Positions 1 to 64,000 of a DNA stretch of 64,000 bases are shown here, piece after piece. The stretch is from the human T2T-CHM13v2.0 reference genome, Homo sapiens. The stretch lies in the NCBI RefSeq assembly GCF_009914755.1, contig NC_060932.1; one strand, written 5' to 3'. The stretch's first letter is position 1. Every line of letters begins with the position of its first letter. The notes beneath the pieces were generated by a model. The model had not been told where the DNA came from. It searched no databases and saw nothing but the letters and a program-made list of their open reading frames with translations. Both the position numbers and the translations under genes were made by a program.

Positions 1-2390
1 AAATAGCTGTGGGAAAACCCCAGAGTACAATGACAATGAAGCAACCCAGTGGAGCACAAAATCCAATGATAGCCAACATAGAAAACTATAGAAAGCATTT
101 TACCTGTGCCACCCCATTTCCCAGCCTGGCACAGTCAGCACCAAGAGGGATCCTCTTGGTTCTGACTTCTACCAGTGGGGTAAACAGAGCACAATGATCC
201 CAGTGGTTTTTGCCATTGAGCCTCTGTAGTCTTTGCCAATGCTGACTCTGGTTGACAGAGCTGCCCAGAGTCCATGTTCCTGTGCCGCTCTCCAGTCCAG
301 AAGGAGCTACCACTATATCCCTTCCTTGCTCCCTATATGTGCTATACCACAGAAACTGGTGTGATTGCTGCCATGAGCATGTCCACACCTTAAACATTGG
401 TACCAGTGAAGCTCTGCACATGGCCTTCTTGGATCCCAGTACCACACCGTATGTGTGCTCATGCCCCAGACTCATGCCCCAGACTCTGGCACCACCATGT
501 GCATGCCCACACCTCAAACCTGGGCATCAAGAGAGATTGCCTCTGCTGTGACTTCCTTATGTGGGGAAAAAGGAGACTAGGAAGACCTTAGCAACCCTCA
601 CCATCACCATGGACACCCACAGCTTTGACTACCAAGGACCCCCACTGTCTTTGCTTATGCTGACCTCAGTTGACAGAGCTTCCCAGAGTCTATGCTGCTG
701 TGCCACTCCCCACCACTACTCCCACCAGAGCCAGAGCCATCACACCCCACTCACTAATGCCCTTGCATCCACCACAGATATAGGTCTTTTCATACCACAG
801 CTAGTCCACAAAGTCTGGAATAGGTGACATTTCCTTCAACTATGCAGACATTAATAAAAAGCTACAAAAAAACACAAAATATCAAGGAAACATAACCCAA
901 CTAATGGAACACAATAATTTTCCAGTAACTGAGCCCAAATAAATGAAGATCTACAAATTGCCTGAAAAAGAATTCAAAATAATTGTTTTAAAAGAATTCA
1001 ATGGGCTATAAGAGAGCACATATAGACAACCCAAGGAAATCAGAAAAACAATATATGAACAAAGAGATAGAAATTATTTTAAAAAGAACCAAACAAAAAT
1101 CCTGAAAGTGAAGAATTCAATAAATGAAATTTAAGAATTCAATAGAGAGATTCAATGGAAGACTCAATAAAGCAGAAGAAAGAATCTACAAAAATGAATA
1201 CAGAGTATTTGAAATTCTTCAGTTAGAGAAGAATAAAGTAAAAAAAGAGTGAAGAAAATCTACAGGACTTACACGATACCATAAAGCAAACCAATGTAAG
1301 CATTATGGGTATCTAAGAAGAAGACAGAAAGAAAGGGAAAGAAATCTCATTTAAAGAAATAAAAGCTGAAAACTTCCCAAATCTTGAGAAAGAAATATAC
1401 ATCAAGATTCAGGAAGCTGCAAATTTTCCAAAAATGGAGCTGAAAATTTTCAACACAAAGGAGACTACACCAAGATACATTATAATTAAATTGTCAAAAG
1501 TCAGCAACAAAGACAGAATTGTGAAAGTGACAAGAGAAAAGCAACTAATCATATATAAAGCAACCCTTAAAATGCTATCAGTAGATCTCTCAGCAAAAAC
1601 TTCGCAGGCCAAGGGAGAATAGCATGATATATCACAGCACAGAATTTAAAAAAAAAAACCGTTAATCAAAAATACTCTATCCAGCAAAATTATCTTTTAA
1701 AAATGAAGGAGAAATTGTTTTCCAAACAAAAGCTAGGGGGAATTCAACAAACACTGATGAAGGAAATTAAATAATACACATTTAAATTGAAAGATATTCT
1801 GTGTTCATGGATAGGAAGAATTAATATTGTTAAAATGTTCATACTACCCAAAGTAATCTACAGATCCAATACAATCCCTATCAAAATCATAATGGCATTT
1901 TTATATAAATAGAAGAAACAATCCTAAAATTCATATGGAACTGCAAAATATTCAAATAGCCAGAGCAATACTGAGAAAGAGCAACAGGGCTGAAAGCATC
2001 ACACTTCCTGACTTTAAAAGGTATTATAAAGCTGCAGCAATTAAAACAGTATGGTACTAGCATAAAAGCATACATATAGACCAATGGAACATAATAGAGA
2101 ACCCAGAAATAAATCCATGCATCTATGATTAACTGATCTTCGACCAGGGTACTAAGAACATACACTAGGGAAAGAATAGTTTCTTAAGTAGTGTTGGAAA
2201 ACCTAGATAGTCACATGAAGAAGAATAAAAGTGGACCCATAAGTGAGATTACATCAAAGTAAAAATATAAACTCAGAATGTAAGTTGGTACAGATATTAT
2301 GGAAAACAGTATGGAGGCTTATCAAAATGAAAAATAGGACTGCCTTATAATCCAGCAATCCCATATCTTAATATACATCCAAATAAAATA
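1..2390 (+). mobile_element. Old, degenerate LINE-1 (L1M-type): 5' UTR, ORF1 remnant, then a jump to ORF2 and 3' fragments
   Basis: ORF1-like peptide TPRYIIIKLSKVSNKDRIVKVTREKQLIIYK...LSVDLSAKTSQA (1434-1622). From ~1745 the sequence is ORF2-like (CATGGATAGGAAGAATTAATATTGTTAAAATG). Many stops and a large internal deletion. Confidence 0.85.
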
Positions 2391-2898
2391 AAATGGTCTT
2401 AGGTGATCAGATATCAATGTGCATTCCCAATTTATCTCACGCTGTTTCTGCTCATGTATCCTATGCTCTCAGAAAATCAGACTGCTTACTACTCTTCAAA
2501 TAAACTCCATACTTAGAGACCAGCATGACTTTGCTTATGGTCACTTTTACTTGGAATATAACCCTCAGGCACAATCCACGCATGCTAAAATCCTACTGCA
2601 TTTGCTGGTCCAGTTCCAATATTGATTGCTCTGAGAGTGTTTCCTGAGCCTCTGAAAATGGTCTCTACGCCTATACTCTTCTTGTTTCTCACTATTATAG
2701 CATGCTTTCACTTACAATAATTTGAATACTAGCCTTATCTTTATTCCTGGTCCCTAGCAAGAATGGAGTTTGCTATTCCTGGCATCCTCCACACCTAACA
2801 CAACAACTTGCGCATAGAAGACATTTCATACATATGTCTTGAAACAATTAGCCTAAACAAGTTAGTTTCTCAAATAAAATAATAGTTCCATTGGGTTC

Positions 2899-3385
2899 TG
2901 ATATGGTTAGGCTTTGTGTCCACACCCAAGTTTCATTTTGAATTATAATCCCCAGGTGTTGAGAGAGGAACCTGATAGGAGGTGATCTGATCATGGGGGT
3001 GGTTTTTCCTCCATGTTTTTCTCATGACAGTGAGTGAGTGGGTTCTCATGAGATCTGATGGTTTTATAGGTGTTTGGCAAGTTCTTCCTTCGCTTGCTCT
3101 TTTCTCTCTTGCTGTTCATGTGAAGAAGGTCCTTGCTTCCCTTTCACCTTCCACCATGATTGTAAGTTTCCTGAGGCCTCCCCAGCCATGTAGAACTGTG
3201 AATCAATTAAATCTCTTTCCTATATAAATTACCCAGTCTCGGAGAGTATCTTTTTTTTTTTTTTTTTTTTTTGAGATGTTGTCTCGCCCTGTCACCCAGG
3301 CTGGAGTGCAGTGGCACGATCTCGGCTCACTGCAAGCTCCACCTCGGGGAGTAACTTTATAGCAATGTGAGAACAAACTAATTCA
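2899..3385 (+). mobile_element. MaLR solo LTR (MST/THE1 family), interrupted by an Alu fragment
   Basis: Starts TGATATGGTT and ends ...CTAATTCA. 5-bp TSD GGTTC at 2894-2898 and 3386-3390. Confidence 0.85.
3251..3345 (-). mobile_element. Severely 5'-truncated AluY-like element
   Basis: T-tract followed by GAGATG...CACTGCAAGCTCC (AluY-type). Imperfect TSD CTCGGAGAGTATCTTT / CTCGGGGAGTAACTTT. Confidence 0.85.
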
Positions 3386-4237
3386 GGTTCTGTCATCTGT
3401 GCATAAATTTTCTACAGCCACCATAATGAACTGCAGTTCCTTGTTAGTAAATTAAAAGAAATTTTAAACCTAAAAAGTACAATAATACTTAAATTTCAAT
3501 TAGAGTAAATTAAACAATATTTCTTAAAAGACTTAAAGCCAAGGACATGAGGCATAACTTGATCAAGTGCATTATGACATAGAGTTGTGCAAGTGCTGAT
3601 TTTTAAAATGGGTTTTTAGTATCATTAGTCTTGTATTGGCTAAGAAACAGAATGTTATTGCATTAATAGTGGAGTGGAATTTTCAAAATCTACAATTACT
3701 ATCAAGATTTTGTCTTGTCTGGAATAATTTTATGCTTGTACCTGATATATTGTCTTTTTTTCTTTTCCCAAATGGGTCTATGTTCAGGTGTGATGACTTT
3801 GAAAGAAACTCACACTATTCATTTTAATAACAAACACCTGTAATTATAACTGCTTGAGAAGACAACATGGAGGTTGATCATTCAAAGGAGTTTTTTTAAG
3901 TTAATAATAACCAAAAGGATACATATATTTGTGAACACCTAGCACAAAGTCTGACATACAGTAGAAACTCAAGAAACATTTATTGAATAATGAGGAATGA
4001 ATGAGTGAATAAAAATAGAATCCCTATTACCTTGAACAGAAACACTAGTTAGATATTCACTTCAATGACAAAAAGGCTAACTAACTTAGAAGAGTGGAGG
4101 AAACTACCTAAGTATTAATTTTCCAAGAGTTAATGTTGTCATTAACTTCATTTATAGTCCTTAATTTTTAAAAATAATTTTAGGAAATGCTTTCAATCAG
4201 GTAAGACACTGAAGGTAAGACATAAGAATAGGCATCA

Positions 4238-4532
<295 letters not shown>

Positions 4533-6994
4533 AGAATAGGCATCATTCCAAAAAATCTATTTAAATGTACATATATGGGCTTTTGGCTACTTGTTTCTTT
4601 GACAAAACAATGCCTTTAAAAACTTCCAATATTTGCTTTAAGGAAGTTTCGTATACTAACCACCACAGCTAAAATTCTTTCCTAGAAATAATTCTCAAGC
4701 TTCATTCATGTACTTGCTTCTGTGTACCTATCCTTTTCTCTCTCTATTTAAAGCCTTATACCTTGAGGGTTCTGGCTTCAGGATGTGGGTGGGAAGATCA
4801 TATTCTTAAGCTGAATTTTTTCTACAGGCCTGGGTCTTAATGGAACTTTGTCTCTTAAAATGTCTCTTTGGCTTTTCTTTTTTTGCTCCAGATCTAAATA
4901 CAAGAGATTTTTCTAAACTTTCAAGGACCCAAATGTCTGTACTCTCTAGTTTCCATTATTTTTACATGCAAACCAGATAATTCTTTTATGATCCAGATTC
5001 TCTTTTTTATGAGACCTTAAAATAACAAAGTAAGAGTCAACACACACTACTATTCTGGCACTTTGTAAACATTTATCTTAGAATTATAAACTCAGTAGGC
5101 ATATTGAGTTTAAATTATTTTATGCAAGAGTTTTCCCAAAGTTTTGTTACTATATGACATGGGTCTCTAGCTTTCCAGTTTGTCTTCAGTTTTCTTTCAC
5201 TTGCTATCTGACTGCTAAGCCAAAGATATAGTTTTGTTTTGTTTTACATGACAACAACCCACTTCTGGTACAAGTTTTGGTGACAGTTAAAATAATGATG
5301 GCTGCATTAACAGATGAGTACTCATATCTCTGTGGATTAACAAGTTTATTTTTAAATGGGTCTTCTATCTTTTGCATCTTTCCTTCTCTGGGGACCTCGT
5401 GTCTTCTGCATTCAGCTGGCTAAAGGGGAAAATAAATAATTCTCATGTAGGATGATTTTTATCTGCTAGGGCTCATAATGGTACACATTATGGCCTTCAC
5501 ATCCCACTGGCTAGAACCAAGTCACATGGACTCACCTAACCATGATGGAGACTAGAAAAAGTAGTCTAGCTTTGTCCACACAAAGAGGAGAAAGTAAATT
5601 TGGAGATCAGAGATCCAGTCTCTGGCATGAAAAACATCTCTTAATATCCTAAGAACAAGACTTCAGGGTTACACAGTCAGAAACAACTCTGGAGTGTACC
5701 TCAGGATTAAAACAATAGAAACATTATTGTTGCCACTGGGCAGACATATTGCAGTCAGAAGTAGTGAAACTAGCCTTTCACATCGCTACTCAACAGCTGC
5801 CACTGTATCTCTGAAAACCAGATGCAGCTGTGGCCACCTTTTCCTAACTTGATTCTCTGCAGTCTCTACCTCTTTTCGCCACCCTGTCAATTGCTTCCAA
5901 TTCAGCATCCATAGAAATGCATCTGCTTGGTGGGCCTGGGTCATGTGCACAAGCCCCAGTCATAAGGGAAGCTGGAAAAGCAAGCTCTGAAATTTCCAGC
6001 TTCAGTGGAAAGTGTCAGGTTCTTCCTCAAAAGGTAGGATACTCCATAAAGGTGGGAAGAATTTTCAGACAATGAATAGCCTCCCCTCAGCCAATAGAAA
6101 AGGAGACATGTTGGTCATACCCACTATGCAGGCAGTTTGCCTGGAATTGTTGAAACCATTATATGAATCGCAGAACTATTTCAGATTTTTGGCTCGAGAC
6201 AAAAGTCTAGCAACATTTTGATCCATCTGACATTGGGAAAGTACAATCTCTTTTATAATCTGTTGAAAATCATAGGTGAGAATTGCCAGCAATGACATAA
6301 ATATGAATCAGAAATGAGAGATGCCCTGAATGAATACAATCTCTTCCCAATTTACACATGGTTGCTGTACACATTTTGAGAAAAAATAATTTTTTAAAAT
6401 TACACTTGAAGTATCTTCAGTAATTTCAGAACAGCATAGTTTAAAGAGCTCTTCAAAAAGATTTGGCTATCACACTGGCAGTGAAATTCTGAAGCATTGC
6501 CTGAGGACCAAGCAAGTGGGTCAACGTCGTTCACACGTTGAAGTAAAGATGTTTTGTGTGATGGCATCTACCTGCCTAACTGTCACGTGCTGGTGTGTTG
6601 TTCAAGGTGGAGCTTTATGAACCTGATTATGTCCAATGAGTTTTTCTTTTAACTCTTAAGGGAAATGATGACTGAGAACAGTTGATTTCACTAGGATTCA
6701 AAATAAAGAAGATGAAAAACCTATCATTTTTGAAGGAAAATGAAAATTATCAGCACCACTGAAAGAAATGGACACATCAACATTGACCCAGACCATTGAC
6801 CATTGACCCAGATATTCACCCAAACGAAAGCACCATCAGATAAATGCATAAAAATGCAAAGTGAAAGACAGGCTCTAATTAGGACACACTTTATAGGTAA
6901 AAAGATTTCTTATGACTGACAATAAGAATGCTAGTGGTTGCATGACAGTAGCATTATCTGTTGCTTTTATTGTGGGTTTTTTTTGCTTATGGGA

Positions 6995-7330
6995 GGCAGC
7001 TTAGCACAATGGTTAAGAACATTGGATCTTGATTTTCCAATTTCTACTCTGAAACCTTAGCCTCTCTGTATGCTGCAGTTTCTCCATCTGTAAAGTTGGG
7101 AAGAAAACAGTGCCTGTTTCATAGGATTATTATATGTAACTGTATTTGACAAATACCTACCATATTCTGGAGACTACTCTAAGTGCTAGGCATGCAATAA
7201 TGAGTAGAACAGGCAAAATGATCTCTGCTTCATGCAACTTACCTTCTGGGGGTTTCTAGAATCAGTGAGATAACACATAAAGCATTTAAAGAATCTTTAA
7301 CACAAAATAGGAATTCAATAAATAATAATA
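6995..7330 (+). mobile_element. MIR/L2 fragments
   Basis: MIR core-like CAGTTTCTCCATCTGTAAAGTTGGG...CATAGGATTATT plus L2-like 3' sequence. Confidence 0.55.
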
Positions 7331-8766
7331 ACATCTATTCAGTAATATCTATTATAATTCTTTATTAGTGTTCCTTCCTCTTTTTTAAATTGTTTATTAC
7401 AGTTCACACTAATGTCATATAGAACAAAAAGTAATATTTAAAAATCATCAGAACCTTTTCAACCTACTAGATTATGACTGTTTATTAGTTTTTTATGACA
7501 AAACTCACTTCAATTTTAATGTTTTTGCATTGCTCTTCAGTTCTTGAAAACCTAACAATCAAATAAATCTAGAGAAAGTACACGTTTTTTGTTAAATTGT
7601 ATTCTTCTCCTTTGCTTGATCAGGATATATCAGTAAATAATATTAAGCCCAGAATTATGCAATTATATGCTAAGAAAATATATTAAAGAGTTTAGACTAC
7701 TTTTGATTGACTGCCAAAAATCCATAAAGTTAAAAGTTACAATTTTTTTCTATTTTTTTAACCTATGAATCTCTTTCACCTTATTTTCTTAATTCCCAAT
7801 TGATATAGATGGAAATATCCCAGGAGAAGAGTGGATCAACCAAAGGAGCAAAATGCTTTCCAGGCACGGAAGAGTCATATCTATAAATTATTAGGCCGAT
7901 AGATTTCAAACACTCCACAGAGGTTTGGGAGAATCATCCATTATCATAAATTACATCCATTTTATTTAAAGTCATTACTTCAAAAAGATGTTATGTACTT
8001 TTATAAGCTTCTTTTTTTTTCTTTTTAATTAAACACATTTCCCCTAATTTATTGTGTCTGAGACATTCGTTAATTGTTGGATCTATAGATGTGGAATCAA
8101 AAATAAGTAAATGTCTTTTTTTTTGGCACATAACAGTTGGGCATGCCGGTGTCAGGACAGTGTTGGCAACTTGGGAGCATTTCACAGCGCTCTGGAGCAG
8201 ACTTTCATTTACCTCCCGCCTCCACTTTCGGAATCCCAGGAGTTAGAGATGATTAGGTAATTAACTCTCCCTCACTAGGCGGTTTCTAGAGCACTGAGTG
8301 TATTCTTAAAAATTAGATTGGTTTTGTAAAATTGATGTGATGAATCTTTTATGATTACCTTGGGAGATATTTTCTTTACTGTTCATATCAAGGAAGAAAA
8401 AGCAATTATATACACAGACACATATAGAGAGACGTTAAAGAAACTTCAGAAAGGAATATTAGATTTGCCTGTGCATTTCGATGGGCTCTAAAAAGGAATG
8501 ATTCTAAGGATCAAAGGTCAATTTTTGATTTTACAAATATAACATTAAAAATTAGTTGTAATGAGAAGAAAATTCTGATTCATCATCCAGAAGCTCATTC
8601 TCAAAGACATTTTAGTAGCAATGTCTTATTTTTTTAAATCTCAATAGTTCTTTGGCCACCATCAACTCTCCCCCTATTATTTCAGTAAGAACCTAACTGT
8701 CCTCCATGCCTTGTCACATGGTTTTGGCCACCTTAAGTCTGTTCTGTGCTATTAAAGAACAAATCA

Positions 8767-8995
<229 letters not shown>

Positions 8996-9789
8996 AAAAA
9001 TCAGATGTATTCAGTGAACTTTCACTATAGCACAAATCTGATCATAGCAGTCTTCTGCCATTGCTTTCTATTACTTATAAAGTTCAAGCTCTTTCCCCCA
9101 ACACTTTATCATCTGATTCTTGCTTACCTTCTTGTCTTCTCTCTTATCTATTGCATTGTCTCCTTCCTCACTCTAGGCTACATGCCATCTTGCAAAACTC
9201 TGAACTCTCTTACTGGTAGGCCATTGTATATGTAGTTCTTTCTCTTGGAATGTCTTTCCTCAACTTTGCCGAGCTAAATCTTATCCTTTTATGAGGAATC
9301 AGCTAAAAAGAGAACCTCCTCTAAGAAACTCTCTTACCTAAGGCTCACCTCCCTCACCCTAAAACTTGAGTAAAAAGTCTCTCAAATATGCTAAGACAGC
9401 AACACCTAATTACCTCTATCATAGTGCTTATTGAACATACTACAAAAAATTACCTGTATATTTCTCTTCCTCAGCTATTAGACTATAAGCCCCTAGGTCA
9501 GGGTCTAAGTCTTACTCTCCTTCATATCGTAAGTGCCTGGCACACCACAATGTCTCAATACACACTTACTGAAGAAAGAGTTTTTCAGCTATGTGCAAGG
9601 TATGATGCTGGATCCTACAAGCAACTGTGAGCTTTGCTACCTGTGCTGGGATGGTTAGGTTGTAATGGCCTAAGAGAACTATTTTGACCTGAATTCGGAT
9701 TAAAGAGATTGGAGAATTCTTTTCGGGTTGGTTAATTTTATGTATTAGCTTGACTGAAACATGGGGTTCTTAGATACTTGGTTAAACCT

Positions 9790-10144
9790 TTATATAGCTT
9801 GTCTGTGTCTCCATCCAACTCTCATATTAAATTGTAGTTCCCATAATCCCCACATGTCATGGAAGGGATCTGGTGGGAGGTAATTGAATCATGGGGGTGG
9901 TTACCCTCATGCTGTTCTCATGATAGTGAGTGAGTTCTGATAGTTTTCTAAGGGGCTTCCCCCTCTTCACTCAGCACTTCTCTCTCTCCTGCTGCCATGT
10001 GAAGAAGGATGTGTTTGCTTCCCCTTCTGCCGTGATTGTAAGTTCCATGAGGCCTCCCTAGCCATGCTGAACTGTGAGTCAATTAAACCTCTTTCCTTTA
10101 TAAATTACCCAGTCTTGGGTATGTCGTGAGACTAGACTAATACA
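9790..10144 (+). mobile_element. THE1/MST MaLR solo LTR nested in MLT2
   Basis: ...GTGAGTCAATTAAACCTCTTTCCTTTATAAATTACCCAGTC...ACTAATACA. 5-bp TSD AACCT at 9785-9789 and 10145-10149. Confidence 0.88.
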
Positions 10145-10556
10145 AACCTCATTCTGAGTGTGTCTGATTCTGGATGGGATTAACATTTGAGTCTGTAGCT
10201 TGAGTAAAGCAGATTACTCTGCAGGGTACTCAGATTACTTTGTAGAGTAAAGCAAATGATCTCTCCAATGTGGTTGGGCCTCAACCAGTCTGTCAGAGGC
10301 CTGAATAGAGCAAAAGGTGGAGTAAGGAAGAACTTGATCTTTTTGCCTGTTTTAAAACTGGGGCATCAGTCTTCTCCTGCACTAAGACTGGAGCTTACAC
10401 TATTGGTTCTTATGGTTCTTAGACCTTTGGGTTTGGACTGGAACTGTACCACCAGCTCTCCAGTATCTCTGACTTGTAGGTGGTAGATCATGGAACCCTC
10501 AGCCTTCATAATCACATAAGCCAATTTGTTTTAATGAGTCTCTTTTTATATACATT

Positions 10557-10867
<311 letters not shown>

Positions 10868-11189
10868 TTTTCTTTTTTCTACTGGCTTTGTTTTCCTGAA
10901 GAGCTCTGACCGATACACCTTCTCTGCAAATTTAAATTTGTTTCCAACTAGAAGCAGAAGGCAGGGTAGAATTTTTCTCCTCAAAATGTTGTAAGGACTA
11001 AAAGGAGAAAAGAGGCTCAATATCTTTTCCTAAACTCACTGTAAAATCTGGAATTCCCAGTAAGTTATTTCCCTTCAGATGCTAAACCCAGTGAAGTACA
11101 TAAATTGTTTTAATGGAGATAAAGACTTTACCATGAGGTCAAACTCTAATTCAGTTGTCAGAAAGCAACTCTATAGTGAGTGCAGTGAA

Positions 11190-11415
11190 AGAATCAGCAA
11201 AACGTTCACCATAAAGGGCCAATTAGTAAATATGTTAGGCTTTTCAGGCCATACCTATCACCTTTGTTGGTACTACTCAAACATACCTTTGTAGAGCAAA
11301 AGCAGCCATGGACAACCCTTACATAAATGGGCATGGCTGTGTTCTAATAAAACTTTACTCACAAAAACAGGTGGAGGCCAATTGTTGCCTACAGACCATA
11401 GATTGCTAACCCCTG
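11190..11415 (+). mobile_element. MER58-like hAT-Charlie DNA transposon relic, followed by a MIR fragment to ~11620
   Basis: AAAGGGCCAATTAGTAAATATGTTAGGCTTT...GGCATGGCTGTGTTCTAATAAAACTTTA...TGCTAACCCCTG. Confidence 0.75.
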
Positions 11416-12639
11416 GTGTAGTGGTTTAGATAGAGCACAGACGGTAATGTCAGAATGCCTAAACTCAAGCTCTGACTCCACCAAGTATCTGTTCTGTAAC
11501 CATGGGCAAGCCACTTAATCTCTATTAATAAAGTACCTACTTCTTAGGGCTGCTGTGAAGATTGAACACATTATGTGTCTCAGGTGTTTACGGAAGCATC
11601 TGAAACATAGCAAATGCTATAGGGGGTTATTCTTTTCAGCTCATCTACTTTGGCACCTGTAGGGGTGGAGTTTTTATACACCACCTGTTTTCTAAAAAGA
11701 ACTTAAAGTATCCTGTAATGAAGTTATAATATGTCTTATAGAAGAAAATTTTTTGTACTATTGTTGACACAATCTGGAGCTTTAAAACATGTCACTGCAA
11801 ATATTATGTAGTAATCTCATGCTTAGTAATGTACTCTGTTAGCAACAAAGAACATCTTATTGCACTAAAGACTGAGAAATTATCTTGAGAAAAAAACAGT
11901 TTAGATAACACTGGGGAAAAGAAAGTTTCAGCTTCTTCAGTGGTTAAATTTTGTCATATAACTTTTTAAGGTTTTGACACTTAGTTTTCCTCAATTACTC
12001 AATTTTTTCTTTTCTAATTCGGAATCTCCCAGTTGTTTAAACTGATAGAAAATATCTTAGTAAAAACATGATCATGTATTTATTTTTTATAAGGTCATTC
12101 ATAATCATTTCACCCTAAATTATCTTTTCTTTCCACCACTTTGATCATTTTACACTCATGAAAACTCTAAAGAAGGTTTTAATTATTCTATATACAACAT
12201 GACCAAGTGCTTCATCTTCGAGTCCCCAGCTCCCTTCAGATTTCTCAGGACCCTCCTTCACTACCCTTTACTCTCCCACTCATCTGTTCCCCTCCACCCA
12301 GATAGGGAAGCACTTCAGGCCTTTCATCTGTGCATTCCCAGGGCCTGAGCTATGTCTGGAATGTCTTCTCCCTCGCCTCTTCATAGTTCCCTCCCGTCTA
12401 TCATTTATGGAGCTTAGCAGATCACACCTTCTCCTCAGCCTTCCCAGAGTAACTGAAAATGCAGGAGTTCCCTCCCTCCTGCCTTGCCTTTAGAAGATAG
12501 GAAATTGTGCCTGCAAATGCAAGAGGGCATGCACCACAAACATGTCATACTTTTTAACTGCAGTACTCTAATCGTTGCATTTTGTGTGATTCAAATATCA
12601 TTCTTTACAGTTGTGCTCTTCATTACTGATTGCTAATTT

Positions 12640-14633
12640 AAATAAGATAGAGTTAGGAACTTGCTGTGTCCCCTGTTCGAAGAATTTGCTTTCTGGGAAC
12701 CAGGACCTCTAGATCAGAGCGTAATAAGGACAGGAGGCACAGATTCCCCAAGAAGGTTACTGGGAGTGATGGTAGTTAGTATGTGGTAAGCAGAATGGCA
12801 CCCAAATATGTCTACACTTGAGTCCCAGGAACCTGTGAATATGATGTTACATGGCAAAAGAGACTTTGCTGATCTAATTAAAGTTATAAGCCTTAAGATG
12901 AAAAGATTACCCTGGATTATTTGAGTGAACCCAATCTAATCACATGAGCCCTTAAAAACAAAAAAAAATTATCCAGCTTGAGTCAAAGAGGTGCAATAAA
13001 AGTGAAGTCAGAGAGATTTGAAGCGTGAAAGAGACTTGATCTGCCATTGCTTGACAGGGACACATGGAAAGCATGAGAGGGAATGCAGGCAGCTTCTAGG
13101 AGCCAAGACCAGCCCCAGCTAACAAGCAGCAGAGAAACACGGACCTTAGTCCTAAGACTAGAATTAAATTTGAAAGAACTAAATTTGACCAACAACATGC
13201 ATGAACTTGGAAGCGGATTCATCCCTAGAGCTTCCAGAAAGATGTACAGGCTCCCCAACACCTTGATTTCAGCTTTGTGAGACTCTAAGCAGAGACCAAG
13301 CCAAGTCTACAAGATATTTAACTTAAAGAGCTGTGAAATAATAAATGGTTATTGTTTTTAAGTTTTGGTATTTTATTATGGCAATAATAGAAAACTTATA
13401 CAATAGGCCACTCCTACTTTAAACTCTTGGCTTCCCATCTTGTGTGTTCTATCTGTTGTAAACAGAGCACCATGTAATGGTTGGTGATTTAGGGTATATT
13501 CTGTGTTACGGAAGATGGTTCCCCATCCTCACAGATCATCACAACGCTAGTGCCTCCCTACGCCTCAAGCAAGCCATTCCAATATTCTATTAGTTTGGCA
13601 GCTTCTAAGAGTGCAACATGAGATAGAACCAGCAAATCTCATATTCACATAGCCATTGTCCTACATATGCCTTCCGATAGTAGTGCTAGCTAAGACGCTA
13701 TGAGAGGGAAAGACAAACACATACCCAGAACATTTATCAATTATAATTAATTAAGAGAAACTACAGCCCCTTCCAGAATAAAAGGGTTTCAATGTAATCA
13801 ACTTGCCATTATATAGCTGGTTGGTTTCCTTAAGGGATGATGCTTCACTGGGGTCTCAGTATTTTCTTATGTCGCCAACATTGGGACATCAGCAGTTTTA
13901 GTAGCTACATCAGCCTTGCTGAGTGGGAGACCATGCTATGGTGAGCCCATGTGTAGCACCCACCCTTGCTACCGTGGATACTGCATTGATTAATCAAATG
14001 ACAGAGGCTACCTCATGTCAACCAACTGGGTTATTCTATCTACCTGGTTGTTTAGTGTGCTTTCTTAGCAGTTAATATTTTATGGGTGTTAACATGGAAC
14101 ACAAAGATAGTCTCACTTTGCAAATCCAAGAGGATCTTGGTTGATCCAAGAGGTCTAAATTAATTCTCCTACTGGTACCTCCAGACAACTGAATCCCCAA
14201 AAACCTTACTGCAAAACCTGAGTACTCACTAAGTTTATCTCCTATCTTCTGGAGCATATGTCTCACCAAGTGCTCCAACATACTTGCTATTCTTGCTTAT
14301 CTATTGCTATTAAATGGTGTCATCATTATATTGGACAATATGATGCTCTGTGGAATGTCCAGATAGTGCAAGTCCCTTTGGACTACATAGTGACAAAGGA
14401 TGGGAGTATTAACATAGCCCTAGAGCAAGACTACAAATGTATACTGTATAGGCAGCAACTAAGAGGTCCACAAAAGAGCGATTGTAGTTCCTTTGAAGGC
14501 TCTAGGCAATTGGAAATTTTTAGCACCTTTCCTTTCATTTATTGCAGCCTTTTTGTATACCCTATGTGAAAACACCAGCCCTCCGTGGAGCATATGGGAA
14601 AAGACAATCTCTGAGGTTATTGTAATTAATGAT
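12640..14633 (-). pseudogene. Degenerate ERVL-class pol relic (RT, integrase, start of dUTPase), split by an MLT1 LTR
   Basis: Manual minus-strand translation gives QYTFVVLL*GYVNTPILCH...QRDL and VQYNDD (~14320-14450; RT LPQG and YIDD homologues), PAI*WQVDYIE (~13790-13825; integrase) and LEVLVPRKQILRTGDT (~12665-12712; HERV-L dUTPase-like). Confidence 0.75.
12782..13402 (+). mobile_element. MLT1 (D/E-like) MaLR solo LTR
   Basis: TGTGGTAAGCAGAATGG...GGCAAAAGAGACTTTGCTGAT...ATAGAAAACTTATACA. Confidence 0.8.
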
Positions 14634-15024
14634 TGTTTTAGTCCATTCAGGCTGCTATAACAAAATACCATAAACTAAGTGGCTTATAAACAGCAGAAGT
14701 TTATTTCTCACAGTTCTAGTGGCTGGGAATCCCAAGATCAAGATGCCAGCAGATTCAATGTCTTGTGTAGGGCCTCCTTCTCTTAGACAGCCACCTTCTC
14801 ACTGTAACCTTACATAGTGGAAAGAGCAAGGGATCTGCTGGATCTGCCTCTATATCAAGGGATCTGCCTTTACAAAGGCACTAATCCTATTTGTGTGGGT
14901 TCCACCCTCATGATTTAATCATCTTCCAGAAGGCCCCATTTCCAAATACCATCACCTTGGGGATTAGAATTTCAATTTTTATGAATTGGGGAAGGTGTTG
15001 GACACAAGCTCTCAGATCATAGCA
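14634..15024 (-). mobile_element. MLT1A/MST-like solo LTR
   Basis: TGTTTTAGTCCATTCAGGCTGCTATAACAAAATACC...CAGATCATAGCA. Confidence 0.82.
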
Positions 15025-16303
15025 GTGGGTAAAGCTAAGAGATGTTAAGGTCTGGTGGTTTCCCACACTTCAGTGGGACTCAACTGTCATGTAGCTGGTC
15101 TTGTGCTTTTTAAATTTAGACTGATCTCTAGGAAACCAAGCTATGCTATAAGAAACTCCAAACAGACTGGCTTATGATGTTGTATTTAATTCCCAGGCCA
15201 CTTTCTAATAGTAGTATGTTGGAGAATGCTACTAGAAATCATAAAGTTGTTTGACACTATGAAAAAATAAAAAGACTGATTCTTTCTAGAGGGATTATTT
15301 ACCTAGGCTACAGTAAAGCCAAAAAAAAATGTCCAGTTCTACTATGGAATGTACACGTTCAGCATCTATTTTTCTTATATAATTATGCCAACCAGTTAGT
15401 CCACTTAATGCTCAAGTAGAACTGGCTAACCAACACTGACAAGTTGCTTACTAATCAGCTGCACTTTCCAATATTCCTTATCAAATACCAAAGCCTTCTA
15501 CCTTTATTTTACCCCATGTTATTATTTCCAGAATTATAGTTTACCTTTAGATACATTTCTCATTAGCTTCTTATGAGATTTTTTCAGGAGGAATGATTCC
15601 AATGATCAAAAAACAACAGGCCCACTGCTCAGAAGATCTCTGAAAATGGTGAATTCTACTTTCTGTGGTGAGATAGACACATTTGAAGCTTATCTGTAAA
15701 TTTGTGGGTATAAGATGAGGGTCAGGGCTGGAAGTGCATCTTTATACCTTCAGCTTCATTCCTTTACTGCCTTCTTACTTAACATAGCATGGTGTACGGA
15801 GGGCTCTGCTCCTGCATGTACCCTACGACCTTTGCTAGGATTTCGTCTGCATGAGAAGGATGGGAAACAAGGAAGTGGCTTCTTCAAATACAAAAAGAGG
15901 ATTGCACCTCAGAGTTGGCAAGGAAACAGCAAAAGAAACTAAATAGGAATGAACACCTGGAGGAGATGTTGGAATTCCATTTTCAGTTCAGGTCTGTGAT
16001 TATTGCAGACTTTTGTCACTCTGTAATAAATCACAGAGCTGTATTTTAGTGTAAAAAAATAATTTGTATGTAGATGAAAGCAATGTATTTGAAAAGGAAA
16101 ACACACACAAAAAAAAGTTAACGCTAACACTTACTGAGTGCTTACTATTTGCCAGGACTTCAAAAGTGGTTTCTTTGTATTAACTCATTGAATCCTCACG
16201 ATTCTATAAGACTTCTGCTACAATTATTTCCATTTTAACAGATGGGGAAATTGAATCCAGAAATGTGACAAGCCAGAAATGTGACAAAAAGTAACACAAC
16301 TAG

Positions 16304-16649
16304 TGCTATGGTTTGATTGCTGTGTCCTCTCAAAATTCGTATGTTGAAACTTAATCACCAATGTGATGGTATTAGAAAGCGAGGCCTCTGGGAGAGCTCC
16401 AACCTCATGAATGGGATTAGTGCCCTTATAAAAGAGCCCCCAGAGTGCTGTCTTGCATCTTCCACCACAAAAGAACACACCTAAAAGGAGCCATCTATAA
16501 GCCAGAAAGTGGGCCTTTATGGGACACCAAATCTGCTGGTGACTTAATCTTGGACTTCTCAGTCTCCAGAACTGTATGCAATAAATTTCTGTTGTTTATA
16601 AGCTACAGTGTATGGTTCATTGCCATAGCAGCCCAAAAGAGCTAATGCA
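16304..16649 (+). mobile_element. MLT1A-like solo LTR inserted in an antisense MIR (~16130-16710)
   Basis: TGCTATGGTTTG...CAAAATTCGTATGTTGAAAC...GCTAATGCA, with MIR-like sequence on both flanks. Confidence 0.8.
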
Positions 16650-16772
16650 GCTAATAAGTGGGAGAGCCAGGATTCATCAGAGTTTGGCTGAGACTATAAA
16701 CTGTATTAATCTAACACATGCATAGCTAAACCCCCTCACCTCCAGAAATATTTAGAGCTGCCATTGTTACTC

Positions 16773-16835
16773 TTTTTTTTTTTTTTTTTTTTTTGAGACG
16801 GAGTCTGGCTCTGTCGCCCAGGCTGGAGGGCAGTG
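16773..16835 (-). mobile_element. Alu 3' stub (41 bp plus T22 tail), no TSD
   Basis: T22-GAGACGGAGTCTGGCTCTGTCGCCCAGGCTGGAGGGCAGTG, then an abrupt switch to unrelated sequence. Confidence 0.9.
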
Positions 16836-17013
16836 AAGATGATGAAAGAAAAAACAAATCATATTCCACCTAAACCTAAGGCAGTAGTTAATTTACATAT
16901 ACTTGAATAATGTATGCAGGCCTGTCCCCTTTCTGCCCCATTATTTACCTAATTAACTATAAACTTCTCAATCTAGAGTTCAGGTCCCTGCATGACTATG
17001 TCTCCAACCTGCC

Positions 17014-17500
17014 TGTATTAACCCTGTCTTTTATTTTCTGTACTCTGATGCTTTTAAAATCTGAGATCTTGCTGACTCTGGAGAAACTGCGCCTCTCATG
17101 GTTAGCCAATTCCTAGAGACAGAAAACTACTTAACCAAGACAGGGCTTTGTAATGGCAAACCAACCTATCCAAACCCTGAACCACTTCATTATTGGGCTG
17201 TCACTATCTGGGCCACTATCCACCTGCCCTCATCACTCAAGGGCCAGGTACCAGAAAATTAGGAAAAGTCTCTATGTCTCAAAGCCCACTGGAATTATTC
17301 AAACCAGCCAATCTTAGCTTGCTTTTCCTGCCTCGCCCATGCCTTTCCACAGGAACTACAATAAAATCTCTCACCCACACTTCTCTTCTTTCCTCTGCCC
17401 CCTGACTGACACAGGAGTTTCCTTGTGTGATACCCTCTGCAGGATGTGTCATGCCTCAAGGGCTAAGTCAGGTGGGTGCCCTTCCTGGACTTAGCTTTTC
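17014..17500 (+). mobile_element. ERVL LTR (MER54/MER74-like)
   Basis: TGTATTAACC...TAGCCAATTCCTAGAGA...ATTATTCAAACCAGCCAATC...ACAATAAA. Confidence 0.65.
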
Positions 17501-17505
17501 CCCTT

Positions 17506-17871
17506 TGCTATAAACTAAACATATATGTCCCCTAAAAGTTCATATGTTGAAATCCTGGCTTCCAATGTAATAGTATTTGGAGGTAGTACCTCCAAGAGAT
17601 GATCAAGTCATAAGGTGGAGACCTCATGAATGGGATTAGTGTCTGCATAAAAGAGGCTTGAGAGATCTCTTTTGCCCCTTCTACTATATGAAGACACAGG
17701 GAGAAGATGGTCATCTATGAACCAGGAAGCAGGCTGGCACCAGAACCAAATCAGCTGGCACTTGGACCTTGGACTTTCCAGCCTCCAGAACTGTCAGAAA
17801 TGAATTTCTGTTGTTTGTAAGCTATCCAGGCTATGATGTTTTTGTAATAGCAACCCAAACATACTAAGGCA
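17506..17871 (+). mobile_element. MLT1A-like solo LTR
   Basis: TGCTATAAACTAAAC...CATATGTTGAAATCC...CTAAGGCA. Confidence 0.8.
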
Positions 17872-18552
17872 CTTTCATTTAGAAAAATATCATTCCTGGC
17901 TTCCATCATCTGTGTCTTTGTTGATGCTATTCTCCTGTGTTCTTCTTCCCCAACCACAACCCCATCACCTTTTCCTATGTGTGTACTCATCCTGATGTTT
18001 TAAATCAGACTTTAGGAAACTAGAAATTAATAAGATCCTTCCTCCTTTGAATATGCAAAATAAGATTTTATGGCATTTCTTATACTCTGCCTTATAATAT
18101 ATAATATCTTCCTACTATTGAGAGGGAAGGGATTACATTTTATTTATTTTGTAATCTACTGAAGTCCTTAGCAAAATTTAATCATTCATTAATTTATTTA
18201 TTCATCAAGTAATATTTTTTGATCACCTACTAAATGTCAGACACTACAAGGAATGAATAAATAAGACAATATTCCTGAAGAATTTCAGAGAAACCAGATG
18301 AATAGAGTTCTGAAAGATGAACAGGATGTGTCCAAAATAAAAAGTGAGATGTAGATTATGAGGTTGGGCAGTGTAAACGCAAGAAAAAAATATACTAAAG
18401 CCTGATAGCTCATGAGGGTGTTTGGGGACTTCCGTCAGTCTGGTATGCTGGGATCAGTGGTTCATAGTCAGGAATGCTCATTAAAATCATTCACAAAATT
18501 TTTTCAAAATATACATGTCCAGCCCCAGCACCAAGTATATTTTAAATTTCTA

Positions 18553-21500
18553 CAAAGATGAGAAAGAATCAATGCAAAACACTGAAAACTCAAACAGCCA
18601 GAGTGCCCCTTTTCCTCCAAATGACCACAACACCTCTTCACCAAAAGCTTAGAACTGGGCTGAGGCTGAGATGGCTGAAATGACAGAAGTAGGTTTCAGA
18701 ATGTGGGTAACAACAAATTTTGCCAAAGAAGCATGTTGTAACCCAATGAAAAGAAGCTAAGAATCATGATCAAATAACTCAGGAGCTGACAGACAAAATA
18801 ACCAACTTAGAGAGGAACATAATTGACCTGTTAGAGCTAAAAAACCACCCTACAAGAACTTCACAATGCAATCACAAGTATTAATAGGAGAATAGACCAA
18901 GCAGAGAAAAGAATCTCAGAGCTTGAAGACTCTTTCCAAAATAAGAGAGACAGTCAAAAATAGAGAAACAAGAATTCAAAGGAATGAATAAAACCTCTGA
19001 GAAATATGAGACTATGTAAACAGACCAACTCTATGACTTATTGAGATATCTGAAAGAGATGGAGAGAATGGAACAAAGTTGGAAAACATACTTCAGGATA
19101 TCATCCAGGAGAACTCCCCCAATCTAGCAAGAACTGCCAATCTTCAAATTCAGGAAATCCAGAGAACTTAAGTAAGATACTCCATGAAAAGATCATCCCC
19201 AAGACACATAATTTTCAGATTCTCCAAGTTTGAAATAAAAGAAAAAATATTAAGGGCAGCCATAGAGAAAGGCCAGGTCACCTACACAGGGAAGCCCATC
19301 AGACTAACAGCAGACCTCTCAGTAGAAAGCCTACAAGCTAGAAGAGAGTGGGGGCCAATATTCAACATTCTTAAAGAAAAAATTTCCAACCTAGAATTTC
19401 ATATCTGGCCAAACTAAGCTTCATAAGCGAAGAAGAAATAAGATCCTTTTCAGACAAGCAAGTTCTGAGGTTAAATTCATTACCACCAGGCCTGCCTTGC
19501 AATAGCTCCTGAAGGAAGCACTAAATATGGAAAGGAAAAACTATAACCATCCACTACAAAAACACACTGAAATACACAGACCAGTAGCACTATGAAGCGA
19601 CCACATAAACAAGTCTGCAAAATAACCAGCTAGCATCATGATGACAGGATCAAATTCACACATAACAACACTAACCTTAAATGTAAATGGGCTAAGTGCC
19701 CCAATTAAAAGACAGAGTGACAAGCTGGATAAAGAGACAAGACCCATCAGTATGCTGTCTTCAAGAGCCCCATCTCATGTCCAAAGACACACATAGGCTC
19801 AAAATAAAGGGATGGAAGAAAATTTACCAAACAAATGGAAAACAGAAAAAAAAGCAGGGGTTGCAATCCTAGTTTCTGACAAAACAGACTTTAAACCAAG
19901 AAGAATCAAAAATGACAAAGGAGGGCATTACATAATGGTAAAGCATTCCATTCCACAAGAAGAGCTAACTGTCCTAAAAATATATGCTCCCAATACAGGA
20001 GCACCCAGATTCATAAAGCAAGTTATTAGAGACTTCAAAGAGATTTATAATCCCACCCAATAATAGTGGAAGACTTTAACACCCCACTGACAATATTAGA
20101 CATAACATCAAGACAGAAAATCAACAAATATTTCAGGACTTGAACTCAAGTCTGGATCAAGTGGACCTGATAGATATACACAGAATTCTCTATGCAAAAA
20201 TGACAGAATAGACTTTCTTCTTATTGCCACATGGCACTTACTCTAAAATTGATCACCTAATGGGAAGTAAAACACTCCTCAGCAAATGCAAAAGAACTGA
20301 CATCATAACAAAGAGTCTCTCATACCACAGTGCAATCAAAGTAGAACTAAAGATGAAGAAACTCACTCAAAACCACACAACTACATGGAAACTGAACAAT
20401 CTGCTCCTGAGTAACTCTTGGGTACATAATGACATTAAGGCAGGAATCAAGAAGTTTTTTGAAACTAATGAGAACAAAGAGACAATGTACTAGAATCTCT
20501 GGGACTCAGCTAAAGCAGAGTTAAGAGGGTAATTTATAGCAGTAAATGCCCACATCAAAAAGTTTGAAAGATCTCAAGTTAACAATGTAACATCACAACT
20601 AAAATAACTAGAGAACCAAGAGCAAATAAACCCTGAAGCCAGCAGAAGACAAGAAATAACCAAGATCAGAGCTGAACTGAAGGAGATAAAACACAAAAAA
20701 CCCTTCAAAAACAATCAACGAATCCTGTAACTGTTTTTTTAATAATAAAATAGATAGACTGCTAGCTAGATTAATAAAGAAGGAAAGAGAAAAAATTTCA
20801 AATAAACACAATCAGAAATGATAAGGGCGATATCACTGCTGACCTCACAGAAATACAAAAACCATCAGAGAATACTATAAACACCTCATTACACACAAAC
20901 TACAAAATCTAGAAGAAATGAATAAATTCCTGGACAAATATACCCTCCCAAGATTGAACCTGGAAGAAATTGAATCCCTGAGTAGACCAGTAATGAGTTC
21001 TGAAATTGAGGCAGTAATAAATAGCCTACCAACAACAACAACAAAAAAGCCCAGGACCAGATGGATTCACAGCTGAACTCTACCAGAGGTAGAAATAAGA
21101 GCTGGTACCATTTCTACTGAAACTATTCTAAAAATTTAAAAAGAAGGGACTCCTCACTAACTCATTCTATGAGGCCAGCATCATCCTGATACCAAAACCT
21201 GGCAAAGATATTATACAACAAAAACAGAAAACTTCAGGCCAATAACTTAAATGAACGTCAGTGCAAAAATCCTCAACAAAATACTGGCAAATTTAAGCTA
21301 GAAGCACATCAAAAAGCCTATCCACCACAATCAAGCAGGCTTCATCCCCGGCATGCAAGGTTGGTTTGGCATATGCAAATCAATGTGATTCATCACATAA
21401 ACAGATCTAATGACAAAAACCACATGATTATCTCAATAGATGTAGAAAAGACCTTCGATAAAATTCAACATCCCTTCATGTTAAAAACTCTTAATAAGCT

Positions 21501-23690
21501 AGGTATTGAAGGAACATACCTCAAAATAATAAGAGCCATATATGACAAACCCCCAACCAATATACTCAATGGGCAAAAGCTGGAAGCATTCCCCTTGAAA
21601 ACTGGTGCAAGACAAGTTTGCCTTTTCTAACCACTCCTGTTGAACATAATGTTGCAAATTCTGGCTGAGGCAATCAGGCAAGAGAAAGAAATCAAGGGCA
21701 TCCAAACAGGAAGAGTGGAAGTCAAACTCTCTTTGTTTGCAGATGACATGATCCTATATCTAGAAAGCCCCATTGTCTCATCCCAAAAGCTTCTTAAGCT
21801 GATAAGCAACTTTGGAAAAGTCTCAAGATACAAAATCAATGTGCAAAAATTGCTAGCATTCCTATACATCAACAACAGGCAAGCAGAGAGCCAAATCATG
21901 AATTAACTCCCGCTCACAATTGCCACAAAAAGAATAAAATGCCTAGGAATACGTCTAAGAAGGGAAGTAAAGGACCTCTTCAAAGAGAACTATAAACCAC
22001 TTCTCAAAGAAATTAGAGATGACATGAACAAATGGAGAAACATTTCATGCTCATGAATAGGAAGAATCAATGTGGTAAAAATGGCCATACTACCCAAAGC
22101 TATTTATAGATTCATTGCTATTCCCATTGATACTATTCTCAGAATTAGAAGAAACTATTTTAAAATTCATATGGAACCAAAAATCCTGAATAGCCAAGAC
22201 TATCCTAAGCAAAAAGAACAAAGCTAGAGGCATCATGCTACCTGACTTCAAACTATACTACAAGTCTAAAGTAACCAAAACAGGATGGTACTGATACAAG
22301 AACAAACATATAGGCCAGTGGAACAGAATAGAGAACACAGAAATAAGATCACACACTTACAAACACCTGATTTTCAACAAACCTGACAAAAACAAACAAT
22401 AGAGAAAGGATTCCCTATTTAATAAATGGTGCTGGGAGAACTGGCTAGACCCATGCAGAAAATTGAAACTGGACCCCTTCCTTATACCATATACAAAAAT
22501 CAATTTGAGATGGATTAAACACTCAAATGTAAAACCCAAAATTATAACAACCCTAGAAGAAAACTAGGCAATACCATTCAGGACATAGGCATGGCAAAAG
22601 TTTCATGATGAAATCATCAAAAGCAATTGCAACAAAAGCAAAAATTGACAAATGGAATCTAATTAAACTAAAGAGCTTCTGCACAGCAAAAGAAATTATC
22701 ATCAGAGTGGACAGACAACCTACAGAATGGGAGAAAATTTTTGCAATCTATCCATCTGACAAAGGTCTAATATCCAGAGTCTACAAGGAACTTAAGCAAA
22801 TTTACAAGAAGAAAAAAAACACTATTACAAAGTGGGCAAAGAACATGAGCAGACACTCCTCAAAAGAACACATGCATGCAGGCAGCAAACATATTCTAAA
22901 AAGCTCAACATCACTAATTATTAGAGAAATGCAAATCAAAACCACAATGATATACCACCTCACACTAATCATAATGGCTATTATTAAGAAGTCAAAAAAC
23001 AACACATGCTGGTGAGGTTGTGGAGAAAAAGGAATTCTTTTACACTGTTAGTGGGAGCATAAAGTAGTTCAACAGTTGTGGAAGACAGTGTAACAATTCC
23101 TCAAAGACCTAGAGGCAGAAATACCATTTGACCTAGCAATCCCATTACTGGGTATATACCCCCCAAAATATAAATCATTATATTATAAAGATATATGCAT
23201 GTGTATGTTCATTGCAGCACTATTCACAATAGCAAAGACATAGAATCAACCTAAATGCCCATCAATGATAGACTAGATAAAGAAAATATTGTACATATAC
23301 ACCATGGAATACTATGCAGCCATAAAAAGGAACAAGATCATATCCTTTGCAGGGACATGGATGGAGCTGGAAGCCATTCTCCTCAGCAAACCAGCACAGG
23401 AACAGAAAACCAAATACCTCATGTTCCCGCTTATAAGTGGTAGCTGAATGATGAAAACACATGGACATATGGAGAGGGGAGCGACACCCACCTGGATCTG
23501 TCAGAGGGTAGGGGGAGGAGAAAGAGCATCAGGAAGAATAGCTAATGTGTGCTGGGCTTAATACCTAAGTGATGGGATGATCTGTGCGGCTAAGCAACAT
23601 GGCGCACATTTATGTATGTAACAAACTTGCACATCCTGCACATATACCCCTGAACTTAAAATTTTAAAAAAGAATTATTAGAAAAAAAAA
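18553..23690 (+). mobile_element. ~5.1 kb older primate L1 (roughly L1PA10-13), 5'-truncated near the ORF1 start; both ORFs disrupted
   Basis: ORF1 fragments (SSPRHIIFRFSK...GKPIRLTADLS) and ORF2 fragments ([27 protein letters not shown]). 3' UTR AGCATCAGGAAGAATAGCTAATG and A-tail. Many frameshifts. Confidence 0.93.
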
Positions 23691-24060
23691 GAATTAGCTC
23701 CCAGGTGATTGTCCCCTTTTATGTCTCCATGGCCATTGATTCTTGTCATTTATTTATTCATTCAAGAAATATAATTTGAGTAGCTACTATTTGTATGACC
23801 CAGTGCTGGTTGTTGGTGAAACAGGATTGAATAAAACAAATAAAATTTCTTCTTTCAATCATTCCATAATTCCCTGGGGCTACAGCCACTTTGGTATTGT
23901 ATAGATACGTTCCTACCATTCCACATGCATAGCTGATATGTTTCAGGCTGCCACATCCCATAGTTGTCATTGGGCCTCCAAGTCACATTCTTCTGTGTAG
24001 GTCACTGTCACCAGTGACTCTACTACTGTCATACTACTGTCACACTGTCAGTAATATGTC

Positions 24061-24310
24061 AAACTGGACCCCTTCCTTACACCGTATACAAAAATCAACA
24101 ATATATGTATTAAAGACTTAAATGTAAAACCCAAAACTATAAAAATCCCAGAAAAAAATCTAGGCAATACCATTCAGGACATAGGCATGGGCAAAAATTT
24201 CATGACAAAGACTCCAAAAGCAGTTGCGAAAAAAGCAAAAATTGACAAATGGGACCTAATTAAACTAAAGAGCTCTGCTCAGGTCAACCTCAACTCAAAA
24301 TGGATAAAGA
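24061..24310 (+). mobile_element. Isolated internal L1 ORF2 fragment, without 3' UTR or TSD
   Basis: AAACTGGACCCCTTCCTTACACC...AAACTAAAGAGCTCTGCTCAG (24061-24282), followed by a short out-of-order L1 piece TCAACTCAAAATGGATAAAGA. Confidence 0.85.
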
Positions 24311-25539
24311 AACTCTCCTTTTTCTCTGTTGTTAAGCTCTTTAAAAAAAAAAAAAAAAAAAAGCCCCATCGCAAGGCTACTTAGAACTTCAGCTGGTAGG
24401 GTTCTTTTAACTTTTTAAAGTAGATTTCCTTCCTCCAGAACATAGCGTTATCATTATTGTGGCAAGAAAATGTGCAGTTCAGGTAATAGCCAGAACACTG
24501 TCTCTGAAACAATCACTGACCCTGTGGCTGATCTAGTTATTCATGCCAACTTTTTTTCCTCCAGGTTGAATTTTCTCCCAGGCCCCAAATATCCATTTTC
24601 TTTCCCCTGGAGAGAATCTCAGGGTACTTTGGTTAATGGAAATAGATGGCGTCAGAGAGATGAGGAGAGGCCATTCAATCTTCATTGAGTTTGGCTGGGA
24701 CACCAGGTGACTTACACTGGACTCAGAAATTCAGACCCTATCCCATCAAGAATGAGCAACCACAGTCAGAGAGAGCTCTTTCAGAGGAATTTGCAAGCAT
24801 TCATGTTTCACCATTTAGCAATATAAGTAAACTGTCTTCTGGGAAATGTTGACACTAAATATACTGTGATATAAAAACATTGGTTAAGAGTCTCAAATTG
24901 CTAATGCTATTTTTCCTTCCCAGGAGAAATTTTAAAATCAGTAATTTTGATGATAGTTAGCGACTTCAGCCTTATCAAGGGGAATTTGTCCACAGAACTC
25001 CCAGGTTTAAGTTTCAGAAGCAATCATAACTGTTGATTCCCCTCTAGTAAATGCTAAACTATAGTAGAGTCCCACGTCTTACTTGGGTCAATAGGTGTTT
25101 ATGCAGGATTTGCCCTAGAAACAGATTAAATTCAAGAATCTGGTAAAGGTGACTATTGAAAGGAAATCCTTGAAACAATTATTGTTAAGCAACAGGTTTA
25201 AGAGGCAAGTTTTAGGTTTAAACAACGGTTGAACAATGGAAGATTAAAATGATGAAGTCTTTTGAATATTGTGATATTATTTTTCCTCAATTCTCCCAAG
25301 TTTCTTATTACATGCTTTTGGATGGGCTTTTGCTTTTAACCGAGTATGTCAATACTAAAGCACCAATACGGCAGTTCCTTCCAAATGTGACCATACAGTC
25401 TTCTGTTTTTAAAATGCACATATTCTTCATGTATAATTGATATTCACACCATATTATCTACTCATGTCTTGCATTTGTCTTTTTAATATTCTAGAGTCTA
25501 TATACCTTCTTATGTACTTTTACAATCAAGACCCCTCAG

Positions 25540-26220
25540 AAAGTGAAGTTTTTCTTTTTTTTTTTAGTTGTGAATATATACATTTGTTTATTTTAGATAT
25601 TTCAAGGATTGAAGAAGATGTGATTTTTACATCTTCCATCTAAATTTAATATAACTTATAGGAATCTAAATGTTTTAACTACTTTAGGAATCTGTTTGAC
25701 ATTATCATCTGGAGTAAACTAAGCCTTTCTTCTCCTAAATATATACCCCCCAAAAAACCCTTGCATATGTTTAGCAAGATATATTTTTCTTTTTTATTTT
25801 ATTATTATTATACTTTAAGTTTTAGGGTACATGTGCACAATGTGCAGGTTAGTTACATATGCATACATGTGCCATGCTGGTGTGCTGCACCCATTAACTC
25901 GTCATTTAGCATTAGGTATACGTCCTAATGCTATCCTGCCCCCCTCCCCCCACCCCACAACAGTCCCCAGAGTGTGATGTTCCCCTTCCTGTGTCCATGT
26001 GTTCTCATTGTTCAATTCCTACCTATGAGTGAGAACATGTGGTGTTTGGTTTTTTCTCCTTGTGATAGTTTACTGAGAATGATTTCCAATTTCATCCATG
26101 TCCCTACAAAGGACATGAACTCATCATTTTTTATGGCTGCATAGTATTCCATGGAGTATATGTGCCACATATACTTACCTGGCAGGGGAGATACCATGAT
26201 CACAAAAGTGAAGTTTTTCT
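25540..26220 (-). mobile_element. Composite L1-mediated insertion: TSD, inverted U1 fragment, L1PA3/4-like 3' end, polyA, 3' transduction, polyA, TSD
   Basis: An identical 16-mer AAAGTGAAGTTTTTCT at 25540-25555 and 26205-26220 brackets all parts. L1 3' end ~25790-26170 (-). T11 at 25555-25565. AATAAA (-) at 25587-25592. Confidence 0.9.
26171..26204 (+). pseudogene. U1 snRNA 5' fragment (nt 1-33/34), non-functional retrocopy
   Basis: ATACTTACCTGGCAGGGGAGATACCATGATCAC matches U1 nt 1-33 as recalled. It has no U1 promoter context and no Sm site. Confidence 0.93.
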
Positions 26221-29200
26221 ATGCTGCATTTAGTTTACTGATACAACTGGCAATTATAAGTTTAATTGGTGGATTGTGATGGCAGATGCACATAGTAGCC
26301 CCAAAGTCATCTAATTGCCGATTTTGGAGATTCCTGCATATCCAAGACTTAGAACAACATAGCCTATCTCTGTCTACATCAATTTATTTATATCTTGTCT
26401 GTACTGGAGGTCCCCAGAGTGCTACAATTAGCACTTTTTCTGTTACTTTTTAGACTTAGTTTAATAGATATTCCATTCCCTATAATATTGGTATATAAAA
26501 TTCAGATAAGCATTTTACAATCCTAGGGTTTTTAGAGACCTTTTATTCCTCCCAATAACATTGATCTAACATTCAGACTAACATTAATGACTAACATTAA
26601 TGTCTAGACTCACTAGTTTTTATCTGTTACAATTTGGTAATTTTCAGAACCCATTAAATAAGCTATGAGATTAGAATGTTTTTCTAAAAAGATAGCAAGA
26701 AAATACATCAAGATTATTTTTTCTGCTGAAAAGACAACTGGCACCATTTCCAAAGAATGTAATCAATAGATGTCACATGGCTTTTTGTTGAAATGTCAAT
26801 GAAAAATAATTGATCATCATCTTTTACTTTGCAGGCACTATAAATTTTTCATGGATACTGTTATTTATCACCACTTTCATTAACAGTATTAAAATTTTCT
26901 ATAATTGAAATTTTATCAAATTTAACAATGAAAGCAAAAAGACTTAAAAACTGAGGTTTAATTTGCTGAAAAAACAACATAACATTGCTGCTGAGTTCTA
27001 CCTTGTATTCTTCATCATTTTTCCCCCGTTTAAAAATTTCATTTTCTTCCTCGCCAATGGCTCATAATAACAGCTTTGTCTGGCCTCTGAATTATTTCTT
27101 GTCACTTAATGCCAGCTGGAGTCTCAAGGAGTCCTGGCTTCACTTCTAGCTTTTAACTTGTCCAGACTGTAGGTCATTAATTGTTAAGTAAAATAGCTGA
27201 AGATCGGATAAAGTTGCTTAACCCCTCCCAGGCCAATGGCCCGTGCAGCCTGCGATCTCTCCTCTGTGAGTCATTCTGCTTCCCTCAGAGCAATTAGAGG
27301 GTCAGTTCTGGATGGTTTCAGACAGTATCCTTTGGTTGAACTCAATATTTCTTCTCTAGGGCACTAAAAGAGTTAAGTAACATTAAAATCGAAATGTATT
27401 TGCACTTTACCCTTTTCATCATTTGTGCTGTTGTTTGGATGTATATGGCACTTCTGCCTTGCTTTTCCTCCCACTACTTCATATGCATGGTTATTAAAGA
27501 CTGGGCCGATTAAAGTGGAGGCTGTCACGTACTTAGGCTGTTATTTAATGTATTTCTTTTGTTTACTTCATTAACTCATTAATTTCCTCTTTCCCCCAAA
27601 TTGTTCATGGTGGCTTATACAAATACAGAAAATGAGTGTGGAAAGTGTATGTTTGTGCATGCGTGTATTTGTATTTAGAGAATACCCAGTACAGAAAAAA
27701 AGTACAAATGTAAAACATACAATATATTAAGTAGCAGGCAGAAACATGTCTAATTACATGTAATAAATATATTTAAAACATTAATATATAATGAAATATT
27801 TACATATAATTATACACAATATTAATTTATTAATTCCAGGCATATTAAATAGAATCTGAGAGCATAAGAAAATCACAGAGAAAAAATGTACAAACCTGTT
27901 TTCATATGAAAAATTGCAAATCAAGGTATTTGTTCTATTTAGAGTTTGATACTTGCATTAGAGCTGCTTTTTGAACAAAATACTTATGAAAACCTATACA
28001 AGGCAATGCAAAAAAACAGAAATGCAAAGCTGCCCTGTTCTTTGCCCCAGCCCCTGCTCACCTACTCATGTTTAATTTCCTTAATGGTTGTACTTTTTTT
28101 TTAAGTGAAAGGACCTTATAAAGATAAGGGTACATTAGAATCCATTAACACCATTAGGGCAAGTGTCTTAAAGAAAATCCATTGAGCATAACAAAAATGC
28201 TGAATTTCTACTCTCTTCAACATTTTTTTTTCATTTAGCTCCCAGGACTATAGCCAGATGGGGTACATTTCAAAGCACCTTAATACCATTTATATTTTAT
28301 TTGTGGGATATCATGACCACAGATAAACCTTGGGAAGGACAGACCCGTTTACTGAAGCCTTGAGTTGGGCCACATGACGTAAACTGCACACAGACAGTTT
28401 CCAGCTGCAAAAACATTTAAATTCCATTTACAGCTCTAAACTATGATCCTGTCTTTGAAAATTCACCCTAGACCCTCAGCCCAGTGCTTGGTGGACTACC
28501 TATATGAAGACACTTTTACTTTACAGAAAACTGAATGCAGTCTTAGTAAGCTTTTAGTAGGGTCATAGGACTATTGTCAAAGGGCTTTAAATTTAATAAA
28601 AAGAGGAAGACATAGTTACACAAAAAGAACTACCATGGCTAAAATCTTAATTTTGTTTACTGCCACTTCGCTACCTGTTAAAAACCACAAACAGAAAAGT
28701 TTTATTTTGACCTTAAGGACAGGTCTATAAAAATGACTGTCTCAAGTCTAATGAAAATTTGATACTCAAGAGTAAAAAAGGAAGTTTTAAGAAAGAGAAA
28801 GGCAAATTTCAATCTGTATTTTCAGGAGGAAAAAGAAAGCAACTTACGTAATAAATAAGAGTGTGCCCACATTTAATTTGACACCATTACCTAGTGCAGT
28901 ACTTTTGGCCATTTGGTTAGGTTGCTTTGTATTTTCAGTTTTTATCTATCATTCTTTAAGCTGTGTATCTCTTATTAAGCATTCATAGCACTTCTAGTTC
29001 ATAGCAGTTGTTCACAACAATTTTCCAGAGGTCGCTAATGAAAGATGAGGCTTATGGACAGGAAAAATTTCAGTGTAACCCTCATTGACTCCTAGATATA
29101 ACATGACTTCTCATATGCCCCTCAGAAAAATATATCATAATATAAAGAAAGCAAGAGAGGGGTAACTTTGAATACAGCCTGTTTCTTTATTGTAAATAAT

Positions 29201-30070
29201 TTTAAAGGTCACTTCTTCCCCTTCTAAGACATGCCCAAAGCAGTAAGTCAAACCCAATATATAATGACAGTAGTGGTTAGGAGTACAAACTAGTGTAGGC
29301 AGTCCTGGGTTTGAGATCCACCTATGCCATTTACCAGCTGTGGGACCTTAGGCAGAGTACTTAACTTCTCCCATTTTTTCATCTATAAGATGGGGACAAG
29401 AATAGTACCAACATGATAAGATTCAAGAGAAGACCAAAGAACATTACATGTTAGTTACAATGCCTGGCACATACTAAATAAATGCCCTATTAAGAATCTC
29501 CAGTTTAGAGAAGTTCTGGCATTAAAAACCTTAGTTCAAAAATATTGTTCAGGTATCAAAAGCCTACTTCCATCCATAATGGAGAAACAAGGTCTGGATA
29601 TATCTTTCCAGAATAAACAATTTTAAAACTAAACAAAACATATGAAACACCTATTTTCAAACACTGGACAACAGGCCAGCACAGGACTGTGATCTCTGAG
29701 AGGATAAAAACAAGTGAGGTGAATTATATAACTGCTCCAGCGTTTTACCTAGAGATATTTTCCAGACTATAGCATAGCTAAAAAGGCTAAGCAGAGAATT
29801 TTGAAAAGACAGAGTTTGGAGTTAAACATCAAAGTGGCTGAAGTTTGTGGGTTATACAGTTATGTACTATTTATTCTTTTTTGCCCTCTATGTCTTCTTT
29901 TGATTGAGCATATTTAAAAAATTTCATTGTATTCTCACTGTTGGCTTATTAGCTATTACTCTTTGTTTTATTTCTTTAACCCTTGGTTTTTGCCAGGATT
30001 TACAATATGCGACTTTATCTTATTGCAATCATTTTTCAAATAACAGTGTACCATTTAATATGTGACATAA

Positions 30071-30485
<415 letters not shown>

Positions 30486-33181
30486 AGCTTTATTTTTAAA
30501 GCAATTAATTATGTTTTAAATAAGTTAAAAGTTAGAAAAGATTTTTTACTTATCTACTTAATTATTATTTCTGTCACTCTACATTCCTTTATGTAGCTCC
30601 ACCTTTCCTCCAATACACTATTATTTTCCTTCTGTTTAAAAAACTTTCCTTCATATCTTTTGTAATGCAGGTGTGGTAGTGATAAATTCTTTCCTTTGTT
30701 TGTCTGAAAAACAGACTTTTATTTTAACTTCATATTTGACAGATTTCTAGGTTATTTTTTCTTCTTTTAGCACTTTAATGGTGTTGTCTCATTATCTTCT
30801 GGATTTTATAGTTTCTAATAGGAATCTCCTGTATTGCTTATATCTGTACATCATAGGCTTTTTCCTCCTTATGGTTACTTTAAAAGTTTCTCTTTCTGAG
30901 TGGTTTTAAGAGATTTAATCATGATAGACCTTGGTGTGTTTTTGCTTGTTATTTAATAATAACTTTAAATGATTTAAACCACAATTAAAAGAAAGACACT
31001 ATCAAGTTGGAAAAAAAGAGCAAAACCTGATTATACTGTCTGTAAGAAACTCATTTTAAATGTAACAATGCAATTTGGTCAAAAATTAAAAGATGGAAAA
31101 ATATATACCATGCAGCAAACACTAGTAATTGGAAATCTAGGACTGCCAATATTAACATCTGGCAAAGTGAACTTCAGAACAAGGAAAGTTACTAAGAACA
31201 AACAGGAACACTTCCTAAAGATACAAGCCTAATTCATCAAGAAAACAAAACATTCAGAATACATGTGCACCTAATAATGAAGCTTCAAAATTGTCATAGT
31301 AAAAACTGATAGAACTGGCACAGACACAGATATTTCACCATTTTTTCTCAGTAATTTAAAGAAAAAAGTAGAGAGAAAATCATATGGTTCTACTAGGCTT
31401 AACCAACACTGTCAACCAACTTGATCTAAACGATATTTAATATGACACTGTACCCAAAAACCAATACAGAATTTAATAGAACATTCCCTATAACTGAGCC
31501 ATAAATATAAGATGTTTATATCAGAGGAAAAAAGATACAGTAGCAATGATCTATGCTTCAACTTTAGGAATCTAAAAAATTAAATAGAATAAAAACAATA
31601 ATTAAGTGGGGAGAATAAATAGAAAGTGAACTGATAATATAGAAAATTAATAAAAGTTAATTTTTTGAAGTAAGAATAATCAAAATTATCAATTTGAGAA
31701 ATAAAGGATATTATTACAGACCCTAGATATTAAAAGATAATAATAGAATATTACGAACCACTTTATATCAATAAATGTGAAAAGCTAGATGAAATAAATA
31801 TCTTAAAAGATACAAATTATTAAAACTCAGAATTAAAAACCTTGCCAAAACACAAACTAATTCATAAAAATAAATTGTATCTTGGTAAATAATATGATAA
31901 ATTGAATATTTAAGTAAAAATACCATTTCAATGACATCCAAAACCACAAAAACTTAAGTATAAATTTAACAAAAAATATGTGCAGGAATTTTACATTTAA
32001 AGTTATAAAACATCACCAAGAAAAATTAAAGATTTGAGTAAACAAAGTAAATTAAGAGAAATGCCATGTTTATAGATTTGAACACCGAATATTCCTAAGT
32101 CATTAATTCTTCCCAAATTGATCTATAGATTCAACACAATCCCATTCAAAATCTAAATCCAGTTTTTTTGCAAAATTGACAAGATGACTCTCAAATTGTA
32201 TTTAAATAAAAAGGACGTAGAGTAGCTAATGTAACTTAAAAGTGGAAAACAAAGTCAGAAGACTTAGAACACTTGATTTGAAAACTTACTGTAGAATTAC
32301 AGTAGCCAGAAGAGTGGTTTTGTCATTAAAGTAAATGGAACAGAATAAAGAGATTCGTGGACATATGGTCAATTAATTTTTGCCAAGGGAGCCAGATAAT
32401 TAAACAAGAAAAGAATAGTCTTATCAAAAAATGTGCCAAATCAACTAGATAATCATATGAAAACATTTTAAATCAACACTTACTTTACACCTTAGAAATA
32501 AATTAACTTGTAGTTGACTATATATCAAACATAAAAGATAAAACTACAAATTCTGTACAAGAAAACTTAGGAAAAAAATTTGTGAGCTTAGGAAAGGCAA
32601 ATATTACTTAGAATACAAAAAGCACAGAATATTACAGGGAAATGATAAACTAGACTTCATCAAAATTAAAACCTTCTGCTTTTGGAAAGCAACAAACTGG
32701 AGAAAATATTCACAGAATATATATCTCTGACATATGGCTTGTATCAAGAATATGTAAGAGCAAATAAGCCAAGAAAAAGAAGGCTAAAATATTTAAATAG
32801 ACGTTCACAAAAGAAAATATATGAATGGCCAATAAACACATGAGAAGATGGTCAACATTGGCAGTTTTTAAGGAAATGCAAAGTAAAACCATAATAAGAT
32901 ACTACTACACACCCACTTGAATGGCTAACATTAAAGAAATTGACAATACCAAATGTTGGTGATAATATGGAACAACTGGAAATCTTATACATTTTGGTTT
33001 GAATTTAAAATGGTACAATTGCTCTCAAAAATAGCTTGGCAGTTTATTAAAAGGTTAAATATACTTTTACCACATATATCAGCATTTCCACCCTTGAGTG
33101 TTTATCCAAAAGAAACAAAAACATATGTGTACTCAAAATCTTGTACACATACATTCATAACAAATTTACTTGGAATAGCCT

Positions 33182-33650
33182 TGTGACCATGGACTTCTAT
33201 GGGGCCCCTTGGTTCCCATCTCCTGGTGTTTATGACTAGTATAATTCCCTTCCCTTGAGTGTGGGTGGAACCGGTAGCTTGCTTCTAACCAATGGAAGCT
33301 AGCAAAGTGCTGCAATATCACTCCTGTGATTACTTAAGGTTATATGAGATTCTATCTTGATTGAACTCTCCCTACAGAAGGTATTGCTTTTCACTTCAGG
33401 CATCTAAGAAGCAAGCCATCATACCTTCTGCAGCCCCCAGGAAATGAGTTCTGCCAACAATCTGAGTGAATTTAAAAGAGAATCCTTCATCCGTCTCATC
33501 TGGATGAAGCTTTGTTCGCAGCCTTGCAGAAGACCCAGCTAAACTGTGCCCAGATTCCTAACCCAGAAGTCTGTGAAATAACAAATGTGTGTTGCTTTAA
33601 GTTGTTACATTTTGGGCACTGTACCACACAGCAATAGAAGATTAATGCAA
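33182..33650 (+). mobile_element. MLT1 (E/F/G-like) solo LTR inside the L1 3' region
   Basis: CCCTTGAGTGTGGGTGG...CTTGCTTCTAACCAAT...AATGTGTGTTGCTTTAAG...GCAATAGA. Confidence 0.72.
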
Positions 33651-34040
33651 GCCCAAATCTGGAAACAACCTGAATATTCAATGAGTATGTGGATATATGA
33701 TATATCCCTACTATGTAAAGGAAAATTTTACTAATATACATAACAACAAGGATGAATTCCCAAAATATTATGCTGAGCAAAAGAAGCAAGAAACTAAACA
33801 GTACATGCTGCATGATTCCATCTATATGAAATTCTTCAAGAAAGGTAAATATTTTCTATAGTAATAGAAAGCAGACCAAAGATCTTAAACTGCACCCATA
33901 AATTATACCTCAATAAATGCGATTTTTTTAAACCTTTGAAACTCAACATGTATATACCTATTGCTAAATATTTAAACTAATAAAAAAGTAGTTTATGCTC
34001 CTATTAAATACATATATTTAATATATTTAATATAAGATAT

Positions 34041-34272
34041 TCATGTGGAAAAAACTAAATCAACACTTATTTTATACCTTAGACATAAATTAACTCATAA
34101 TTGACTATATACCAAAAATAAAAGATAAAACTGCAAATTCTGTGCAAGAAAGGAGAAAATTTTGTGAGCTTAGGAAAGGCAAATATTACCTAGAATGCAA
34201 AAAGCACAGAATATTAAAGAAAATGATAAACTAGACTTCATCAAAATTAAAACATTCTGCTTTTTGAAAGCA
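34041..34272 (+). repeat. Local duplicate of the L1 segment at ~32452-32691
   Basis: Collinear copy sharing strings such as TTTGTGAGCTTAGGAAAGGCAAATATTAC and AATGATAAACTAGACTTCATCAAAATTAAAAC. Confidence 0.85.
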
Positions 34273-34286
34273 GAAGGCTATTTCCA

Positions 34287-34529
34287 TATATATATATATA
34301 TATATATATATATGGAATATATATGGATATATATATATATGGAATATATATGGATATATATATATGGAATATATATGGATATATATATATATGGAATATA
34401 TATGGATATATATATATATGGAATATATATGGATATATATATATATGGAATATATATGGATATATATATATGGAATATATATGGATATATATATATATAT
34501 ATATGGAATATATATGGATATATATATAT
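34287..34529. repeat. AT-rich minisatellite, unit ~[(TA)n TGGAATATATATGGA]
   Basis: Directly visible tandem array with variable TA-run length. Confidence 0.95.
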
Positions 34530-35240
34530 GTGCTCCAGAAAACATTTTTAAGACTGGAAATCTTGTTCCTGATACAGAGTGAGTGCTTAATAAACAATCA
34601 CCATCACCATAAAGGAATTTTAGGATCCTAGGTAGAACTCTGTATTGATACTATACAAAAGCAAATATCAAGAAATTTCATACTAGATAAGGGCTTTCAC
34701 TTAGTTTTGCTGACTAATAGTGTTTCAGTATGACTTTTTCCCTTTCTATTATGTGCAAGGCAGACCAGATTTTTTGGACCATGAAAAGGGCCTAGACCCT
34801 GTGTTCCAGAAACAAAGATTATTAAGAGATAAAGGAAAACACTGTAAGTCATCGTAAGGCCAGGTAGAAAGTGAGGGTGCAGATAAAGTCCTATGTGCAT
34901 TCACAGGAAGGAGTACTTGTTTGGGGACAGAAGCTCAAGATAAACTCATGGAGAAGGAAATGTTTGAGCTAGACCTTGAAGGATATCTAGAATTTGGATG
35001 TGTAGAGAAGAAAAGAAACCAAATGTAAGAATGTTTTTGTTTAGATGTCAAAATATTGAGAATTTTAAAAGAGTTCGTTTAAAAAGATCATAGCATAAAA
35101 AGAAATAGTGCAGATTGTGGAGAGATTTGAATGATTTCTATTCCTAATACACTGTCTCTGGGTGGTCATCCAATCTCATGGTATTAAGTAGCACATTATA
35201 TCTTTGGTCAGCCTCTTCATTGATCTCCAAATTCAATATC

Positions 35241-35421
35241 CAGGTTCATTGATTGTAACAAATGTACTACTCTGATGTGGGGTTTTTGTCATGGGGGAGG
35301 CTCCGCATGTGTGGAGCAGGAGGTATATGGACAATCTCTGTACCTCCCACCTAATTTTGCCATAAACCTAAAATTGTACTAAAAAATAAATTATATTTTA
35401 AAAATTCTATTTTAAAAAGTT
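35241..35421 (+). mobile_element. Short L1MC/MD-type 3' end inserted in an L2 relic
   Basis: GATTGTAACAAATGTACTACTCTG...AAACCTAAAATTGTACTAAAAAATAAA, flanked by the direct repeat AATATCCAG. Confidence 0.75.
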
Positions 35422-36432
35422 AATATCCAGCTGCTTCCTTGCTGTTGTCTTGAATAGCCAATAGTAATAATACCTTCAACATAGTAAAAATAGATTTTTT
35501 TACTCCACATGCCCCTAAACATCTGTACTCCTAATTTTCTTCTTAATAAATGATACCATTATCTACTTCTCTGGTCAAAAAAAAAAAAAAAAAAGAAAGA
35601 AAAAAAAAAGAGTCCCTCACCTCCATTTCAAATACATTGAGAATTCCTGCCCATTTTCCCCTGAAAACATACCTAGAATATCTGCCTCTAATTCACTGAC
35701 TTAGACTACCGAGACCTAATCTCTTGCTGATACTGCCTTGGCATGCTAACTGCTTGCCCTGCTGCCATTCCTCCTCAATCTCCTTCCACAGAGAAGCCAA
35801 AATAATATTTTTAAGTTAAACTATATTGTGTAACACCCATGAAAACCTTTGATCAGCTTCACATTGCAGTTGGAATGAAGTCCAGCTTTCTTATGACGTC
35901 TGCAAACCTCTGCATGCCTGGCCATTGGTTACCTCCCTAGCTCATTTCTCACCATTCTCCTCCTCACTCAGCCTCAGAAACACAGGTTCAAGCTAAGTTC
36001 TGCTCAGGACCCTTCCTTTGCTATTTCCTCTACCTAGAAAACTCTGGCCAAGTCTCTTCAAATGGCTACTATATCCTGTCACTATGTTCTCCTTCAGTAA
36101 GGCTCTTTTTGTTCAACAAATCTATTTAGTCCCCTACCCAGGATTGGCCCCAAAATTTAAATAGTTTTAGGGCCCTCTTTAAGTGGTCAGAATGGAATGA
36201 GACATCAATGTAACCAGCTGGAGTAAAATATCTTACTTTAGTAAATATGACCATGCAAACACATTTCTAGGGTTCCACTAAGGCTGAAGAAAGGGTCTTT
36301 GCAATTGAAGCGCTCTTTATCTTGAGCTTCATCAGCTTCACAGTAAACCTTCCTCTCAACCCACTTAGTCATGCTTCTTCACATCACTCTTTTTCATTTT
36401 CTTCCTAGCCCTTATTATTTTTCGAAAGTTAC

Positions 36433-36796
36433 TGTATTAGTCTGTTCTCACATTGCTAATAAAAACATACCCGAAACTGGGTAATTTATAAAGAAAAAGA
36501 ACTTTAATAAACTCACAGTTCTACATAGCTGGGGTGGCCTCTCAATTATGGTGGAAGGTGAAGGAGGAGCAAAGGCACATCTTACATGGCAACAAATAAG
36601 AGGGCATGTGCAGGAGAACTGCCCTTTATAAACCCATCAGCTCTCATGAGACTTATTCATTATCACAAGAACAGCAGGGGAAAAACCTGTCCCCATGATT
36701 TGATTACCTCCCATGGGTCCCTTCAATGACATGTGAGGATTATGGGAACTACAATTCAAGATGAGATTTGGGTGGGGACACAGCCAAACCATATCA
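36433..36796 (-). mobile_element. THE1-family solo LTR
   Basis: TGTATTAGTCTGTTCTCAC...CAGCCAAACCATATCA. 5-bp TSD GTTAC at 36428-36432 and 36797-36801. Confidence 0.92.
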
Positions 36797-37209
36797 GTTA
36801 CTTTCCATGTATTTGTCTACTCATTTAAGATCTGATGTCTCTTTCCCTGTTAGAATGTAAACTCCATAGGACCTTGCTGAAAATTCATAACTGTAAGCCA
36901 GGAACCTGGAACAGTGCCTGTCACCTATTCGGCCTCAGTGAATATTTGTTGAATGAGTAAATAGTAAATTGTTTGAATTTGAATCTGTAGAAAATGATGT
37001 GTAAAATAAATTAAATAAGGAAATAATGTAAAGCAATGATACATTAAGGGGACTATTGCTATGGTTTTAGCCAGAGAAAATGAAGGCCTGAATTCAGGTT
37101 ATGCAAATGAAAATGGTGAGAAAAATATAAACATATAAAAGATCTAATCCTTGTTGAGATATACAGGATTTGACAGCTTAAATACGAGTAGCAAGTGGAG
37201 AGAAGTTGT

Positions 37210-37606
37210 TGCCTTACTGCATTTCTACTGCTATAACAAAATACCTCAGGGTAATTTATAAATGACAGAAGTTTATTGCTTATAGTTCTGGAGGCTGGAA
37301 AGTCCCAGATCAAGGCCCCAGCAGATTCAATGTCTGGTGAGAGCTTGCTTTCCTCTAAGATGGCGTCCTTTGCTGCATCTTTATATGGAGTAAGGCACAA
37401 CTGTGTTCTCACATGACAGAGGGCAGAAGAGCAAAAATGGACAAACTCTCTCCCTCAGTCTTTATAAGAGCACCAATCCCATCCCTGAGGTCTCTGCCCT
37501 CATGGCCTCATTGTCTCCTAGAGGCCCCACCTTTTAACACCATCACTTTGGAATTTAAGTTTCAACATATGAATCTCAGAGGGACACATATTGTTAAACT
37601 GTAGCA
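37210..37606 (-). mobile_element. MST/MLT1A-like solo LTR
   Basis: CTGCTATAACAAAATACC...GTTCTGGAGGCTGGAAAGTCCCAGATCAAGG...TTTCAACATATGAAT. Confidence 0.8.
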
Positions 37607-39849
37607 GGTGTCAAATGTAGTGGTAATACTGTAAGCCTGGACAATGAGAAGATGGTGCTACCATTAAAAGGAACAAAAATGTTTCTCTGAAGAAAATCCT
37701 GAGGTTAGGGTCTTAAATTGAATTGGAGATGGACTAAAATATTGCCTGTAAATATGTGAATCTGTTTTTTAGGAATTCCATTTTCCTGTTGATTATTTTT
37801 TACAATATTGGTATTATTTACTCTTATAAAATGCTCTGGTCTCTAATCTTAAAAAAATCATATTATTAACAGAGCCAAAATTCTATTAGTATAGGGAAAG
37901 ATTAATTTTCTGATATTATTGGTGACATTTGGAATAAGAAAAAATATAACTATAAAGAAACCTGGTCCATTTTCATATTTGACCTAATTTCACTTCCTAA
38001 GAAAGTTTGCTAGTGTCAACTACAATAAGCAAAACTCTAGAATAGAATCCGTCTATTTGATCATCTGTTAAAGCCAGATAATGTACTATTCTCTCTGTGT
38101 GCTAAGTGTTAGGAATGTTTGTTCCTAACACTTGCTGTGTGACTTACCGGCTTTGCTAAATGAACAGCTACTGAAAGAAGGTCCAAGATTCAAAATGGAG
38201 CCCCACAGGAAATATGTTTAATGAAACACTCAGCTGGGGGACCTAAAATTTTGTAAGGTAGAATTTCAGATAACACTCTTTCAATCTGCTCTCTGGTTTA
38301 AAATGTATTATTATGCAATATGCTGACAGGTACTATTTTTTCTCCTTTTCCTGGTTGAAACCTCATCCAACCTGCAATTGGAAAAAGGAGGCAACATATA
38401 AATGTAGAACAGATAATTCTGGTCCACTAAAGCCAAATTATCTATGACTAAGTTTATAAGAGATAAAAAGCATGAAATGGGGTTTCAACAGATTTTTGTG
38501 CAACTCATTTATCAAGGAAATGTGAAGGCCGCTTGCTGCATCTAACTCTTCTTGACCCCTAATCTCACCTGTACAGGCCTCACCTGTACTCTCATGAGTA
38601 CATAGAGACTTTACAAAAGAGTAACTCAAACCTGTCTTTGCCTTACAGACACTACTTCTACGTCAGACCCTTCAAATGGAAGTGGCTCCTTTTCCCGTCA
38701 TATCCCAAGCCTATGAGGCTACAGGCCAGCTGTTTACATATTCTCCTAGGCCTATCTTCCTCTCCAGGCCATGATGCTTCCACCAGGATATCAGTCCCTC
38801 TTCCTCTGAGATGCATTTCATCTGGATACAAAGAATCTACCAAACTGTCTCTCCCATCTCCACTCCTAATGAATGTAAGACTTTGGCACTCATCTTAACA
38901 ATTTTCTACTCCAGCAAAGTCCAGGTTTCATTATGAATGACCTGAGAATTCATATGTACAGCCCATCCAACTCTGGTTACAACATTTTTTGCTTTTCTTA
39001 AAGTCAATGAATTTCATCTTCATTCCACTTCAGCAACCCATTCCCACAAACTGGGATTTCAGCCAGAATTTCAGGTTCTCTAATCACAACTTTCATCCCT
39101 CTACCTTCTCACTCCTTAATTTACGATACAGGAATATTCACAAGACATATAGCAAAGGATCAGTACCCCACAAATCAATAAGAAAAGGTCAAACTACCAG
39201 TAGGAGAAAATGGGCAACTTATTTGAACAGGCAATTTAGAGGAGACCCCCCAAGTCACTCCTCAGGTTCTTGATTCTTTTCTTCACATTCATTATCCTCA
39301 CCCCATAATTTAAATCCTTCCCATTCTCTTACTTACATCCTCAAAACTCTCCCTTCCATCTGCTCTACAAGTCACCACATCTTCTATTAATCCATCTATC
39401 ATTTTTCCCAGGTCACCCCTTCCTGCTGACGGCCGCTGGGTACAATTAGAAAACCTTGCGATTTGGTGCCCTACAAACTTAAGATTTTTGACCTCAGATG
39501 GAGTGTTGAGTCCCACAGAAGCAATCCTAAGCTCTTATCACTATACTAATGATATTTATTTTCAGTTAACAGATTATAAATTTCGTGTTGTCTCATAGGA
39601 AAAACAATGCAACTATCAGGTGGGACTGCTTTCCATTTCCTTATCATAAATCAGTATTTCTATATCCATTCAACAATATGAACAAAGCACAGTCTTTCTT
39701 AAAGAAAACTTTAAACACATTTATATTTATATTTACATTTACATTTATATTTTATGCCTCAAAGAAAACTAATATTATTGTTCGCATCTTGATACACTTT
39801 CTATGAGTTTTCAAATATATATGAGATGAATTTTTCATGTTTCTATTTT

Positions 39850-41260
39850 TTGTAGTGTTCTGTAGCAACCACTCTTAAATTTCCTTGTTTTTACTGACAA
39901 TCTGGTTAGAGATTTTGCCATTTCAGTGTTCTGTAGCTTCTGCTTTACATATCATTGTATAAATACATCACAGCTGATTTAGCCATTCTTCTAAATATGC
40001 TCCTATAGGTTGTTTCTAATATATTAATACTGCAAACAATGGTATCATGAATATCTTTTTACATACTTCCCACTGCATGTGTGCAATTGTTTCTCAGAAA
40101 TATCTAGAAGTGAAAGTGTTAGGTATAGCTTGTGTACATTTTTAAAAAAATTCTTTGTTATTGTCAGTTGCCCTCTAAAATGCTGTATAATTTACAATTC
40201 TATAATCAATGAATGAGATTAACTGTTTTTCTGAACCTTCAGAAACACTTGATATGTGGTACTTTCTTGCTAGACCAATAGGTAAAAGATGGCATTGCAT
40301 TATGTTAATTTACATTTTCTTGGCTACTAGTATGATAACTTGAAGTGTTAATTGGACATTAATATTTTCTTTTCTGTGAAAAGCCAGTTACATCCATTGC
40401 CCATTTTTCTTTTGAAATGTTTTTTCCTATTGATTTGTTATAATTATGTAATAAATACATATATTTTGAGTATTTTAAATATTACAACATTTTTCTTACA
40501 GTTTGTCAATTTTCTGCCACTCTGTCCAGTGACAGACTTTTAAATTTTAATTATGTTGATGCTTGCGTGAAATTTAAGATTGTTAATTTTGACATAGACA
40601 ACTATACCAATCTTTTGCTTTAGAGCTCTGTTTCCTGTTGAAGGAAAACTTTCTCTAGCTTAAGGTAAGATGCATAAACCTGTATATTTTCTTCTAATTC
40701 TCTATATAGGCACACAGACATGCAAACATACATATATGGGGGCACATTTTGATTAGGTCTTTAGCTCAGTTGGAATTTACTTACTTAGCTCTATGTGGCA
40801 GATATATTACTTTATTTTTACCGAATTGTCACAAAACTATTTATTAAAGAATCTATCTACTCCACAGTGAGTGTATCATATTCTAAGCTCTATTTATACA
40901 ACGGTTTATTGCTAGTGTCTCTATGCTGTTCCACTGGTTTGTTGTTTTATTTTTATATGACTATCATAATATTTGACTTACTACATCTGTAATGCAAGTT
41001 TTGAAATCTTGTATTTCAAATTTTTCTGAGATAATTTTGCTCATTTTTATTTCTTCAGATAAATTTTAAAGTTTTCTTACTGTATTGCTTTTAAAAATCT
41101 TGTTGATTTTTTATTTGGACTGGATTGAATTTATAGATTTTTCTGGTGAGTACTGAAATATTTAAATATTTTATCTTCCTATCCAGGAACAAAGTATCTT
41201 TCTCCATTAATTCAGATTTGTTTTTATTCCTCCGTTTTATACTTTTTTTGTGCATCTTTT
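39850..41260 (-). mobile_element. Very old antisense L1 (L1ME-like) remnant
   Basis: T-rich antisense L1 ORF2/3' motifs (TTGCCCATTTTTCT, GATTGAATTTATAGAT); highly diverged. Confidence 0.55.
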
Positions 41261-44200
41261 TTTTTCAAGATATATTACAGTTTTACCGGTTTGTGAATGA
41301 CTTTGCCAGTTACTGCAGGTTTATAAGAATACACTTCCAGGTGTTCCTAAGTGGAGATTTATCATTTTGCTGCATCTGTGCCCTGCCCTGGGCACAGCTG
41401 CTCCTCCAAAGCAGCTCCTCTTCCTCTGGGTATAGAGACCATGACATGCTGGCCTTTTAGGTGTGTGGCTGGGCTCAGGAGCCCTCCACACTCCCCTGTG
41501 AGCAATCTCAGAAATGCAATCTTATCATGGAACTCCCTGGTGGAAATCCTCCAGGACATCTCATCACCTGCATGATTATGTTAGAAATATTGGTAGGGTA
41601 TGCAAAAACTTCCGCATTCTGGCTGCTGTTTTTCTCTCTATCATTATCTCAGGCTGTGTCCCTCAGTGTCAGGTTCACTGAAAGGCACTGGCCATACCAA
41701 GTTCCTCCCTTATTCCTGATGGTGCCATGTTTTTTTAGCCCTCTTTACCTTGGCACGTGTTATTCCTTTTCTTTGAAATGCTCTTGGTTTAGGTCATCTA
41801 GCTGACTCCTGCTTATCTAGAACCTGTCTCCTCCAAGAAGCTTCCCCTCAGATCCCAAGGATTACCCTGACTTCTGCCCACCCCTCTTGTCCCAGTGTAC
41901 AGATACGTATTGCTATTTCAGCACCCGTCTCAATACTTGCTGACATCTGTAGACGTATCTCTCCCATACCAGACTGTGCCTCTGTGTCTAGCATTGTTCC
42001 TCACAAATAGAGAAAACATTATTTGTTGAAAGAAGGTGTTCTAAGTTTAGCCTTTTTATAGTACATTATTGTTTACAAAATGCCCTCATATATAAAACTG
42101 GTATGGTACAAACTCTTTCTACAACTTAGTGACAATGGATGATAGTTATAATTATGCTCCCTAAATTTTAGCATTTCAAAATCCCTCACTCGCAAGTCAA
42201 CATTTTTCTTGAAATCTTTATCTTTGGTCAGCCTGTCAGTCTAAGAATCTTCCAAGGGTTCCTGAGCCACATCAGATTGTATTTCTAGGGGAGGACCCTT
42301 CCTCTATTAGGTCTCTTGGCAAGATGGGGAGAGGAGAGACATTGTCTCATGTGTTACCAGATTCACTGCCTAAAGTTTCGAGATCTTTCTGCTGAGTAGA
42401 CTGTGTTGTTCTGCAGCACACGTAGGCCTGCATCCATTCTACTTTAGGAGGTTCACATCACCAAGCCCTGCTGCTCCTCTTCTCACTGGCCAAGAAAAGA
42501 TTTCCATTTTGTGACCAGCTGTTTCCTAGAAAATGCTCTCAGCAGAATTCTTTAGACCGTGAGTGACTTTGTCCTCTTCTTTGTAGAATAGCAATTTTTC
42601 TCCCAGACCATGCATGGATTCTGGGGGCGTAGTTGGGTGGGAAACAGAGAGGGATATAGGTGTTATGACTGAGTATGGATGTCTTCCCATACTTCACTGC
42701 TCAGGCCTAGACTCTGGCCCACCCAACTACATCACTTCTTCATTCTGGTGATTTTCTCTTAGGGTCTTATTTCTCCTTCTAGAGTATCTTCTAGTCTATT
42801 CAACAAACCTGCATATATTTGAATCACGGTAATGGACAAAGCTCAAAGTATTGTCACAGAGCCCCTCGATCTCATGACAATATTTTTTTAAATGCCACTG
42901 GACTTTGTGAGCAGTTTAAGTTCCCTAAACACAGCATAGGAGGAGAATAATCTGTCCAGGCTATAGGGGACTTCTAAGGAAGAGTGTTCCCCATCTCCAC
43001 AAAATCACCTAACTGATCCAATTAAAATATTCTGCTACAGACAGACTTTTAAATTTGGCTCTCACTACCATTGCAGCATGTGGATAGACCTTGTTATTAT
43101 TCCCACTTTACAAATGAGATAACTGATATTCACAAAGTTTAAATAATTTTCTCCAAAATAGACAGTCAGTGAGCACCAAGGCAAGACTGAGGACCATGCA
43201 ATTAAGTATTACAAGTTAAATGTGCGGGTTTTGCAATCTGAAAGGCACAGCTTTGAGTTTCAGATATGCCACTTACTACCCAGGTAGACTGGAGCAAGTC
43301 TTATTTTCCTGTCCATCAAATGAGTAGACTTCCGCCTCTAGAGTGATTGTTTTCAGAGAACTGAGCCCAAAGCTTAGCACAAAACATGTGTCCAAGAAAT
43401 GTTAATTGTTCATATCATTCATGTTTTAAAACTCATCCTTTGATTTTATAACATCATGATCTCCATTCCCTTAAATTTAAGGAGCCAATGAACATGTATT
43501 GACAAATAGAATTTTTAATGAAATCATTTTCAAACATTTAGCATAATTTTAGTTTCTAAAGATAGGATCGCAGAAGCACATTTCATATAGTCAAATGGTT
43601 TACCAGCTGAGGAGTGCATTGATAAGATTGGGTCACAATAAAGTTAAGTATCTGCTGTAACAAGACAGTCTAATATGTACCATTGCTCTTAAGAAGTTTT
43701 TCTTCAAAAGTTATACTTGAATTTATATTTTTTTCCTCTAAACAAGGACAGCTTTGAGAAAAGGTGCTCTTGTTCTGAATTGGGCTTTGAAAACCCTTAA
43801 TAATGTAATTGAATTATCTGAAAATATGGAAATGATCTATGTGTAAATGACTGAAAGTGCAAGCAATAATCATTCATTCATTCATTCAAACTAGAATTTA
43901 CCTGATGCTTGTCACAAAGCACATATCAGTTCTAATCTGATGAGAAATTAATTCATAGAAAAAAATGTTATCTTCTAGAATATCTACTTGAAGCTATGAG
44001 CTTTAAAATTCTGAAAATAATAATTACATGTCAAATCCAATATTCTGGATTTGTTTTCATTCATATGAACTAAGGTTGAGACATTCGGCTTTGAAATTGG
44101 AGTTCAAATTCTCCTGATAGTGTGTTGTGTGGTTTCAGAACACATTTTTGATCTTTCTAAAACTTCATTTCATTTTCAAACCTATAACATGGAAAAAGCA

Positions 44201-45871
44201 TTCTAGTGAGACTCAGTCTCATCTGATTAAGTGAAGCTAAAGTAAGATATTGTGTATACTATGGCTGGTTGATAATAGATAATAAATATTAGTTCCCTTG
44301 TCTGTTCTTATAGCATTGCTGTCCACAGTGAGAAGAAAAATTTAAAACAGAATAGAACATCTTCTTGAGGTCCATTTTTTAAAGTATCTCTAATTTGTTC
44401 TAATAAATAATAAAATTCCAAATTCATTTGTGTCCTGGACATATTTTCAAACAAGAGATATGCTAGTATTCAGGAATAAACTATGGGTCAGACTTTATCT
44501 CTTGTCTCCATTCTTTGGAGGGTATACATCCAATGATCCCTCTGCATACACGAGCCTACAAACATGACAGTTTCAGCCTCTTCATGAAGTATGATATTGA
44601 ATTGGTCAAACCGAAACTAAAAATTAAGAAAAAATTTAATTGTGAATATAAAAGCAATTCAGTGATTTCCAATAAATTTTAAAATAGAATCTTACTGGAA
44701 TATGAGATGACTATTATAAAAATTGTGTTAATTAAAAGGAAAGTGACAAGCATCAATTTAGTTTCTACTTATGGCTGGCACTTCATGTATGATATATCAT
44801 TGGAGTTTTATAACTGTTCTATGGTTTATACAGAAGCAGTACATTGCATAACTCAAGGGCTGCCATGCACATCTTAGGCCATGCGTGGACATCTATGGAA
44901 TCACCTAGTATACGGTCTCCTGGACAAATAGAGTATCCCCAAGTTTATAAAAGAAGACTAGTACTGAAATACTAGTGATAAATAATATTTCAGTCATCAG
45001 ATCTAATTCTACTACTGTTTTATAAAATAAAAAACCTTTTCTGTAGAAAAGTTGCTAGTACTAGGAAATAATGTCATACTTACAAAGACAACATTTTTAA
45101 AAAATGTTCCTAAGCTAAATGGTGCACCCTTAATTAAAATTGCACATGATTTGTATGGTAAAGTGACTAAGATCTTTGGATGTCAAAAACCTTGTCATTT
45201 CTCTGGGACAACTAAACATTTATTCTTTCTCTGGTTACAATGTAGAACTTTGCAAAAAGTCATCATTCCCACCCTAACAATGAGAAATCACGAGATGAAC
45301 TAAGAAATAATTTTTACTAAACTCCAGAGAGAAGTGAGTCTTTCCTAGGTAAGCAGAACCCATTGCTAAGGGTGTTAACATAGTCTAGGAGACAGTCAAG
45401 AAGAGGTGTGAGCCTGGTAAAAGTTCAGACTTTTGCTCTGACAAGGAGACACTAAAACTCTTAGTGCTTGCATGTGCTTGCAAGGTATATTGAAATATAA
45501 AGGAGCTCACAAACTTAATGCTCACTGTCATCTATAAATCACTCTACCATGGGATTTTTTCTGACTAAGCAGGGTAGAGCTAAAAAGCAGAAAGAGATGA
45601 ATAGTCTTGGGTGCTGAGACCCAAAACCTTGCTGGAAAGAGGAACCAATTCCACCCTCCAGATATTTAAGAGTAGAGGTAAACTGGAAGTAACAAAAGTG
45701 ATAACTCAGCGCTACAACAGCTCAATTCCTCATTAGATTGAAAGAAATTGTCCCTCACCCTAGCTTCCTGATGGACGAAAGAGCATTTTTTTCCCTCAGA
45801 TAAAATTTGTGTCTATTTCAGTTTCTACTATGTTTTGTATGTAATATCTGGTACACAATAAAAAATATGAT

Positions 45872-46795
45872 AAAGCTAAAAAGTTGATCTCATAGAAGTA
45901 GAAAGTAGGATAGTAGTTAATAGAGGCTGGGAAGGAGAGAGGGGGATGAGTTGAGAAGATACAAAATAACAGCTAGATAAGAGGAATAAGTTCTAGTGTT
46001 CTATAGCACCGTAGACTGACTACAGTTAATAATGTATTATATATTTTCAAACAGCTTGAAGAGATGATTTTGAATGTTTCCAACATGCAGAAATGATAAA
46101 TGTTGCAGGTGATCAGCATCTTCAATCTAGTTATCATCAGCATGGCCTGAATCTTACTGAATGCAACCCGTTATGATAAAGAGGGCCAAGGTGAGAACTA
46201 GCTACTCAAGAAAGCAACATTCTGTAATTCTCTCTTGCCTTTTCACCTCATCAATTCTAATATGCCAAATATTTGGCCTGATGAGAATGACTGATGAACT
46301 TGCTGATGTGCATGTCGGGGAGGGTGGGGTAAGGGGTATATTATCTCCCAACTGGCCGTTCAATTTTCAGGCCATCATTCAAACTGGATAAGAAAAAGTT
46401 GATGAGAAAGGAATGGAGACAGCAGGATCCCTGGACTCCCTGGCTCCCAAACTCCTTGACTATCACTTGTAATTGCATATAATTTTTGTGTTTCTTGCTC
46501 CATTTCCTCATGCTATCACCCTTAATCTAAAGTCCTTGTGGAAAGGGGAAAATCACTGAAGGTCACTGAACACCATTGTATAGTTTCTTCAACCATCCCT
46601 GCCATGTTGTACATAGATATGTAATGCCATGTTTTATCTGTAGAAGTGTATATACATAAAGAAAATGATAAGTTTGAGGTGATGAATATGCTAATTACCT
46701 TGGTTTGATCATTACATATTGTATACATCAAAACATCACTGTGTACCCCATAAATATGTACAATTATATGTCAATTTTTAAAAATTAAAAAATAT
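45872..46795 (+). mobile_element. L1MA 3' UTR fragment split by a 540-bp unique insertion
   Basis: GATCTCATAGAAGTAG...GAGGAATAAGTTCTAGTGTTCTATAGCAC...; resumes with TTTGAGGTGATGAATATGCTAATTACC...GTACCCCATAAATATGTACAATT. Confidence 0.8.
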
Positions 46796-47495
46796 AGAGA
46801 AGCAAAAAAACCTATAACCAATGAAAAATAATCAATAAAAGCATATTTATGGACCATCTACATGTTCAAATGAGCACACAGAGGCTTTGAAATAATTACT
46901 ATGACTACGAAAGTAGTTGAGAAGAAAAAAATAGACAAAATGATTTGTTTAATGGAGAATTTTAGCTGAAAAAATAGAAACTCTAAAAAAAGACATTTAG
47001 AATACAAGAGTACAATATATGAAATAAAACCAATGAATAACTGAAGTCCAAGTTTAACACCAGACTAGACACCATGAGGAAAGGATTAGTGAAACTGAAG
47101 GGAAGTCAACAAAAATTAGCCAAACTGAGCCACAAAGAACAAAAATAAGAAGAATCATTTTTTAAATGAGAAAAGTGTATTGGACAATTGTAAAACGCTA
47201 TCTACAAATATGGATAAGTAAGTGGAATCTGAAAAAAGAAAAATAAGAAAGAATGTAACAATGTTTGATGAGATAAAGACCAAGAATACCTCAATCTGAG
47301 AAAGGTTATCAACTCACAGATCCAAAAATTTCAGCAAAATCCAATAGATTGAATTTAAAAATTAAAAAAGAAACATAATCATCTCAAATTCAAACTGCTA
47401 AGAATCAAAGATGAAGGGAAAGTTTTAAAAGCATGCAGAAGAAAAAGCACATATAACATTTAAGAAAACAACATTAATAATAATAATGGCTGGAT

Positions 47496-47764
<269 letters not shown>

Positions 47765-48479
47765 AATAATGGCTGGATTCTCATGGAAATAATAAAAACC
47801 AAAAGACAATGGAAAACATCTTTAACATGCTAAAAAAAAAAATTTGTCAACGCAGAATTATATAGCCAATAAAAATATCTTTCACAGAAGAGTAGAAAGG
47901 GGACATCACAGACAAATAAAAGCTGTGCAACTTTGTCACCAGCTGATCTAAAGAATAAATGGGAAAAATAAAAAACAAATAACAAGATTATAGACTTAAA
48001 CATAACCATAACAATAATTATAGTAAATGTAAATGGATTAATCATTTTTTAAGGATTGGATTTAAAAAGAAGTCTCCCAATCATACAATATTATGAGAAA
48101 TACATTTTAAATATAAGGACTGAGAAAGATTAAAACTTAAAGGAGAAAGGGAAATAAAATAATCTGCCAAAACTAATCATAAGAAAGCCAGTGTAGCTAT
48201 ATTAATATGAGAAAAAGTCAATTTTAAGAAAAGAGTATCATCAGAGATAAAGTGAGATATTTCATAATAAAAAAAGTTAATTCATCGGGAAGACAAAACA
48301 ATCATAAATAGGTACCTAGTAAAATATTTACCTGGTAAAATAACTTCAAAATATATAAGGCAAGAATTGACAAACTAAGTGAAGAAATAAAAAAGTCTGC
48401 AACTATAGATATTTTAATATAACTCTCTTAGTAATTGATAGAAAAATACAGAGAAGTTCATCAGTAAGAATACAGAATG

Positions 48480-48572
48480 GCCTTCCTTACCTCTAAAAGG
48501 CGTAGGTAGGGGCAGGGGCACTTGAAAGGATCAGTGAAAGTATCCATGATTCATCATGTTTAAAAATTTCTG
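48480..48572 (+). other. Putative SVA 5' transduction (93 bp)
   Basis: Non-L1, non-SVA sequence lying between the left TSD and the SVA hexamer head. Confidence 0.8.
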
Positions 48573-50525
48573 CTCTCCCTCTCCCCATGGTCTCCCTCTC
48601 CCCACGGTCTCCCTCTCCCCATGGTCTCCCTCTCCCTCTCTTTCCACGGTCTCCCTCTCATGCCGAGCGGAAGCTGGACTATACTGCTGGCATCTTGGCT
48701 CACTGCAACCTCCCTGCCTGATTCTCCTGCCTCAGCCTGCGGAGTGCCTGCAATTGCAGGCGCGCGCCGCCACGCCTGACTGGTTTTCGCATTTTTTTGG
48801 TGGAGACGGGGTTTCGCTGTGTTGGCCGGGCTGGTCTCCAGCTCCTAACCGCGAGTGATCCACCAGCCTCGGCCTCCCGAGGTGCTGGGATTGCAGACGG
48901 AGTCTGGTTCACTCAGTGCTCAATGGCGCCCAGGCTGGAGTGCAGTGGCGTGATCTCGGCTCACTACAACCTCCACCTCCCAGCTGCCTGCCTTGGCCTC
49001 CCAAAGTGCCGAGATTGCAGCCTCTGCCCGGCTGCCACCCCGTCTGGGAAGTGAGGAGCGTCTCTGCCTGGCCACCCATCGTCTGGGATGTGAGGAGCCC
49101 CTCTGCCTGGCTGCCCAGTCTGGAAAGTGAGGAGCGTCTCTGCCCGGCCGCCATCCCATCTGGGAAGTGAGGAGCGCCTCTTCCCGGCCGCCATCACATC
49201 TAGGAAGTGAGGAGCGTCTCTGCCCGGTGGCCCATCGTCTGGGATGTGGGGAGTGCCTCTGCCCCGCCGCCCCGTCTGGGATGTGAGGAGCGCCTCTGCC
49301 CGGCCGCCACCCCGTCTGGGAGGTGAGGAGCGTCTCTGCCCGGCTGCCCCGTCTGAGAAGTGAGGAGACCCTCCGCCCGGCAGCCGCCCCGTCTGAGAAA
49401 TGAGGAGCCTCTCCGCCCGGCAGCCGCCCTGTCTGAGAAGTGAGGAGCCTCTCTGCCCGGCAGCCACCCCGTCTGGGAAGTGAGGAGCGTCTCCGCCCGG
49501 CAGCCACCCCGTCCGGGAGGGAGGTGGGGGGGGGTCAGCCCCCCGCCAGGCCAGCTGCCCCGTCCGGGAGGGAGGTGGGGGGGTCAGCCCCCCGCCCGGC
49601 CAGCCGCCCCATCCGGGAGGTGAGGGGCGCCTCTGCCCGGCTGCCCCTACTGGGAAGTGAGGAGCCCCTCTGCCTGGCCAGCCGCCCCGTCCGGGAGGGA
49701 GGTGGGGGGGTCAGCCCCCCGCCCGGCCAGCCGCCCCGTCCGGGAGGGAGGTGGGGGAGTCAGCCCCCTACCCGGCCAGCCGCCCCGTCCGGGAGGTGAG
49801 GGGCGCCTCTGCCCGGCCACCCCTACTGGGAAGTGAGGAGCCCCTCTGCCCGGCCAGCTGCCTCGTCCGGGAGGGAGGTTGGGGGGTCAGCCCCCAGCCT
49901 GGCCAGCCGCCCCATCCGGGAGGTGAGGGGCGCCTCTGCCCGGCCACCCCTACTGGGAAGTGAGGAGCCCCTCTGCCCGGCCACCACCCCGTCTGGGAGG
50001 TGTGCCCAACAGCTCATTGAGAACGGGCCAGGATGACAATGGCGGCTTTGTGGAATAGAAAGGGGGGAAAGGTGGGGAAAAGATTGAGAAATCGGACGGT
50101 TGCGGTGTCTGTGTAGAAAGAAGTAGACATGGGAGACTTTTCATTTTGTTCTGTACTAAGAAAAATTCTTCTGCCTTGGGATCCTGTTGATCTGTGACCT
50201 TACCCCCAACCCTGTGCTCTCTGAAACATGTGCTGCGTCCACTCAGAGTTAAATGGATTAAGAGCGTGCAAGATGTGCTTTGTTAAACAGATGCTTGAAG
50301 GCAGCATGCTCATTAAGAGTCATCACCACTCCCTAATCTCAAGTACCCAGGGACACAAACGCTGCGGAAGGCCGCAGGGTCCTCTGCCTAGGAAAACCAG
50401 AGACCTTTGTTCACTTGTTTATCTGCTGACCTTCCCTCCACTATTGTCCTATGACCCTGCCAAATCCCCCTCTGTGAGAAACACCCAAGAATGATCAATA
50501 AAAAAAAAAAAAAAAAAAAAAAAAA
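48573..50525 (+). mobile_element. SVA retrotransposon (D/E-like): short CCCTCT head, Alu-like region, VNTR, SINE-R, polyA
   Basis: CTCTCCCTCTCC head; antisense Alu-like region ~48650-49020; GC-rich VNTR ~49020-50000; SINE-R ending ...CCCAAGAATGATCAATAAA plus A-tail. TSD AAGAATA(C/T)AGAATG at 48466-48479 and 50524-50537. Confidence 0.96.
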
Positions 50526-51789
50526 GAATATAGAATGTTATACAGCACCATTTAAACTAATCAACACTTGTAGTACACTTCATCTAACAACTGAAGAAAC
50601 CCATATTTTCAAACTGGACATGAAACGTTCACTAAAATATACTATATATTATGCCATGAAGCTATTCTCAATTAATATTTAAAAACTGAAATAATAGTAT
50701 TTATCACTACAATGAAATTAAGCTAGAAATAAATAACAAAAAGAAAATGAAAAAATTCCAATATTAGAAATAAAACAACATTTTTCTAAATAATCTATAT
50801 CTCAATGAGGAGCTAACAATGGAAATTAGAAAACATTTTAAACTAAATAAAAATAAAAACACAATATATTACCATTAATGGAATCAAGCCAAAACTGTGA
50901 TCAGAGGGAAATGCATAAAGGCTTCTCTTAAATGAAAAGAAAAGTTTAAAATCAATAATCAAAGTTTCATACTCAGAAAATTAGAAAAAGAAGAGGAAAT
51001 GAAATACAAAGAAAATAGAAGTAAGGAAATAACAAAGAGTGGAAATCAATGATAGAGAAAACATGAACAATGAAGAAATACCAACAAAGCCAAAATATGG
51101 ATGTTTGAAAATGACACAATTTTTCAATCTAAAAATTGTGAAATCTAAAAATTGTGAAAATGACACAATTTTTCAATGAGAGAGAGAAAGAGAAAGAGAG
51201 AGGAAAGAGAGAGAGGACATGAATTACCAACCATCAGGAATGAAAAGAGAGACATTACTACAGACATTAAGATGAGAACAAAAAGTATTATACATAACTT
51301 TATCAACACATTTGGCAACTTAGAAATAAGGATAAATATATTGTAAACCATAAATTTTTAAAACCGACATTAGAATAAATAGAAATTTTGACAAGTTCTA
51401 TATCTATAATAGTAATTAGACTCATTACTCAAAAGATCCTACAAAGAAAACTCCAGATCCACATGGTAGAAATGATATTAAACCTATTAAGGCATTAAAA
51501 ATATTTTAAAAATAAAAATAAAACTCATTTAGGAAAACCTAATGAAAATAACCATCTCCTCTCCTCACTCCTAGGCCCTCAGCTCAAGAATCATCTGTAC
51601 ATTCTTCTTTCTACTTCTTTATTCCTTTTCATGATCAAAGTTATCTTTTACCATTTTATGTAGTAGACTCTTATTTCATGTACTTACCATCTTATTTCAA
51701 ATAATTCCATTTTTTCAAGTTATAATAATGTTAATGATTTATTTACTACTTACTATATCTTACTATATCCCAGCACTGTGTTAAGTGTA

Positions 51790-52014
51790 ATATATATATA
51801 TAGATATATATATAGATATGTATAGATATATATAGATATATATATAGATATATATATAGATATATATAGATATATATAGATATATATATAGATATATATA
51901 TAGATATATATAGATATATATAGATATATATAGATATATATATAGATATATATATAGATATATATAGATATATATAGATATATATATAGATATATATAGA
52001 TATATATATATATA
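51790..52014. repeat. (TA)n/(TAGA)-interrupted microsatellite
   Basis: Directly visible TATATAGA-type array. Confidence 0.95.
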
Positions 52015-52944
52015 AAATTTTATCCTCATAAATGTGTGTATATTTTTCTAGTTTTACAAACAGGGAAACTAAGATTCAGAGTTCACTAACCTTCCTAAAG
52101 TCCCGGAAAACTCAAACCCCTGTCTGATTCAAAAACCCACACTTTTTCCAACACATCATCCTGTCACTAACAGTCAATGACATTCTCAAACAGCCTACCA
52201 AGAAGAAGTGCCATATAAGTTTTGTATTTGGTAATGTTTTAATTATTAATTGAACCAGAAAAAATAAGAACTTCAGAAGGAATATTTATCCAGCTGCTTT
52301 TATTCTTGTGAGCCAATCTGCCATGCTTCAAACTACAGAATTTTTCAGAGGGTGAATAAACCTTACTTACTTTATCATTTGTAAACTTCTAAGGATTGCT
52401 GAGTGAGACTTTTCTAACCCCATATGTTTTTATGTAAAATATTGGAGTAATTTAAAACAGACAGAAATGAGAAAATCTGTCTCATAAAATGGTGTAATTT
52501 TGCTAAGTGCCTACTCTAAATCATCTCCCACCACCACTCTGGGCTTCATATTTTTACTATTATCTCCTCCTTTACCTCATAGTTACACATTTAGAAGTAT
52601 TTATAACACTGGTCAAAAGCAAAGTCACTGAATACAGAAACTGGATCTTGTTTACCACTGTATATACTCAACGTGCCTAATGCCTGGCACATAGTAGGCA
52701 CTCAATAACTATTAGCTATATGAATTAATGAATAAGATATTTTTGTCTCTATGTTATTAACAACTTGTTTTGCATCCCTGGCTTTAAAATTCCCACTTTG
52801 TCAAATGTGCTTTTTAATGTTTACTATAACTAACATAATTTTTAAATTCCAGGCCAGTTTGGTTTAGCTAACAAATATCTTCGGAGTATCTACAGTTTTC
52901 TGGATCATTAAGAAAAAAAAATTTCAATTAAAACTTATGAAGAA

Positions 52945-53283
52945 CAGTACTGTTCAATAGAAATATAATTATATATGTAACAGGCAAGGCACGATGGCTC
53001 ACGCCTGCAATCCCAGCACTTTGGGAAGCCAGGATGGTCTTGATCACAAGGTCAAGAGATCAAGACCATCCTGGCCAACATGGTGAAACCCCGTCTCTAC
53101 TAAAAATACAAAAATTAGCTGGACATGGTGGCACACGCCTGCAGTACCAGCTACTCAGGAGGCTGAGGCAGAAGATCACTTGAACCCGGGAATAGGAGGT
53201 TGCAGTGAGCAGAGGTCATGCCATTGCACTCCAGCCTGGCGACAGAGTGAGACTCTGTCTCGGGAGAAAAAAAATAAGAAATA

Positions 53284-53330
<47 letters not shown>

Positions 53331-53630
53331 ACGTAATTGTGACACAAATGTGAGTCACATGCAATTTTAAATTTTCTAGTTTCCCCATTAAAAGTGAAAA
53401 AGATATGAATTTAATTTTAATAATACCTTTTATTTAACCCAATATATACAAGATATTATTGTTTTAGCATGTAATCATTATAAAGTTATTGAGAAGTTTT
53501 ACAAGTTTTTGTTAATACTAAGTCTTAGAAGTATATTTTTACATTTATAGAACATTTTAATTCAAACTAGTCACTTTTCAATTGCTCAGTAGCCCCACCT
53601 TGGTAGCAACTACTGTATGAAACACCACAG
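52945..53630 (+). mobile_element. MER33-like hAT-Charlie DNA transposon interrupted by an Alu
   Basis: CTGTTCAATAGAAATATAAT...TTTTATTTAACCCAATATAT...TGCTCAGTAGCCCCAC. Confidence 0.72.
52983..53276 (+). mobile_element. AluSc-like element with an internal template-switch hairpin
   Basis: GGTCAAGAGATCAAGACCATCCTGGCCAAC. Flanking direct repeat AGAAATATAATTATATAT, with the right copy expanded into (TA)n. Confidence 0.9.
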
Positions 53631-54112
53631 TTAGGAACTTATTCATAAGACAATTTTATGTGGGCAGGAATGAGATCTCTTTGAACAAATAATGTGGACA
53701 TTAAAAGAGCAGTGGAAATTACTTACTTCTGATTGGAAGAACACACTGATGGTGATTCACACTGGAAGAAAAACACAGAGCATGGCTTTTTTCTCTCTTC
53801 TAACTTTTGCCAGGTAGTGTGTCAGAAAAGACTTCTAAAGAGATTGGCACAGAAATATCTCTGAAGAATCAATTCCATAATTAAAAGAGACCTGACTCTA
53901 TAATTTGAGTATGGTGCGTATTCTAAGTATCTTGACTTGATCAGTAATTACCAGGAAGAGAAAGGGAGAAAGAGACTTCATGCCATCAGAAAGATACGCA
54001 GACACAAGTGTCAGTACCTGTACAACTTACATGAAGTGGAAATCAACAAGACCCTTAGTTCACTGGATCACAGTTATGCAATTGAGACTGTGAATAAATC
54101 ACAGTAACTTGC

Positions 54113-54489
54113 TTATATTATTTGGTTCTGTGTCCCCACCCAAATCTCAAGTTGAATTGTAATACCCAGTGTTGGGGCAGGGACCCTGTGAGAGGTAATT
54201 TGATCATGGGGGTGGATTTCCCCCTTGCAGTTCTTGCGATAATGAGTTCTCACAAGATCTCATTGTTTAAAAGTGTGTGACACTTCCCCCCTTGCTTTCT
54301 CTCTCCTGCTCCACCATGGTCAGTCATGCTTGCTTCTCCTTCACCTTCTGTCATGATTATAAGCTCCTGAAGCCTCCCAGCCATGCTTCCAGTACAGCCT
54401 GTGGAACTATGAGTCAATTAAACCTCTTTTCTTCATAAATTACCCAGTCTCAGGTAGTTCTTTATAGCAATGAGAGAACGGACAAATAT
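54113..54489 (+). mobile_element. MSTA/MSTB-like solo LTR
   Basis: GTGTCCCCACCCAAATCTC...GAGTCAATTAAACCTCTTTTCTTCATAAATTACCCAGTCTCAGGTAG. Confidence 0.85.
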
Positions 54490-57400
54490 GCTTGTGTTTT
54501 TCTGAATTCTAAAAAATAGATTGCAGATTGTTGGGAATTTATCACATGCATGCCATGAATAAAATTGATAAAAGATCTTATTTCCTTGGAAAAATTATTA
54601 ACCTTTAATCCATTAGTAGCTGTCTTTTCATTAAAATTTAACATATCCTGGCACCTCAAAGATTGTCTTATTTCCTAGCCCAGCTCTGACTTAATCATGA
54701 GATTCACACCATGAAATCTATATTACCACAGATAATTCTAGTTTGAGCAAATTACCCACAATGAAAGACAGGAGGCTTTATGTGCCTGCAGTAAAAACGA
54801 AGGAGTCCTTCAGATATCGCCAAGTCTCACAGGCCCACCTAGAACCAGTCAACTCAAATTACCCATTCTGATCACAGTTAAGAGAAGAGATCTGTCAGGA
54901 TCATCATAGCAAAACTGGATTTCCCAGATTCAGACAAACCGTGATCAAGTGTCCTCTTACCAGCTTCAGTCTAGTTCCAGGTCTACAATATCTAAAGTGG
55001 TGCCCATGATCCCAACCAAACCAACGAAGAAAGATTTCCAAGAACCTTACTGTTCAGTCCCTGAATTCTTCTAAATGTCATTATTTACTCTTGTAAGTAA
55101 ATGTGAGGCTGTAATGATCATTTGAGAACTACAGCCCCCCTTCTACTGAATTAATTATAACAAATTGCTATAGAAAGTTAATATTTAGGCAAGCAGTCCT
55201 CTTTACTCAGACTAGTAATAGTCAAACCTGATCAATTCCAACATGAAGTACACCTCTGTGACAACCTACCTGGAATAATGAGTTGTCTGTCAAAATGAGA
55301 CACAAATAACAGTAAGATACCAAACTCCTTGCAAGACCAAAGGCATGTAAGAGAAAGATGTTGCTATCTTTGAAATAACTAAGTATTGCCATGTGAAAAC
55401 GCTTAAAAGTTAAGTTTGTCCAGTAAGTTTTTGAGGCATTTCAAAAACACCAATCATTATAAAATATGGCTCTAATTTAAAAGCCAGCACCAAATAAATT
55501 TATTAATTTTCTCAAAACAAGTTAATCTACACTGTTTTCACTGAAATTTCTTAAACTGGTTTAAAAATTAAGAGAGACTTTGCTTAGCTTAAGCACATGG
55601 GCTTCCAGAAATGTGATTTTTATTTTTAATGTGGTTTCTCTTTCACAGTGGTTTCCACTGCTGTAAAGGTCAGTTTGTTAACTGTGGTGACAAGCTGGCC
55701 CTCATGGCACATGTTCAGCAAATGTCAGTAAGTGAACAAAGAGAAGAGATACTGGAACACTCTTAGCCTTAATAGACTGAAAAGGTAGTATTAAACTGTC
55801 TTAAATTCATTCAGAATAAAAAGGGCTTTACAGTCAGTTTTTCTGGTTGAGAGATCAGACCAAATGAATCTAAAACCTAAAATAGAGGGTGTTTTATTCT
55901 CACGGGTTCTGACATTTTAGTGGTAAGCTGCAAGTTTTAAAAACTGCTACTAAAATCTGAATTGCCAGCACCATATGGAAAAACATGGCTGCAACATGTC
56001 TTTTATCTCATAAATATATGTGTGTGTGTAGAAAGTCATTGCACTTGAATTATTGCAGAATGAATTTTTTAAATAAGCACAATGGCAGACAGATCAAAAT
56101 ATTGGGAGGTCACACGGACTGTGGCAAGTGAAGAGGTAGCCACAGACTTCATGCCTGTATAGAATGTTTAAGTAGGCTGCCTTCACCTGATATTGAGTGA
56201 AGTTGATGAGTTTTAGAAGGAGACTTGCTACATCTGTTAGTCAAAAATCTCAGGGTCAACTTGGGACAGGTTTCTTAGAATTTAAGGAGTCTGAGCTTTT
56301 ATTTCAACCATAATCAGCTGAAACTGCAATTAAATAAATGGCTTATGCCCAAATGAGCTTAGTACTTTTTCAACAACTATAAAATGTTTTGAAAACAAAA
56401 TATATTTTCTCCTTGCCTTCTTTTAGTGATAAAATAAATAACAAGTAAAATTTTGAGATCCTGAGATGCAACTGCACTTTGAAATAATCAGGAAAATGAG
56501 GCATAGAGTAGAATTTCAGAAAGCAAGAGTAAGTGTGTACATTCCGGATTCCTATTTGACGCTTCCTCTCCTTCAAAAGTAACAGCATCTCATTCGTGTT
56601 TAGATGTAGTGAGTAGGGTCTTAGATACTTTGAAGGTATCTCCTACCTTAATATATTCTTTGGGCCATATTCTAAGCCATCATTACTTTTTATCGTAATC
56701 ACAGTTTATTAAGTTTTTGCAAGCAGTAGTAGGTGACTTTCAATTTCTCATTGAATTCTCACCAGTACCATTATGCAATATTATCCTTCTTTTGCTGAGG
56801 AAATAGGTTCAGAATTTCCAGAGAACCCCTATGGACAGCTTTTAAAAATGCCAATGTCTGTGTCTCAACTCAGAACTAAATCAGAAACTCTGGGAGAACT
56901 CAGACAGCAGTATTTTTTTAACTCTCTCAGGGTAACTACAATTTGCAGTTTAGGTTGGGTTTGGTTAGCCCACCTAAACACACTGGGTTAAACCAAGTTC
57001 ATCAAACTAGTAAGTAAGCCAGTAATAAAAGGTAGGTTTATATAAATGCAAAGCCCTAACTTTGCCCCAAGGACTTCCCACCAAACCTCCCTGGGTACCC
57101 TTAGGACCAAGGCCAACATCCCTAGCACACACAGAAGACCATTATGCATCAGTCAGCTGCTGGGCATGGGGAAAATTAGAATGGCTTGTTGCACCTCCCT
57201 GAATTTCATAGTCCATAACACAGTAAGGCAATTTCTGGGTCAGAGGGGTTTTCATGCTATATTATGTCATTGGAAAATGCTTTATACTAACATTCTACCA
57301 TCTCGTGCACTTGATTCTTTCCTACCAAAATTTTTATCATAGTGCAGATACTGGGTGGCTAAGTGTTTTTCACTTAAAATGTTATTATTCAGGAGTGGCA

Positions 57401-57835
57401 TGTACCTACCAGGGGTGCCTTTATGTAACTAACATAAAAGTTGGCGTATGATAGAAATTCAAAATCAGGCAGCCAAATCACTAGCAGCTAAAAACAATAA
57501 ATCTAATTAACTTCATTTTCTTCAAAAAGAAACAAACTCTACCATTTCTGGTGGTAGTTTGGTTTTGAAATACTTACTTTAAAGATATATTATGGCTGAA
57601 TTTACCCACAAATTCTCAACATCAATAATTTTACTGGATATTAGCATAAAAATCAGCAGACATAGAATAGCTATTTTATTCACAATACTAATGAAGAACA
57701 CAAAAAAATTAGGAAAAAAAAACACTATTTTTAAGGTTTAGCATCTATACAAAAGAACTTACAAAATTTTGCCAGAAGATACATAAGTAAGGCTGGAAGT
57801 GAAGAGCCATACCTGGATAGAAAGAATAAATATTG

Positions 57836-58739
57836 GGAGGAGTCAAGATGTCCGAATAGGAACAGCTCCGGTCTACAGCTCCCAGCGTGAGCGATGAAGA
57901 CGACGGGTGATTTCTGCATTTCCATCTGAGGTACCGGGTTCATCTCACTAGGGAGTGCCAGACAGTGGGCGCAGGTCAGTGGGTGCGCGCAACGTGTGCG
58001 AGCCGAAGCAGGGCGAGGCATTGCCTCACTTGGGAAGCGCAAGGGGTCAGGGAGTTCCCTTTCTGAGTCAAAGAAAGGGGTGACGGAGGGCACCTGGAAA
58101 ATCGGGTCACTCCCACCCGAATACTGCGCTTTTCCGACGGGCTTAAAAAATGGCGCACCACCACATTATATCCTGCACCTGGCTCGGAGGGGCCTACGCC
58201 CACGGAGTCTCGCTGATTGCTAGCACAGCAGTCTGAGATCAAACTGCAAGGCGGCAGTGAGGCTGGGGGAGGGGCGCCCGCCATAGCCCAGGCTTGCTTA
58301 GGTAAACAAAGCAGCCAGGAAGCTCGAACTGGGTGGAGCCCACCACAGCTCAAGGAGGCCTGCCTGCCTCTGTAGGCTCCACCTCTGGGGGCAGGGCACA
58401 GACAAATAAAAAGACAGCAGTAACCTCTGCAGACTTAAATGTCCCTGTCTGACAGCTTTGAAGAGAGCAGTGGTTCTCCCAGCAAGCAGCTAGAGATCTG
58501 AGAATGGGCAGACTGCCTCCTCAAGTGGGTCCCTGACCCCTGACCCCCGAGCAGCCTAACTCGGAGGCACCCCCCAGCAGGGGCACACTGACACCTCACA
58601 CGGCAGGGTACTCCAACAGACCTGCAGCTGAGGGTCCTGTCTGTTAGAAGGAAAACTAACAAACAGGAAGGACATCCACACCAAAAACCCATCTGTACAT
58701 CACCATCATCAAAGACCAAAAGTAGATAAAACCACAAAG
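57836..58739 (+). promoter_or_regulatory. L1 5' UTR internal sense/antisense promoter region
   Basis: Complete CpG-containing L1 5' UTR. The YY1 motif is altered (CAAGATGTCCG instead of CAAGATGGCCG). Confidence 0.75.
57976..58284 (-). CDS. L1 ORF0-like antisense ORF, open for 102 aa
   Basis: MAGAPPPASLPPCSLISDCCASNQRDSVGVGPSEPG... is the ORF0 N-terminus; ATG at 58284-58282. Expression is not shown. Confidence 0.6.
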   Translation of the reverse strand: MAGAPPPASLPPCSLISDCCASNQRDSVGVGPSEPGAGYNVVVRHFLSPSEKRSIRVGVTRFSRCPPSPLSLTQKGNSLTPCASQVRQCLALLRLAHVARTH

Positions 58740-59756
58740 ATGGGGAAAAAACAGAACAGAAAAACTGGAAACTCTAAAAAGCAGAGCGCCTCTCCTCCTC
58801 CAAAGGAACGCAGTTCCTCACCAGCAACAGAACAAAGCTGGATGGAGAATGACTTTGACGAGCTGAGAGAAGAAGGCTTCAGATGATCAAATTACTCTGA
58901 GCTACTGGAGGACATTCAAACCAAAGGCAAAGAAGTTGAAAACTTTGAAAAAAATTTAGAAGAGTATATAACTAGTATAATCAATACAGAGAAGTGCTTA
59001 AACGAGCTGATGGAGCTGAAAAGCAAGGCTCGAGAACTACATGAAGAATGCAGAAGCCTCAGGAGCCGATGCGATCAACTGGAAGAAAGGGTATCAGCAA
59101 TGGAAGATGAAATGAATGAAATGAAGTGAGAAGGGAAGTTTAGAGAAAAAGGAATAAAAAGAAATGAGCAAAGCCTCCAAGAAATATGGAACTATGTGAA
59201 AAGACCAAATCTACGTCTGATTGGTGTACCTGAAAGTGATGGGGAGAATGGAACCAAGTTGGAAAACACTCTGCAGGATATTATCCAGGAGAACTTCCAC
59301 AATCTAGCAAGGCAGGCCAACGTTCAGATTCAGGAAATACAGAGAACGCCACAAAGATACTCCTCGAGAAGAGCAACTCCAAGACACATAATTGTCAGAT
59401 TCACCAAAGTTGAAATGAAGGAAAAAATGTTAAGGGCAGCCAGAGAGAAAGGTCAGGTTACCCTCAAAGGGAAGCCCATCAGACTAACAGCGGATCTCTC
59501 GGCAGAAACCCTACAAGCCAGAAGAGAGTGGGGGCCAATATTCAACATTCTTAAAAAAAAGAATTTTCAACCCAGAATTTCATATCCAGCCAAACTAAGC
59601 TTCATAAGTGAAGGAGAAATAAAATACTTTACAGAGAAGCAAATGCTGAGAGATTTTGTCACCACCAGGCCTGCCTTACAAGAGCTCCTGAAGGAAGCAC
59701 TAAACATGGAAAGGAAAAACCGGTACCAGCCGCTGCAAAATCATGCCAAAATGTAA
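58740..59756 (+). pseudogene. L1 ORF1p, 338 codons in frame, nonsense at R49 and R130
   Basis: ATG at 58740 and TAA at 59754-59756 (1017 nt). CGA>TGA at 58884-58886 and 59127-59129. C-terminus RYQPLQNHAKM. Confidence 0.93.
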
Positions 59757-59804
59757 AGACCATCGAGACTAGGAAGAAACTGCATCAACTAACGAGCAAA
59801 ATAA

Positions 59805-63647
<3,843 letters not shown>

Positions 63648-64000
63648 ACAATGAGATCACATGGACACAGGAAGGGGAATATCACACTCTGGGGACTGTT
63701 GTGGGGTGGGGGGAGGGGGGAGGGATAGCATCGGGATATATACCTAATGCTAGTTGACGAGTTAGTGGGTGCAGCACACCAGCATGGCACATGTATACAT
63801 ATGTAACTAACCTGCACAATGTGCACATGTACCCTAAAACTTAAAGTATAATAAAAAATAAAAATAAAAAAAATTAAAAAAAGAAAGAATAAATATTGAG
63901 AAAATGTGAATGCTTCTCAAAGTAATTTTTAAGTTTCACATAATTCTAATCAAAATTCCATTTTGCTATTTTTAAAACTATGGAAAATTTTTCTGAAGAA

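What the first reader, a model, noticed from the sequence alone, without database searches (positions are those of the whole stretch)
25540..26220. One insertion, three sources: inverted U1 snRNA 5' end fused to an L1 3' end that carries a 3' transduction
Seen: a perfect 16-bp direct repeat (AAAGTGAAGTTTTTCT; 25540-25555 and 26205-26220) encloses, in L1-sense (minus) order, antisense U1 nt 33->1, ~365 nt of L1PA3/4-like 3' end, an A-tail, ~224 nt of unique DNA with AATAAA, and A11. The flank reads TTCT/AT, resembling an L1 endonuclease site. Known: classic snRNA/L1 chimeras (mostly U6) are co-directional, and twin priming normally inverts part of the same L1 RNA. Inference: here the second nick primed cDNA on a different RNA, U1 (twin priming in trans), and the two cDNAs were joined at U1 nt 1. 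U1 may have been bound to the L1 read-through transcript in the RNP. Repeat annotation would likely show this as unrelated pieces.
Basis: partly seen in the sequence, partly recalled or inferred. Interest (0 to 1): 0.85.

Follow-up and report, generated by a model that had tools for sequence, protein, structure and literature searches.

The report
Known inverted U1/L1 chimeric insertion
This is a real single retrotransposon insertion that joined a backwards piece of U1 spliceosomal RNA to an L1 tail carrying a short stretch copied from chromosome 3, but this kind of chimera, and this very locus, are already described in print.

Summary
A perfect 16-bp direct repeat (25540-25555, 26205-26220) brackets five pieces. 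In minus-strand order they are antisense U1 nt 34->1, 375 nt of L1 3' end, a 6-A tail, about 222 nt of single-copy DNA with AATAAA, and a 10-11 A tail.

I traced the single-copy piece to one other place in the genome, chr3:89312063-89312282 (215/220 identical). No sense L1 adjoins it there. It is therefore either a 3' transduction from a source L1 now absent, or less likely an RT template switch.

The target site matches U1 nt 34-40 at 6 of 7 bases, which fits priming of the second nick on U1 RNA (twin priming in trans).

This is not new. Doucet et al. 2015 described inverted, 3'-truncated U1/L1, U2/L1, U5/L1 and U6/L1 chimeras and explained them by twin priming with target/snRNA complementarity. 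Law & Burns 2026 (Table S2) list an L1PA3(-)/U1(+) pair at hg38 chr8:69222286-69222710 with the same geometry.

My own scan found 15 of 67 U1 5' ends truncated at nt 33-45, and only this one carries an L1. The idea that U1 was bound to the L1 transcript has no support. Novelty: already known; only the chr3 origin of the 3' piece is an added detail.

The parts
25540..25555 (.). Left copy of the target-site duplication, AAAGTGAAGTTTTTCT. Its 3' end (TTCT/AT in the empty site) is the first-strand nick that primed on the poly(A).
   Evidence: Perfect 16-bp direct repeat. Chance expectation is 0.09 per window.
25556..25565 (-). Terminal poly(A) tail of the inserted RNA (T10 on the + strand; one more T is shared with the duplication).
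   Evidence: Sequence read.
25566..25567 (-). Two bases (CT on the minus strand) between the chr3-derived piece and the tail. They do not match chr3, which has TG there.
25568..25789 (-). Single-copy 3' extension copied from chr3:89312063-89312282 (minus strand there). AATAAA lies at 25587-25592, with 21 nt between it and the tail. It is either a 3' transduction or a template-switched RNA.
   Evidence: There are only two copies in the genome, this one and chr3. Identity is 215/220 over 25568-25787. The G at 25789 and the A-run also fit chr3 with a 1-nt indel.
25790..25795 (-). Short internal A-tract (A6) ending the L1 piece.
25796..26170 (-). 5'-truncated L1 3' end: the last 52 codons of ORF2 (stop at 26012-26014) plus the 3' UTR. 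RepeatMasker calls it L1PA3 according to Law & Burns.
   Evidence: 92% identical to window L1 63479-63874. That element has Exo_endo_phos and RVT_1. 95-97% identical to the best genomic copies. Table S2 row.
26171..26204 (+). U1 snRNA nt 1-33 (identical) plus nt 34 (G in U1, A here, after C), antisense to the L1. On the minus strand it reads as a consensus 5' splice site.
   Evidence: alignment to genomic U1 from L008; Rfam U1.
26205..26220 (.). Right copy of the target-site duplication. Its first bases resemble U1 nt 35-45, which is the microhomology for priming on U1.

Best explanation
This was one L1-mediated insertion in an ape ancestor. ORF2p nicked the + strand at TTCT/AT. The T-rich 3' end annealed to the poly(A) of an L1PA3 read-through transcript and was extended through the 222-nt downstream piece, the A6 tract and 375 nt of L1 (shown by anatomy; the order is inferred). 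The transcript had ended at a cryptic AATAAA about 220 nt downstream of a source L1 on chr3. The minus strand was cut 16-17 nt away. Its 3' end (...CACTTT(C)) paired with the loop and 3' arm of U1 stem-loop I (nt 34-40) and was extended to U1 nt 1. This is twin priming on a second RNA (inferred). The two cDNA 3' ends were then joined at U1 nt 1 and the L1 breakpoint. Local similarity there is 5 of 7: L1 has TAAGAAA where the antisense U1 has TAAGTAT. The source L1 on chr3 is absent from this assembly, most simply because it was a polymorphic allele that was lost. The element has no known function.
For: A perfect 16-bp duplication encloses all pieces, with a poly(A) at one end only. U1 nt 1-33 match 33/33, in inverse orientation, directly abutting the L1 breakpoint. 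The target GAAAGTG (25539-25545) matches U1 nt 34-40 GAAGGTG at 6/7, a level reached by 81 of 63994 window 7-mers (0.13%). The right copy as it reads now matches 5/7, reached by 1.2%. The U1 break lies in the hairpin loop of stem-loop I (structure line). 15 of 67 U1 5' ends in the genome end at nt 33-45. 9 of the other 14 have directly flanking duplications scoring 11 or more, against 0 of 210 mismatched control pairs. The 3' piece has a single parent locus with continuous unique flanks. Homology there starts at an endonuclease-like TTTT/C site and stops after AATAAA plus 21 nt, and T/GT-rich sequence follows on chr3. In print, Doucet 2015 reports exactly 1 U1 copy associated with a retrotransposon, 3'-truncated, inverted to L1 and with a TSD, explained by twin priming. 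Law & Burns 2026 Table S2 has the row L1PA3(-) 381 bp + U1(+) 44 bp at chr8:69.22 Mb, with both the proximity and alignment-prediction flags at 1.
Against: No orthologous empty site could be examined here, so the single-event reading rests on the duplication and on the published alignment flag. No sense-oriented source L1 adjoins the chr3 parent. The nearest is a 1-kb 5'-truncated fragment 6.5 kb upstream that is only 91% identical. The internal A-tract is only 6 A, short for a source tail. Base 26204 is A, not the G expected from U1 nt 34. Two bases before the tail do not match chr3. The L1-side nick TTCT/AT is only a degenerate endonuclease site. That hg38 chr8:69222286-69222710 is this locus is inferred from identical geometry and a constant offset of 429,511; it was not lifted over.
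Confidence: 0.7

Rival explanations
1. This is the same single event with twin priming on U1, but the 222-nt piece is not a transduction. TPRT began on an independent polyadenylated chr3 transcript, and ORF2p switched template after about 222 nt onto the 3' end of an L1 RNA. Three separate RNAs would then have been copied in one insertion.
For: There is no source L1 at the chr3 parent. The switch point is an A-run shared by both templates (GAAAA). The internal A-tract is only 6 A.
Against: The piece starts exactly at an endonuclease-like TTTT/C site and runs to the next AATAAA, the pattern expected of read-through from an L1 inserted there. From general knowledge of the field, 3' transductions are common and parents lacking the L1 are expected when source alleles are lost. 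Law & Burns use the same lost-allele reasoning for another chimera. No evidence of a promoter or transcript on that strand was available.
Confidence: 0.18
2. Two independent insertions occurred. A solo U1(1-34) insert with its own 16-bp duplication came first, like the 14 others found. An L1 then landed exactly between the left repeat and U1 nt 1 without making a duplication of its own.
For: Solo U1(1-~35) inserts with 9-17 bp duplications are common (11 of 14, 9 of them strong). The left repeat followed by U1 'AT' would recreate the same TTCT/AT nick site.
Against: It needs an L1 hit at one exact nucleotide and a blunt, duplication-free integration. There is no second pair of repeats around the L1. 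The published cross-species alignment flags the two pieces as contemporaneous.
Confidence: 0.04
3. The juxtaposition arose by chance or by DNA-level rearrangement, with no retrotransposition logic. The 16-mers would be coincidental.
For: None specific.
Against: Only 0.09 such repeats are expected per window, and here the repeat sits exactly at the poly(A) end and at the U1 break. All pieces have RNA-type ends: U1 nt 1, poly(A), and AATAAA spacing.
Confidence: 0.01

Closest known systems
Inverted snRNA/L1 chimeras by twin priming (Group IV 'twin' pseudogenes of Doucet et al. 2015, Mol Biol Evol 32:1815; PMC4476161)
   Same: The snRNA is 3'-truncated and inverse to a 5'-truncated L1. Both lie inside one TSD pair. 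The endonuclease site reads better in L1 orientation. There is complementarity between the snRNA and the insertion site, and the break lies in a single-stranded loop. Their single U1/L1 case is most probably this locus.
   Different: Nothing in kind. Their text as read does not mention a 3' extension on the L1. Their Fig. 1B and Table S1, which hold coordinates, were not readable here (figure; PDF).
Law & Burns 2026 catalogue of LINE-1 chimeric insertions (Cell Genomics; PMC13174262, Table S2 sheet U1)
   Same: The row chr8:69222286-69222666(-) L1PA3 + chr8:69222667-69222710(+) U1 (consensus 8-49) reproduces the window geometry. BLAST carries L1 similarity 7 nt into U1 (to 26177), and U1 similarity runs to 26221 with a 2-nt insertion, giving 381 + 44 bp. 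They interpret antisense chimeras as twin priming.
   Different: Their table gives no TSD for U1 rows and does not record the chr3-derived 3' piece. The other 3 of 4 U1 rows are sense-oriented chr6 duplicates.
Classical twin priming (Ostertag & Kazazian 2001; known to me from citations in the papers read and from recall)
   Same: Both involve two primings at the two nicks of one target, an inverted 5' segment, and microhomology at priming and joining.
   Different: There both cDNAs copy the same L1 RNA. Here the second template is U1.
Heavily 3'-truncated snRNA pseudogenes (Doucet Group III; Denison & Weiner Class IV)
   Same: They use the same U1 break region (nt 30-35 in my 11 solo cases) and the same target/snRNA overlap.
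   Different: Those are solo inserts with the TSD directly on both sides of U1. Here an L1 cDNA fills the other side.
L1 3' transduction (Moran, Goodier, Pickeral and co-workers; recalled)
   Same: The layout is L1 3' end, short A-tract, unique DNA with its own AATAAA, a second poly(A), all inside the TSD.
   Different: The parent locus in this assembly has no L1.
Co-directional U6/L1 chimeras (Buzdin 2002/2003; Garcia-Perez 2007; cited in the papers read)
   Same: An snRNA is fused to the 5' end of a truncated L1 within one TSD.
   Different: Those are sense-oriented, carry full-length U6, and arise by template switch or RNA ligation. That does not apply here.

Membership tests
Inverted snRNA/L1 twin-priming chimera (Doucet 2015, Group IV 'twin') | snRNA and L1 lie in opposite transcriptional orientation between one pair of TSDs. 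| tested here: met
   U1 is on + at 26171-26204, L1 is on - at 25796-26170, and the 16-bp repeats lie outside both.
Inverted snRNA/L1 twin-priming chimera (Doucet 2015, Group IV 'twin') | The snRNA starts at its 5' end and is 3'-truncated in a single-stranded segment. | tested here: met
   U1 nt 1-33/34 are present. The break lies in the hairpin loop of stem-loop I in the Rfam consensus structure.
Inverted snRNA/L1 twin-priming chimera (Doucet 2015, Group IV 'twin') | There is complementarity between the target site and the snRNA at the truncation point. | tested here: met
   GAAAGTG versus U1 GAAGGTG is 6/7, a level reached by 0.13% of window 7-mers.
Inverted snRNA/L1 twin-priming chimera (Doucet 2015, Group IV 'twin') | There is an L1 endonuclease-type cleavage site when read in L1 orientation. 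| tested here: inconclusive
   TTCT/AT matches 4 of 6 positions of TTTT/AA. The U1-side nick CTTT/CT matches 3 of 6. It is weakly better on the L1 side.
Inverted snRNA/L1 twin-priming chimera (Doucet 2015, Group IV 'twin') | Both pieces arrived together (empty site in outgroups). | not testable with these tools
   No primate genomes are held. Law & Burns Table S2 sets found_by_msa_prediction = 1 for the matching hg38 row.
LINE-1 (L1PA) 3' end | Sequence homology to the ORF2 C-terminus and 3' UTR of an element encoding APE-type endonuclease and RT. | tested here: met
   92% identical to window 63479-63874, and that element hits Exo_endo_phos and RVT_1. The 52-aa ORF2 tail alone gave no Pfam hit.
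L1 3' transduction | The extra unique DNA lies between the L1 A-tract and a second poly(A), with its own polyadenylation signal, inside the TSD. | tested here: met
   A6, then 222 nt, with AATAAA 21 nt before the A10-11 tail.
L1 3' transduction | The parent locus carries the source L1 immediately upstream of the transduced DNA. | tested here: not met
   The chr3 parent has unique DNA upstream. The nearest sense L1 is a 1-kb truncated fragment 6.5 kb away at 91% identity. A lost polymorphic source remains possible.
Co-directional snRNA/L1 template-switch chimera (U6/L1 type) | The snRNA is in the same orientation as L1, and its 3' end joins the L1 breakpoint. | tested here: not met
   U1 is inverted, and its nt 1, not its 3' end, abuts the L1.

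The most novel reading that the evidence does not exclude
One target-primed event stitched three independent RNAs. Reverse transcription would have begun on a polyadenylated chr3 transcript and switched to an L1 RNA near its tail, while the second nick was primed on U1 snRNA. That would show template switching and trans twin priming acting in the same integration. A linked reading concerns the shared U1 break in the stem-loop I loop, which by recall is the U1-70K binding loop and which recurs in 15 of 67 U1 5' ends. It would mean that ORF2p samples U1 molecules lacking that protein.
Probability: 0.17. Interest if true: 0.4.

Novelty: already known. Interest (0 to 1): 0.15.

Why it matters
It matters little beyond bookkeeping. 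The locus is a clean textbook-quality example of twin priming on a heterologous RNA. It shows that the second nick in L1 integration can recruit an abundant nuclear RNA by a few bases of pairing. That mechanism and this example are already published. The added detail is that the L1 carries a 3' piece whose chr3 parent lacks an L1. This gives a concrete place to look for a lost ancestral source element in ape or pangenome assemblies. As a side effect, the antisense U1 5' end plants a consensus 5' splice site on the minus strand, but no gene is annotated in the window.

Tried and rejected
- **Pfam on the 52-aa ORF2 tail of the inserted L1:** no hit, because it is too short. I used DNA identity to the window's RT/EN-bearing L1 instead.
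- **TSD 16-mer and its reverse complement in supplements:** no occurrences in those of Law & Burns or of Doucet. In the Doucet search one of two files was not searched, and Table S1 is an unreadable PDF. The Law & Burns U1 sheet has no TSD columns, so I found the row by reading the sheet.
- **Source L1 in 23.2 kb around the chr3 parent:** I found only an antisense 213-nt L1 fragment with its own TSD, and a sense 1-kb truncated fragment 6.5 kb upstream. I rejected both as sources.
- **More U1/L1 inverted chimeras:**
  - For 5 other short U1 fragments (the three with no flanking TSD, L035, L037 and L069, plus L045 and L065, whose flanking TSDs were weak), I searched 600 nt upstream for a distant TSD. 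None was found. Longer partners were not tested.
  - The scan only sees U1 5' ends with at most 2 mismatches in nt 1-27.
- **U1 bound to the L1 read-through RNA:** considered and rejected. Nothing in the sequence requires it, and solo inserts use the same priming site.

Full report
**Observation.**
- The 16-mer AAAGTGAAGTTTTTCT occurs at 25540-25555 and 26205-26220 without mismatch.
- First-order Markov simulations of the window give 0.09 exact 16-mer direct repeats within 1500 bp per window; 6 of 100 simulations had any.
- Apart from AT-rich tandem arrays, the real window has only a handful.

On the minus strand the interval contains, in order:
- the complement of U1 nt 34 to 1 (26204-26171);
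- 375 nt of L1 3' end (26170-25796), comprising the last 52 codons of ORF2 with stop at 26014-26012, then the 3' UTR;
- an A6 tract (25795-25790);
- about 222 nt of other DNA (25789-25568) with AATAAA at 25592-25587;
- two bases, CT;
- a tail of 10 A, or 11 counting the base shared with the repeat.

**Identity of the pieces.**
- *U1.* I took the U1 sequence from the genome itself. Six chr1 loci found with Rfam RF00003 carry an identical 164-nt U1. Window 26171-26203 equals its nt 1-33. Beyond that the alignment continues into the repeat: A for G34, AA, A for G37, GTG, a 2-nt insertion, then GTTTT. Infernal also aligned U1 through the repeat.
- *L1.* The L1 piece is 92% identical to the 3' end of the window's own 4.9-kb element (63479-63874). 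Two ORFs of that element hit Exo_endo_phos and RVT_1. It is 95-97% identical to the 39 best other genomic copies scored out of 2986 candidates.
- A Pfam scan of the 52-residue ORF2 tail alone found nothing.

**The third piece.** A search of the window's own assembly with 25567-25789 found two places only: itself and chr3:89312063-89312282, minus strand.
- BLAST gives 215/220 identities.
- On chr3 the sequence continues as unique DNA on both sides, with no poly(A) and no flanking repeat. chr3 is therefore the parent and chr8 the RNA-derived copy.
- Homology begins at ...TTTATG|AAAATATACC. On the other strand this reads TTTT/C, an L1-endonuclease-like site.
- Homology ends after AATAAA plus 21 nt. 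T/GT-rich sequence follows on chr3, as expected of a usable cleavage site.
- There is no sense-oriented L1 next to it. Within 23.2 kb the only L1 matches are an antisense 213-nt fragment with its own duplication, and a sense 1-kb 5'-truncated fragment 6.5 kb upstream that is 91% identical to the inserted L1.
- The '3' transduction' therefore has the right anatomy but fails the test of a source element at the parent. A source allele that never fixed is the simplest rescue. A template switch from an independent chr3 transcript to L1 RNA is the alternative.
- Five differences in 220 nt suggest an insertion of roughly great-ape age. This is my estimate, with a wide error. It is consistent with the L1PA3 call in Law & Burns' table.

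**Mechanism.** The nick that primed on the poly(A) is on the + strand after TTCT (TTCT/AT).
- The other nick leaves a minus-strand 3' end ...CACTTT(C). The target bases GAAAGTG (25539-25545) match U1 nt 34-40 GAAGGTG at 6 of 7. Only 81 of 63994 window 7-mers do as well.
- The right-hand copy now reads AAAAGTG (5 of 7). The odd base follows a C, so a CpG transition is the likely cause.
- The U1 break lies in the hairpin loop of stem-loop I (structure line).
- At the other junction, U1 nt 1 abuts the L1 breakpoint without extra bases. The L1 sequence that would have followed (TAAGAAA in the window's L1 copy) resembles the antisense U1 end (TAAGTAT) at 5 of 7, which may have helped the two cDNA ends to pair.
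- All this fits twin priming with U1 as the second template.

**Genome-wide context.** A pattern search for U1 nt 1-27 with up to 2 mismatches found 67 sites, against 0 for the reversed control pattern. I fetched all of them and aligned each to U1.
- 15 of 67 end at nt 33-45.
- Of the 14 others, 9 have a duplication of 14-17 bp directly flanking the fragment, with scores of 11 or more. None of 210 mismatched control pairs scored above 6.
- 2 more have weak duplications, and 3 have none.
- In the 11 with a duplication, the second copy starts at U1 nt 30-35.
- None of the 5 weak or blank cases has a distant duplication within 600 nt upstream. The window locus was recovered by the same test.
- The stem-loop I loop is thus a recurrent internal priming site, and this locus is the only one of the 15 with an L1 inside the duplication.

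**What is in print.**
- *Doucet et al. 2015 (PMC4476161; sections 5, 6, 8 read in full, passages of 11).*
  - They characterised 33 U1 copies, of which 1 is associated with a retrotransposon and has a TSD, and 10 are 3'-truncated.
  - They state that the U1/L1, U2/L1 and one U6/L1 chimera, like four U5 cases, are 3'-truncated and inverse to L1 within the TSD.
  - They attribute them to twin priming aided by complementarity between the snRNA and the insertion site, with truncations in single-stranded loops.
  - They describe the solo truncated class likewise.
- *Law & Burns 2026 (PMC13174262; passages, and Table S2 parts 1-2 read).*
  - They list four U1 rows. One is chr8:69222286-69222666(-) L1PA3 with chr8:69222667-69222710(+) U1, consensus 8-49. 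It is flagged both by proximity and as a contemporaneous insertion in cross-species alignments.
  - This is 381 + 44 bp, exactly what results if the L1 alignment is carried 7 nt into U1 (as BLAST does) and the U1 alignment through the repeat to nt 49 with the 2-nt insertion.
  - The offset to T2T is a constant 429,511.
  - I take this to be the same locus. It was not lifted over.
  - They too read antisense chimeras as twin priming.
- Neither source, as far as I could read, mentions the chr3-derived piece. Doucet's Fig. 1B and Table S1 were not readable.

**Verdict.** The mechanism proposed is the accepted one, and both the class and the locus are already known. The only addition is the chr3 parent of the 3' piece and the absence of an L1 there.

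Noticed in passing
T2T loci L035-L040, L045, L050, L056, L058, L060, L065, L068, L069 (e.g. C3:69403399-69403425, C8:73435473-73435499, C23:126436291-126436317): Fourteen other U1 5' fragments end at nt 33-41. Nine have strong and two have weak directly flanking 9-17 bp duplications whose second copy starts at U1 nt 30-35. None has a poly(A) or an L1. This is the known heavily 3'-truncated snRNA pseudogene class, with a sharp hot spot in the stem-loop I loop.
   Followed up: partly
L052 and L053 (C16:3095999-3096025 and C16:3108645-3108671): Two duplicated copies of U1 nt 1-69 are each directly preceded, on the same strand, by ...CTTAATAAAACCTGCTT. This looks like the end of a polyadenylation-signal-bearing transcript joined to U1 nt 1. 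The origin is unexplained.
   Followed up: no
window 26171-26181, minus strand: The antisense U1 5' end reads CAGGTAAGTAT, a consensus 5' splice site, so every inverted or solo U1 5' fragment plants a strong donor on the opposite strand. No gene is annotated in this window.
   Followed up: no
L002 about 1975-2190 and 1840-1970 (chr3 parent region): A roughly 200-nt L1 3' fragment, antisense to the transduced piece, has its own duplication AAGGACTTACTCTTT. Next to it is a tandem duplication of about 65 nt.
   Followed up: no
window 58978-63908: This is a 5'-truncated L1 on the + strand. Its ORF2 is split into stop-free stretches of 688 and 539 codons (59805-61871, 61872-63491). Exo_endo_phos and RVT_1 are in the first, and the rest of RVT_1 is in the second.
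   Followed up: partly
window 16402/17621 and 52959/53277: Two other non-tandem exact 16-mer direct repeats (ACCTCATGAATGGGAT and AGAAATATAATTATAT) may mark further insertions or repeat copies.
   Followed up: no
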